This document shows positions 1 to 64,000 of a stretch of DNA of 64,000 nt, piece after piece. The stretch is from an uncultured Chthonomonadaceae bacterium. Its GTDB lineage: Bacteria; Armatimonadota; Chthonomonadetes; Chthonomonadales; Chthonomonadaceae. Position numbers and translations under genes: made by a program. A model generated the notes under the pieces. It made no database searches, was not told the origin of the DNA, and saw nothing but the letters and a program-made list of their open reading frames with translations. Location: positions 146,321 through 210,320 of the forward strand of contig CAWIEK010000041.1 of NCBI GenBank assembly GCA_963835065.1, written 5' to 3'. Numbering within the stretch: the stretch's first letter is position 1; each line of letters begins with the position of its first letter.

Positions 1-938
1 ATCAGTACGCGCTGCCCTCCGTGCCCGGTTCTGTCGCTCTGCACTACCGCAAGGATATGTTCCGGGAAGCAGGCTTGAACCCGGATACGCCGCCGACCAC
101 GTTTGAGGAGATGGATGCGGCCTCGCAAAAGATCACCACGTACACCCCGGACAAGAAAATTGACAGGTCTGGCTTCATGCCCGCCGAACCCGGCTGGTGG
201 CCCTGGTGCTGGGGCTACTACTTCGGCGGCAGCCTGTGGGACGGCAAAGACAAAATCACCGCCAACAGCCCCGAAAACGTCCGCGCGTTCGAATGGATAC
301 AATCGTACTCCAAAAAGTTCGGCGGCACGAACCTGCAAAGTTTCCGCAGCGGCCTGGGCAACTTTTCCAGCCCGCAAAACGGCTTTCTAGACGGCAAAGT
401 GGCGATGGAATTGCAGGGCGTGTGGATGTACAACTTCATCAACAAGTACGCGCCCAAAGTGGAAGGCCCGCCCCGCGAATGGGGCGCGGCTCCGTTCCCG
501 CACCCCGCCAACCGTCCCGATCTCGCCGGGGGCACGATAGCCGATGAAGACATTCTCGTGATTCCGCGCGGCGCTCCGCACCCGGATGAGGCGTTTGAGT
601 TCATCAAGTTTGTCGAATCGCAAAAAGGCATGGAACTGCTGTGCCTGCTGCAAGGCAAGCAATCCTGCCTGCGCAATGTCAGCCCGGAATTCTACAAAAA
701 GCATCCCAATCCGTACATCAAGCTGTTCACCGACCTGCCGAAAGGGAAGAACGTCTTCACGCCGCCCAAAATCGGCATCTGGCCCGAATACAGCAGCGAA
801 ATCACCAATGCGTTCGACGAGATTTCGCTGGAAAAGAAGACGCCCAAAGAAGCGCTCGACGCGGTTCAAGCCCGTATGCAGCCCAAACTGGACGAATACC
901 TGGCGCAGTTGCGAAAACGGCAAAGCGTTGAGCATTAA
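1..938 (+). CDS. Sugar ABC transporter extracellular solute-binding protein (5' end outside window)
   Basis: SBP_bac_1-like motifs (LHYRKDMFREAGL, FLDGKVAMELQGVW, AFEFIKFV); lies upstream of two permeases. Confidence 0.9.
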   Translation, partial: QYALPSVPGSVALHYRKDMFREAGLNPDTPPTTFEEMDAASQKITTYTPDKKIDRSGFMPAEPGWWPWCWGYYFGGSLWDGKDKITANSPENVRAFEWIQSYSKKFGGTNLQSFRSGLGNFSSPQNGFLDGKVAMELQGVWMYNFINKYAPKVEGPPREWGAAPFPHPANRPDLAGGTIADEDILVIPRGAPHPDEAFEFIKFVESQKGMELLCLLQGKQSCLRNVSPEFYKKHPNPYIKLFTDLPKGKNVFTPPKIGIWPEYSSEITNAFDEISLEKKTPKEALDAVQARMQPKLDEYLAQLRKRQSVEH

Positions 939-941
939 AAC

Positions 942-1059
942 GTAGGGGCACAACATGTTGTGCCCGCCGTATTGTACCGGCGCTGTTCAAGGCGTTGATA
1001 CCAGCGCTGTACAAAGCATTTGCATCCGTAAGAGCGGGCACAACATGTTGTGCCCCTAC
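942..1059. repeat. Inverted pair of GTAG-type REP-like palindromes
   Basis: GTAGGGGCACAACATGTTGTGCCC at 942-965 and its reverse complement at 1036-1059. Confidence 0.75.
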
Positions 1060-1098
1060 CAACCTTGATTTAGCAAGCCATCGTTGAATTTTATGACT

Positions 1099-1136
1099 AA
1101 TCCAAAATCCAAAATCCAAAATCGAAAATCGAAAAT
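1099..1136 (+). repeat. Heptamer tandem array (AAAATCC/AAAATCG)n
   Basis: About 5 units running into the permease ATG. Confidence 0.85.
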
Positions 1137-2034
1137 GGGCCGCGCTGCGCGCAATGAGGCAATAACGGCGCTGCTGTTTGCCAGCCCCTGGTTCATCGGG
1201 TTCAGCGTGTTTATGCTGTATCCGCTGCTGGCGTCCATTTACTACAGCTTCTGCGATTACTCCGTACTGCGCCCGCCCGTGTATACCGGGTTCGCGAATT
1301 ACCAGAATTTGCTGCACGACGATGTGTTCAAAGATTCCTTCAGGAACACGGTCTGGTACGCCGTTTTCGCGCTGCCTATCAGCACGTTTGCCGCCCTCAG
1401 CCTCGCCCTGCTGCTCAATACCAAAGTGCGCGGCATGACGTTTTACCGCGCCCTGTTTTACATACCGTCGCTGGTTCCGGCTGTGGCAACGGGCGTACTG
1501 ATTACGTGGATTTTCAACGGGCAGCACGGCGTTTTGAACGAAGCGCTTCTGAACCCGATCTTGCGGCACTTCGGTAAGAAAGCGCCGCAATGGCTGGGCG
1601 ATCCGGCGTGGTCCAAAGCAACCCTGATTATCATGGCGGCGTGGGGCGCGGGCAACGCGATGGTGATTTATCTCGCGGGCTTGCAGGACGTGCCGCAGCC
1701 CTTGTACGAGGCGGCGGAACTGGACGGCGCGACGTGGTGGCAAAAAACGCGCAACGTCACTATTCCCATGCTGTCGCCCGTGATTTTGTTCAACGTTATC
1801 ATGGGGCTTATCGGAACCCTGCAAGTGTTCACCGTGCCGTATCTGGTATCGCCCGCCGGCTCGCCCGCCCGCTCCATCTACTTTTACACGATGTATCTGT
1901 TCGACAACGCCTTTGTGTATCACAAAATGGGCTACGCCAGCGCGATGGGCTGGATTATGTTCCTTGTCATTCTCGCGCTCACCATGCTGTCGCTGCAACT
2001 GTCCAAGCGCTTTGTGCATTACGGTTCGTCCTAA
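1135..2034 (+). CDS. Carbohydrate ABC transporter permease (MalF/UgpA-like)
   Basis: EAA loop LYEAAELDGA, multiple TM segments, GYASAMGW. Confidence 0.92.
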   Translation: MGRAARNEAITALLFASPWFIGFSVFMLYPLLASIYYSFCDYSVLRPPVYTGFANYQNLLHDDVFKDSFRNTVWYAVFALPISTFAALSLALLLNTKVRGMTFYRALFYIPSLVPAVATGVLITWIFNGQHGVLNEALLNPILRHFGKKAPQWLGDPAWSKATLIIMAAWGAGNAMVIYLAGLQDVPQPLYEAAELDGATWWQKTRNVTIPMLSPVILFNVIMGLIGTLQVFTVPYLVSPAGSPARSIYFYTMYLFDNAFVYHKMGYASAMGWIMFLVILALTMLSLQLSKRFVHYGSS

Positions 2035-2072
2035 TCTCGAGTAGTAGGAACATAAGGAATTTCAAAGCAAAG

Positions 2073-2918
2073 ATGCGTCAAAAAAACTCCTGGATGTTAC
2101 ATATCCTTCTCATTGCGCTGTCAGTGGTGTTCGCGTTTCCGCTGATCTGGCTGGTGCTGACTTCGCTGAAGCCGATTGACCAGACCATGCACATTCCCAT
2201 CATCTGGTGGCCGCGGGAATGGCAATGGGGCAATTATTGGAAAGCGTTCACGTTTAACCGCGAAAAATTGGGCTACATTCCGTTTCTCGTGTACGGGCGC
2301 AACACGCTGATGCTGGCGATACTGACCGTGAGCGGAACCGTGATTTCCAATTCCCTCGTCGCGTATGCGTTTGCGCGGCTGCGCTGGCCGGGGCGCGATT
2401 TCGTCTTCGGCCTGACGCTGGCAACGATGATGGTTCCGTTTCCCGTGCTGATGGTTCCCATTTTCAGCCTGTTCCAGAAGCTGCACTGGATCGGCACGTT
2501 CCGGCCCCTGTGGGTTCCCGCGTGGTTCGGCAGCGCGTTCAACATCTTTTTGCTGCGCCAGTTCTTCGCCACCATTCCCTTTGAACTCTCCGAAGCCGCC
2601 AAAATAGACGGCTGCTCGGAATGGGCCATTTTCCGGCAGGTGATTTTGCCGCTTGCCAAGCCCGCGCTGTCCGTTGTCGCCCTCTTCACGTTTATGGGAA
2701 CGTGGAACGACTTCCTCGGCCCGATTTTGTACCTGTCGCATCAAAACCTGTTCACGCTCGGCCTGGGCTTGCAGGCGTTCACCAGTCAAAACGGCGGCAC
2801 GGAATGGAACCTGCAAATGGCCGCCGCAACCATCATCGTCGCGCCCATCGTCGTGCTGTTCTTCTTCACGCAAAAACAGTTCATTCAGGGCATCGCGGTG
2901 ACGGGGCTGAAAGGCTGA
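2073..2918 (+). CDS. Carbohydrate ABC transporter permease (MalG-like)
   Basis: ELSEAAKIDGC, WNDFLGP, C-terminal QKQFIQGIAVTGLKG. Confidence 0.92.
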   Translation: MRQKNSWMLHILLIALSVVFAFPLIWLVLTSLKPIDQTMHIPIIWWPREWQWGNYWKAFTFNREKLGYIPFLVYGRNTLMLAILTVSGTVISNSLVAYAFARLRWPGRDFVFGLTLATMMVPFPVLMVPIFSLFQKLHWIGTFRPLWVPAWFGSAFNIFLLRQFFATIPFELSEAAKIDGCSEWAIFRQVILPLAKPALSVVALFTFMGTWNDFLGPILYLSHQNLFTLGLGLQAFTSQNGGTEWNLQMAAATIIVAPIVVLFFFTQKQFIQGIAVTGLKG

Positions 2919-2924
2919 GGAGGC

Positions 2925-2970
2925 AGGGTCTTAGGGTTCTAGGGTTTTAGGGTTTTAGGGTTTTGGGTTT
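2925..2970 (+). repeat. Octamer G-tract array (TTTTAGGG-like), potential G-quadruplex
   Basis: Six GGG tracts at mostly 8-nt period. Confidence 0.8.
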
Positions 2971-2991
2971 CTGTAGGTTGATGGTTGATAA

Positions 2992-3027
2992 AGAAGGCGC
3001 GGGAATCGCTTGATTCCCGCGCCTTCT
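2992..3027. terminator. Hairpin terminator between convergent genes
   Basis: AGAAGGCGCGGGAATC-GCTT-GATTCCCGCGCCTTCT perfect stem. Confidence 0.75.
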
Positions 3028-3058
3028 CTATCAACTATCAACCATCAACTATCAACTA
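3028..3058. repeat. Heptamer array (ATCAACT)n, with inverted partners at 2976-2990 and 3594-3616
   Basis: Direct reading. Confidence 0.85.
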
Positions 3059-3544
3059 CTTAATCTTCGACTTGTCGTAGTAGCTGAAATCTATGGAGGT
3101 GAAGGCGCGCAGATTGACGCGGTATTGTTGCGCGGGCGCGACCGGCACGATGTTTGTGGAAATAGGCTGCGCGGTCAGGACGAAATTGCCGGGTACGAGG
3201 GAGAGCTTGTAGCTGCCGTCACTGCCCGAAACAGCGGAACCGACAACCGTGCCGTCCGCCAGCGAAGCGACGATTTTTGCGCCGGCAATGGGGGTTTGCG
3301 TTGTAGAAGTCGTCGTGGTCGGCGTCATCAGCACCTTGCCCTGAAAACCGGAAGTGCCATCGCCTGCGGGGTCAATGGTGGAACCGCCCAAACCGTTGGA
3401 GCCATTGACAATGTTGATGCCGGTCGCGCCTGTGGTGGAACTGCCGCCGCCGCACCCGGCGAGAAGAAGCGCGAAGAGCGCGCTCAACAGCAGCACAACC
3501 GCACAACGCAAGGCGAACGGAGCATACAGCAGCCGTTTTCGCAT
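3056..3544 (-). CDS. Lipoprotein with carboxypeptidase-regulatory-like (transthyretin-fold) domain
   Basis: Lipobox LLAGC, PIAGAKIV...SDGSYKLSLVPGNF pattern. Confidence 0.75.
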   Translation of the reverse strand: MRKRLLYAPFALRCAVVLLLSALFALLLAGCGGGSSTTGATGINIVNGSNGLGGSTIDPAGDGTSGFQGKVLMTPTTTTSTTQTPIAGAKIVASLADGTVVGSAVSGSDGSYKLSLVPGNFVLTAQPISTNIVPVAPAQQYRVNLRAFTSIDFSYYDKSKIK

Positions 3545-3821
3545 AGAGATTCCCTTTCTTTGCGCGCAGATTTCTTTGACGCAATTGCTAAACAGTTGAT
3601 AGTTGATAGTTGATAGAAAGGCAGTATCTACGAACTTTCAGCACCCCACCGCTTAGAAAACGAGATTGGTAAAATGTCCGGGTTCCGGCGGCATCGCTCC
3701 ACGCCGGGTACGCGCTGAAAACGCAAACGGAACTCAGTTGAAGACGCAAACGGCAAACGCGCCGCGAAAAGCGCGCTTCAAAATCATGGGAGATAGTGTT
3801 GGTTTCTCTGGGGTTGCCGCC

Positions 3822-3850
3822 ATTATACTAGTTTCAGCCAAAGGACGCAA
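3822..3850 (-). promoter_or_regulatory. Sigma70-like promoter TTGCGT-17-TATAAT
   Basis: Consensus spacing, points toward the lipoprotein gene. Confidence 0.5.
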
Positions 3851-4241
3851 GCGTTTTCTTATCATTTCCCACATTTTTCTCAATTTTCCTGCAACACCTG
3901 CCCTGCACATACAGCTGTCGCCACTCGCGTTGACGCGCGGCCAGATACATCCAGCCGTCTTCCTTCTGCCAAATGCGAAATATCGTTTGGCTTTTACGTA
4001 GTTAATGGCAGAGCAGCCCGTTTGTTCGCTGCGTTATTGCGTGTTTTTGCGTAAAATCAGAGTATGTTAGCTCTGAACCACTTCTTTACCTTCTTACCGC
4101 CTGAGCGCTTGGAAGCCGCTGACCTTGATGACCAAAGTGACCCGTAACAACACAAGCAGGCGGGCTTTCAACAGGTATAGGCTGAACCCCTTCGCGCAAC
4201 GCGAAACGTTATGCAGCAAGAGAATTCGTAAACAAACAGCC

Positions 4242-5762
4242 ATGACCGATACAAGAACCAACACACCTAAACGGCTGCTGCGCACCATCGGCGTACAGAA
4301 ACACGATGGTTCGGAGCCGCCCGTCACGCCGATACAGGAACTCGCGCTCTCGCCAAACGAACCGGGCGCGGAAACTGTTGCCGCTGCGGATTCCGCTGCG
4401 GAATCAAACCGCGCCAATATAGAAACCGTTCCCAACCCAAATGATAATCCACAATCCACAATCGAAAATCCAATCACGGAGGCGCTGCAAACCGGCAGAT
4501 CGTACCTGCTGATTGACCGCTACGAAATGGCGTTGCCGTTCTTTCAATGGGTGGTCAGGAACGAGGCCGAGAATGGCGAAGCGTGGTTTCAGCTTGGATT
4601 GTGCCTGAACAATCTCAAGCAGTATGCGCCTGCCGTAGACGCGCTGATGCAGGCCACGCGGCTTCAGCCCGAAAACGCCCGCGCATACGAACAGTTGGGA
4701 GAGGTCTGCTGCAAGCTGAAGCGTTATGAGCAGGCAGTCCTTGCCTGCCGCCTGTGCCTGCGCTTGGACCCGGAAAACACCTCGGCCTGGAATGACATCG
4801 GCCTTGCCTACTCAAATACAGGGCAGTACGAAGAGGGCAAGGCCGCGCTGCAAAAAGCAGTGATCCTGCGCCCGGAGCGCGTCTTGTATCGCGTGAACCT
4901 GGCGATCACGCTGGCGCAGCATAAGGAGTTTGAACCGGCGTTCGCCGAATGTGACGAGGCTATACGCCTGGAACCGGATAATCCAATGGTTTACCAGGCG
5001 CTGGCGCATGTATGCAAGTTGGCTGACAGGAAACAGGAGGCTTTACAAGCTTGTAAGCAGGCGCTTCAGTTGGACCCACAGAATGTGGAAGCCTATATGC
5101 TTGTTGGCAGCGCCCATCGCGCGCTGAAACAGTACGAGGAAGCCATCGCCGCTTATAAGCAGGCAATACAGATTGCCCCGGAGTATGCTGTTGCCTATAC
5201 GGGCATAGGCGTCATTTACCTGGACCAACAAAAGTCTGAGCAAGCCCTGCCCTTTCTGCAAAAAGCGATTGCGCTTCAACCGGACTTTGCCGTTGCGTAT
5301 AATCATCTCGGTATGGTCTTCATAAATCTACAGCGTTGGGAAGACGCTATTGTTGCGCTGGAAACCGCTTTGTGCCACCAGTATCGCAACCCCACTGCGC
5401 ATTACCTGCTTGGTCAAGTCTATACTGAAGTCGGGCGTATGTGGGAGGCTGTGGAAACGACGGAACGCGCCATTGCGTTTGCGCCTGATGCCGCAGAGGC
5501 CGCTATCGGTTACGAAGCCCTGGCAAAACTTCATATCAAGCAGCGCAACTATCTGGAAGCCATCGCGTCGGCACAGCAGGCATTGATGCTCAACCCCTCG
5601 GAAGGCGGCGCGTACAATATTCTGGGAGTGGCCTACGATGCTCTGGGCCGTTATCAGGAAGCCTTTGACGCTTACATCGAAGCGGTACGCCTGATGCCGG
5701 GTGATGCAGTGGTCATGAATAATTTTATGACTGTGAGCCGCAAACTGGGGGAACAGGGGTAG
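4242..5762 (+). CDS. Tetratricopeptide repeat protein
   Basis: About 12 successive 34-aa TPR units; start uncertain. Confidence 0.9.
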   Translation: MTDTRTNTPKRLLRTIGVQKHDGSEPPVTPIQELALSPNEPGAETVAAADSAAESNRANIETVPNPNDNPQSTIENPITEALQTGRSYLLIDRYEMALPFFQWVVRNEAENGEAWFQLGLCLNNLKQYAPAVDALMQATRLQPENARAYEQLGEVCCKLKRYEQAVLACRLCLRLDPENTSAWNDIGLAYSNTGQYEEGKAALQKAVILRPERVLYRVNLAITLAQHKEFEPAFAECDEAIRLEPDNPMVYQALAHVCKLADRKQEALQACKQALQLDPQNVEAYMLVGSAHRALKQYEEAIAAYKQAIQIAPEYAVAYTGIGVIYLDQQKSEQALPFLQKAIALQPDFAVAYNHLGMVFINLQRWEDAIVALETALCHQYRNPTAHYLLGQVYTEVGRMWEAVETTERAIAFAPDAAEAAIGYEALAKLHIKQRNYLEAIASAQQALMLNPSEGGAYNILGVAYDALGRYQEAFDAYIEAVRLMPGDAVVMNNFMTVSRKLGEQG

Positions 5763-5818
5763 GTGTTGGGTGTTTGGGTATTCAGGTATTCAGGTATTCG
5801 GTATTCGGTGTTCGGTGT
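5762..5818 (+). repeat. 7-8 nt array (GGTATTC/GGTGTTC)n
   Basis: Direct reading; related arrays at about 15515-15545 and inverted at about 33710-33745. Confidence 0.8.
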
Positions 5819-5857
5819 AGTGTTCCCTATCTGCCCGCTACCGGGTACAATGAATGT

Positions 5858-6712
5858 ATGGAGCCAGAAATAACAAGTACGCCTGTTATGGACACGCCTA
5901 ATACGCCTGCGCGCGTTCGGCGTCCTTTGCGCCGACGCCGGGCGCTTTTTGCGCTATCGGTTTTTCTGCTGGTGGTGTTGAGCATCACGTGGGCGATTGG
6001 CGGATTGGGCGGCAATGTGCGGACGGTCACGCCGGGGCGGGTGTACCGCAGCGCGCAGATTACGGGGAGTGGCATCGGCGCGCTAACCGCCTGCTGGACG
6101 GGCAAGGGGCTGGAACAGGTCATCAAAGCGGACGGCATCAAGACTGTCATTAACCTGCGCGGCGGCAACGAGCAGAACGCCTGGTATCGCGAGGAACGGG
6201 AAATCTGCGCGCGAAACGGCGTAGACCATATTGACATCGGCATGAGCGCCATTCACGCCCCGCACCCCACCCAATTGAAGCGCCTGCTCAACGCTTTCGA
6301 CAACGCCCGTTATCCCATTCTGTACCACTGTCAGGGCGGCTCGGACCGCTCCGGGCTTGTCGGCACGATCTACCTCAACGTGTACCAGAACGTGCCGCTC
6401 GATGAAGCGGAACGCCAACAACTGACCCTGCGCTACGCCCATTTCAAGTTCACGCGCACACGGGCAATGGACGACTTTTTTGATCGGTATCGGCAGACAG
6501 GGCGGGGCATGACGCTGCGCCAGTGGATACAAACCACCTATCCCGATGTGTTCGCAAAACTGCCCGCCAACGAAATCTCCGGGCCACCCACGCCCGCAGA
6601 ACTGCTTACCGACCCGCATCCCATTTCTGCTTCACCATCTCATTCCAATTCGCCGGCGCGGGCTTCCACGCAGGGAGAGGGCGCGGCCCGCGCGGCGATC
6701 AACGGAGGCTGA
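5858..6712 (+). CDS. Membrane-anchored dual-specificity/tyrosine phosphatase-like protein
   Basis: CX5R motif HCQGGSDRSG, VYRSAQ, GIKTVINLRG, N-terminal TM. Confidence 0.85.
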   Translation: MEPEITSTPVMDTPNTPARVRRPLRRRRALFALSVFLLVVLSITWAIGGLGGNVRTVTPGRVYRSAQITGSGIGALTACWTGKGLEQVIKADGIKTVINLRGGNEQNAWYREEREICARNGVDHIDIGMSAIHAPHPTQLKRLLNAFDNARYPILYHCQGGSDRSGLVGTIYLNVYQNVPLDEAERQQLTLRYAHFKFTRTRAMDDFFDRYRQTGRGMTLRQWIQTTYPDVFAKLPANEISGPPTPAELLTDPHPISASPSHSNSPARASTQGEGAARAAINGG

Positions 6713-6716
6713 ATTC

Positions 6717-9388
6717 ATGCGTTCGCACACGAGTTTGAGCGGCAATCGGAAACCCAACAAGCCGTCGCGCCTGCTGATTGCTTCCCTCTCCACAGTGGCC
6801 GGGGTTGCCCTGATTGCCGGAAGTAAAACGGCCTGGAGCCACCGGCAAGGCGCGGACGTTGCGCCGGAACCGCTTTCCAACGGCAGGCGGATTGCGCCGC
6901 AGGGCCAGCAAACCGACGTGGGCAGTTTCCCCGTCAACATGGCGCTCAGTCCTGACGGCAAGTTTATCGCTGTGACCAACACGGGCTTTCGGCAGTTCCT
7001 CAGCATCCTCAGCGCCGACGACGGGCATCTCGTCTCGCAAATGCCCTTCAACCCCGCTCCCAACAACCGCGCCGACAAAACTTCCTTGTACTATGGACTG
7101 TCGTTCCAAGGCTCGACAACCGGGGAAGGCTACCATGTATTTGTCTCGCGCGGCCCGGAAGACCGCATCAGCGGCATCTACGTCACCTCGGAAGGCAAAT
7201 TCGGTGGCATCGTGGAAACCTTCGAGAACCCCTCTACCGTTCCCCCTGCGGCCAAAGACGCGCAGCCCAATTTTGTCGCCGGTGTCGCGGGTGGAATCGG
7301 CAGGCTGTATGCCGCCAACAATGAAAGCAGCGCGTATACGGACTTCAAAGGTTCCGTCAGCGTTTTTGAAAGCAACATTCACGTTCCAAACAAGCGCGTG
7401 GGACGCATCACGACGCCGGGCTTTCCGTATGCCATTGTCGCCGTTACCAAAGGGCGCGGATGCGGAGAAAAAGGTTTACGTGTCGAGTGAGCAGGACGGG
7501 TGCGTGGCCGCGCTGGACGTAGCCGATCCGGCAAACGGCAAGGATGTAAAGGACATTAAGACGGGCGATCATCCTACCGCGCTGCTTCTGGACAGGGAAC
7601 AAAAGCGCCTGTTTGTCGCCAATTCCGGCAGCGATACCGTCAGCCTCATTGATACCGCCAACAACGCGGTTACGCGAACGTGGAATGTGCGCGGCAAATC
7701 AAAATTGCCGGGCGCAACCCCGACCGGTCTCGCCCTCAGCCCGGATGAATCGCGCCTGTACGTCACCCTTGCCGACCAGAACGCCCTTGCCGTCATTGAC
7801 CTGAAAAGCGGCAAAAACGAGCCGATGGGAATGATCCCGACCGGCTGGTATCCCACGTCCGTTGTTGTCAGTGGGGACGGCAAGCGCCTGTTCGTTGCCA
7901 ACGCCAAGGGCGCGCGAACCCGCAACCCGAATGGCGATCCGGGGCGCAAAGCGGACAACGAGAAGTACATCGAAAACATCATCGAAGGCACGGTGTCCAT
8001 GATACCGACGCCTTCGGATGCGGAACTCGGACGATTGACGCAAATCGCCACGCGGCTCAATCTGGCTCCCGACAACCAGAAACTGCCCCATACCGGCATC
8101 AAGCACGTGATTTACATCATCAAGGAAAACCGCACGTATGATGAGATTTTGGGCGATCTGCCGCAGGGCAATGGCGACAAATCCCTGACGCTGTTCGGGC
8201 GCGACGTGACGCCCAACCAACACGCCCTTGCCGAACGCTTCGTGTTGCTGGACAATTTCTACTGCTCGGCGGAAGTGTCCGCGGATGGCTGGAACTGGAC
8301 GATTTCCGGCATGGGCAGCGAGTACAACGAACGCAACGTGCCCTTCAATTACAGTGGGCGCGGACGGGATTATGATTTTGAGGGGCAGATCAACGGAACG
8401 CCGGTTGACCTGCTGGACAAGCCCGACGTAAACCGCGCTCCCGGTGGCTATATATGGGACGCCGTTGCGCAAAAAGGGCTTGTCGTACCGCAACTACGGC
8501 TTTTATGTCGCCTTTGCCGACGCCAAAACGCTGGATGGCACGCTGATTACGAAAGAAAACACGCCCGTCAAGAAAGTCCTTGTCGGGCATACGGACACGG
8601 ATTTCCGGCAGTTTGATATGGCGTATGCCGACAGCGACGCGCCCGCGATGCACAACGCGATTGCGCCCCGGCAGAAAGCGGCGTATGGAACCCACAATGC
8701 CCCGTCCCGCTTCGCCGAATGGAAGCGCGAGTTCGATGACTACGTTCGGACGGACAGCCTGCCCCGCTTTTCAATGGTGCGCTTTCCCCGCGACCATACC
8801 AGCGGAACCCGTGTCGGCGTGTCCACGCCCCGCGCCATGATTGCCGACAACGATTACGCGGTGGGGCAGTTGGTGGAAGCTGTCAGCGAAAGCAAGTTCT
8901 GGAAAGAAACGGCGATTTTCGTCATAGAAGACGACGCGCAGGACGGCATTGACCATGTGGACGCGCACCGCTCCATTGCGTTTGTCATTTCGCCGTACAT
9001 TCAAAAGGGCATGGTAGACCATCACTTCTACAACTCGGACAGCGCGCTGCACACGATGGAACAACTGCTCGGCCTGCCGCCTATGTGCCAGTACGACGCG
9101 ATTGCGCCCGTGTTTGCCGCGTTCGGTTCCACGCCCGCCAATGATGCGCCTTATACCGCCATTCTGCCGTCCCGCGAAATCATAGCCGATGTGAACAATC
9201 GGCAGGCGTACCGCGCAAGTGACAGCGCCAAACTGGACTTCGCCCACGCTGACCGCGTTCCCGACCACACTATGCACGACCTGATCTGGCACTCGGTCAA
9301 GGGCATCAACACGCCCCTCCCGCCCCTCCGCCACGCCCTGCCCACGTCTGCCCGCACATCCGCAAGGCGCGATGAAGATGATGAATAA
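6717..9388 (+). CDS. YncE/YVTN beta-propeller + phosphoesterase (alkaline phosphatase superfamily) protein; frameshifts near 7455 and 8480
   Basis: YVTN-like repeats, IKHVIYIIKENRTYD, EDDAQDGIDHVDAHRS spread over three consecutive frames. Confidence 0.85.
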
Positions 9389-9443
9389 GGAATGAGGCGG
9401 CTTAAAGCCCCAAATCAAACATCAAGGATAAATTTGCGCTGCA

Positions 9444-9517
9444 AATGGAATAATCTGGAAGTGTGCATACTTCCAGATTATTCCATTAAATCTTTTTAGT
9501 TCCAGATAGTTCCAGAT
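9444..9517. promoter_or_regulatory. 44-bp near-perfect palindrome plus two further TTCCAGAT direct repeats
   Basis: AATGGAATAATCTGGAAGT-GTGCAT-ACTTCCAGATTATTCCATT, then AGTTCCAGAT x2. Confidence 0.55.
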
Positions 9518-9676
9518 TGTAGGCGACTCCAGTGACATTCCCCTGTCGGAACGGGTAGGCAATTGGGCACAGCCCTTTTATGACGAGCGCGAGGTGCTGA
9601 CGTTTTTGGAAACGCAGTTTGCAGACCCGCAGCGTATACGCCGAATGTTGCCGCGCCGCCCAAGAAGGAGAGCGTT

Positions 9677-11074
9677 ATGATAGCATCCATCTTGCAGCCT
9701 TTGATTGAACAGGGAGAGAATGTTCGCGCCGAATTCAAGAGCGCGGTTGAAAATGTGGAAGCGGTTGGGGAAACGGTAAGCGCATTTCTCAACGCCGGAG
9801 GAGGAACTCTGGTGGCTGGCGTAACCGCAAGCGGCGCGGTTAGAGGCATCGAAAATGCTCAGGAGATGGCAGGCCACATTCGGCAGGATTTGATTCAACA
9901 CCTCTCGCCGCAAGCCTCGTATTCGGTAGGAGTGGAGGAGATTGGAGGCAAGCCCTGCATCGTTGTGGATGTGCCGCCCGGTTCCGAGCCTCCTTACGTA
10001 TATCGGGATGGTATCTTTGTACGACGTGGTACGCGCAGCCTTCGCGCGGCGGGCGCGGACATTGCCGGCCTACTCCAGCGTCGGCGGCAGGAGCCTATAC
10101 GGTGGGAACGCCTGTCTGCCCTGAGCATTGCTGTGGAAGAATTAGACCAAAACGAGATTGCTCACACTGTGAAGCAAGAACAAAACAATCGCTGGCAAGC
10201 AAACAGGCAGGACTTTTCTGTTGAAGACGCGCTCAACGCGCTGAATCTGGCGGAGCGCGGGATGCCGCTCAACAGCGCGATTGTTCTTTTCGCCCGACAG
10301 CCCGCCCGCCTGTATCCTCAAATCCGAGTGCGTGTCGCGCGGTTTGCCTCCGACAATCCCTCCGAAATTATAGACCATCGCACTTTTGAGGGGCATGCTT
10401 TCGCCTTGTTGGAACAGACACTTACCTTTCTGCAAGCGCATCTGCCGGTTGCCTCCACGTTACCCGGCGCAGAATTGATTCGCGCAGACAAGCCGCTCTA
10501 TCCTCCCGGCGCAATCCGTGAGGCGCTTATCAACGCGCTGATGCACCGGGATTATGCCACTTATGATGGCGGCGTTGCCGTACGTATGTACCCGGATCGC
10601 ATAGAGTTCTGGAATTCCGGCGCGTTGCCACAGGGCATGACCGTTGAAACGCTCCGGCAGGGGTATGTGTCACGCCCTCACAACCCGGACATTGCGCACG
10701 TATTTTTGCTGCGGGGTCTTGCGGAGCGGATGGGTATTGGAGCGCGGCGTATCGTTGCCGAGTGCGTGGAAGCGGGGTTGCCGGAGCCGACGTGGGAGGA
10801 GCAGGGCGGCGGTATTCTGCTTACTTTGCGTCGAACGCCCGCCGTTGTCACTCCTAAGCGTAACATGCATTTAAGCCGAAGGCAGGCTGCGTTTCTTGAG
10901 CAGACGCCATCCGGGGAACGCATCACAGCGCAGGAGTACCATCGTCGGTTTGCATCGGATGTATCCGACCGGCAGGCGCGTACGGAACTTGGACAGCTTG
11001 TTGAAATGGGGTATGCGCGCCGCGAGGGCAGCGGGCCTGCGACTGCTTACGTGCGTACATCCTTGCCCAAATGA
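9677..11074 (+). CDS. AlbA_2 (Schlafen-like) + HATPase_c_4 + wHTH protein (RecG-C-type regulator)
   Basis: GENVRAEFK, AFLNAGGGTL, REALINALMHRDY, ERMGIG, C-terminal HTH; SD AAGGAG. Confidence 0.88.
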   Translation: MIASILQPLIEQGENVRAEFKSAVENVEAVGETVSAFLNAGGGTLVAGVTASGAVRGIENAQEMAGHIRQDLIQHLSPQASYSVGVEEIGGKPCIVVDVPPGSEPPYVYRDGIFVRRGTRSLRAAGADIAGLLQRRRQEPIRWERLSALSIAVEELDQNEIAHTVKQEQNNRWQANRQDFSVEDALNALNLAERGMPLNSAIVLFARQPARLYPQIRVRVARFASDNPSEIIDHRTFEGHAFALLEQTLTFLQAHLPVASTLPGAELIRADKPLYPPGAIREALINALMHRDYATYDGGVAVRMYPDRIEFWNSGALPQGMTVETLRQGYVSRPHNPDIAHVFLLRGLAERMGIGARRIVAECVEAGLPEPTWEEQGGGILLTLRRTPAVVTPKRNMHLSRRQAAFLEQTPSGERITAQEYHRRFASDVSDRQARTELGQLVEMGYARREGSGPATAYVRTSLPK

Positions 11075-11406
11075 ACAAGCCAAAACAAACAATCAGCAGG
11101 CATACCGCGACAGTCGCTTTTGCATAACCCTGATAATTGTGTGGATGCCTGATTTCATTCTACTTCTGTTCGCCTCCCTTGCTTCTGGACGCGCCAACCG
11201 GCTCCGTTTCAGATTGGATGGAACGCATTATCGCGCGTCTATAAGCCATAGGCATTATAGTGTGTTAGGTACTTTCCGAGCGCATCTGCTTGCAACAACT
11301 GTTAACTCAGCAGACAAGCAGAGTATTCGATACCGTTTGCGGCTGAGTATCTCACTATGGGTAGTGCGAAGCATCGTGTACAAAGCCGCACAAGGCCATT
11401 ATAGCC

Positions 11407-11664
11407 TCAAAAGTACCTAACACTTTCTAGCTTATCAACCACCGCTTCTAAGGCTTTCATGTCCCACACGAAACCACACGCGCGTAAGGCCACGATATTG
11501 CCAAAGTTTTCAAGACTCACTATGTAGTCGTCTGTGCCTTCGATAAACGTCTGAGAGTCACTGCCGAGACTGGCGCGAAAGGCGACAGTAAGGACCGCCA
11601 AATCTTCCTTGCCGGTTGCACAAACTTTTACAGAGGTCTTATCAACCAGTTCAACTGTTCCCAT
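11407..11664 (-). CDS. Hypothetical protein
   Basis: ATG with purine-rich SD in an AT-richer region; protein-like composition. Confidence 0.4.
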   Translation of the reverse strand: MGTVELVDKTSVKVCATGKEDLAVLTVAFRASLGSDSQTFIEGTDDYIVSLENFGNIVALRACGFVWDMKALEAVVDKLESVRYF

Positions 11665-12066
11665 GTTCTTCCTTTGCTTCCGCCTTGGCCCTGGTTCCGG
11701 TTCCCCTCATCTTGCCCTATTTGGTTCTCCTATCCTACTCCAGATTTACGCAATAATCTCACTTCCTCAGCAAGTTCGGATAGGGTAACATTTGTGCGAG
11801 GTCATGCCCTCATTGATATTCAACAGCGATTGATGCAGCACAAGGAGAAGCGCCACGTCAGCGTCGGTTGCTTCCTTGTTTGCGATAGAACCGGAAGGCA
11901 TCCGCGCGGCATTGCCTTTGGCAGTGGGCTGCAACGACATACGCGCGCCTTTCTTTAATGCCGAGTATCTTTCCATTCCAGGTTCTTCTGCTTCTCCTTG
12001 CTTGTTTTGGTGGAGAGTAGCGCAGCTTTGTTCTCGGATATTCCTTCAGTTTAACATCAAGAAGCG

Positions 12067-12490
12067 TTATCTGCGGCGTTTGAACGCAATGGCAAACGGC
12101 AGGGTAAGCAGAACGATGCCGCCAAGATTATACATATAGGGTGTAGACGGCCACGACGCGCCGGTCACGTTTTGCGCGGGATCGGCTGCCAGATAGCGAA
12201 CCTCGATCTTATCGCCGGGATGCAGATTGACACGCTCTTGCGCTCCTACTTCGCTGTGCCCGGTGTAATGCTTACAGTCTGCTTCAAAAGCGTACGTAAT
12301 GTTTCGCTTTGCTGCCTGCTTCGCCTTCAAGCGATACAAGAGTTCCCTGCGTCTTCACACCTGCATCCTGAATATGATGGAAAGCGCGAAGTTGATTCAT
12401 GCCGATGATGATCAGAACAACGCCAATCGCGCCCAAAAGCCAGCCAAGAACAGGATAGCGCACCAGCAGATTCGTTAACAAAAATCGCAT
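12067..12490 (-). CDS. DUF3592-like membrane protein; frameshift near 12305
   Basis: [29 protein letters not shown] across two frames. Confidence 0.7.
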
Positions 12491-12533
12491 TGTAACTGGT
12501 TATCTGTGAAATAGGGACCATAGGCGCATAGCA

Positions 12534-15482
12534 TTAGCGGCGCAGGTTGGTGTCGAAGAGTTTGAGGATGCGCTTGTACTCGTCGGCCCAACTGGACGGT
12601 TCCTCGAAGGCATGGCTTTCTACCGGGTAGGCGGCGAGTTCCCAGTTTTCTTTGTGCAGTTCGATCAGGCGCTGCGTCAGCCGCACGGAATCCTGAAAGT
12701 GAACGTTGTCGTCCACCATGCCGTGACAGATGAGCAATGCGCCCTTCAAACCCTCCGCAAAGTAAATGGGCGAGACTTTGGCGGTACGCGGTCGGGTCGT
12801 TTTGCGGCTCGTTGAGAATGTTGGCCGTGTAGCCGTGATTGTAGTGCGCCCAATCCGTGACGGGACGCAGGGCCGCGCCCGCCGCGAAAACATCCGGCTG
12901 CGTGAACATCGCCATCAGGGTCAGGAAGCCGCCATAACTGCCGCCGTACAAGCCGATGTGTTTGGGATCAACGCCATACGTGGATACCAGCCACTTCGCG
13001 CCGTCTACTTCGTCGTCCAAATCCTTGCCGCCCATGTGCCGGTAAATGCCTGTGCGCCAATCCCGCCCGTAGCCCGCCGAGCCGCGATAATCCGCGTCCA
13101 GCACCAGATAACCGCGCTCCATCAGCAGGTGATGAAACATATACTCGCGGTAATAGTAGCTCCACCACGTATGGGCGTTTTGCAGATAGCCCGCGCCATG
13201 CACGAACAACACGGCAGGCCCGCCCCGCTTCCATTTCGCGGGTTTGTACAGCCGCGCATACACCGTCGCGCCATCCCGCGCCTTGTACGTGACAATGGGC
13301 GGATTGATCCAGGGGTAGGAAAGCCATTCGGGTGTCGGGGAGTGAGTAACTTGAACGGCATCGGCTTCCCCGTCCGGCGCGGCGTTTGCCCCTGCGTCAG
13401 CCAGTTCAAGCCGGATACTTTCGCGGCGGATGCTCTTGTGGTGGATGCTTTGGCCGCGTGGGTTTTCGTTACGGTGGTTTTGGTCTCGCTTGTTTGCGCC
13501 GTTGACGCGGTGCGGGCGGAGGATGTAACCGCGTCGGATGTGGATACGCCCGAAGAGTCGGAGGCAGACGGGCGGTTGGGCATGAGGAACAATTCGGGCG
13601 GGCGATTGCCGGTGGAACGGACGATTGCCAGCGTTTTATCGTCCGGCGAAACCTCGAAATCATCTTCATCCGCCTGCGACATGCGGACAATGCGCGTCCG
13701 GGTTCCGCCGCTAATGGACATGGAATACAGGGCGCGTTCGGTTGGGCCGTCCTCGCTTGACAGAAAATAGAACTTCTGCTTGTCTTCCGACAGGCGGACG
13801 CGCAAAACTTCAAAATGCCCCTGCGTCAGCTGTACCGGAGCGCCGTCTTCCGTAGAGACTGTGTACAAATGCGCGTAGCCGTCCGCTTCCGAAACAAAGT
13901 ACACGTGCCGATTGTCGGGCAGAAAGCCCATCGCGCCCGCGCCGAACCTGCCTACCCAGGCGTCGTCGTGGAGATGCGCCAGAACCTTTGTCGCGCCCGT
14001 TGCCGGGTCTGCGCCGAGCAGCCAGGCGTCCTTGTTGTCCGTCGTCCGCGCCGTTACGATAGCCCGCTTGCCGTCTTCGGACCACTGCCAGCCGGACCAG
14101 TTCACCCGCCGCGTCCCGCTTCGCAGCCCTTCGGCGCTAAAAGCGGGCGGCGTAAAGACAATTGGCTTCGCGTCGCCTGTCGCCACATTCAGCACGGCCA
14201 TGCGCGTCGCGCCCTGCGCATCCCCCACTTTGCCCCGACCGGGAATTTCTTCCGTGTACCCGCTTTCCGTGATAAACCGGGGAATAACCGCGCTTCTTTC
14301 GCTGCTGTCGCCCTCGCGGATTGTCAGGCTGACCCATTCGCCATCGGGAGAAAGGCGCAATCCGAACGCGCTTTGCCCGGCAGCCAGCATAAACGGCTTG
14401 CGCTGTCCCCGTTCTTCCTGCCGACGCTTGGCGTCCTGCTCGGCGCGTTGCTTCGCATCCTCGCGCAGCGACTCGAACAATTCCGCCTGCGCTTTTTGCA
14501 GGGCTTCCTGACTGGAAGCCGCACTCCCGGTTCCCGCGCCGCTCGTTCCCGAAGTATCGGCTGTCCCTGCATTGTTCGCGCCGTTGCCATTTTGCCTTGC
14601 GGGATTGTTTCTGCCTGTACCGTTATTTCTGGCGGCGTTGTTTCGCGCTCCATTGGTTCCTGTTGTTCCCGTTGCAGTGGCATTATTGCCGGTAGCATTG
14701 GTTCCATTCGTGCTGGCTCCAGATTGGGCGACTCCGCCTGTGCCGGATGCCGCGCCGTTCTGCCGGGTTGGGGGAGTCGCGGTTCTGCGCCGCCCGCCGG
14801 CCTGTGCCAGAAACGGCGTTTGTTCCGGCGCGGTTCCCCGGCGTATATCGGTCAGTTGCTTGATGCCCCCGCCGTCGAGCGCCAGTTCATACAGGTTGCC
14901 CTGCCGCTCGAAAACGATGTTCTTGCCGTCCAGCGTGAAGCGCGGATTGCTTTCGGCTTCCATCGTTGCGGTCAGTTGCCGCTTTTGGTTCTGCGCGAAA
15001 TCGTACAGGTAGATGTCGCCGGCTTCCGAATACACAGCCAGATGTTTGTCGGGAGAAAGTTCGCGGAATTGGGGCGGCAGGCGTTTCGCGTCCTCGTCTA
15101 TAAGGCGGTGCAGGCCGCTGCCGTCCGCGTTGACCACATAATGGGCATACTCCTTGCGGCGCGACTCCCCGGCCTGTTTCCAGTCGAAGTACACAAAACG
15201 CCCATCCTGCGACCAGTGTACGTTGACGGGCGCGTAGCCGATCAATTCCGGGCCGCGCATGATGTTGTCTATCGTAAGCGCGAACGGCTTGGAAGCGACC
15301 TGCCCACGCGCCGGGGATGCCGACGCAGTTGAGGGTTGTGTCCTTCCCTCCGGGTGGACGCCCGTGTTGAGGGTTGAGGTCTGCCCCCCCACTTGAGACA
15401 CCGACGCCAAAAGTAACGCAAGGCCATAAAACGGCGAAAAAGCGCGAAACAAAGGACGCTCAGGCAACTGAAAAAAGTGCAT
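12534..15482 (-). CDS. S9 family (DPP IV-like) serine peptidase; frameshifts near 13280-13400 and 12775
   Basis: Beta-propeller, nucleophile GGSYGG, DDNV and ESH catalytic residues across three frames. Confidence 0.88.
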
Positions 15483-15731
15483 CAATAATTTTCGCTTTCT
15501 ACCTTCACAAAGCCGGTGTTCGGTGTTTGGTATTCGGATACCCGGCGTTTGTATCAAGGGCCGTGAACGCATTATACAGGTTCTTAAAAAAGTAGGAAAG
15601 TGTTACTCTACCATAGAGAACGTCACGCTTGTATTATGAACAGGATTGGCTATGATGTCAACAAGACAATGTCTGCGCACAGGGTAAAGTTCTGTGGCGA
15701 ATTTGTCGTTCTTCCGTTAGTAAGGGTAGTA

Positions 15732-17094
15732 AGGGTCTGTAAAAGTATAAGTTCCCGAATCAAGCGAGCATAACCGTTTCTCTTGGGCGCACGGTGTAGT
15801 TCCATTGCGGACACACGTCGTGCTTGGTCAGGTTCAAAGCGGCTATCACGTCGTCGGCTATCTGGATGCCCTTTTGGTACACTTGGGTGACCAGATGCGC
15901 CGTCACCTGCAAGCCCGTGCTGGTAGTGGTCTGACGCAAGTAGTGTAATACCGTGTCGTAATCGCGCAAGGGACATCCCGCCCACGTCTTGCTGATCTCG
16001 CTGAAAACCCGATGTTCAATCGGGTTCCACTTGGAGCAGCCGGTGGGCAAGTGGCACACGGTCACTTCCAGGCCGAAGCGGTCGGCAATTTTCTCTTGGA
16101 GTTGCTGCTTCCACAACTTGCAGCGGTAGCCGTTGCTGCCGCCGCAGTCGCTATGCAGCAACAACTGCGTGGCATGGGGATAGCGTACCGGCATCTCGGT
16201 TTCACACCAGTGAGCCAGATTGTTGACGGCGAACTCGCCCGTGTCGGCGGACTGCCCGACATAAACGGTGGCGACATTGTGAGCCAGATCATAGATGCCG
16301 TAAGGAACCGCCCGTCCTATCCCCTCACTGGGAAAGTCGTGGACGTTGACCGCTTGGGCTTCTTGACACCAGATGCGCCCTGCGTTCTTGAAGTCGCCGA
16401 GCAGTTCTTTCTTCTTGGTATCCAAAGATAAAACGGGCTGTCCTGCGGCCACAAACGCTTCCCGTTGGCGCTGCAAATAGACAAACTGCGTGTCGCGTTC
16501 GGGCGGGTGGCTGGCTTCACGCTCCTTGACATTGGCCCGCAGGCGATAGTCGCGCTTCTTGAGCAGACGGCTCAACACAGGCAGGCTGACCGTATGCGCC
16601 TTCTTCTGCAAGTGCGCTTGCAAGTCGCGCAAGCGCACGTTGAGCCACTTGGTCGTGGTCATTGGATCGCCTGCCGTATGCGGTTCAACCGCCTCCACGA
16701 GAGCGTCTGCTAAGGTCGTGTCTTTTTTTCAGCGGCGGGTTGCCCGCCGCCTTCGTGACGCAGACGGTCGGCGGGAACCGTGCTCAGGTCGGCTTGGAGT
16801 TCGCGCCTGCCGCGACGGATGGTTTTTTCATCCAGACCGGTGAGGAGCGAAAGTTCGCCGTCCGTGAGGGCGTTGGGCATGAGCGACAGCGACCCAACAT
16901 ACCAGCGGCGTTGCGGTTCATTGAGCCGGCTGAGCAACAGGTTGATTTGATGGTGGTAGCGCGTAAGCGCTGTATCCACTTGCGTAAGACACGTCGCACA
17001 GGAACACCGATGTATCGGCGGGGTAGGTTCCGGCAGAGGAGTTTTCATACCTCTGAGTTTACCACATTCGGGAAGTTATACTTTTACGGACCCT
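15732..17094 (-). mobile_element. ISAzo13-family insertion sequence
   Basis: About 29-bp TIRs (AGGGTCTGTAAAAGTATAAGTTCCCGAAT and inverse, 2 mismatches), TA on both flanks, transposase inside. Confidence 0.9.
15760..17048 (-). CDS. ISAzo13 DDE transposase, orfA 16710-17048 + orfB 15760-about 16730, joined at an A7G slippery site
   Basis: SLDTKKKE, DCGGSNG, SKWNPIEHRVFS; GAAAAAAAG at about 16722-16730. Confidence 0.88.
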
Positions 17095-17129
17095 TAAGTG
17101 CAAGGTGACGTTGCATGATTTGTTCTTGA

Positions 17130-18377
17130 TTACTCAGCCGCCTGAAATAGTGGCGTCCATAACACGTTTTTCCTGCCCCACTTGATGGTTCCATTCGCCC
17201 AAAATAGCGGCAAGGTTTCTTTTGGAATGGAATGTGAAAACGCTGTGGTTAGAGCCGCCTGACGAACGCCCAAAGCGCACTGCCGAATCCACGCATCCGG
17301 CTTCTCCTTGTTGTGGCTCTGCAAATACGATTGATATAGTTGGTAGCCTACCTCGGAACAGAAATTTATAGCGCGTTGCCGTTTGTCTTCATTTGTCCAG
17401 CCTGTAAAAGCAACCGGGGAAATATACTGGTCAGGATGAACTAAACAGTCCTGCTCATCGCACAGCGCATCGGACTTCAGCGCCTGAATCCCTACAGGCG
17501 TCAAAATCGGCAGGTTGTCCGTTGTTCGTATATCTATGGTGATGTTGTTCATGTGATTTTCGCCAAGGTAGCGTTCCAAAAACGTCAAAGCGTAGTTTGT
17601 TGTCAATGCTACGCGCAACTGGATTTCGGCGCTTGTCAACATAGCGGCATCGGGTAACTTCACTGCTTTCGCCTTGGCCGGATCAGTTACGCCTGTTAAT
17701 CCTCCTAGAACTCGTGACATTTCGTTGCCGGTAATAAGACAATCTTCAACATAGAGAACGTTTTTGTACCCCTCAATAAGAGCCTCTCTAATGTCGAGCA
17801 AAGGCATGTTCAACTGATTTAGTTCAGGAGCGGCTAACTGCTTTTTAACCAAGTTTGCAATAACACCAGCGCTTTTACCGGCTTCGGCATGTTGATTGAC
17901 GCAGATACAATCAATGCCTGCTAATCCTTTTTTGTTGATACGCAGCGCCTTTCGCACACGCGCTTCTGACCAGAAATCTAATCGCCTTAACAATTCTTCT
18001 GCAATCCACGCGGCGCCATCTAATTTATCGAACTGCTCTATCCAGGCATCCAGCGCATTTCTGTCAACTTCCCCATGCCGCCAGGCATTGCGCAATGTAT
18101 CCTCGATTTTGCTCGACCAATCCAGTCTCAGTTGTTTCAACGTGTGTGGTAAAGCTGCGCGCAACAAGTTTGTAATGTTTGCCGGACGATTTAGAAAGCC
18201 ACGTTCTGTAATACGGGCGGGCACAATCTTTATATCGTTGGGTACTAAAATATGGGGAAAGTGTGTGGGCAGGTTTGCCTCAATCGTTTGTGTAACAAAG
18301 GAAGCATGTGTTGAACGCTTCTGAGGTATTACAACCATCTGAATGATCTTCTCATCTTCCCAACTTTCAGAGGTCAA
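17130..18377 (-). CDS. PRTase-like protein (PRTase-CE-type), copy 1; true start probably 18468
   Basis: AGKSAG, PRPP-loop-like VLYVEDCLITGNE, C-terminal FSHSIP..LPLFW..WTPLF; AT-richer than backbone. Confidence 0.7.
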   Translation of the reverse strand: MTSESWEDEKIIQMVVIPQKRSTHASFVTQTIEANLPTHFPHILVPNDIKIVPARITERGFLNRPANITNLLRAALPHTLKQLRLDWSSKIEDTLRNAWRHGEVDRNALDAWIEQFDKLDGAAWIAEELLRRLDFWSEARVRKALRINKKGLAGIDCICVNQHAEAGKSAGVIANLVKKQLAAPELNQLNMPLLDIREALIEGYKNVLYVEDCLITGNEMSRVLGGLTGVTDPAKAKAVKLPDAAMLTSAEIQLRVALTTNYALTFLERYLGENHMNNITIDIRTTDNLPILTPVGIQALKSDALCDEQDCLVHPDQYISPVAFTGWTNEDKRQRAINFCSEVGYQLYQSYLQSHNKEKPDAWIRQCALGVRQAALTTAFSHSIPKETLPLFWANGTIKWGRKNVLWTPLFQAAE

Positions 18378-18733
18378 GCGGCACAGTACCTCATGCGCTT
18401 TAGCCTTATTTACATCTTGGCATACAACAATAACATGCGCCTGTCCTTTCTTCAGCGGGTTTCGACATTTTCTAACAGACCTCCATGCCTGTCAAATTTG
18501 CAGCACATGCCAAAGCAAGAAAGCCCTACCATCTATATAGACAGTAGGACTCTCTTAAAACAAGATGCAGGAATTTTGTACTGCGGCCACTCTACAAATT
18601 CCTAGTGGCAAGAGTCAGGAAGCACCGATCCGCCCACGATGGTATTGGTTGTTAAAACCTTGCTCATAACAGCCCTATAAAGACTGTCAAGTCCCCAGCA
18701 CTGCGCAAATTCGCCTTCCCATCGCCCATATAT

Positions 18734-18762
18734 AGTATAGGCTATAAAGTCTGCTTTGTCAA
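18734..18762 (-). promoter_or_regulatory. Sigma70 promoter TTGACA-17-TATACT for the PRTase-like gene (also 23873-23901)
   Basis: Near-perfect consensus. Confidence 0.7.
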
Positions 18763-18941
18763 GACCAACGGGCGCAATTTTTGTGGTGAAGTTATCGGTA
18801 TTAAGATTAGCAATTCACAGGCACTGGCGCGAACCTTGACTATCCCGGTTCGTATAACAACAGCGTGGCAGGTATGACGCAAGATACTGCCGCCACTTTC
18901 TACAAAAATTACCCTTTTGCTGCCGACAATAGAACAAACGC

Positions 18942-19010
18942 TGAATGATGAATGATGAATGATGAATGAATTGGATTTTGTTCATCACTCATCACTCAGC
19001 ATTCAGCATT
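18942..19010. repeat. Inverted heptamer arrays (GATGAAT)n / (TCATCAC,TCAGCAT)n upstream of glgP (also about 24081-24150)
   Basis: Direct reading. Confidence 0.8.
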
Positions 19011-19027
19011 TCCTTTGAGGAGTATAC

Positions 19028-21597
19028 ATGCCTACCGTTCATGCTTTTCACGTCGTGCCCGCGCTGCCCGACTCGCTTGACCGCCTGCGCGAACTGGCGT
19101 TCAATATCCAATGGGCCTGGAACCATGAGGCCATCGAACTGTTCCGAAGACTGGACCGCGACCTGTGGGAAAGCAGCGGGCACAACCCCGTCCGCATGTT
19201 GGGCACGATTTCACAGGAGCGCTTGCGCGAAATCGCGCAGGACGACGGCTTTCTGGCCGAACTGGACCGGGTTCGTTATGGCCTGGAAAACTATCTGAAA
19301 GCGCAAAACACGTGGTTTACGCGCAACTGGAAAGACAAAGTTTCGCCCGACACGCGCATTGCCTACTTTTCTATGGAATTCGGCATGACGGAGTGCCTGC
19401 CGATCTATTCCGGCGGTTTGGGCGTTCTTTCCGGGGACCACTTAAGTCGTCGAGCGATCTGGGATTGCCGCTTGTGGGCGTCGGCTTGCTGTACCAGCAG
19501 GGCTATTTCCGGCAGTTCCTCAACGCGGAAGGCTGGCAGCAGGAGCGCTACCCGACCAACGATTTTTACAACATGCCGATGCAGTTGCAGACGGACGCGA
19601 ACGGCAAGCCCCTGCGCATTTGCGTGGAGTTTCCGGGCCGCAACGTGTACGCGCAAATCTGGAAAATCGCGGTTGGGCGCATCCCGCTGTATCTGCTCGA
19701 CACCAACATTGACGCCAACAACTACGAAGACCAGAACATCACGGATCAGCTGTACGGCGGCGATACGGAAATGCGCTTGAAGCAGGAGATTGATTTTGGG
19801 CATCGGCGGGATGCGCGCTTTGACCGCGCTGGACATTCAGCCGACCATCTGCCACATGAACGAAGGCCACTCGGCGTTTATGGCGTTTGAGCGCACCCGC
19901 ATGTTGATGCAGCAGAACGGCTGCGACTACTGGCATGCCCGCGAAGCCACCGCTGCGGGCAATCTGTTCACCACGCACACGCCCGTTCCCGCCGGCTTCG
20001 ATATGTTCCCGCCTGACCTGCTGGGCCGCTATTTCGGCGGCTATATCGGGCAGCTTGGCATTACGTTCAATGAGTTTATGAACCTGGGCCGCTACCACGA
20101 ATACAACACGGACGAAAAGTTCAATATGGCGATCATGGCGCTGCGCCACGCGCACCACGTCAACGGCGTCAGCAAACTGCACGGCAAAGTAACGCGGCGC
20201 ATGGTGCAAATCGGCTTTCCGCAGTTCCCGGAAGAGGAAGTGCCGGTCAGCAGCGTCACGAACGGCATCCACGCGCGCTCGTTCACATCCCGCGAAATGG
20301 CGAACGTGCTGGACCGGTATCTAGGCGGGCGCTGGTCGCAGGACGTGAGCGGCGAGGGCGTGTGGGAGCAAGATGAACAGCATCCCGGACGAGGAAATCT
20401 GGCGCGTGAAGCAGCGTCGGCGCGAACAACTGGTGCAGTTTGCGCGCGAACGGCTGAAACTGCAGTACGAGCAGCGGGGCATGAGCGAGTACGAAATCCG
20501 CCGGACGCGCGAAATCCTGCACCCGGACGCGCTGACCATCGGCTTCGCCCGCCGCTTCGCCACCTACAAGCGCGCTACCCTCCTGCTGTCCGACCCGGAA
20601 CGGCTGATAACGACTGCTGACGGACGCGGAGCGTCCCGTGCAGATTATCATGGCGGGCAAGGCGCACCCCAAGGACGATGGCGGCAAGGATCTGATTCAG
20701 GAAATCGTGCAGTTTGCCCGCAAATCCGACGTGCGCCACCGCATTGTCTTTCTGGAAGATTACGACCTTGCCCTTGCGCGGCAAATGGTGCAGGGCGTGG
20801 ACGTGTGGCTGAATACGCCCCGCCGCCCGATGGAAGCCAGCGGCACGAGCGGCATGAAAGTGCTTGCCAACGGCGGCCTGAACCTTTCCATTCCCGACGG
20901 CTGGTGGGCGGAAGTGGAGGAAAAGGGCGTGGGCTGGTTCATCGGCAAGGGCGAGGATTACGCCGACCCGGACGAGCAGGATCGGGTAGAGGCCCGCGTC
21001 CTTTACGACATTCTGGAAAAAGAGGTTGTGCCGCTGTTTTATGACCGGGCGGGCGAAAGCCTGCCGCGCGGCTGGATGTCCCGCGTCAAGAACTCCATGA
21101 GCCAGTTGTGTCCCGAGTTCAACACGCACCGCATGGTGTCGGAGTACGCCACGAGTTTCTACTTCCCGGCAACCGAGCGGTTCCAGCGCTTGACGCAGGA
21201 CGGTTTGGGGCAGGCAAAAGAACTGGTGGACTGGAAGAACCGCGTCCGCGACAAATGGGGCCAACTGCACATTGACAACGTGGAATCGCAAAAAACGGGC
21301 GACGACACGATTTCCGCCGGGCAGTCCGTGCATATCAAGGCGTCCGTGCAATTGGGCGACCTGAAGCCGCAGGACATTATTGTTCAAGCCTACTACGGCG
21401 CGCTCGACTTCAACCACCAGATCACGAGCGGAACCGCCGTGCCAATGGAATGGACGGGCGCGCAGGACGGGCGCAACATCTACGAAGGCGACCTGCCCAC
21501 GACCAACAGCGGGATGCAGGGCTTTTCCGTGCGCGTCCTGCCCACGCACCCCGATGCCCTGATGCCTATCGAACTGCCGCTCATTACGTGGGAGTAG
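19028..21597 (+). pseudogene. glgP: Alpha-glucan phosphorylase copy 1, several frameshifts (about 19440, 19790, 20370, 20610)
   Basis: Fragments match the intact copy at 24167-26734; may be sequencing error. Confidence 0.85.
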
Positions 21598-21607
21598 GAG
21601 AAGATTC

Positions 21608-21754
21608 ACCACCCGCTGCGCTAGAGACACAGAGACACAGAGGTTTCACAGAGAAAAGAAAAACGAGGAGGTCGCGGTTCCCATCACTCCTCTTCTCCTT
21701 TTCTTCCTCTGTGTTCCCTCTCTGTGTCTCTGTGTCTCTAGCGCAGCGGGTGGT
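21608..21754. repeat. Long-hairpin element with 35-bp perfect inverted arms (copy at 26745-26885)
   Basis: ACCACCCGCTGCGCTAGAGACACAGAGACACAGAG and its reverse complement. Confidence 0.9.
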
Positions 21755-21759
21755 TCATT

Positions 21760-22110
21760 CTAGTTCTTCAAGGTGACAGTTCGGCGTTTCAGGTCGGCGA
21801 TGCTGACGAGGACGATGTAGCGCAGGCGGAACTCGCCGGGCGTACCGGGCGCGCTTAGTTTTTTGGCGTCACCGGTCAGGCTCTGGTACATCAGGTCGCG
21901 GGTTTCCAGATGGCGGCGCGACACGTCTTCGGGCAGCGAGTCGAGATCAACGTCAATGGCCGCTTGCTGGGTTTCGCCCGTCCCGTACAGTTTGAACACC
22001 GTGCCGGACAAATTCCGGTAATGTGAAAAATACAATCCGCTTTTCGCGTCGGCGGCAACCGCAGGCCGCTCCACAATCTTGACCGCTTCCCCCTCCTGCA
22101 AACGCAGCAT
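21760..22110 (-). CDS. Hypothetical 116-aa protein, copy 1
   Basis: SD GGAGGG, promoter TTGCAA-17-TATACT at 22207-22235; only synonymous differences from copy 2. Confidence 0.8.
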   Translation of the reverse strand: MLRLQEGEAVKIVERPAVAADAKSGLYFSHYRNLSGTVFKLYGTGETQQAAIDVDLDSLPEDVSRRHLETRDLMYQSLTGDAKKLSAPGTPGEFRLRYIVLVSIADLKRRTVTLKN

Positions 22111-22268
22111 GGTTCAACCCTCCTGATGGTAAACAAAAGACAAGCAAAATGGATGACGGCGGCAATGTTCCGGCACTACACACCGTCAAATGTATACTAC
22201 ATACTTAGTATAGCAGCCGGAAGGGAGGATTGCAACATTGCAAGGTGACGTTGCATGATTTGTACTTG

Positions 22269-23516
22269 ATTACTCAGCCGCCTGAAATAGTGGCTTGCAT
22301 GACGCGTTTTTCCTGGCCCATTTGATAGTTACATTCGCCAAAATAGCGGCAAGGTTTCTTTTGGAATGGAATGTGAAAACGCTGTGATTAGAGCCGCCTG
22401 ACGAACGCCCAAAGCGCACTGCCGAATCCACGCATCCGGCTTCTCCTTGTTGTGGCTCTGCAAATACGATTGATATAGTTGGTAGCCTACCTCGGAACAG
22501 AAATTTATAGCGCGTTGCCGTTTGTCTTCATTTGTCCAGCCTGTAAAAGCAACCGGGGAAATATACTGGTCAGGATGAACTAAACAGTCCTGCTCATCGC
22601 ACAGCGCATCAGACTTCAGCGCCTGAATCCCTACAGGCGTCAAAATCGGCAGGTTGTCCGTTGTTCGTATATCTATGGTGATGTTGTTCATGTGATTTTC
22701 GCCAAGGTAGCGTTCCAAAAACGTCAAAGCGTAGTTTGTTGTCAATGCTACGCGCAACTGGATTTCGGCGCTTGTCAACATAGCGGCATCGGGTAACTTC
22801 ACTGCTTTCGCCTTGGCCGGATCAGTTACGCCTGTTAATCCTCCTAGAACTCGTGACATTTCGTTGCCGGTAATAAGACAATCTTCAACATAGAGAACGT
22901 TTTTGTACCCCTCAATAAGAGCCTCTCTAATGTAGAGCAAAGGCATGTTCAACTGATTTAGTTCAGGAGCGGCTAACTGCTTTTTAACCAAGTTTGCAAT
23001 AACACCAGCGCTTTTACCGGCTTCGGCATGTTGATTGACGCAGATACAATCAATGCCTGCTAATCCTTTTTTGTTGATACGCAGCGCCTTTCGCACACGC
23101 GCTTCTGACCAGAAATCTAATCGCCTTAACAATTCTTCTGCAATCCACGCGGCGCCATCTAATTTATCGAACTGCTCTATCCAGGCATCCAGCGCATTTC
23201 TGTCAACTTCCCCATGCCGCCAGGCATTGCGCAATGTATCCTCGATTTTGCTCGACCAATCCAGTCTCAGTTGTTTCAACGTGTGTGGTAAAGCTGCGCG
23301 CAACAAGTTTGTAATGTTTGCCGGACGATTTAGAAAGCCACGTTCTGTAATACGGGCGGGCACAATCTTTATATCGTTGGGTACTAAAATATGGGGAAAG
23401 TGTGTGGGCAGGTTTGCCTCAATCGTTTGTGTAACAAAGGAAGCATGTGTTGAACGCTTCTGAGGTATTACAACCATCTGAATGATCTTCTCATCTTCCC
23501 AACTTTCAGAGGTCAA
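22269..23516 (-). pseudogene. PRTase-like protein copy 2, C-terminus disrupted near 22340
   Basis: Near-identical to copy 1 until LPLFW, then indels. Confidence 0.7.
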
Positions 23517-24166
23517 GCGGCACAGTACCTCATGCGCTTTAGCCTTATTTACATCTTGGCATACAACAATAACATGCGCCTGTCCTTTCTTCAGCGGGTT
23601 TCGACATTTTCTAACAGACCTCCATGCCTGTCAAATTTGCAGCACATGCCAAAGCAAGAAAGCCCTACCATCTATATAGACAGTAGGACTCTCTTAAAAC
23701 AAGATGCAGGAATTTTGTACTGCGGCCACTCTACAAATTCCTAGTGGCAAGAGTCAGGAAGCACCGATCCGCCCACGATGGTATTGGTTGTTAAAACCTT
23801 GCTCATAACAGCCCTATAAAGACTGTCAAGTCCCCAGCACTGCGCAAATTCGCCTTCCCATCGCCCATATATAGTATAGGCTATAAAGTCTGCTTTGTCA
23901 AGACCAACGGGCGCAATTTTTGTGGTGAAGTTATCGGTATTAAGATTAGCAATTCACAGGCACTGGCGCGAACCTTGACTATCCCGGTTCGTATAACAAC
24001 AGCGTGGCAGGTATGACGCAAGATACTGCCGCCACTTTCTACAAAAATTACCCTTTTGCTGCCGACAATAGAACAAACGCTGAATGATGAATGATGAATG
24101 ATGAATGAATTGGATTTTGTTCATCACTCATCACTCAGCATTCAGCATTTCCTTTGAGGAGTATAC

Positions 24167-26734
24167 ATGCCTACCGTTCATGCTTTTCACGTCGTGCCCG
24201 CGCTGCCCGACTCGCTTGACCGCCTGCGCGAACTGGCGTTCAATATCCAATGGGCCTGGAACCATGAGGCCATCGAACTGTTCCGAAGACTGGACCGCGA
24301 CCTGTGGGAAAGCAGCGGGCACAACCCCGTCCGCATGTTGGGCACGATTTCACAGGAGCGATTGCGCGAAATCGCGCAGGATGACGGCTTTCTGGCCGAA
24401 CTGGACCGGGTTCGTTATGGCCTGGAAAACTATCTGAAAGCGCAAAACACGTGGTTTACGCGCAACTGGAAAGACAAAGTTTCGCCCGACACGCGCATTG
24501 CCTACTTTTCTATGGAATTCGGCATGACGGAGTGCTTGCCGATTTATTCCGGCGGTTTGGGCGTTCTTTCCGGGGATCATCTTAAGTCGTCGAGCGATCT
24601 GGGATTGCCGCTTGTGGGCGTCGGCTTGCTGTACCAGCAGGGCTATTTCCGGCAGTTCCTCAACGCGGAAGGCTGGCAGCAGGAGCGCTACCCGACCAAC
24701 GATTTTTACAACATGCCGATGCAGTTGCAGACGGACGCGAACGGCAAGCCCCTGCGCATTTGCGTGGAGTTTCCGGGCCGCAACGTGTACGCGCAAATCT
24801 GGAAAATCGCCGTTGGGCGCATCCCGCTGTATCTGCTCGACACCAACATTGACGCCAACAACTACGAAGACCAGAACATCACGGATCAGTTGTACGGCGG
24901 CGATACGGAAATGCGCTTGAAGCAGGAGTTGATTTTGGGCATCGGCGGGATGCGCGCTTTGAACGCGCTGGACATTCAGCCGACCATCTGCCACATGAAC
25001 GAAGGCCACTCGGCGTTTATGGCGTTTGAGCGCACCCGCATGTTGATGCAGCAGAACGGCTGCGACTACTGGCATGCCCGCGAAGCCACCGCTGCGGGCA
25101 ATCTGTTCACCACGCACACGCCCGTTCCCGCCGGCTTCGATATGTTCCCGCCTGACCTGCTGGGCCGCTATTTCGGCGGCTATATCGGGCAGCTTGGCAT
25201 TACGTTCAATGAGTTTATCAACCTGGGCCGCTACCACGAATACAACACGGACGAAAAGTTTAATATGGCGATCATGGCGCTGCGCCACGCGCACCACGTC
25301 AACGGCGTCAGCAAACTGCACGGCAAAGTAACGCGGCGCATGGTGCAAATCGGCTTTCCGCAGTTCCCGGAAGAGGAAGTGCCGGTCAGCAGCGTCACGA
25401 ACGGCATCCACGCGCGCTCGTTCACATCCCGCGAAATGGCGAACGTGCTGGATCAGTATTTAGGCGGGCGCTGGTCGCAGGACGTGAGCGGCGAGGGCGT
25501 GTGGAGCAAGATAAACAGCATCCCGGACGAGGAAATCTGGCGCGTGAAGCAGCGTCGGCGCGAAAAACTGGTGCAGTTTGCGCGCGAACGGCTGAAACTG
25601 CAATACGAGCAGCGGGGCATGAGCGAGTACGAAATCCGCCGGACGCGCGAAATCCTGCACCCGGACGCGCTGACCATCGGCTTCGCCCGCCGCTTCGCCA
25701 CCTACAAACGCGCTACCCTCCTGCTGTCCGACCCCGAACGGCTGATTAAGATGTTGACGGACGCGGATCGTCCCGTGCAGATTATCATGGCGGGCAAGGC
25801 GCACCCCAAGGATGATGGCGGCAAGCATCTGATTCAGGAAATCGTGCAGTTTGCCCGCAAATCCGACGCGCGCCACCGCTTTGTCTTTCTGGAAGATTAC
25901 GACCTTGCCCTTGCGCGGCAAATGGTGCAGGGCGTGGATGTGTGGCTCAATACGCCCCGCCGCCCGATGGAAGCCAGCGGCACGAGCGGCATGAAAGTGC
26001 TTGCCAACGGCGGCCTGAACCTTTCCATTCCCGACGGCTGGTGGGCGGAAGTGGAGGAAAAGGGCGTGGGCTGGTTCATCGGCAAGGGCGAGGATTACGC
26101 CGACCCGGACGAGCAGGATCGGGTAGAAGCCCGCGTCCTTTACGACATTCTGGAAAAAGAAGTCGTGCCCCTGTTTTACGACCGGGCGGGCGACAGCCTG
26201 CCGCGCGGCTGGATGTCCCGCGTGAAAAACTCCATGAGCCAGTTGTGTCCCAAGTTCAACACGCACCGCATGGTGTCGGAGTACGCCACGAGTTTCTACT
26301 TCCCGGCAACCGAGCGGTTCCAGCGCTTGACGCAGGACGGTTTGGGGCAGGCAAAAGAACTGGTGGACTGGAAGAACCGCGTCCGCGATAAATGGGGCCA
26401 ACTGCACATTGACAACGTGGAATCGCAAAAAACGGGCGACGACACGATTTCCGCCGGGCAGTCGGTGCATATCAAGGCGTCCGTGCAATTGGGCGACCTG
26501 ACGCCCCGCGACATTATTGTTCAAGCCTACTACGGCGCGCTCGACTTCAACCACCAGATTACGAGCGGAACCGCCGTGCCGATGGAATGGACGGGCGCGC
26601 AGGACGGGCGCAACATCTACGAGGGCGACCTGCCCACGACCAACAGCGGGATGCAGGGCTTTTCCGTGCGCGTCCTGCCCACGCACCCCGACGCCCTGAT
26701 GCCTATCGAACTGCCGCTCATTACGTGGGAGTAG
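24167..26734 (+). CDS. glgP: Alpha-glucan (glycogen/maltodextrin) phosphorylase, intact
   Basis: YSGGLGVLSGD, FARRFATYKR, PLP motif EASGTSGMK; SD GAGGAG. Confidence 0.96.
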   Translation: MPTVHAFHVVPALPDSLDRLRELAFNIQWAWNHEAIELFRRLDRDLWESSGHNPVRMLGTISQERLREIAQDDGFLAELDRVRYGLENYLKAQNTWFTRNWKDKVSPDTRIAYFSMEFGMTECLPIYSGGLGVLSGDHLKSSSDLGLPLVGVGLLYQQGYFRQFLNAEGWQQERYPTNDFYNMPMQLQTDANGKPLRICVEFPGRNVYAQIWKIAVGRIPLYLLDTNIDANNYEDQNITDQLYGGDTEMRLKQELILGIGGMRALNALDIQPTICHMNEGHSAFMAFERTRMLMQQNGCDYWHAREATAAGNLFTTHTPVPAGFDMFPPDLLGRYFGGYIGQLGITFNEFINLGRYHEYNTDEKFNMAIMALRHAHHVNGVSKLHGKVTRRMVQIGFPQFPEEEVPVSSVTNGIHARSFTSREMANVLDQYLGGRWSQDVSGEGVWSKINSIPDEEIWRVKQRRREKLVQFARERLKLQYEQRGMSEYEIRRTREILHPDALTIGFARRFATYKRATLLLSDPERLIKMLTDADRPVQIIMAGKAHPKDDGGKHLIQEIVQFARKSDARHRFVFLEDYDLALARQMVQGVDVWLNTPRRPMEASGTSGMKVLANGGLNLSIPDGWWAEVEEKGVGWFIGKGEDYADPDEQDRVEARVLYDILEKEVVPLFYDRAGDSLPRGWMSRVKNSMSQLCPKFNTHRMVSEYATSFYFPATERFQRLTQDGLGQAKELVDWKNRVRDKWGQLHIDNVESQKTGDDTISAGQSVHIKASVQLGDLTPRDIIVQAYYGALDFNHQITSGTAVPMEWTGAQDGRNIYEGDLPTTNSGMQGFSVRVLPTHPDALMPIELPLITWE

Positions 26735-26890
26735 GAGAAGATTCACCACCCGCTGCGCTAGAGACACAGAGACACAGAGGTTTCACTGAGAAAAGAAAAA
26801 CGTCGCGGTTCCCATCACTCCTCTTCTCCTTTTCTTCCTCTGTGTTCCCTCTCTGTGTCTCTGTGTCTCTAGCGCAGCGGGTGGTTCATT

Positions 26891-27241
26891 CTAGTTCTTC
26901 AAGGTGACAGTTCGGCGTTTCAGGTCGGCGATGCTGACGAGGACGATGTAGCGCAGGCGGAACTCGCCGGGCGTACCGGGCGCGCTTAGTTTTTTGGCGT
27001 CACCGGTCAGGCTCTGGTACATCAGGTCGCGGGTTTCCAGATGGCGGCGCGACACGTCTTCCGGCAGCGAGTCGAGGTCAACGTCAATGGCGGCTTGCTG
27101 CGTTTCGCCCGTGCCGTACAGTTTGAAAACCGTGCCGGACAAATTCCGGTAATGTGAAAAATACAATCCGCTTTTCGCGTCGGCGGCAACCGCAGGCCGC
27201 TCCACAATCTTGACCGCTTCCCCCTCCTGCAAGCGCAGCAT
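26891..27241 (-). CDS. Hypothetical 116-aa protein, copy 2
   Basis: Same protein as 21760-22110. Confidence 0.8.
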   Translation of the reverse strand: MLRLQEGEAVKIVERPAVAADAKSGLYFSHYRNLSGTVFKLYGTGETQQAAIDVDLDSLPEDVSRRHLETRDLMYQSLTGDAKKLSAPGTPGEFRLRYIVLVSIADLKRRTVTLKN

Positions 27242-27368
27242 GGTTCAACCCTCCTGATGGTAAACAAAAGACAAGCAAAATGGATGACGGCGGCAATGTT
27301 CCGGCACTACACACCGTCAAATGTATACTACATACTTAGTATAGCAGCCGGAAAGGAGGATTGCAACA

Positions 27369-28365
27369 TCAGGAGGACAATGAAATTATTTTTTGCGCAA
27401 GGTATACAAATGGCGCTTTTGGACGTATAATAGTTTGTGCCTGATCAGGCACACCGCCCAACCGTGGAGACGTTGACAATGCCTGCAAGGCGTCAACGAA
27501 GTCAGGGCCAGCCTGCCGCTTTTGAAATCCGTTTGTGGAAGGGTTGTTTGACCACGCAAGTTGTCCCAGCGGCTTACCTCCGCTCAGACTTAAATCCCTG
27601 GCCGTGTTGTTTTCATAAACCGTTTTTGCTAAAATGGCGAGCTTTCCATCCGAGGAGACTGCGCCATGACTGGACATGTGGCGGGAGTCAAGATCAGCTT
27701 CTGGCTGCTCTGTCCCATCTCACGAGTGGCCGAGACTTGAAGCCAAGCGATTTGAATGCCTTGGCCGCAGTCTCTATAGGCTTCCACGATGTGTGCAAGG
27801 CGGAAATCGTGGCATGAAGTTCCTTATCTGTGAAGGGATGTGGCTGCCCGGTCGCAACGGGAACGGCATAATAAGGCTGTTTTTGCGGTACCCCTGCTTT
27901 AGAAACCAGACGTGTGCGAAACCAGATTTCATCGGCATTTAGCCAATCACAATCTTCATAGAACGCGCGTGAAGGATTGCTCACGTTCACGAGAAGCCTG
28001 CCATCGCGGACATCGTAGACGCAGAGTGCCGAATATGCTCCGTCTCGCCAGATTCCGATCCAATGACACATCAGAAAACGTAAATCGGGCGAGAGAATGG
28101 CAGATACTAATCTTGGCGCTCGGTCTCGGTCTCGTTTGAGTGCGGTCTCATCCAGTTTGAGCGCATCATTTTGCAGATTTACCACCTGTGGGCTACTGAT
28201 CCCATTTTGGCCCGGCAGGCCAACGTAATGCCGAAGGGTCATGTAGGCGGGTATGCCGGACACTGTCCATACTTCAACTCCCTGCTGTGTGTTCGCGTAG
28301 CATGTGTTGCTAAGGCAGATAAGGAACAAGAAAGGTATTAGTCGGTAAAGGCATGTGATGTGCAT
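27369..28365 (-). CDS. Secreted hypothetical protein, probable frameshift near 27700
   Basis: SD AGGAGA, signal peptide, propeller-like LSPD and VSSDGK motifs in two consecutive ORFs. Confidence 0.5.
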
Positions 28366-28787
28366 TTGTATTTCTCCTGAATTGGCGCGTTCTTCCATGC
28401 CCATCGGCGCTTTCAACTTACCTGTTAATGGCAGCCTGGGCTTGTGCTTCCATAAAGCGCGAAGCGGGTTGTTAGCAGAATACTCCTATATTCACGTTCT
28501 TCGACACTTCTCCTGCTCGTAAGAAACCGCCTGGGTATCTCACAAATGCTAAGATTGTCAGTTTTGATACTGTCCGAATAGCGTTTATTTTATCCTTTGC
28601 GCCTCGTCCGTCAAAACTGCTTGCGGAACAGGGTTGCCATAAGAGCATCTTAAGCCGTTATAATGAAACTACCCTTGTGTTCAATTGTCTTATAAAGCAG
28701 GATTGAAGCCCACGCCGTTGCCATTCGCTGCTTAGCGGCGCTTATATTTGCCTGCTTTTGCCCTGTTACTTACTGCCGAGGAAATTT

Positions 28788-30227
28788 ATGCGTTTGTCAC
28801 ACAACTTTTCAATCCTCTCCACTTTTACCCTTCGCGCCTGCTGCTGCTGAGTGCGCTGGCGGGAACATTGCTGCCGCCTTTACCTTGCGCCCGCCCGCGC
28901 TGACGATGCCAAGCCTGCGCTGCCAATTGCGCCCATCAGTTATTACAAGCAGATTCGTCCGCTCATTCAGGCCAAGTGTCAGGGCTGCCATCAGGCCAGT
29001 ATTCCGAGCGGCAAGTACGTGATGACTTCCTATGCCGACGTGATGAAGGGCGGGGCGAGCGGGGCGTGTATCGTCCGCAAAAAGCCCGAAACTAGCCCGG
29101 TGATGGAATATCTGACGGGCAAGCGCGACCTGATGCCCAAAGGCGGGCCGCCGCTTTCCAATCAGGAATTGGCGTTGTTCCGTTCGTGGATCGCGCAGGG
29201 CGCAGCCGATGATTCGCCCGTCATCAAAGACACCATTGACGCCGCGCACCCGCCCGTGTACATCAAGCCGCCCGTGATTACCGCGCTTGCGTTTGCCAAT
29301 GACGGCAAAACGCTGGCGGTATCGGGGTATCGGGAAATTCTGCTGCACAAGGCGGACGGTTCCGGCCTGATTGCGCGGCTTATCGGGCAGTCCGAAAAGA
29401 TTTTATCGCTTGCGTATTCGCCTGACGGCAAGCTGCTGGCGGCTGTCGGCGGTTCCCCGGCGCGTTCGGGCGAGATTCAGTTTTGGGATACCACGACAAA
29501 CCAGGCCGTGAATACGGTTCAAATGACGGCTGATACCCTGTTCGGCGCGTCGTTTTCGCCCGACAGCAAGGATTTGGCGTTCGGGTGCGCCGACAACAGC
29601 CTGCGAGTGGTTGCGGTTCCCGATGGACGGCAACTGATGCGGCTGGACAACCACAGCGATTGGGTGTTTGCCACCGCGTTCATGGAGGACGACAAGCACA
29701 ACCTGCATGTGTTAAGCACGGGGCGCGACTCGGCCATCAAATTGACGCAGGTGCAGGGCGCGTCGTTCATTGATGACATCAACACGCACACCAGCCCGTA
29801 TCGCTGCATGGCGCGTAACCCCAAAGCGGATCAAGTGGTCTGCGCCGGTGACGACGGCATCCCGCGCCTGTACAAAGTGTTCCGCACATCCGTTCGCACG
29901 ATGAATCAGGAAGACCACAATCTGCTGCGCATGTTCGAGCGGCAGCCCGGTGTCGCCACCTGCATCGCGTTCAGCCCCGATGGTACAATGATTGCGGTGG
30001 GCGGCGAAGCCGAAGTCGTAAACGTGTACAAAGCGGCGGACGGCGCGAAGGTCGCCACACTGAAAGGCCATTCCGGCGTTTTGTACGCCCTGACCTTCAG
30101 CCCCGACAGCAAGCAACTGGCAACGGGCGGCTTCGACGGCCAAGTCCGCCTGTACAACCTGCCCAAAGGCGAACTCGCCAAAGCCTTTACGCCCGTCCCA
30201 CTCGCCATCAAACGCGCATCAAAGTAA
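28788..30227 (+). CDS. Planctomycete-type cytochrome c (PSCyt1) + WD40 repeat protein; signal-peptide region frameshifted
   Basis: IRPLIQAKCQGCH, MPKGGPPL..WIAQGA, WD40 repeats. Confidence 0.88.
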
Positions 30228-30274
30228 GATGTTTTTTTCTATTTTACTTCGGACTTATCGAGGATAATGCTCTT

Positions 30275-32755
30275 ATGCCTACATTACGAACTTTGTTTTT
30301 GCCGTTTCTGGCGGCTTGCTGTACGCTGGTTGCCGTTGCCCATGCGGAAGAAGCGGCTCCGAAAAAGCCCACCCTGCCTAAAATCGTCAGTCTGTCCGTG
30401 CAGCCTGCTTCGCTGACGCTGATGGACAGCCGGGACGCGCGCTCGTTTATCGTGACGGGCAAAACCACGTCGGGATACGCGGTAGATTTGTCATCGCTTG
30501 CAATCGTGAAGCCTGCCGCGCCGATTGTGCGCGTGGATAAGGATGGGTACGTGCAGCCGGTCAAGACGGGCGCAACGCGGCTGACGGTTTCCGCAGCGGG
30601 GCAGACGGCGAGCGTGCCTGTCGTGGTGAAAAGCGTGTCCGCGCCGCCCATCAGTTTCGTGCGCGACGTGGAGCCGATTTTGAGCAAGGCCGGCTGCAAC
30701 GCGGGCACGTGTCACGGCTCGGCAAAGGGCAAGAACGGCTTCAAGCTGAGTCTGCGCGGCTACGACCCCGATTACGATCACCACGCCCTCATTGACGACA
30801 TCGAAGCGCGGCGCTTCAACCGCACCGCCCCGGCGCAATCGCTGATGCTGCTCAAGCCGATTGGCGAAGTGCCGCATCAGGGCGGGCAAGCGATTATTCC
30901 CAACTCGCGCTATTACGCCATTTTGAAGCAGTGGATCAGCGAGGGAGTGGTTTCCGATACCGGCAGGACAAAGCGCGTGGCAAGTCTGGAAGTGCTGCCC
31001 ACGATTCCCAACCTCACGCTTCCCGGCCTGACGCAGAAGACGCTGGTTCTGGCGCATTACCCGGATGGCACGACAAGAGATGTAACCCGCGAGGCCGTGC
31101 TGACAAGCAGTATGCCCGAAACCGCAACCGTGAAGCCAACCGGCGAGATTACCGCTGTTCGGAGGGGGGAAGCGGCTCTGCTCGTGCGCTACGAAGGCAC
31201 GTATGCCACTACGCCGCTTACCGTTTTGGGAGACCGAACGGGCTACAAGTGGGCGAAGGTTACGGACAACAACTACATTGACGCGCTGGTAGACAAGAAA
31301 CTGCAAAAGATCAAGGCGTTGCCGTCCGGCCTGTGCGACGATGCCACGTTCCTGCGCCGCGTTTCTATTGACCTGACCGGCCTACCGCCCACCTCGGACG
31401 CCGCCCGCGCGTTCATTGAAGACAAAACGCCTACGCAGATGAAGCGCGAAAAGATGATTGACGCGCTGCTGGCTTCGCCCGCGTTTGCGGATCGCTGGAC
31501 CAACAAATGGGCCGACCTGCTGGACTGCAACAGCAAATTTTTGGGCGACAAGGGCGTCCGCAAGTTCCGCAACTGGATACATTCTGCGGTTGCCGAAAAC
31601 ATGCCCTATGACAAGTTCGTCCGCGCCATGATTACCGCAACCGGTGACGCTTACGAGAACGCGCCCGCCAACTATTTGCGCGTCGTCCGCGATACGTCTA
31701 CGGCAACCGAAAACGTCACGCAGTTGTTTTTGGGCGTCCGCTTTTCCTGCAACAAGTGCCACGACCATCCCTTCGAGCGCTGGACGCAGAACCAGTATTA
31801 CCAGTTCGGCGCGTTCTTCTCGCAGGTCAGCTTCAAGCCGGGAACGCAGCCGGGAGACGAGGTGGTGTACGATAAAGCGGGAACTGAAGTGATGCACCCG
31901 AAAACCGCGATGGCCGTTGCGCCCCTGGTTCCCGTCGGGCATCTGGCACACACAGCGGACTTCAAAACCGGAACCGAGCGCCGGGACGCTTTTGCCGACT
32001 GGCTCACGTCCAAAGACAACCCGTTCTTTTCGCGGGCGATGGTAAACCGGCTGTGGAGCTACTTCCTGGGCAAAGGCATCATTGACCCGGTTGACGACAT
32101 TCGCGCCTCCAACCCGCCGAGCAACCCGGAACTGCTGGAAATGCTGAACAAGGATTTCGTGACCAGCGGCTTCGACCTGAAATACATGATGCGGCAAATC
32201 GTCTTGTCTCGAACCTATCAGGCGTCCATCCAGAGCAATAAGTGGAACGCGGACGACAAGAACAACTTTTCCCACGCCCTGCCGCGCCGCCTGGAAGCCG
32301 AACAGCTTTACGACGCCATTCACATGGCAACGGGCACGGACGCGCAATTCGTCGGCCTGCCGACGGGAACGTTCGCCCAGGCCCTGCCCGACGCCAAATC
32401 CGCTGCGGGGGATGGCTTTCTCGACCTGTTCGGCAAGCCCGCCCGCGACACGCCCTGCGAGTGTGAGCGTTCCAGCACGGTCAGTCTGGGACAGGCCCTC
32501 AACCTCATCAACGGCCCGACCATTTCCGACGCCATTGCCGCCCCGACAGGCCGGTTGGCGCTGCTGATGAAGCCCAGCCCCTCCGACCAGAAGCTGGTGG
32601 AAGAGATATTCCTGTCCGTCGTGTCGCGCCTGCCAACCGCAAAGGAAATGACCAACGCGCAAGACCACCTCAAAAAGTCGGCAACGCGCATGGAAGGCGC
32701 GCAGGACTTGATGTGGGCGCTCATCAACAGCCCCGCCTTCCTCTTCAACCGCTAA
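30275..32755 (+). CDS. DUF1549/DUF1553 (PSCyt2/PSD1) protein with Ig-like domains
   Basis: GCNAGTCHG, FLRRVSIDLTGLPP, CNKCHDHPFE, PSNPELL, WALINSPAFLFN. Confidence 0.92.
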   Translation: MPTLRTLFLPFLAACCTLVAVAHAEEAAPKKPTLPKIVSLSVQPASLTLMDSRDARSFIVTGKTTSGYAVDLSSLAIVKPAAPIVRVDKDGYVQPVKTGATRLTVSAAGQTASVPVVVKSVSAPPISFVRDVEPILSKAGCNAGTCHGSAKGKNGFKLSLRGYDPDYDHHALIDDIEARRFNRTAPAQSLMLLKPIGEVPHQGGQAIIPNSRYYAILKQWISEGVVSDTGRTKRVASLEVLPTIPNLTLPGLTQKTLVLAHYPDGTTRDVTREAVLTSSMPETATVKPTGEITAVRRGEAALLVRYEGTYATTPLTVLGDRTGYKWAKVTDNNYIDALVDKKLQKIKALPSGLCDDATFLRRVSIDLTGLPPTSDAARAFIEDKTPTQMKREKMIDALLASPAFADRWTNKWADLLDCNSKFLGDKGVRKFRNWIHSAVAENMPYDKFVRAMITATGDAYENAPANYLRVVRDTSTATENVTQLFLGVRFSCNKCHDHPFERWTQNQYYQFGAFFSQVSFKPGTQPGDEVVYDKAGTEVMHPKTAMAVAPLVPVGHLAHTADFKTGTERRDAFADWLTSKDNPFFSRAMVNRLWSYFLGKGIIDPVDDIRASNPPSNPELLEMLNKDFVTSGFDLKYMMRQIVLSRTYQASIQSNKWNADDKNNFSHALPRRLEAEQLYDAIHMATGTDAQFVGLPTGTFAQALPDAKSAAGDGFLDLFGKPARDTPCECERSSTVSLGQALNLINGPTISDAIAAPTGRLALLMKPSPSDQKLVEEIFLSVVSRLPTAKEMTNAQDHLKKSATRMEGAQDLMWALINSPAFLFNR

Positions 32756-32825
32756 TCGGCTTGTAATCGTTTGTGCGTAAGAGAAAAAACCTGCATCAAC
32801 GCGGCATCGTTGAAATCATAAAATC

Positions 32826-32870
32826 AAATCCATTCCTCCCCCGTGCATTAGCCGGGGGAGGAATGGATTT
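32826..32870. terminator. 18-bp-stem hairpin
   Basis: AAATCCATTCCTCCCCCG ... CGGGGGAGGAATGGATTT. Confidence 0.6.
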
Positions 32871-32887
32871 CTTGTTGGGAACCTTTT

Positions 32888-33673
32888 GTGTCCGCAAAAG
32901 GCTTTCCAATCAAAAACCTTCCGTTCTCCATCCTTCTTGATCTTGCGCGGTTTTCTATTGCCGAAGTGCTGGAATGCAGCGCCGCCCTGAGCAAAATCGG
33001 GGCAGGCGCGCGCAGCATGGAAGAACTCGCGCAGGCCATCGCCGCGTACCTGTACGACAATTTGGGCGAACCGCAAACAGGCGAGAAATCCTGCGCCCTC
33101 GCGCGCTTTTACAAAACGCACGACTTCGGGCAACTGCCGATTTTATTGCGCGGCTTTGCCCGAAATGCGGCAGGCGGCGTACCGATACAGCCGGAAACCA
33201 AATGCCTGACGCTGCTGGCGACGGTGGGCGACAGGCCGGAGTGGAATGACCGGGCGCGCTCCCTGCGCCATCAGGCGATTCCCCTGCTGAGTGAGCAAAT
33301 GGTGAGGCAGTCGCCGATGATTGCAAGTCTGATTCAGCAAATGGGCCTGCAAATCCGGGATGTGATCGCGCCCGGACAGGGCCTGCTGATGGAAGACGCC
33401 AATAAACGCAGCTACAACGTTTTTTACGTGCCGGAAGCCGGGGGCAGTCCCTACATTCCCGCGCAGCAGGATTTTGTCGCGCCGTATGGCATCCGCTCGG
33501 TCATCGGTTTCGGCGGTCTGCTACCCTCGCAGGAGTTATTTGTCGTGATTTTATTCTCCAAAACGGCGATTTCGGCGGAAGCGGCCAGCCTGTTCAAGTC
33601 CATTGCGCTGTCCGTAAAAGGCAGCCTGCTGCCGCTGGCGCGTGGAACGGTTTTTGCTTCCAAAACGGGGTAG
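32888..33673 (+). CDS. Conserved hypothetical protein (GAF-like sensor-type domain, stand-alone)
   Basis: CALARFYKT, GSPYIPAQQDFV..YGIRSVIGFGG motifs that I associate with sensor-kinase N-termini. Confidence 0.65.
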   Translation: MSAKGFPIKNLPFSILLDLARFSIAEVLECSAALSKIGAGARSMEELAQAIAAYLYDNLGEPQTGEKSCALARFYKTHDFGQLPILLRGFARNAAGGVPIQPETKCLTLLATVGDRPEWNDRARSLRHQAIPLLSEQMVRQSPMIASLIQQMGLQIRDVIAPGQGLLMEDANKRSYNVFYVPEAGGSPYIPAQQDFVAPYGIRSVIGFGGLLPSQELFVVILFSKTAISAEAASLFKSIALSVKGSLLPLARGTVFASKTG

Positions 33674-33903
33674 GAAGGTATTAGGATAGAAGATGGAATA
33701 TAGGAAGCCTGAATACCGAACGCCTGAACACCTGAACACCCGAACTTGAACTTTATCATGCCCTGAACGTCAAGACGCGCAGGGAAGAGTGCCTGTTTTT
33801 CACGCTCAGGACGGCGTATGGCCTCATTTGAGGAACTCCGTCGTGTTCCGGCATGTCCCTAAACAAGCAGTTCAATACAACAGGAATAAAGGGGTAGGAA
33901 ACC

Positions 33904-35727
33904 ATGTACCTGCGCAATTCGCAAAACTCACATAACAATCCTTTCTTCAGGGAAAACGTCATCAGGAAAAACGCGCTTCGGGGTTGGCAAAGCAAGAACT
34001 CTGTTACCCGCTTTGCGGCGCTGACGGGAGCGGCGGCTTTGTTGCTGTTGGGGAGCGCATCCGGCGTTCGGGCGCAGGGCATCAGCGTCACGGTCAACGG
34101 GCAGCCGGTGCAGTTCAAGGACATCGGCCCGCAGCAGATTGACGGACGCACCCTCGTTCCCGTGCGCGGCGTTCTGGAAAAGCTCGGCGCGACCATCGCT
34201 TATCTGCCGCAAACGCAAACCGTTGTCGCCAGCACGGCGAAAATAGATATTCAGTTAAAAATCGGCTCCAAAATCGCGGTTGTCAATGGCAACAATGTCA
34301 CGCTCGATGTGGCCGCGCAGGAGATACACGACCATACGTTTGTCCCTCTGCGCTTTTTAGGCGAAGCGTTGGGAGCGGACGTGGGCTGGGACGCGGCAAC
34401 GCATACGGTGCGGATTATCACCAAAGACGCCCTGAACGCGAGCAGCGGACAGCCCGCCCGTCCGGCAGGCAATGACCGCCCGCCCCATCGAGATGACCAT
34501 CCGCCGCGCAGGGACGACGCGGATAAAGGCCCCGCTCCGGTTATCAACTCATTTACGCAGGACGCGCCCGGCTGGCTGCGAAGCGGCGCGACCCTGCATG
34601 TTACTATGGATGGCACACCGGGCGGGCAGGCGGATTTTCGCGTTCCCGGCCTTGTGGAAGATATTCCCATGCGCGAAGCGTCGCGGGGGCATTACGTCGG
34701 CGCGTGGCAAGTTCCGTCCGATAAGCCGCTGCAATTGCGTTCGGCAGCCGTGATCGGCAGCCTGAAAGTGGGCGGCAGAATGGCTCCCATGATACAGGCG
34801 GGGCAAACGCTGGCCGTAGACGCCATGCCGCCACAAATCCGGGACCGCGCTCCCGAAGAAGCCGCCCGCGTCAACGATCCGCGCCCCGGCATTTCCGCCA
34901 TTTTCGAGGACGAAGGCAGCGGCATAGACCGCAACTCGGTACGCTTATTGCTCAATGGGCAGGATGTCACTGCGCAGGCGACCATAACGCGCGATTTCAT
35001 TTCGTTCCGGCCTGCCGCGCCCCTGCCTGCCGGCCCGCAAACGGTGGAATTGCGCGTGATGGATGTGGCGGGCAACCGCTCCACTGCCCGATGGACGTTT
35101 GCCGAGCAAGCGCGGGAAGCGGGCGGCATCCGGGCGGTCAGCGACAACGCCACCCATCCGCTGCAGCCCGGAGATTCGCTGAATGTCGCGTTAAACGGCT
35201 CACCCGGTGGACAGGCGACATTCAGCGTGGGCAACATTCAGGACGTGGCTATGCGCGAAGAGCAGCCCGGACATTACGCCTGCAATTACACGGTTCGGCG
35301 CGGCGATGACGCAGACGGCAAGCCGATCCTTTTCCGCCTGCAAACCCCCGATGGACAGCGCTTTCAGCAGTCCTCGCAAAACGCGCTGCGCATCCACACG
35401 GGCAAGCCTGCCGCGCCGTTGATTGTCTCGCCCGGCCCGAACGAAGCGCCCGGCAACCCGCTCACAGTGCGCGGAACCGCGTCGCCCCACAGCAAAGTGC
35501 ATGTCCGGGTGAATTACAGCAACAAGGCGCTCGGTCTGATTACCTTGCAGGGAACAGCGGCGGATACCGTTGTACGGGCGGATAGAGAAGGCCACTGGCA
35601 GACAGCGCCCATCAACATCGGCAGCATTTTGGGAAATCGGGGCGTGGAGTATACGATTGCAGCGACAGCCGCCAACGACGCGGGCGAGCAGTCCGAACCA
35701 ACAACGGCGCGTTTCCGTATCCGGTAG
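33904..35727 (+). CDS. Copper amine oxidase N-terminal (stalk) domain + Ig-like repeat surface protein
   Basis: GRTLVPVRGVLEKLGA, FVPLRFLGEALGADVGWD, signal peptide. Confidence 0.85.
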   Translation: MYLRNSQNSHNNPFFRENVIRKNALRGWQSKNSVTRFAALTGAAALLLLGSASGVRAQGISVTVNGQPVQFKDIGPQQIDGRTLVPVRGVLEKLGATIAYLPQTQTVVASTAKIDIQLKIGSKIAVVNGNNVTLDVAAQEIHDHTFVPLRFLGEALGADVGWDAATHTVRIITKDALNASSGQPARPAGNDRPPHRDDHPPRRDDADKGPAPVINSFTQDAPGWLRSGATLHVTMDGTPGGQADFRVPGLVEDIPMREASRGHYVGAWQVPSDKPLQLRSAAVIGSLKVGGRMAPMIQAGQTLAVDAMPPQIRDRAPEEAARVNDPRPGISAIFEDEGSGIDRNSVRLLLNGQDVTAQATITRDFISFRPAAPLPAGPQTVELRVMDVAGNRSTARWTFAEQAREAGGIRAVSDNATHPLQPGDSLNVALNGSPGGQATFSVGNIQDVAMREEQPGHYACNYTVRRGDDADGKPILFRLQTPDGQRFQQSSQNALRIHTGKPAAPLIVSPGPNEAPGNPLTVRGTASPHSKVHVRVNYSNKALGLITLQGTAADTVVRADREGHWQTAPINIGSILGNRGVEYTIAATAANDAGEQSEPTTARFRIR

Positions 35728-35767
35728 AAAGCAGGTTATGCTAACAGCGTGTCAGAACTAGGGGATC

Positions 35768-35790
35768 GGCGCGGCAAGCAGCGCCCCTAC
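35768..35790 (-). repeat. Single GTAG-type REP-like palindrome
   Basis: GTAGGGGCGCTGCTTGCCGCGCC on the minus strand. Confidence 0.5.
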
Positions 35791-35942
35791 AACACGAACT
35801 TCTCATACACCGTTAGTATAGAAGCGGGCGGGCAGGGCAAATTCCTTTTGCTGACATGGCAAGGCTCATATAGCAGAAGGAGTTTGCCTGCGCATACTTT
35901 CACCGGCGCAGGCTTCAAACGTATGTCTTCAGAGGAGACGCA

Positions 35943-36347
35943 ATGAGCGCGATCAAGGAATTTCAAACGTTTATACTGCGTGGCAATGTGGTTGACCTGG
36001 CGGTCGGCGTGGTCATTGGCGCGGCGTTTACGGGTGTCGTGACGGCGTTCACCAAAGACATCATCACGCCCATCATCGGCATTCCCGGCAAAATGAATTT
36101 CAGCGAGTATGCCTTCACCATCAACGGCAGCAAGTTCCTGATAGGCGAATTCCTCAACACGCTCATCAGTTTTGTGCTGACCGCGCTGGTAGTCTTCTTC
36201 CTTGTCGTTCGGCCTGTCAACTGGCTGGTGGCGCGGCGCAAGGTGGACACGCCCGCCGAAGAAACCACCCGCGAATGTCCGCAATGCCTGAGCAAAATCC
36301 CCCTCAAAGCCACGCGCTGCGCGTTCTGCACGTCGGAAGTTAGTTGA
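35943..36347 (+). CDS. mscL: Large-conductance mechanosensitive channel with C-terminal zinc ribbon
   Basis: EFQTFILRGNVVDLAVGVVIGAAF; CPQC...CAFC. Confidence 0.95.
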   Translation: MSAIKEFQTFILRGNVVDLAVGVVIGAAFTGVVTAFTKDIITPIIGIPGKMNFSEYAFTINGSKFLIGEFLNTLISFVLTALVVFFLVVRPVNWLVARRKVDTPAEETTRECPQCLSKIPLKATRCAFCTSEVS

Positions 36348-36384
36348 AGGTTGAGAGTTGAAGGTTGAGAGTTGAGAGTTGAGG
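36343..36384 (+). repeat. Heptamer array (GTTGAGA/GTTGAAG)n, with inverted partner (TATCAAC)n at 36946-36974
   Basis: Direct reading. Confidence 0.85.
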
Positions 36385-36418
36385 GTTTACTGCCGCACAT
36401 GTAGTGTTATTCCAACGT

Positions 36419-36616
36419 TTACTCTTTGAAGTCTTCTAATGGCGCGTCGAAATCGTCCGCCATGTAGAGAATATCGTCTTTCGCGCTGCCAAATACCGGC
36501 TGAGGACGCAGAACAGCGCTTTGTAGGAGGCGGTTGGCGATTCTCTGTTTCTGCTCCTCCTGCAATTGTTCCAGCAGGGCAAATACCTGCGCATCCGTCA
36601 GTTCTAAAGTTGCCAT
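36419..36616 (-). CDS. DUF2281-like antitoxin, orphan
   Basis: FGSAKDDILYMADDFDAPLEDF signature; SD GGGAG. Confidence 0.75.
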   Translation of the reverse strand: MATLELTDAQVFALLEQLQEEQKQRIANRLLQSAVLRPQPVFGSAKDDILYMADDFDAPLEDFKE

Positions 36617-37171
36617 GACTGCTCCCTTCCTGCAATCTACACTACCCACTATATTATAGCGCGTTGCTCACAAATTCGCCATACGGCGAAAACCTCTACC
36701 AGGGCTGGCATATCTAAAATGCTCAACATCTATCCCGTCGTGGTACATCCACCAGTGGACTGCGCCTGCTCCCTCCTTCGGGTGGACCAATCCAAAAAGA
36801 ACGCGCAAAAAAGTAGAAAAAAATCTACACAAACAACAGAAACAACGAACCTTCTCTGCCTCCAACTCGTCTAAGTACATACGCACGTCTACATAATAGA
36901 GACTGCTAACTAGCCAGGTGGCGGGACGTTGAAGATCATAGTTCCTATCAACTATCAACTATCAACTATCAACTAACCCGGAAGGGAGGTGCTGGAAGAT
37001 GCCTGGTCACTCTCCCCGTTCGCCCTGACGCTTACGAGGTCGCGACGCCTCTTCCTTTCACAACTTGACACAACGAGACATCGGGCTGGAAGCGCTGTAT
37101 TGCCAAGATTTCGACGATGACTCTACATACTCTTTTTCTTTTCCCATTTAGAGGCCCCGGCCTTGAAACCT

Positions 37172-38941
37172 CTACGATGTTTTCGGGCGTGGGGAGGACA
37201 GGCCGAACAGTTGGAAGAGTTCGTCGGCGGTCAGGGCGTTGGAAATGTCGAGCGTCACGTCGTCTACCAGATCGGCGAACAGTTTGCGCTTGGATTTCAG
37301 GGTTTCGTCAATGCGCTCCTCAATGGTGTTGGCGCAGATGTAGCGGTACACGGTGACGGGGAAGGGCTGGCCCATGCGGTGGGCGCGGCTGTCGGCCTGC
37401 TCCTCAATGGCCGGGTTCCACCAGCGATCCAGATGAAACACGTAGGACGCGGCCTGCAAGTTTAAGCCCACGCCGCCCGCCCGCAACGAGAGCAGTAAGG
37501 CTTTGTACATGGGATCGGTCATAAAGCGGTTCACCACTTCGGCGCGTCTCCCCGGTGACAGACTGCCCGTAAATTCCAATGGACGAAACGCTTTGAGAAC
37601 CTGCGCCAATTTGCCGACGCCGAACGTTTCGTCCGTAAACTGCGAAAAGATCAGGGCGCGGTGTCCCTCCTGCGTCAAGGTTTCCATGCGCTGCGCAATG
37701 TCGCGCAGTTTGGCCAACTCGCCACTGGCGGGGTCCACGTTGCAAATCTGCTTCAAGCGCGTAATCAGTTCCAGAACATGCGTAATGGTCAAGTCCGCGC
37801 CGTAGTGCGCCAATCGCAAAATGCCCTCTTTTTCCGCGCGGTCGTATGCCATGCGCTGCAAGGGCGGAAGTTCCAATACCAGTTCGTGAATGCGTTTGGG
37901 CGGCAGGTCGCGCAGCACGTCCTGCTTTTTGCGCCGCAGTTGTACAGCCCGCAACTGCGCCACAATCTCGGCGGGCGCAGACGGCAAGGAAAACGGCTGT
38001 CCCGGTTCGCCATGCAAAAATTCCAGCAGGGAAACAATATCATCCAGGCTGTTTTCCAGCGGCGTTCCCGTCAGCGCCCATCGCCGCAGTCGCCGCAAAC
38101 GCTTGCAGGCAATCGCATTGCCCGACTCGCGGTTTTTAATGCGCGACGCTTCATCCAAAACCACTACATCCCACGTTTGGCGCGAAACGGGGCTGTCGGC
38201 GATTTCCACCACGTCCATGCGCAGGGTTTCGTAACTGACCAGCCGAACATGGGCGGGAACGCGCCACAGATTGCTGCGCTCCCCCGCCGCGCCGCTGATG
38301 GTGACAGCCTGCAAATCCGGCGCCCACCGCGTCAACTCCCGCCTCCACTGCGCCAGAAGCGAAGCCGGCACAACCACAAGCGCCGAACCGATGCGTTGCT
38401 GAAAAAACAGGATACGCAATGCGGCAACCGCTTGAATCCCCTTGCCCAGTCCCATATCGTCGGCGAGCAGCAGTTCGCGGCGGGACAATAAAGCGGCAAT
38501 GCCGTCCTGTTGGTAGGGCAGCAGGGGCGCGGGCCATTCCAAAACGCCGTTTGGCGCGGTGAGATGGGAAAGCGGGGGTTGCAAGCGGGCGGCAAGGCGG
38601 CGCAGGAAATCGTCTTCGGAAGAAAGCGGGCGCGCGGGAGACGGGATTGGGTCGTCTTCGAGTTCGCCCTCGCGGAAGGCGGGAATCTCATCCCACATAT
38701 TTTGCAGGTCGAACCAGCCGATAGGGTAGGCGCGGGCGGCGGCCATTTCCAAACCGGCGCTGTCGCCAATCGCGGGCAATCCCGGCAACAACTGCCCTGC
38801 CGGACGGACACGAGCAAGCCCGACGCGAAAATCTTCGATGGCAAGGGCAACCGGCGCGGGAACGTCGGGCGACCACTCGCGTCCCAAGCCGGGTACGCGC
38901 CCGGATACGGTTGGCTTCGGCTTGCGCGTAAACGGAATCAC
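37172..38941 (-). CDS. Stand-alone SNF2-family helicase/ATPase
   Basis: LADDMGLGK, VVLDEASRIKN, LTGTPLEN, GGVGLNL, WWNPAIEEQADSRAHRMGQ. Confidence 0.95.
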   Translation of the reverse strand: MIPFTRKPKPTVSGRVPGLGREWSPDVPAPVALAIEDFRVGLARVRPAGQLLPGLPAIGDSAGLEMAAARAYPIGWFDLQNMWDEIPAFREGELEDDPIPSPARPLSSEDDFLRRLAARLQPPLSHLTAPNGVLEWPAPLLPYQQDGIAALLSRRELLLADDMGLGKGIQAVAALRILFFQQRIGSALVVVPASLLAQWRRELTRWAPDLQAVTISGAAGERSNLWRVPAHVRLVSYETLRMDVVEIADSPVSRQTWDVVVLDEASRIKNRESGNAIACKRLRRLRRWALTGTPLENSLDDIVSLLEFLHGEPGQPFSLPSAPAEIVAQLRAVQLRRKKQDVLRDLPPKRIHELVLELPPLQRMAYDRAEKEGILRLAHYGADLTITHVLELITRLKQICNVDPASGELAKLRDIAQRMETLTQEGHRALIFSQFTDETFGVGKLAQVLKAFRPLEFTGSLSPGRRAEVVNRFMTDPMYKALLLSLRAGGVGLNLQAASYVFHLDRWWNPAIEEQADSRAHRMGQPFPVTVYRYICANTIEERIDETLKSKRKLFADLVDDVTLDISNALTADELFQLFGLSSPRPKTS

Positions 38942-39543
38942 GTTTCGCGCTCCCCCGTCGGAACGCGCCTGCTTGTTGAAGCCGATGCAGCAACGTTTGT
39001 CGCCGAATTCGTACCGCGCGTTCCGCTTCCGCTTTGAAACGCTTCCGGGTAGGCAAGGCGCAGGCCGTCGCGCAGGCGGGCAAACGGCTCCTCGACAAAC
39101 CCGCGCTTCGCCAGATGCTCGTACAGCGCGTGCGCCCTCATGCCCGATGCGGGCGGCTCATTAATCCAGCTCCACGCAAGCGGCGCGTCCGGTTCTCCTT
39201 CCGCGACCTGGGCAAATGGAATGGACGGAGCCAGTTCGTCACGGCAAAAATCGGGCGTACCGAGCGTGTCCTTGCACACCAGCAAATCGGGTTCGCGCTG
39301 GCAGGCATCAAACAGGGAATGTACCAGCACAACCGTACCCACCGCCCGAACTTTCTCTTCCGGCCACAAAAACCCGCCCGGCGCATCCACCACATTGTGA
39401 ACGAATTCCAGCGGCTGCCCCCGCCCGTCAATCAGCAGCAGCGCCCCCACCAACTGCCGCGCCGAACGCGCCCGCTGCACGTCCACAAACGCGGCAATCC
39501 CCTCCTGCGCGGCGCGCGGCAATTTTCGATAGGGTACGGGCAT
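38938..39543 (-). CDS. Hypothetical 201-aa protein coupled to the SNF2 gene
   Basis: GTGA overlap with SNF2; GALLLIDGRGQPLEF and EEPFARL motifs. Confidence 0.8.
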   Translation of the reverse strand: MPVPYRKLPRAAQEGIAAFVDVQRARSARQLVGALLLIDGRGQPLEFVHNVVDAPGGFLWPEEKVRAVGTVVLVHSLFDACQREPDLLVCKDTLGTPDFCRDELAPSIPFAQVAEGEPDAPLAWSWINEPPASGMRAHALYEHLAKRGFVEEPFARLRDGLRLAYPEAFQSGSGTRGTNSATNVAASASTSRRVPTGERET

Positions 39544-39597
39544 TACTCACTCGTTTCTTCGGCAGCTTCGGCTTCGGCAAGGGTTTGGTCGGCGATT
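39543..39597 (-). repeat. Displaced duplicate of the 3' end of the BrxD-like gene (partner at 41171-41225)
   Basis: 33-bp core with 2 mismatches; encodes IADQTLAEAEAAEETSE*, versus ISDQTLAEAEATEDANE*. Confidence 0.85.
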
Positions 39598-39634
39598 CAG
39601 TGTTTCGCTTTTAGCAGAAAATTTTGTACGCGGC

Positions 39635-39982
39635 TTATATTATCGGGTTGGTGAGAGTATGCACTGTCGTCAAAACAGCCAACAGTTTTTCTGTTTTTAA
39701 TGTGCCTACTCTTTTGGTTATAAGCGCCTCATCCGCAGTAAACAAGTATGTCGGCCTTATATAACAACGCTTGTTCAAAGTACCGCCTTCTATATCCCCT
39801 GCTTCTACTTCAATAATGCCCGGCGTTGGCACTGATTGGGTTGTTACCGCACAAACAAGATAATGTTCGCTTGCATTGTAAGGCCAGGACGCTAAAACTA
39901 AGACAGGCCGGTTTTTGAAACCGGCGGATTCAGTAAACGGAAATGGAACAACCACAACATCTCCCTTCACAAATCGCGCCAA
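39635..39982 (-). CDS. mazF: PemK/MazF family type II toxin
   Basis: KGDVVVVPFPFT...KNRPVLVLA, CAVTT. Confidence 0.9.
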   Translation of the reverse strand: MARFVKGDVVVVPFPFTESAGFKNRPVLVLASWPYNASEHYLVCAVTTQSVPTPGIIEVEAGDIEGGTLNKRCYIRPTYLFTADEALITKRVGTLKTEKLLAVLTTVHTLTNPII

Positions 39983-40227
39983 GCCTCATCCTCCTCCGGC
40001 GTATCCCACAATTGTCGAAGCGTGTACTCACTAGCCAAAGCCGTACCTTTTACTAAGAGACTATCATCAAGCATCTCCCAATCATCCAAAACTACGTCTG
40101 ATTGAGAAGTATTAGATAAGGGAGCAACAGGCGTAATTTTTGTGCCCGTGCCTTCCGCAGATATGTGTAAAGAGGAAGCGGATTTTCTTTTACGCGAAAG
40201 TTTTCGGCGAACATCTACAGCAGCCAT
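39967..40227 (-). CDS. Putative antitoxin
   Basis: C-terminal LASEYTLRQLWDTPEEDEAWRDL typical of partners of this toxin clade; overlaps the toxin; TTGACA-17-CACAAT at 40268-40296. Confidence 0.8.
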   Translation of the reverse strand: MAAVDVRRKLSRKRKSASSLHISAEGTGTKITPVAPLSNTSQSDVVLDDWEMLDDSLLVKGTALASEYTLRQLWDTPEEDEAWRDL

Positions 40228-40368
40228 ATTTCTATCCTCCGACACGCAGACATACAATTATAGAATTATTGTGTCACGATTTCCTTCTAATGTCAAAGAA
40301 CAACCGTTGATTGCGTAGCTCTTTGAGGAGACAGGCGTTAGCCACCGGCGTAAGGGGCATGTCTGAAC

Positions 40369-40993
40369 TCAGGCGGCGGCTTTTTGCAGCATTTCGCCGA
40401 CAAACGTTTTTAGTTGGCAGGCGAACGGATGCTGCCGCAACGCGCTGAAATCCAAATGCGCCAGCTGGCTTTCAAGCGCCTGTGTAAATGCGTCGGGCGA
40501 GGACACTTGCATGGCTTGCATCAGGATTTGCCGGGGCACATATTGACCGCGTATGAATTGTTCCTCCGTAAGCGGGTGTCCGACAAGCGCCTCCACGATG
40601 TTTCTATCGGAGAACAGCAATGCCTCTATGCTGGGAACCGCCAGAAGTATTCGCCACCGTGAACGCGCCGCCACTTGTCCCATCGCGTCTTCCAGAAATT
40701 CCTCTTGTGTACGAATGTTCTGCGCGTCGGAAGAGTTGGCGTTCAAGACTAACATAGTTGGCTGACGACGCGGCGACAAACCAAATACAATCAGCGTCTG
40801 CGGGCACGTTCAAGACTAACATAGTTGGCTGACGACGCGCTGCCAGCAAAGAACGCGCCATTGTATCTGCGCTGTCCCGCCCGCCCGCTGATACTACGCG
40901 AATATCATCGCGTTCCAGAGCAAACTTCGGTTTTAGAAGTTCCCGCACATACACAATATCCGATTTACTTTCCACGACGATGTAGCATGTCAT
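40369..40993 (-). pseudogene. TOPRIM-like protein disrupted by a 67-bp insertion
   Basis: YIVVESKSD, VVSAGG, AVPSIEALL; removing 67 bp restores one 185-aa ORF. Confidence 0.7.
40740..40839. repeat. 33-bp perfect direct repeat flanking a 34-bp unique insert
   Basis: CGTTCAAGACTAACATAGTTGGCTGACGACGCG at 40740-40772 and 40807-40839. Confidence 0.95.
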
Positions 40994-41170
40994 AGCAGGT
41001 GATCCTCCACAAGCAGGTCAGGAAGCCCAAATTCCACAGCATAACGAATTACCTGCTTCCCAATCCGGCAACGGGTCTGCATTACGAACAGCAGTCCACA
41101 AATCACGCACATCTGAATAGGTATACGCGCTAATCTGCTGCTCATAGTCTCGTGCCAATTCAACTCCTCA

Positions 41171-42412
41171 CTACTCGTTGGCGTCTTCCGTGGCTTCGGC
41201 TTCGGCAAGGGTTTGATCGGAGATTTCGGAGGTGTCGAATTGCACGTCGCCGCTTTCTACATCCGCCGTGTACTCCGGGTAGTAGCGGTGCAGGTCCCAA
41301 AGCGTGATCCATCGGCGGATTTCGGAGCGGATGGTAGTTCGTACCTCGCCGCGAACGCGGGGCAGAAACGGGACGCTGGTGTTGTATGCCTGCTCATACA
41401 GGTTTTTGACCCGGTACTTGACCTGCTCCTCCTGTTCGGGCGTGGGCGATTCCAGATAAAACGGTTTTTTCAGCAAGTTGATGCCGCGCAGGGCGCGTAA
41501 GTCCCGCTCGTCGGCAGTGCCGCTGCTGCTGTTGACGTTGGCAAGAAACCGCTGCTCGTCGCGCGTGCCGCCGGTAACCGTATCGTTGATAAACCCCTGT
41601 GTCATGGTGAAGACCGGCAAAATCGCGCTGCCCTCCTGTTGCGCCACATCGCTCCACCAGCCCAATTCCTGATATGCGCTCAAACGCTGCTTGACCGAGA
41701 ACCTGGCAATACGATCCAACTCGTCGAATAGCACCACCAGCCCTTTGCCGCCGCCTGCCCGGTACAAGCGCGCCAGCAGGCGGATACGGTCATGCGCAAC
41801 AAGGGCGTTGCGCGGGCCGCTTAAATCGAAACTGACGAGCGCGCCGAGTTCCTTGAGCTTTTGCCGCACGACCGCTTTGGGCAAAAACTTGCCCTCGAAA
41901 TCCTCCAGCACCTGCGCCCGCAGTTCCTCATCCGCCCGGAATTCCTGATAAATATGCAGCAGCGCGCGAAAGCGATCATCCAGGCCGGCTTCGCGCGTCC
42001 ACGCTTTGAGATCGTTGAATGCGGTGCTGCTCGTGTTCAAATTAGCGGCGAGAGCGCGCAGGGCTGTGTCCGCGTTGCCGGGAGCCTGCGCTGCTTCCGC
42101 AAGGGTTCGCAGCACAATCGGCGCGTTTCCAAGTGGCATTTCCGGGCTGACGACAACAAAACTCGTGACAAACCCCTGCTGCGCCGCCACAGCCTGCAAA
42201 TAATTGAGCAGGTGCGATTTGCCCGCCCCGAAGTTGGCGGAAACCATAATCGGCGCTGCGCCCCGGCCCTCCGCCAGAGCTTCCAATCCCGCGTCGAACT
42301 GCGCCTTCACTTCTGTCTGCGTGGTTCCTAATTGCGTGACCGCATGGCGGCTCGGCACCCCCGACCGCAGCGACTCAATCGCGCTCCGCGCCGCCACTGC
42401 TTCTGCGTCCAT
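41171..42412 (-). CDS. BrxD/DUF2791-like P-loop ATPase, intact motifs
   Basis: IESLRSGVP, Walker A ANFGAGKSH, Walker B LVVLFDE; SD GGAGG. Confidence 0.85.
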   Translation of the reverse strand: MDAEAVAARSAIESLRSGVPSRHAVTQLGTTQTEVKAQFDAGLEALAEGRGAAPIMVSANFGAGKSHLLNYLQAVAAQQGFVTSFVVVSPEMPLGNAPIVLRTLAEAAQAPGNADTALRALAANLNTSSTAFNDLKAWTREAGLDDRFRALLHIYQEFRADEELRAQVLEDFEGKFLPKAVVRQKLKELGALVSFDLSGPRNALVAHDRIRLLARLYRAGGGKGLVVLFDELDRIARFSVKQRLSAYQELGWWSDVAQQEGSAILPVFTMTQGFINDTVTGGTRDEQRFLANVNSSSGTADERDLRALRGINLLKKPFYLESPTPEQEEQVKYRVKNLYEQAYNTSVPFLPRVRGEVRTTIRSEIRRWITLWDLHRYYPEYTADVESGDVQFDTSEISDQTLAEAEATEDANE

Positions 42413-42432
42413 TTTCTGCCTCCATTCAAGAA

Positions 42433-42562
42433 AAGGATGAAGGATGAAGGATGAAGGATGAAGTGGGTGTTAGGTGTTGGGTATTAGGTGTTGGGGAGTT
42501 CTGTTCCCTGTTCCCTGTTTCCTGTTCCCTAAATTCATCCTTCATCCTTCATCCTTCATCCT
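42433..42562. repeat. Nested heptamer arrays: (AAGGATG)n ... (CATCCTT)n enclosing (GGTGTTA)n and (CTGTTCC)n
   Basis: Direct reading. Confidence 0.85.
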
Positions 42563-43668
42563 TTGTTTTCCCCTACATGTACTAAAGCCGCAGCGGGGTT
42601 CGCTCGGCGGGTGTCGCGGACTTCCAGGCCAATGCGGGTTTGCAGGGCGTTGTAGTTGTTGTAGTTGCGGCGCGAAGCGGGGTCGTAAAAGGCGGGGCGA
42701 GTGAGGACAACCAGCAGGAACCGCTCGAAGCTGTCAATCTCGTCAATGAAGCGGCGAAGCAGGGCCAGCATCTGCATGTAGGCCGCGTCGCTGTACGTCA
42801 CGGTCGGTTCCTGTCCGACTTCCGCCCGCAATGCCGCCAGTTCCTGCGCGGTTGCGCCGCGCGCCAGCGCCTCGTCTATACGGCGTAATTGCTCGGCCAA
42901 TCGCTGAGTGGTCGGGATTTTCTTGTGTTCGTAGGGGCGAAAGTCCAGCGTCACGACAAGCCCGTTGTGCCCGGTGCGCGGCAGCCAGCGACAGAAGGAA
43001 ACCAGCATGGAACGCGCGTTCGCCAGGCTGATACGCTCATAAATCTGTACCCGCTTGAGCGCGTTGGCCGCGCCGGGCATGGTTTTGCCCGCAAACCATT
43101 TGAGCAGCACTTCTTCCGTTGTCGGCGAAACCGCGTCAGGCACAAGCTGCGCCCGTCCCAATGCCGTAACCGCCGTACGAAATTCCAGCGACATGGCGTG
43201 GTCGCGCAGTTGCGTGGTGGCGAATTCGCGTTGGTACTGGTTCAGCAAATCCTGCGAATTGCGGTCGTTGTCCTGCGCGATGCCATCCAGGTCGTCGAGT
43301 TGCCGATGGGCGGCAACATAGATACCGCGCTCTTCCAGATACCGCCGCGCCTGCTCCCGCGCCCACGCTTTCCAATCTACATTCGATGTAACCTCAAAAA
43401 AGAAGCGGTCAATGCGGTGCAGCTCTTTGCGCTTACCGCCCGCTTCCAGTTTCGCCGGGTCCAAGAGAACGTAATAGTAGTTTTCCTCGCGCGCCCGCTC
43501 CCGCATCCGCTCCTGCACATAGCTCAAATGCGCGTCACTGCCGCTGACCACTTTCACGGACGAGCCGCCGGACTTGATGTAATCCAGCAGGCACTCCTGA
43601 TCCAACGCCCGCAGCAGTTCGTCCGGCGCCACCAGCAGCCGCGCGTTCAGAGCCTCCGTTGTCAGCAT
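42556..43668 (-). CDS. Second BrxD/DUF2791-like protein, Walker A lost
   Basis: GGSSVKVVSG without GKS/T, GHNGLVVTLD, LRRFIDEID, YNALQTRI; SD GGAGG. Confidence 0.7.
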   Translation of the reverse strand: MLTTEALNARLLVAPDELLRALDQECLLDYIKSGGSSVKVVSGSDAHLSYVQERMRERAREENYYYVLLDPAKLEAGGKRKELHRIDRFFFEVTSNVDWKAWAREQARRYLEERGIYVAAHRQLDDLDGIAQDNDRNSQDLLNQYQREFATTQLRDHAMSLEFRTAVTALGRAQLVPDAVSPTTEEVLLKWFAGKTMPGAANALKRVQIYERISLANARSMLVSFCRWLPRTGHNGLVVTLDFRPYEHKKIPTTQRLAEQLRRIDEALARGATAQELAALRAEVGQEPTVTYSDAAYMQMLALLRRFIDEIDSFERFLLVVLTRPAFYDPASRRNYNNYNALQTRIGLEVRDTRRANPAAALVHVGENKG

Positions 43669-43685
43669 GGAAACCTCCAATAAAA

Positions 43686-43779
43686 GTGATGAGTGATGAA
43701 TGATGAGTAAGAAGCCCAGGTTGAACGTATAGCCTCATCTTGTGAGTTGAATTACATTCATCATTCATCATTCATCATT
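43686..43779. repeat. Inverted heptamer arrays (TGATGAR)n / (TTCATCA)n
   Basis: Direct reading. Confidence 0.8.
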
Positions 43780-43784
43780 TGCAC

Positions 43785-44540
43785 TTACAGAAACCGAATG
43801 CCATAGTAGAGTATAGGGCGGCCATCTTCGGAAATCACGCTGAAAAGGTCTCGCTCTTTGACGTTTCCGGCAGGATAAACAATCTCGAATTTACGCCCGG
43901 AGCGGGTCACGCGGAGTTCGGAGCGGTGCATGGCGTAAATGGCCTGCCCGAACGCGGCGGGCGGGTTTTCCTTTTTCCAGCCGGGTGTGAGGCTGAACAG
44001 ATCGTAAACGTCGCGGAATCTTACAAAAGGCTGATCGCCTTTATCCAGGCGTTGGGCAACGGACAAAAGGCTATCGAGAAATTCCTGCGAGTTGGCGGAT
44101 TGCGCCCGGTCACGCAGGCGTTTGAGTTCCGCGGCGACAATTTGCGGGCGGAGGGCGGGCCAGTTCACTTTCCCGATTTGCAGGACGCCCCTGGCCCCGG
44201 ATGCGCGAATGACGACCGGCGAAGAGACCAGCGTTTCCCCTTCTTCCAACACGCGCAGGCCGAATTTGTCCGACGCAGTGGCTTGCAATTCGCGCCGCCA
44301 TTCCTCGCTTTCCAGATAGGTTCGCGCATCAAATGTCCAATTTTGCGCGGCGGCCTGCGTGGGTGCGGTCAGCGAGGGAGCCAGTTCGCCCGCCTGTGTC
44401 ATCGCCTTTTGCATATTGCCGACATGCCCGATTTGACAGGCTTTTTTCCACGTTTTCAGCGTCCCGACATACCGATTGGCGGCTTTGAGCAGGTCATCTA
44501 CCTGCGCTTCCTGCGCCCGCAATTCTTCTTCCAGCGTCAC
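43785..44540 (-). CDS. Hypothetical 251-aa protein, first gene of the ATPase cluster
   Basis: SD AGGAG + GTG; helical N-terminus, possible wHTH-like C-terminus. Confidence 0.8.
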   Translation of the reverse strand: MTLEEELRAQEAQVDDLLKAANRYVGTLKTWKKACQIGHVGNMQKAMTQAGELAPSLTAPTQAAAQNWTFDARTYLESEEWRRELQATASDKFGLRVLEEGETLVSSPVVIRASGARGVLQIGKVNWPALRPQIVAAELKRLRDRAQSANSQEFLDSLLSVAQRLDKGDQPFVRFRDVYDLFSLTPGWKKENPPAAFGQAIYAMHRSELRVTRSGRKFEIVYPAGNVKERDLFSVISEDGRPILYYGIRFL

Positions 44541-44556
44541 TCACATTCTCCTCTCA

Positions 44557-45846
44557 TTATCGCTTATCGCTTTCTACTGCTGCACGATGTTCACCGTTCC
44601 GCGAGGGTTTTCCTGCTCCTGTTGAAAAAATTACCAGTGAAAGCGCGAGCAAGCCAAGCCCGACTGCGCATACGCCGTGCCAGCCAAAGCGATGCCAGGC
44701 TTGCGCGCCGAGAGACGTGCCGACAACGCCGCCTATGAAGTACGACACCATGTAAACGGTGTTCAGGCGGCTGCGGGCTTCGGGAAGCAGGGCGTAAATG
44801 CGCGTCTGGTTGGAAACATGCGCGGATTGGACACCGAAGTCCATGACAATCACGCCCACAATCAATCCCCATAGTTGATAGCCGAACAGCCAGAACAGGC
44901 CATAACTTGCCAGCGTCAGCCATAAGGCGATTGCCAACGTCAGGCGCGGGCTGCGGCGGTCCGCAATGCGTCCCATCAGGGGCGCAGCCGCCGCGCCGAC
45001 CACGCCCACCAATCCGAACAAGCCCGCTCCCTCGCCCGCATGGGCATAATGGTACGGCGCACCCTCCAGCAGAAACACCAGCGAATTCCAAAACGCGCTG
45101 AACGCGCCGAACGACAGCGCGCCGATTAAAGCGGCTTCGCGCAAAACAGGCTGTTCGCGGATGAGAACAAGGAGTGAGCCGAATATCTGCGGGTACGTCA
45201 TTTGCGCTGAAGGAAGGGAGCGGGGCAGCGCGCGCCACAAAATCAATGCCAGCGCGATCATAAACCCGCTTGCGAGGCCGTACATCGCGCGCCAGCCAAA
45301 TTGGTCGCCGATATGCCCGCTAACCGTTCGCGCCAGCAAAATGCCGATCAGCAGGCCACCCAACACGCTGCCCACTGCCCGCCCGCGCTCTTCGGGACGC
45401 GCCAACTGCGCGGCGAACGGCAATATCAGGTGCGGAACCACGCTCACCAGCCCAATCACCAGACTGGCCGCCACCATCCACCCCAAACTGGGCGCAACCG
45501 ATGCCACGCCCAATGCCAGTGTCGCCAGCGTCAGCAGGCGCAAAATCAGCCGCTTGCGTTCCCAAATGTCGCCCATCGGCACGAACAGCAGCATACCTAC
45601 CGCGCAGCCTGCCTGCGTCAGCACGGGAATAGACGATACCTGCGGCGTTGTTATGCGAAAATCGCGCTGCATCTGCGCAAGGAGCGGCTGACAGTAGTAC
45701 ATATTCGCCACGCTCAGGCCGCACGTAAACGCCATCAGCCGTATCAGGCCGTTCGTAAGCGGCGCGTGTGTCGCTGCCGCCGTCTCCTGAGATGAGGGAG
45801 TAGATTCAGAATTTTGTTCCAATGCAGGTTCCGTTATAGATTCCAA
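44557..45846 (-). CDS. MFS transporter
   Basis: About 12 TM, ANMYYCQPLL, MGDIWERKRL, GRIADRRSPR. Confidence 0.92.
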   Translation of the reverse strand: MESITEPALEQNSESTPSSQETAAATHAPLTNGLIRLMAFTCGLSVANMYYCQPLLAQMQRDFRITTPQVSSIPVLTQAGCAVGMLLFVPMGDIWERKRLILRLLTLATLALGVASVAPSLGWMVAASLVIGLVSVVPHLILPFAAQLARPEERGRAVGSVLGGLLIGILLARTVSGHIGDQFGWRAMYGLASGFMIALALILWRALPRSLPSAQMTYPQIFGSLLVLIREQPVLREAALIGALSFGAFSAFWNSLVFLLEGAPYHYAHAGEGAGLFGLVGVVGAAAAPLMGRIADRRSPRLTLAIALWLTLASYGLFWLFGYQLWGLIVGVIVMDFGVQSAHVSNQTRIYALLPEARSRLNTVYMVSYFIGGVVGTSLGAQAWHRFGWHGVCAVGLGLLALSLVIFSTGAGKPSRNGEHRAAVESDKR

Positions 45847-46100
45847 TGTAGGTTTCTCTGTTGTTTCAAATTAATTTGAAGTTGATTTCAACCGGCGCGT
45901 TATTTTCTGTACGCTTGCTTTATCGCGCTTCAACCATTTGCGTTCCTGAACGTACACTGTTGATATACGACGCAGCGGCGACAAAAAGCCAGGAACGGCA
46001 ACGAAAGCCAGGAACGGCAGAAACAAAATTGTCGCGCCCACAACCAAAATTTAACAAGAAATTCTAAAACAGGGGCAACTTTGCCCGCAACTCAGACGTT

Positions 46101-46121
46101 ATGTAACCAGAGCAGTTACAT
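46101..46121. promoter_or_regulatory. Putative Rrf2 operator ATGTAAC-N7-GTTACAT
   Basis: Palindrome just before the rrf2-like gene, repeated at 46620. Confidence 0.8.
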
Positions 46122-46136
46122 TTAGGACACCGAAGT

Positions 46137-46595
46137 ATGAGCGTCAACAGCCGTTTCGCCGTAGCGATCCATATCCTGACCATGCTGGCGCATCCGCAGC
46201 CGGAACTGCTGACTTCCGCCTTCATCGCATGCAGCGTCACCACCAATCCGGTCGTGATTCGCCGCGTCTTAGGCGATTTGCGCCGAGCAGGGTTAGTGAC
46301 CTCGCAGGCGGGCAGTGGCGGCGGCTGGAAACTATTGCGCAAGCCGGAGCAGATCACGCTTCTGGACGCTTATAAAGCCGTCGAGGAAGGGCCGCTGTTT
46401 GCGCTCCACGCGCAGCAGCCCAACCCGCACTGCGACATCGGCAGAACCATTCAGCAGGCGCTGACCGACTTCTTTTCCGAAGCCGAAACTGCCCTGGAGG
46501 AGCGGCTGGCGCAAAGCACGATAGCGGATGTTCTGGAGCGTATGAAGGCGCAGAATTGCCGCCTGTCCGCAAGCGAAGGGCAAATGCAGTCCTGA
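46137..46595 (+). CDS. Rrf2 family transcriptional regulator (YwnA-like)
   Basis: SRFAVAIHIL, TNPVVIRRVL, GSGGG, ITLLD, PNPHCDIG. Confidence 0.93.
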   Translation: MSVNSRFAVAIHILTMLAHPQPELLTSAFIACSVTTNPVVIRRVLGDLRRAGLVTSQAGSGGGWKLLRKPEQITLLDAYKAVEEGPLFALHAQQPNPHCDIGRTIQQALTDFFSEAETALEERLAQSTIADVLERMKAQNCRLSASEGQMQS

Positions 46596-46619
46596 ACCCA
46601 CGCTTGCATTTGTCCTTAA

Positions 46620-46640
46620 ATGTAACCGATGCAGTTACAT
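46620..46640. promoter_or_regulatory. Second ATGTAAC-N7-GTTACAT operator
   Basis: Upstream of the SDR gene. Confidence 0.8.
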
Positions 46641-46713
46641 ACAGCCTGTAAAGAACGCAGGCGAAGTTTGCAAAGAGCGTGAGTTTACAATCACGTTTAT
46701 AAGGAGCCTTACA

Positions 46714-47430
46714 ATGGCAGCAGCAACAAACAAAGTGGCCCTGATTACGGGCGCGAACAAGGGCATCGGGCTGGAAATCGCCCGGCAGTTGGGCAAGCAG
46801 GGCATTACGGTGGTGATTGGGGCGCGCGATCCGCAGAAGGGCGCGGAGGCCGTTGCCAAACTGAAGGACGAAGGAATCGACGCCCACGCCGTCAAACTGG
46901 AAGTGTCGAATGAGGCCGACATTGCCGCCCTGCCCGACTGGTTCGCGCAGAACACGGGCCGACTCGATATTCTGGTCAACAACGCGGGCGTGTTTCCCGA
47001 CCTGCAAGGGGTTACGGCGCAAGGCTTTCGAGACGGGTATGAAACCAACGTCATCGCGCCATACTTCCTGACGCAAACGCTTCTGCCGCTTCTCAAAGCG
47101 GCGCCCGCAGGCCGCATCGTCAACCACAGCAGCATTCTCGGCTCGCTCACCTTCAACGGTTCCGGCCAGCTTCCCAACGAATGGCTGGCCCCGATTTACA
47201 ATTCCAGCAAGGCCGCGCTCAACATGCTGACGGTGATTCAGGCCGCGCTATTGAAAGACACGCCGATTAAAGTGAACGCCGCCCACCCCGGGTCCGTCAA
47301 AACCGACATGAACGTACAGGGCGATTTAACGGTGGAGCAGGGCGCGCAAACCGCCGTCCGCCTCGCCACGTTGCCTGACGATGGACCGACAGGTGGCTTC
47401 TTCCATTTCAACGAAACGCTGCCCTGGTAA
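46714..47430 (+). CDS. SDR family oxidoreductase
   Basis: TGANKGIG, NNAG, YNSSK. Confidence 0.95.
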   Translation: MAAATNKVALITGANKGIGLEIARQLGKQGITVVIGARDPQKGAEAVAKLKDEGIDAHAVKLEVSNEADIAALPDWFAQNTGRLDILVNNAGVFPDLQGVTAQGFRDGYETNVIAPYFLTQTLLPLLKAAPAGRIVNHSSILGSLTFNGSGQLPNEWLAPIYNSSKAALNMLTVIQAALLKDTPIKVNAAHPGSVKTDMNVQGDLTVEQGAQTAVRLATLPDDGPTGGFFHFNETLPW

Positions 47431-47441
47431 AAACAGTAATT

Positions 47442-47745
47442 CACCACCCGCTACGCTAGAGGCACAGAGACACAGAGGGGTCACAGAGAAATTCCAGAGG
47501 GAAGAACCGCGAAATACACGAACCAAGACGAAAAATGGAAAACAAAAAACAAAAAGAACCGCAAAGAGGCAAAGGGAGCAAAGAAGAGCAGCCCGCTTAC
47601 AAGGTTCTTTCAATGTTTTTCTCTTGTCTTTCGTATTCTTTTTCGTTTATTTCGTGTGTTTCGCGGTTCCCTGTCCTCTTCTCCTTTTCTTTCCTGTTCT
47701 CTGTGACCCCTCTGTGTCTCTGTGCCTCTAGCGTAGCGGGTGGTG
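47442..47745. repeat. Nested long-hairpin element, 49-bp perfect outer arms
   Basis: Outer arms related to 21608; inner arms GAACCGCGAAATACACGAA / TTCGTGTGTTTCGCGGTTC. Confidence 0.9.
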
Positions 47746-47760
47746 CAAAAGGAGCATACA

Positions 47761-48717
47761 ATGAGCGCAAATCAAGCGGTGGTAGTGGACCCGAATGTGG
47801 CGGGCAAACTGGCGATTAAGGATGTGGACGCGCCGACTGCGGCAAGCGGCGAGGCGGTTGTGCAGGTGGAAGCCGTGTCGCTGAACCGGGGCGAAGTGCG
47901 GATGTCCATGAACGCGCCCGCGGGCCGGCGTCCGGGGTGGGATATGGCGGGAACCGTTGTGCAGGTCGCGCAGGACGGGAGCGGACCAAAGGCGGGAACG
48001 CGGGTTGTCGGGCTGTTGCGTTCGGGGGCGTGGGCGCGGCAGATTGCGGTTCCCACCGATCAGATTGCCCCGATTCCCGATAATGTGACATTTGCGCAGG
48101 CGGCTACGATTCCGGTTGCCGGATTGACCGCGCTGCATGGACTATGGAAGGGTGGCTTTCTGCTGGAACGCGCCGTGCTGATTACAGGCGCGACAGGCGG
48201 CGTGGGCGATTACGCCATCCAACTGGCAAAACTGGTCGGGGCAAAAGTGGTGGCGCACGTTCGGCGCGACGATCAGGTGGCAGCCATCAAGCAGATCGGC
48301 GCGGACGCCGTGCTGGTGGGCGACGCGCTAAAAGGCGACAACGCCAAGCCGTTCGGCGATTATGCCCTGATGCTGGACGCAGTGGGCGGCGACACGCTGG
48401 GCGCATTGCTCGGACTGGTGGAAGAGGGCACGAAAATTGTCACGTTCGGCACGTCGGCAGGCAACGACGTGACCTTCAACGCGCAGACGTTTTACAACAA
48501 GGGCATGACCACGCTGTACGGCATGATCCTGTTTGACGAACTCAAAACCGTCGAGTCCGCCGACAAGGGACTGGCGCGTATCGCCAAATTGATCGGGGAA
48601 GGCAAAATCAAGCCGCAAATCAGCGTGGAAGCCGATTGGACGCAAATCGCGGATGTGGCGCAGCAGTTGCTTAACCGCAGTTACGCGGGCAAGGCCGTGC
48701 TGAACATCAAGGATTAG
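47761..48717 (+). CDS. MDR family (quinone oxidoreductase-like) dehydrogenase
   Basis: AVSLNRGE, PGWDMAG, TGATGGVG, GKAVL. Confidence 0.92.
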   Translation: MSANQAVVVDPNVAGKLAIKDVDAPTAASGEAVVQVEAVSLNRGEVRMSMNAPAGRRPGWDMAGTVVQVAQDGSGPKAGTRVVGLLRSGAWARQIAVPTDQIAPIPDNVTFAQAATIPVAGLTALHGLWKGGFLLERAVLITGATGGVGDYAIQLAKLVGAKVVAHVRRDDQVAAIKQIGADAVLVGDALKGDNAKPFGDYALMLDAVGGDTLGALLGLVEEGTKIVTFGTSAGNDVTFNAQTFYNKGMTTLYGMILFDELKTVESADKGLARIAKLIGEGKIKPQISVEADWTQIADVAQQLLNRSYAGKAVLNIKD

Positions 48718-48856
48718 CGCCGAAGCCGTTACAGTAATTTTCACGGCATTATTTTAATGTCAAGTCTAAGCGGCAGAACACTGCAAGTTCATAGTTCCTG
48801 CATCACTATCAACTACGAACTATCAGCTATCAACTGCTTAGTGTCAGGAGCAAACA

Positions 48857-49690
48857 ATGAGCAAGGTATGGTTTATCACCGGAACCTCTACCGGATTCGG
48901 GCGGGAATTGGCTGAGGCCGCGCTGCAGGCAGGCAATCAAGTGGTGGCGACGGCTCGCAAGCCGGAAGTTTTATCCGACCTGACGCAGAAATACGGCGAC
49001 AAGGTATTGGCCGTCGCGCTGGATGTGACCAAGCCGGACACGATTGCCGCCGCTGTGGAAGCGGCAAAAGCAAAATTCGGGCGCATTGACGTGCTGGTGA
49101 ACAACGCGGGGTATGCCGTGGTCGGCGGCTTTGAGGAGATTACGGACGCGCAGTTCCGCGATCAATACGAAACCAACGTATTCGGCGTTGTGAACGTTCT
49201 GCGGGCCGCGTTGCCGACCCTGCGGGCGCAGAAATCGGGCTACGTGCTGAACGTCTCTTCAGTTGTCGGTCTGACCGCGCCGCCTGCTTTGAGCGCGTAT
49301 GCGTCCAGCAAATTCGCGCTGGAAGGCATTTCCGAAGCGCTGGCGGCGGAACTGAAGCCGATGGGTATTCATGTCATCCTTGTCGAACCCGGCTCGTTCC
49401 GCACGGCTTTCGGCGTAACCGGCGTTCCAAAAGGCGACAATCCAATCCCTGAATATGCCGCAAGCACCAACGGAATACTGGCCTGGCTGGAAGGCAGTAT
49501 CGGACAGCAGCCTGGCGATCCAAAAAAGGCGGCGCAGGCTATGCTCGACATTGCCGACAATCCCGACCCACCCCTGCGCCTCCTGCTTGGCAGCGACGCG
49601 CTGCAAATGCTGCGCCAAAAACTCGACAGTCTGGAGGCCAACATCAGCGCCTGGACAAAAGTAACAACCTCAACGGACTACGCCGCCTGA
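48857..49690 (+). CDS. SDR family oxidoreductase
   Basis: TGTSTGFG, NNAG, YASSK, EPGSFRT. Confidence 0.95.
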   Translation: MSKVWFITGTSTGFGRELAEAALQAGNQVVATARKPEVLSDLTQKYGDKVLAVALDVTKPDTIAAAVEAAKAKFGRIDVLVNNAGYAVVGGFEEITDAQFRDQYETNVFGVVNVLRAALPTLRAQKSGYVLNVSSVVGLTAPPALSAYASSKFALEGISEALAAELKPMGIHVILVEPGSFRTAFGVTGVPKGDNPIPEYAASTNGILAWLEGSIGQQPGDPKKAAQAMLDIADNPDPPLRLLLGSDALQMLRQKLDSLEANISAWTKVTTSTDYAA

Positions 49691-49723
49691 CCAAAAGAAC
49701 ACCTGACGCAAACCCATGTTACG

Positions 49724-49753
49724 AAAAAACCGGCGCGAACTACTTCGCGCCGG
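49724..49753 (-). terminator. Intrinsic terminator
   Basis: CCGGCGCGAA/TTCGCGCCGG stem with a T-run on the minus strand. Confidence 0.6.
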
Positions 49754-49924
49754 CATGGGACTAACATAAAACCGGCCAAATATGAGAAAAGGTACCAGCC
49801 GGAAACTATACGCGGACTTATGCCGCAATGTCGGCACAAGGCTCTATTTATACTAACGGCGTGTTGAAAATCCAACATGCGCCAAGGGGGGCTTGATGTA
49901 TCAAGCCCCTGCAACACGAACTTT

Positions 49925-51904
49925 TCACGCGCCGACGGGCAGGATGCGGACGCGGCGGTTGGGTTCCACGCCCACGCTTTCCGAGACCAGTTGATACCGC
50001 TCCACAAGCTGGTGCTGCAGTCTGCGCATATAGGAGTTGGCGGGTGACAGGTCGAGGGCTTCGCCGCTCTGCTTCACCACGTCAATGCCTTCCTGCGCTT
50101 CCAGCAGGGCGTCTTCCGCCGTATCAACCGACGATTCCTCTTCCGAAGGGCCGAGCCGGAAGATTTCACGGATGCTGTCATTGATTTGCGCATACGTGTT
50201 GCTTTTCACCATGAACACGGGCAGCCGCTTTTGGGACGCTTCGCGCATTTTGCCCGGTTCGCGCTTGTACGTGGCTTTCAAAGCGACAACCACGTCCGCG
50301 TCGCTTACGTCCCGGGCAATCAGGGCGGGAACCCGCGACTCGGCAATGGCGCGGTCCAGACGGCTGCGCGACACGCCATACGGGAAAATTCGCACGGTCG
50401 CCGGCATCTGCTTTATGGTCGCGCCCGGACTGGCCGTATTGCCGCCGACAGGAGGCACGATGAAGCGGGCAGGCCCGTCTTCCTCGTCTTCCACGTCACG
50501 ACTGCGCGCGGCTGCGGACGCCTGGCCCGATGCGGACGTTATCGGCTTCAGCGTGGGACGAAGCCGGGATTCCACGCGGGGCTGTTCGGGCGGGCCGGCG
50601 ATGCGCGTGATCCGGGGATCGCGCTCCGGGCGTTCGGCAACAGGCGCGCGGTCATTACGGTCATTGCCCTCATTGCGCCCCGGACGCTCGTTCCTGCCGC
50701 GCCGGTTGGGGCCGCTGCCGTAAACGGGATCGTTGTCGGGAACTTCCCGGATGCTGCCGCCTTCATCCGAGCGCTGAATCACCTCAATCTGGCCGTTGTC
50801 GTTGCGAACGCGGATTTCCGGGCGGGGCGGAGCGCCGCGCAACAACCGGTCTACCGTTTTTTCCACGTCCAGATGCACGGCCAGCTTGTCCACTTCCATG
50901 ATTTCGATAATCACATCGAAGGTGGGCGGAGCTTTGCGCTCCAAAACGGTTTTTTGCGTACCCCGGCGCTTGGCCTCGTCGTCGGACAGAGTGACCGCGT
51001 GAATCCCGCCGACCAGATCGGACAGCGTCGGGTTCATCATCAGGTTTTCGAGGCTGTTGCCGTGCGCGGTTCCGACAAGCTGTACGCCGCGTTCCGCGAT
51101 GGTGCGGGCGGCGAACGCTTCCTGTTCGGTTCCGATTTCGTCTATGACAATCACTTCCGGCATGTGGTTTTCCACCGCTTCGATCATGACGTTGTGCTGC
51201 TGTTCGGGCGTGGCGACCTGCATCCGGCGGGCGCGGCCAATGGCGGGGTGCGGAATATCGCCGTCCCCCGCGATTTCATTGCTGGTATCCACGATCACAA
51301 CACGCTTTTTCAATTCTTCGGAAAGAACGCGGGCCACTTCGCGCAGCTTGGTGGTTTTGCCCCGTCCAGGACGACCGAGCATCAGGATGCTTTTGCCGGC
51401 TTCGACAATATCCTGAATGATGTCAATGGTTCCGTACACGGCGCGTCCGATGCGGCAGGTCAGGCCGACGACTTTGCCCTGCCGGTTGCGAATGGCCGAA
51501 ATGCGGTGCAGGGTTCGTTCAATTCCGGCGCGGTTGTCCTTGCCGAACTCGCCCACGCGCCCCACCACAAAATCAATATCCTGCGCCGGAATAACATCGG
51601 TTCCCAATTCAACGACGCGCTCCGGGAAACGCGCTTCGGGGATGCGGCCCAAATCCATGACGATTTCCAGCAGGTCGTCCAGACTGCCGATTTGTTCCAG
51701 TTGCTGGCGAATGGCGGGCGGCAGAACGTCGAGCAGTTGCGCAAGGTTGTCGGTGATGCGGTGCTGCTGCATGGAAAGCGGCTTGCGCTCATCGGCAAGG
51801 GTATCGGCTCCGTAGGGCGTGTTGGCGACGCTGGTATTGCCGTTCGGGCTGTCGCTGACGGGAAAAGGGTTGGCGTAACGAGCGGTAATAGGTAGGTTAG
51901 ACAT
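49925..51904 (-). CDS. Ycf45/SpoIIIAA-like AAA ATPase with C-terminal R3H domain
   Basis: [27 protein letters not shown]; start uncertain. Confidence 0.9.
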
Positions 51905-52380
51905 AAACGGGTGTGTGCCACTCCTTCTTGTCACGAGACGCGAAAGGGAACGGGCCGGGAGAGGGCCTCCAAAGACTGCATCGGCAGCCTTTACAGCCAC
52001 AACCGAACCGCGCCATACAACGCGCTGCGACAAGGATGGCGGGCGGAAGCAGGCCGGTTGTTTGCCGTCGTGCCGTGCTGTTGCGATAGAACTTCCTCAA
52101 AAGCGCTCTATGCAGGCCGCGCCGCAGGTTGATGAAACGCGCGCGGCTTGTGGCGCGGCGCGTATTCTGCGCGTTCTCTCCGTCTTTCTCCAACAGCGTT
52201 TACCCATCCGTAAACGGGAGAAAGCCAACGCGCTTGAAAGGACAGCAGGCCGAAAAACCTGCGTCACTGACGCTACTTATCAAGACCGAATTTTGGCGCG
52301 AAAAGTTTCCATAATGCCTTGATAATTGCTCTATCGTTAGAACTAATCTTGACGGCAAACAACGCTGTGGAAGACAACAG

Positions 52381-52408
52381 TGCAGGGGCACAATGCTGTG
52401 CCCCTGCA
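52381..52408. repeat. REP-like hairpin (GCAG variant; similar at 49888-49912)
   Basis: TGCAGGGGCACA-ATGC-TGTGCCCCTGCA. Confidence 0.55.
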
Positions 52409-52453
52409 AACTCATACTTGGGCGGTATTGATTACGGCAGAGTGAATTTACTC

Positions 52454-55400
52454 TTACCGATGCAGAGGAACATCCACATATTTGGTGATGTTATTGACAG
52501 TGACGCGGACACGGGCGGACGCGCCGAAGTAATTGCGCGGCAAGGGTTGTTGCCTCACCGTGATGGGTACGTTCGATGCGCCGCCCGCAACTTTGGCCGC
52601 GCCATTGAACTGCAGATACGGATTGGGCGAGTCGAAGGAGACAACCACGCCCTGCGGCCCTGCCTTGCCGTTGAGGATGGTAGTGATTGTGTAGGTTCCA
52701 TCTGGATTCGGCGTGGCTTTCACGTCGGCCAGGCTCGGCGGTTTCACAACGAAGGCTGCCGTTTGGGATGCTTTGCCGCTGGTGGCGGTGATAACAATCG
52801 GCGTTTCCCGATCCACCGGAGACGTGTGCAGGGTGAACTCCGCCGGCAACTGCCCTGCCGAAACCGTAATTGGCGAGGCTGGTATCTGCGCCGTTTTGGA
52901 ATCGTTGATGGTAAGGTACACAGGCGTATCGCCAATCGGAGCTTTCGCGGCCAGAATCACCGTTCCATGCGCGTCCTGCCCGCCCACAACCGTGCCGGGC
53001 GTGAAAGTCAAGGCGGCAACGGCAGGCAATTCAACAGCGGGCGCGGCGGGCTTGTCCGGCGTTGTCACCTGCAGCAGCGCGATTTTGGAAATTTTATCAT
53101 CGGTGTGAGCCGTGATAGCGATAGCGCGTGGAACAATCGCCTGCTGCGCCTTCGCATCGGGTTGTATTTTTGTCGGTGTGCCGGACGTCTGCTTGTTACC
53201 GGCTTGTTGCTGTTGCGGCAAATTCGCGCCGGATTGTTTTTTTGCCGGTGTACCAGAACGGCGTCTTACTGCCGGATTTTTTCGCAACAGGCGGCGGTTT
53301 TGCGCCCCCGACAGGAGTTGGCTTTACTGACGCGCCAGACGGTTGTGGTGGCTTGTTACCGGCTGGCGTATTGGGCTGTGGCGTCGTATTGGACTGTGGC
53401 GGCGAATTCGCGCCGGGTGTGCTGCCCCCTGCGCCGGACGGTTGCTGCGCTTGCGGGGCGGCAAATTGACCCGTCTTAATGATGAATACCGCCGAGGTCT
53501 GCCCTTTTGGAACAACAACGGTTTGCATCGGCAAGTGAGCATAATCCTCGTCATCGCTGTTAAGATGAACGGTTGTGTTTTCTGAGACGGGCGCGCTGAA
53601 GGTAACGGTTCCCACCGTAGTATTGCCGAGGACTACGGGAGCGGGATCGAAAGCCAATGCGCTCAGTACCCCTCCCGTCGCCGACTTTGGTTCTGTCGGA
53701 ACCGGAACAGGCTTGAGATAATCCGGCGTTTCGGTATTCAGGTCGAAACGGAGGGGCACGTCGGAAAGCACGTCCACAATGTCGCCAATGGTCGGGTACA
53801 TGCTGGTTTGCGCGAACAAAATGCTCTCCTGCCGCGCGGCTGCGGATGCCTTGCGTCGGTAGAAGTAGCCCAAAATGGGAATATCTCGAAAGATGGGCAA
53901 ATCTTTAACGATAGGAACGCCGCCGGAACGCACTTCCGGCAGACCTATTTTGGTATTTGCCTCGAATGTGGAGATTTCGCGAAACTCCAGGTTGCTGATC
54001 TGCACGGGCGTGTTGATGGTATGCCGGTCAATGTTGGGCAGGTCGGGCGTGGTCGTTCCCAGTGGTGATTGAATTCGCGTTGCCGCCGTATAGTTCAGGT
54101 CGAAGCGCAATGCCTGCCCGGAGGGGTCGAAAATAGGCGTGATCTGGAACTGACTCCCTGTATTGATGCTGTAGATTTCCCCGCCGGCGTCCTGCGGCTT
54201 GGAAGCCAGGTCTCCGAATAGGGCGAGCAGGCCGCCGAGGGCGAAGTAATTGCCTGTGGACTGCCCCAGGCGCGCGGCCAGTCCGCCACCGAGCAGGGGT
54301 ACTGTCGTTTGTAGCTTTTCCTGCCGCTGCGCGTCCCGGAACTGTTGATTGTTCTGAACCCCGCTGATAATCTGGCCGAGTTGCGTGGCTTCCTGTAAGA
54401 AGTCCGTTCCGCCGGATAGGTTTAGGTTGGCGCTGGCGCGCGGGTCCAGGCGGGAAATCTGCCGATTCGTGACCAGCATGGATTCGCGATTCAGAACGCC
54501 AACCTGCACGTTGGAGCGCGCGTTTTTGCGTAGCTCGTCCAGAGCGGGCTGCACGAAAAAGTAGTTGAGGTCGTCTTCGGCAACGATAATCATGCGCTTG
54601 ATCATGTCATCGGCGGCGGCAACGCGGGGCGTTGCTTCGGCCAGCGAATTGCGCTGCCGCACCACGTTGACAATGTTGAGGGCCGCTATATCCATCTCGC
54701 GTAATTCATTTTGATGATGCTTTATCGTCGCCTGATAGCCCTCTTGCGTTGCCTTCTTGTCAGCATCTGTCTTATCCTGGGGGTTCGGGGCCGCTGTTCT
54801 GGCGGCCTGAATCTCACCAACGATAGTTGGAATATTCGTGTGGAGTACTCCCGTCGCTTTCAAGCCGAGTTGGTAATAGGAGAGTCCATCATCCTCTTTG
54901 TGGTCGCCCGACTTGAAGAACTTTGAATAAAGCCATCCGACCAGCGGCAGATACTGTTCGCGCAACAGCAACGCCTCCTGCGAGTCGTAGCGTTTATTGG
55001 ATAGAGGAGTACCCGCCAGATCATCTTTGCGAATTTCCAGCGCGTCAATCTGCGACAGCAGGCGGCGAATTTCGGATGTGACAGCTTCCCTGGATTTGGA
55101 CTGAAGCGCGCTCAGGATTTCTAATTGGTTTGCGTTCAGCGCGGAGTTGGAAACTCCCATGTCGGGCGGAGACGCTACCAGTAATCCCAAAATAGTGCGC
55201 GGAAAGGCCGGGTAGACCGATGAGGTATCTGTTCCCGAACCTGAAGAAGAATTTGCAGGATGGCCGGTGGCCTGGTTATCCCTGCCGGGATTTGCGAGAT
55301 ATATTGTGTTCTCGGGAAGGTCGTAATCCGCGTTGATAATCAGGCCGTTATTCTCGATGTCCGCGTCGCTGGGCTGGCTGGCTGCCTGCGAGAAATTGCT

Positions 55401-58180
55401 GGGGCGTACTCGCGTATAACTGCTTATTGCGGTCGCAAAATTTTTCAACGCTCGAAATTGCGGCACATCCTGCCCACCCTTTGCTTCAAACCTTTTGTTG
55501 ATTTCCTGGGCGAAGCGGTTCAGAATGTTGACGCGGGAAGATACTTTGCCGAGGCTGAGGACGAACAGCATCTCGCCCAAAGTAGTCGCGTGTGCCGGGT
55601 CAGGCAGGGTCCATCGCGTCAACGAGGCAATAGCGGCATAATCCTCAGCGGCTGGAGGTTTGCCGGTGTACACGGGAAATTCCGGCGATAGAGGATGAGA
55701 GCGAAGATGACTCCCGGCTGTCTGGTTCAAGAGAAAGGGGAAGCCGAGTACCTGCCGAATTTCGCGGGAGTAAAAGAAATAGCGCGCTAATCTCGCTTGC
55801 TCCTGTGCCGGCGCTGCAGTACTGATATTGGAGTTAGACGGTTTCAAGGCAAATTGCGCCACACGGTTGACTTCTTCCGTGATGCTGTCGCGCAATATGT
55901 CCTGAACGGAGATGATGGAGCCACGCAGGTCGCGGAGCGTGTTTTCCACGTTTTTCAGGGCGCGGTTGATGGCGTTGATATCGGAGCCGTTGAGCTGCAG
56001 CGTCCAGAGGGTGACGCGGGCCTGCGGGGCGGGACGGTCGTACCCGGCGATCAATTCTTTCACGCGCTCTACGTCTTTAGGCAGGCCGCGAATGAAAATT
56101 ACCTTGCTGTCATCGTAGCCGATAAGTATCACGCGCTTGATGGGGTCGGTGCTGACGCCAACCGGTTCCGTGTAGTAGAACGCGCCATGCGCGTGAAGGT
56201 CGCCGAACGCCTGCGCTTCCTCATCGGCTGTGCGCGAAGCCACAATGCGGGCTTTGGCCTGCGCGGATTGCAGGTCAATCAGGCTTTTACGCGCCGCCGT
56301 TTGTTTGTCCTGCAAACTTGTTTGCTGGTCTAAGAGAGTGTCATGCTGCTTCTTAATGGCGGCCTGCTCATCGGTAAGCTGCTTCACAATAATGTTCTGC
56401 TGATCCGACTGCGTTTTTGCGCGATCCATCTGTTGCTGCGTCTGATTGATCTGGTTTTGCAGCGATTGCGCCCTCGCCGTGTCGTTGGCGTTGGTCGTTC
56501 CGGCCTGCTTGTTCAAATCGTCCAGACGCCGCTGTAGGTTGGTCTGGCGTAATGTCAGCGTGTCATTCAGCCGCGTCAGCGATTCCAGACGCTGCTCTGC
56601 GCCCTTCGCGTCCGTGTCCGCTTTGGCAAGTTGCGCGGTGGTGCGGCGTAAGTCTTCCTGTATACTGCGCAATTCCTGCGCGGCAAGATTGATCTGCGTG
56701 TTGGCAAAGGCAATATCGCCTTCCGTGTCAAGCAGCGCCTTGCGCTTGTCCGCAAAGTCTTTTTGCAGTTGGTCGGCGTTTTCCGGGTCTCTGCGCTGCA
56801 CGTTTGCATTGAGCGCGTACAGCAGTCGGGGAACATCGGTGAAGTAGAACAGACGCATTTGATCCTGCACAAAATGTTCCCTGTCGCCACTCAACACATC
56901 GTCCAGAATGGCGGTCTGCGTGGAAAGCGTGTTATCGGCGGTTTTTAGTGACGGGAACAAGATCGGCGGCGTTGCCGGTGTCTACTCCCCGCTTTTTGTA
57001 ACCAGGTCCAGCAGCTTCGGGCGTGGCTCCTGTACAATGAGGAGAACATCAGCGGCTTGCGCGCGGGCGTAGTTCAGCAGGGCAGGCGCGGTAATTATTT
57101 TTTCCTCATCGCGCGGATTTTTGTTCAGGGCGGCCTGGAGTTCCAGAGTGGTTGTTTTCACGGTATCGCCCTGCGCCAGAATGTCTTTTTGCAGGGAATG
57201 TCAGCCACGCCTCGAAATGAGAAGCGACGGTTTTGTCCTCGTCATCAACCGCCTTTTTCCGCTTTCATCACAATCATCTTCTTTCAGATCGGCAGCGGCA
57301 AGCGCGTCCTTTAGTTTTTGAGCAAGTTTGTCCCACGCATCGCCCAGCTGCGTCCGCAGCGTTTCCACCGCCAACTCCGCGCCCAGATTGCTGACAAGCG
57401 CGGTACGTACTGCATCAGGTTTGGCGGTGGGGGCAAGGGCGGGCAAAATGGTCGCGTCCAGACGCGCTTTCAGCAGATTGAACAGGCCGGCGGCATAAGC
57501 GTAAGGGTTCTGAACGGCATTATGCAGATTGGTGGGCTTTGTCGCATCCCCTGCCGCCGCTCCCAACGCCTTGTCCTTGATGTCGCTGAGGACGGCAGCC
57601 ATATCCTTGAGCGTCTGTTCCGCATCCGCAACGGCCTTGTTCGCGGCTGTTTTATCAGCCTCGGTTGCCAGGGCGGCAATCACAGAAGGCTTAACGGCAT
57701 CATGCGCCGCCTGCAAATCCATCTGCGCTTTGGGCAGCCCGGTTTTGGCGTCCGCGTCCGCGCGCAGGTTGGCTTCCAGCATTTTCAGCGAAGCGGTTGT
57801 CACCTTGTTATCCGTCAACAACTGCGCCATGCCGTTCAAGCGTTTGGCGGGGTCGGCGTCCAGATCGGCGTCTTTGCCGGTGGAAGGCAGGCCGTTGATG
57901 ATACTCAGCGCCGTGTCGCGGTGGGATTGCGCGTCGGCAAGCGCGCTTTTGGCTTTGTTAAGCGCGGTATTCAGCGAGTCCACAAGGTCGGCGGGCGCTT
58001 TCGTAGCGGTATCCTGCCCGCTTCCGGCGGTGCAGGGGCATTTGTGGTTTGCGGCTTGGGAGCCGAAGCAGCGGCGGGCGTATCCGCGCTCACTTTGCCG
58101 GATAGGGGAAGCGCGAGGCAGAAAATGGCTGGAGTGGCAAGCCAAACGATACGGGCCTTGCTTAAATCGGGAAACAGCAT
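52454..58180 (-). CDS. Giant secretin-like outer-membrane protein (about 1900 aa), split by several frameshifts
   Basis: SD GGAGG, signal peptide, coiled coils, IFIRGLPKDVERVKELIAGYDRPAPQ, LPIFRDIPILGYFY, C-terminal Ig-like repeats. Confidence 0.7.
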
Positions 58181-58333
58181 TAGAACCTCCAGTAAAGAAT
58201 GCATTGGAAGTATAGCAATTTGAAACTTGCAAACATGGAAGCGCAAGCAGAAAGCGGTGGAGCGGAACATACAGCGTCGGTTGCAGATCAACAGAATACG
58301 CCAGTCATCTGCAACACAATACTTAACTTAATA

Positions 58334-58362
58334 AATATACCTGCCAAGCATGTTTGTGTCAA
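58334..58362 (-). promoter_or_regulatory. Sigma70 promoter TTGACA-17-TATATT
   Basis: Consensus match upstream of the secretin-like gene. Confidence 0.65.
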
Positions 58363-58599
58363 CAGGCGCGTGGACATATTTCACAAATTTTTAATTTGTT
58401 TTAGAAGACAAAGGGATAAACTCAGAAATTCTCTTCTCGGTCTCTGGAACGGCGCGGCGAAATAAGTCTGGAACAGGCGCGATTGTAGCTGTGTTTACCA
58501 AATGCAAGTCCAGAAAGCCCCTTGCTTTAGCAATGGGGATGAATGGACTTCCTGTTCAGACTTCGGCTCTCAGGCCGAATGTCGTCCTACCTTGCGTCC

Positions 58600-58628
58600 T
58601 TGACAGGTGTTGGCTTGCCGGGTAAACT
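58600..58628 (+). promoter_or_regulatory. tnpB promoter TTGACA-17-TAAACT, leaderless
   Basis: ATG 6 nt after the -10 box. Confidence 0.7.
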
Positions 58629-58634
58629 GTGTGT

Positions 58635-59808
58635 ATGATGGTCTGCTTCCAGTACAAAGTCTATCCCACTCCCGAACAGGAGCAGGTTCTCTGCGACACG
58701 CTCGAAGTCTGCCGCCGCCTGTACAACCATGCGCTTGCCGAACGCATAGATGCTTACCAACACGAAGGCAGAACCGTCACCTTTGCCGAGCAGTGCCGGC
58801 AACTGCCTTGTCTCAAAGAACGCGCGCAGCCGCTTGCCGACATTTACTCTCAGGTAGCGCAGGACGCTCTCAAACGGCTGGACAAAGCGTATCAGAACTT
58901 CTTCCGCCGCGTGAAGGCCGGCAGCGAGAAACCGGGCTTTCCCCGCTTCAAGGGAGTAGGACGCTATCGTTCCTTCACCTATCCGCAGTGGGAAAGAGGC
59001 GTGAGTTTGCAGGACGGCTTTCTGAGGTTGTCTAAGATAGGCGATGTTGCTATTCGCCTGCATCGTCCGCTGCAAGGCACTCCCAAGACCTGCACCCTCA
59101 CGCACAAGTCGGACGGCTGGTACTGCTGCATTGACTGTGACGTGGAACCCGAACCGCTTCCTGAAACCGGCAGGGAAGTGGGCATAGATGTCGGCTTGGA
59201 GAACTTTGCCACGTTCTCCGATGATACGCCTCCTCTTCCCAATCCCAAGCCCTTGCATAAAGCACAAGCCGCACTGCGCACAAGCCAGAAGCGGTTGGAA
59301 CGCCGCACACGAAGGGACAAGAACGGCAAACTCCTGCCGCGTCAGAGCAGGCGACGCGACAAAGCAAAGGTCTTGCTGGCAAAGGCGCATCAGCGGGTGG
59401 CGAGAGCCAGATTAGATTTCATCCACAAGGTTGTCCATGACCTGCTCGCCCGTTTCGACACCATTTACATCGAGAAGCTCAACATTGCGGGCATGTTGAA
59501 GAACCATCACCTTGCACGAGCCATTATGGATGCCGGTTGGGGGCTGTTCTTTGCTGTTTTGAAGTCACAGGCTGCAAGAGCCGTCAGACGGGTGATAGAA
59601 GTGCAGTCCCAGCAGTAACCAGTCAGAATTGTTCCGATGTGGCGAGTACGTGCCCAAATCACTCTCCTGCCGTACGCACTCTTGTCCCTACTGCGGCCTT
59701 GTGCTGCATCGGGATGTAAATGCCGCCCGCAACATACAGAAGAAGGGCAGGGACGCTGCCTTCAGCGAGAGGGCTGTGGTAAATGCCCTCGCAGACCTGA
59801 GAATATGA
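58635..59808 (+). CDS. tnpB: TnpB RNA-guided nuclease; frameshifts at about 59615-59670
   Basis: YKVYPT, GFPRFK, RuvC GIDVG / YIEKL / HRDVNAARN, zinc finger CPYCG. Confidence 0.93.
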
Positions 59809-59860
59809 AGCCCTGGCGTTTACGCCTGGGGAGCCGTCACAGGATTCGCCGGATTGTGTC
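59640..59860 (+). ncRNA. Predicted omegaRNA/reRNA with flank-derived guide; 5' end approximate
   Basis: Inferred from TnpB element architecture; hairpins at 59768-59790 and 59810-59831. Confidence 0.5.
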
Positions 59861-59931
59861 ATAATGCGGCGAGGATGAACACGGCGCAAATTTTTGTACC
59901 TGAAGAAACAGCAAAACAGCCGCGCGCATGA

Positions 59932-61260
<1,329 letters not shown>

Positions 61261-61263
<3 letters not shown>

Positions 61264-61525
61264 ACCACGGGGGACACGGGGAACACGGGAGGAGAAGGGG
61301 AAAAGAACCGGAAAAAGGAACCGCGAAACACACGAACCTAAACGAAAAGAGGAAAATACAAAGAACCGCAAAGGGGCAAAGGGGGCAAAGAGGAGAAATC
61401 TCGTTCATAAGGTTCTTTCAACTCTTTTCTCCTATCCTTTTGTTCTTTTTTCGTTTATTTCGTGTGTTTCGCGGTTCTCCTTCCCCCTCTCGCCTCTCCG
61501 TGTTCCCCGTGTCCCCCGTGGTTTA
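61261..61525. repeat. Nested long-hairpin element, 28-bp outer arms, inner module shared with 47442
   Basis: TAAACCACGGGGGACACGGGGAACACGG and inverse; inner arms 61318-61336 / 61459-61477. Confidence 0.9.
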
Positions 61526-61546
61526 AAAGTTTTTTGGAGTGTTGCT

Positions 61547-61801
61547 GTGGAGAAGGAGTATCACTGGTACGTGATTGGCTGTGACCGGTTGGGGCAAGCG
61601 CCGGTAGCGCAAAAAGAATTTGTAAGCCGCTGGCAGGAATTCGAGGCCCATGCGGAGCAATTAAAGGCGGCGGACGCGAACGGCACGTTGTTGAAATTGG
61701 ATGCCGCAGACCGGGCGGAAATGGAAGCGCGCATGAAAGACGATCCGTTCGTTCGCGCGATTCTGGTCGGCATGGCGGAAGAAGGCGTCTCATTCTCGTA
61801 A
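61547..61801 (+). CDS. Small hypothetical protein (YHWYVIGC motif)
   Basis: GGAG + GTG; similar to the next ORF. Confidence 0.65.
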   Translation: MEKEYHWYVIGCDRLGQAPVAQKEFVSRWQEFEAHAEQLKAADANGTLLKLDAADRAEMEARMKDDPFVRAILVGMAEEGVSFS

Positions 61802-61825
61802 CTCGTTCTCGCAGGGGGCGTGACT

Positions 61826-62236
61826 ATGGAAAATTGCGGCGATTATTTGGAATCGGCAGATCAGCATTACCACTGGTACGTGCTTGGCTGCGAATATTGG
61901 GGCTGGACGCCGTTGCTGAAAATGGACTTTCTGAACGATTACGAGCGCCTGCATCGGTGTGAGCGAGTCGAACTCGCGTACCGAGAAAAGTCCGCGGATA
62001 CGGCTTTTTGGAAGGCGCAAGGATTTAGTGAAGGACTGCGCCTGAGCGACATGCTGAAGAACGTCAAGCAGGAAATTAATCGGCTTTGCGTGATTGACCG
62101 CGCGGTGTTGATGGGCAAGCGTTTGGATGGGGAGAGCGGCGCGTCTGTTGGGGCGCGTTTGCATCCGACTTCACCGACTTTAACGGGAACTGCCGCGAAT
62201 CAATTGCCGTATGAGGATACAGAATCGAACGTATAG
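61826..62236 (+). CDS. Small hypothetical protein (YHWYVLGC motif)
   Basis: Paralogous N-terminus. Confidence 0.65.
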   Translation: MENCGDYLESADQHYHWYVLGCEYWGWTPLLKMDFLNDYERLHRCERVELAYREKSADTAFWKAQGFSEGLRLSDMLKNVKQEINRLCVIDRAVLMGKRLDGESGASVGARLHPTSPTLTGTAANQLPYEDTESNV

Positions 62237-62395
62237 GATTCGTGGCCTGAGTAACAGTTCCTTCGCGTAATTTGTCAGGTGCTTGTTGTTCGCTTTTCTC
62301 CGTTATCATGTTGTAAATTCTGTTGGTTTGAGGCAACCGCGATTACTGCCACCACGTCCAACCTGCCTTCCGCTTCTTTGCGACGCAAGCCCCTG

Positions 62396-62752
62396 ATGCA
62401 GCGCCGCCCTTTTGTGTTGCTTCTGACGGTTGCTGCCTGCCTGCTGTTCAGCGTTGTCGGCATGAACGCGGCGCGTCCGTTTGTGCTGGCGTCGCGTCTC
62501 CGCGACCGCAACGACGGCCTGGAACGCCAACTCAAACGCCTGCAAATCCAAAACCAGAACGCGGCCAAAGAACTCCGCGCTATTGAAACGCCGGAAGGTA
62601 TCGAACTGGCCGCCCGCAAACTCGGCTACGTGTTCCCCAACGAGCGCAAACTCCGCATCCCCAACACGCCCGCCAATGCCCCTGCTTCCAGTCCCTCTGC
62701 TTCCACGCCAAGCCAACGTCCAATCCATAAAAATAGCCGCCCGGTCTTGTGA
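62396..62752 (+). CDS. ftsB: FtsB/DivIC-like septum formation initiator
   Basis: TM + coiled coil + IELAARKLGYVFPNE; downstream of eno; start uncertain. Confidence 0.75.
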   Translation: MQRRPFVLLLTVAACLLFSVVGMNAARPFVLASRLRDRNDGLERQLKRLQIQNQNAAKELRAIETPEGIELAARKLGYVFPNERKLRIPNTPANAPASSPSASTPSQRPIHKNSRPVL

Positions 62753-62784
62753 CCGAACGGCTGCCGCTCAACTTGATTTATTCA

Positions 62785-62947
62785 TAACTTTTCACCACCA
62801 AGACGCCAAGAACACCAAGAGAAAACAGGCAATTCAGAAGGCATAAAATCCAAGACAGGTTCGTTCTCTCCGGTAATTCTACAACGTCTTTCTTCTTATT
62901 TTTCTCGTTCTGCTTGGTGTTCTTGGTGTCTTGGTGGTGAAAAGTTA
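62785..62947. repeat. Long-hairpin element, 35-bp arms (1 mismatch)
   Basis: TAACTTTTCACCACCAAGACGCCAAGAACACCAAG and inverse. Confidence 0.9.
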
Positions 62948-62950
62948 GGT

Positions 62951-63892
62951 TTATTCCTCGTACATGACTTCCGACTCGGTGTGCAGGCCATACGCTTGCG
63001 CAACCTCCGCGTCATGCGTTGCCAGAACGAAATAGCCTTTTTCCGGGCGGCTGCGTTCGGGATCGAAAACAACGCCCGCCTGCTGCATAGCCGTTAAGCG
63101 AACCGCCTCTTCCGGCAATAGGGCAAGCAGGTCGGTCAGGGAGTGTGCCTGTGGGAGCGGAATGGCGGTTTGTAAAATCGAAATGTATCGCGCAGGAATG
63201 GTCGTCACGCTTTGCCAGAGTTCCAGATACTTGCCGCGCACATAGGGATTCAATTGGTTTTGATAATCCTGCGGCAGGGCGAACATCTTGATGAGTTCCT
63301 GCACGTCGGCAAGGTCTTTGATACGGCCCGCGCCCGTGATGCCGGACGCGAGTTTCAGTTCAATAAGGGCAGGCAGCGCCAGATAGCGGATGTTATCGCG
63401 TTCAATGGCAACGGTTGCAGGGTCGGGAAACGCAACCGGCTTGGGCTTGCCGTCGCCGGGATACTCGCCCGCAATCAGAAACTCAATGCGAACGCCAAAC
63501 TCGGCGTCACGCAGGTTCTTGCTGCCCGCAAACGGCGGCACGTAGCCGCGCCCTTCCAATTGCGCGTGAAGGATTTTCAGCCCTTCCCGCGTTACCAGAA
63601 TGTCTACATCTTCAGTAAAGCGCCGAAACCCGTGCTGAAACAACGCCATGCCGCCGACAACCGCATAGTCAATGTGAAGGTCAGCAAGTCGCGCCGTAAT
63701 TTTGCGCAAGGTGGCCTGCACCGCGCTTTTTTGCTCGAAGTGCAAACTTCCCTCCCTCAACGCCCACTCCGAATCATTTATCAATTGATCTTCATAGACA
63801 AAGGGTGTAGGAGCAAAGGCCGCTGTCATTGCTTTTAATCGCTTCAGGCGTTCGCGTGTTTCTGTGTCCAAAACAGTAGTGCCGTTTTCCAA
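62951..63892 (-). CDS. Pol-beta superfamily nucleotidyltransferase (AbiEii/DUF6036-like)
   Basis: YAVVGGMAL...RRFTEDVDILV, LIELKLASG, RIKDLAD. Confidence 0.8.
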   Translation of the reverse strand: MENGTTVLDTETRERLKRLKAMTAAFAPTPFVYEDQLINDSEWALREGSLHFEQKSAVQATLRKITARLADLHIDYAVVGGMALFQHGFRRFTEDVDILVTREGLKILHAQLEGRGYVPPFAGSKNLRDAEFGVRIEFLIAGEYPGDGKPKPVAFPDPATVAIERDNIRYLALPALIELKLASGITGAGRIKDLADVQELIKMFALPQDYQNQLNPYVRGKYLELWQSVTTIPARYISILQTAIPLPQAHSLTDLLALLPEEAVRLTAMQQAGVVFDPERSRPEKGYFVLATHDAEVAQAYGLHTESEVMYEE

Positions 63893-64000
63893 AATTCAAC
63901 CCTTTTCATCAAAATAGTTGACTTTAATGCGTATACGACGGCAAAACGGACAATTCCTTCCTATGCAGTCGCTGGTTGCACAAATTTTCGTTGTAAATGT

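Follow-up and report, generated by a model that had tools for sequence, protein, structure and literature searches.

The window analysed here is a stretch of 64,000 nt from the genome of an uncultured Chthonomonadaceae bacterium (contig C41 of the assembly). Between positions 37172 and 44540, its minus strand carries a gene cluster resembling a defence island, and within this cluster a DUF4276/TOPRIM-like gene is interrupted by a short unit consisting of a repeat, an insert and a second repeat. The features of this region are as follows.

37172-38941, minus strand: SNF2 helicase gene
38938-39543, minus strand: unknown gene
39635-39982, minus strand: PemK/MazF-like gene
40993..40369, minus strand: interrupted DUF4276/TOPRIM-like gene, 185 aa long once the insertion is removed but split into two overlapping frames as it stands
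40993-40604, minus strand: N-terminal ORF, 129 aa, out of frame
running to 40369, minus strand: C-terminal ORF, with a 128-aa fragment (P0001) whose start ATG lies at 40755, inside copy 1
40740..40772, no strand: copy 1 of the duplicated target, apparently 33 nt, true duplication likely 30-33 nt
40773..40806, no strand: insert of 34 nt (34-37 nt as the register varies), a likely spacer with no source found in the sequence sets searched
40807..40839, no strand: second copy of the duplicated target (copy 2), with the same sequence as copy 1
41171-42412 and 42556-43680, minus strand: two BrxD-like ATPase genes, scoring under the NCBIfam cut-off
43785-44540, minus strand: unknown gene

Several of the defence-island-like genes are matched by contigs in public runs X3 and X4. 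Inverted heptamer-repeat arms lie between genes at 42432-42564 and 43684-43780, and belong to a dispersed repeat family that is abundant in the public runs too.

The two copies are identical at 33/33 nt and enclose 34 nt. In the whole 8.0-Mb, 71-contig genome the 33-mer is restricted to this unit, with no third copy, and no other match to the insert exceeds 18 nt. This bears out the first-pass annotation, which had described a perfect 33-bp duplication around 34 bp. By chance, a perfect 28-mer should recur at one of 31 CRISPR-like spacings about 6e-9 times. The unit is a genuine feature of the assembly, namely an insertion with target duplication. When four public runs were mapped on positions 38000-44000, the bin with copy 1 and the insert had a depth of zero, an uninformative hole. 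Folding of the repeat is unremarkable (z of -0.6 and +1.0). A canonical CRISPR array at 40740-40839 is ruled out, as there are just two copies and these derive from coding sequence. A weak promoter-like site (9/12 matches) arises from the insertion at 40762-40791 on the plus strand; it spans copy 1 and the insert, lies antisense to the gene cluster and may be due to chance.

The 67 extra nucleotides shift the frame of the minus-strand gene. When this gene was read by script without them, a 185-aa product with zero internal stops was obtained, which aligns, gapless at the insertion site, with a homolog from a genome of the same genus (G001), the sole match among 40 relatives. An uninterrupted allele, one of the checks proposed at first pass, thus exists as an intact, in-frame homolog. 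The frameshift itself, also noted at that stage, stands. The TOPRIM-like label holds less firmly: the N-terminal piece matches Pfam OLD-like_TOPRIM at E=0.004, under the cut-off, the corresponding piece of a close relative scores above it, the C-terminal piece is DUF4276-like, and TOPRIM/DUF4276 scores of the protein are mostly under Pfam cut-offs. Close homolog DNA of the gene was absent from the genome contigs searched, and one distant locus was found in metagenomes.

In a closer relative, 85-89% identical and represented by one 109-kb contig, the same gene is also in two pieces. The first of these ends after residue 53, two codons into the stretch that is duplicated in C41, and the truncated product differs from the one expected of the C41 insertion. 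The split in this relative is probably a second, independent lesion. Since the close relative's copy is split by another lesion, the gene was probably dispensable already. Of the knock-out claimed by the first-pass annotation, the interruption is therefore retained, and the loss of a working gene is not. Just upstream, a 72-aa ORF at 40990-41208 weakly matches the C-terminus of an Mrr-like nuclease (E=0.011). An Mrr-like nuclease precedes the homolog of the interrupted gene in G001, and the ORF may be a remnant of such a partner gene.

The genome encodes its own adaptation machinery. Three cas1 loci are present (C44, C49 and C15), together with cas2 at C15 and C49 and a cas4 in two pieces at C15; the presence of both cas1 and cas2 answers a further point raised at first pass. 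Two of the loci are these.

L008:6925-8253 (C15:21059-22114): type I-B Cas1 that carries an internal insertion (about 70 aa)
L006:13100-15950 (C49): cas2, reverse transcriptase and broken cas1 with an array of 27 repeats behind them, adjoining genes for ribosomal proteins

The locus at C15 has a type I-B/PGING-like make-up and encodes a Cas1 that scores above the Cas1b cut-off; a two-piece Pfam match like that of this Cas1 is listed for 13 of the 40 relatives. At C49, the reverse transcriptase lies upstream of the broken cas1, and the leader end and repeat found there recur at C44, beside a cas1, and at C2. Three 37-nt repeats form arrays of 27, 8 and 16 spacers, which are 26-45 nt long. An array with a 30-nt repeat holds 30 spacers of 34-42 nt, with periods of 65-72, and sits at the ends of C42 and C69; the C15 cas locus has no adjacent array. 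In a related genome, G013, a Cas1 with the same two-piece scoring lies beside an array whose 30-nt repeat is closely similar and whose leader is similar by eye. Because G013 pairs such a Cas1 with a closely similar 30-nt repeat, the 30-nt array can be assigned, by inference, to the type I-B locus.

The size of the interrupting unit is compatible with this array, a comparison that had been proposed at first pass. Its period of 67 nt falls inside the range of 65-72 and equals the median of the G013 array. Repeats of 33 nt are absent from the arrays of this genome, but true 30-nt units can seem longer when spacer ends happen to match: 4 of 28 such units here (33-34 nt) and 14 of 178 in G013 appear to have repeats of at least 33 nt. 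Because of this lengthening, the unit can be anything from 30+37 to 33+34, a register that the sequence cannot fix.

The target also resembles the 30-nt repeat. It is identical at 15/30 positions when end-anchored (p=0.0097; 0.026 corrected for four repeats), in a test that fixes one end of the duplication to one repeat end and was designed after the sites were seen.

A scan for perfect direct repeats that are unique, isolated, at least 16 nt long and spaced at periods of 17-300 revealed that this unit is not alone. Among the 70 repeats recovered, just four are 26-55 nt long (C41, C15, C53 and C35), and their periods are 67-76. A further perfect unit, C65, was tallied separately, one of its 16-mers being present three times. 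Altogether, four perfect sister units and one near-perfect one lie elsewhere in the genome, with periods of 61-76; together with the C41 unit, they occupy genes, an IS element and intergenic DNA. The sister units are listed with repeat and insert lengths in nt.

C15:7703 (L007): 31/37, just after flhB
C53:178810 (L012): 32/40
C35:23458 (L011): 35/41, with a Uma2-family gene's start codon, its ribosome site and a promoter-like box inside the duplication
C65:66283 (L013): 28/33, inside an IS gene
C34:23899 (L023): 29/41, near-perfect with one mismatch, right at an IS end

Empty alleles are available for two of these insertions: G002 carries the single-copy allele of C35, and the empty allele of C65 is found in IS copies of G001, G002 and this genome. 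No alignment of orthologous DNA across the C15, C53 and C34 units was obtained. The C65 unit is shorter than every array unit. Three other candidates, C49:304730, C14:2602 and C67:14077, were excluded from the class with two mismatches each, and C49:304730 is not repeat-like when end-anchored. Host-likeness of the inserts, judged by 11-mer counts, left no signal to read after GC matching.

Likeness to the CRISPR repeats extends to most of the sister units. C53, C15 and C34 match the 30-nt repeat at 16/30, 14/30 and 17/30 positions, respectively, and C35 matches a 37-nt repeat at 20/37; C65 resembles no repeat. The corrected p values are 0.009 for C53, 0.002 for C35, 0.09 for C15, 0.17 for C65 and 0.008 for C34. 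For the five perfect units, the combined Fisher p is 5e-5, or 2e-4 when C41 is omitted, modest values obtained post hoc. G or C occupies 10/10 ends of the five perfect duplications (p=0.004, post hoc). The leader-repeat junction alone gives a borderline Fisher p of 0.059, and leader plus repeat gives 0.007.

Genomes in which cas1 was not found served as a control. No unit occurred in 1.2 of 6.6 Mb of G001 or 0.8 of 7.5 Mb of G002 (97% and 80% complete, respectively), an underpowered comparison in which 1.25 units were expected (P=0.29). In G013, which has cas1, no unit was seen outside the array in the 0.4 of 5.1 Mb scanned.

These observations are probably best explained by off-target spacer integration, most likely carried out by the genome's own type I-B Cas1-Cas2 serving the 30-nt-repeat array. 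This explanation is preferred because it accounts best for the dimensions of the unit, for the resemblance of its target to the repeat and for the existence of sister units. The first-pass annotation had likewise proposed a natural ectopic spacer acquisition, and the cas genes, the lengths, the repeat-like target and the sister units support that proposal. In the proposed mechanism, Cas1-Cas2 loaded with a processed prespacer would bind a stretch that agrees with the repeat at about half of its positions, and would attack the two strands of this stretch about 30-33 nt apart (full-site integration). Gap filling would then double the target stretch, leaving 67 extra bases. The scar may have persisted because the interrupted gene was dispensable already.

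Several precedents exist for such an event, and so interpreted the unit is a natural example of a known process. Nivala, Shipman and Church (2018; as available through 10.1101/148544, PMC7054753, PMC6698737 and PMC11394691) are reported to have found that off-target integration by the E. coli type I-E system gives rise to neo-CRISPR loci. The unit shares with these loci a spacer-sized insert between repeat-sized chromosomal copies, in a genome with cas1 and cas2. Unlike the E. coli case, which was induced by over-expression, it is natural and fixed in the assembly; the putative enzyme is likely type I-B (30-nt repeat, 34-42-nt spacers) rather than type I-E, and, compared with the neo-CRISPR loci as described in these sources, the unit shows no expansion into an array. 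According to 10.1101/148544, the frequency of natural off-target integration is unclear, with circumstantial cases in two species. In a literature search conducted mostly without subscription papers, no survey of natural gene-breaking off-target spacers was found.

In vitro, Cas1-Cas2 of P. furiosus is described as performing full-site integration at non-CRISPR DNA that shares only 43% identity with its 30-bp repeat, with a preference for G/C ends (PMC6698737). The C41 target is similar in being about half identical to a 30-bp repeat, in having G/C at both ends and in its spacing of about 30 bp. It differs from the system described there in being chromosomal, within a gene, with an apparent duplication of 33 nt and a Cas1 that bears an internal insertion of about 70 aa. 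In the type I-B system of H. hispanica, 29-33 bp are reported to be duplicated when repeat motifs shift (PMC4872114). This system resembles the present one in type, in its 30-bp repeat, in similar mid-repeat motifs and in the lengths of 31-33 bp that result from motif shifts. As described in that source, however, the H. hispanica target is a mutated true repeat behind a leader, and in C41-class units the mid-repeat motif predicted from it, at positions 11-15, is not significantly enriched (Fisher 0.17, six units).

An alternative that appears improbable is a templated insertion driven by microhomology, in which the template was left after copy 1, about 34 nt were copied from other DNA and synthesis rejoined 33 nt back, so that Cas1 is not needed. 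Evidence in its favour comes from C35, where a 151-nt record from an independent run exactly matches the 17 nt that end the insert together with the 8 nt that begin copy 2, then diverges, and further on matches the downstream Uma2-family gene. This record reads as a donor with junction microhomology. At C41, a gapped alignment links the insert's reverse complement to the 36 nt on the right side of copy 2 (taken alone, p about 0.004), but this local match reaches only about 70%. Because the match is gapped and at about 70%, while the copies are 33/33 identical, the insert is not a recent local copy. A local template-switch inversion was rejected on similar grounds: the insert is not a near-exact reverse complement of nearby DNA, and the adjacent template switching considered at first pass was not seen in exact form.

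Searches for a more distant donor of the C41 insert were likewise negative. Among 68 genomes of the order, two chance-level matches were found besides the genome's own, and no donor, which speaks against the microhomology route. The best match among phages and plasmids had E=3-4. A 24-nt core had 0 matches in GTDB contigs and a 20-nt core had 0 in IMG/VR; a 17-nt core had 2 matches in IMG/VR, neither of which extends (20 and 19 of 38 positions). These searches yielded no protospacer for the insert either, which counts against reading it as a spacer. The spacers of the genuine arrays gave a comparable result, with full-length matches outside arrays for 0/81, so that a PAM is not derivable. The microhomology route predicts neither the narrow size class nor the likeness to CRISPR repeats, and this likeness persists without C35 (about 0.002, calculated by hand from C15, C41, C53 and C65).

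An artefact of long-read sequencing or assembly is also rather unlikely. Here, a repeat, a garbled mirror and a repeat would stem from a single molecule sequenced in the forward, the reverse and once more the forward direction, or from a chimeric read that was mis-polished; the sequencing technology presumed is one that we infer. Consistent with this possibility, the reversed insert agrees with the repeat plus flank at 15/19 positions, 10 of them consecutive (p=0.004-0.007), and the assembly contains split genes (cas3, cas4 and RT-cas1) and single-base indels relative to relatives; the split genes suggest residual errors, and none of the four public runs covers the site. Compared with the repeat as its mirror, and with the right flank as its reverse complement, the insert reaches a score of 11 each time (p about 0.004 in either case). 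In post hoc comparisons, such a double match was seen in 0/257 real spacers and 29/6000 host 34-mers, and a single match in 11/257 and 414/6000, respectively. None of the four perfect sister units, however, shows the mirror signal (p 0.13-0.85; Fisher 0.07 when C41 is counted in), and 4 of 96 mirror tests fell below 0.01. Moreover, a relative's contig aligns gapless over 786 nt of the neighbouring gene, open-frame density is comparable to that of relatives, and an artefact would have no preference for targets that resemble the repeat.

A mini CRISPR array that is a remnant or was gained by horizontal transfer, and whose own repeat has no relation to the gene, would also present two repeats and one spacer-sized unique piece, and C34, beside an IS end, could be such a case, but this explanation is very improbable for C41, whose repeat is coding sequence of the surrounding gene, in frame with the intact homolog, has no third copy in the genome and shows no notable fold.

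Off-target spacer integration has already been shown in engineered E. coli and in vitro. Several scars in one genome would make the specificity of a type I-B integrase readable from natural target sites, and a scar that splits a gene would point to CRISPR adaptation as a source of gene-breaking mutation. The weight of the case is limited, since the units are few, no run covers the site, no spacer source was found in the searches and this gene was probably dispensable already. It is tentatively conceivable, though doubtful, that the type I-B integrase of this lineage, with its Cas1 insertion of about 70 aa and an array located off the cas contigs, goes astray at a rate that makes it a natural mutagen, having left four to six scars on one chromosome. 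If this were true, each repeat-spacer-repeat scar could seed a new array.
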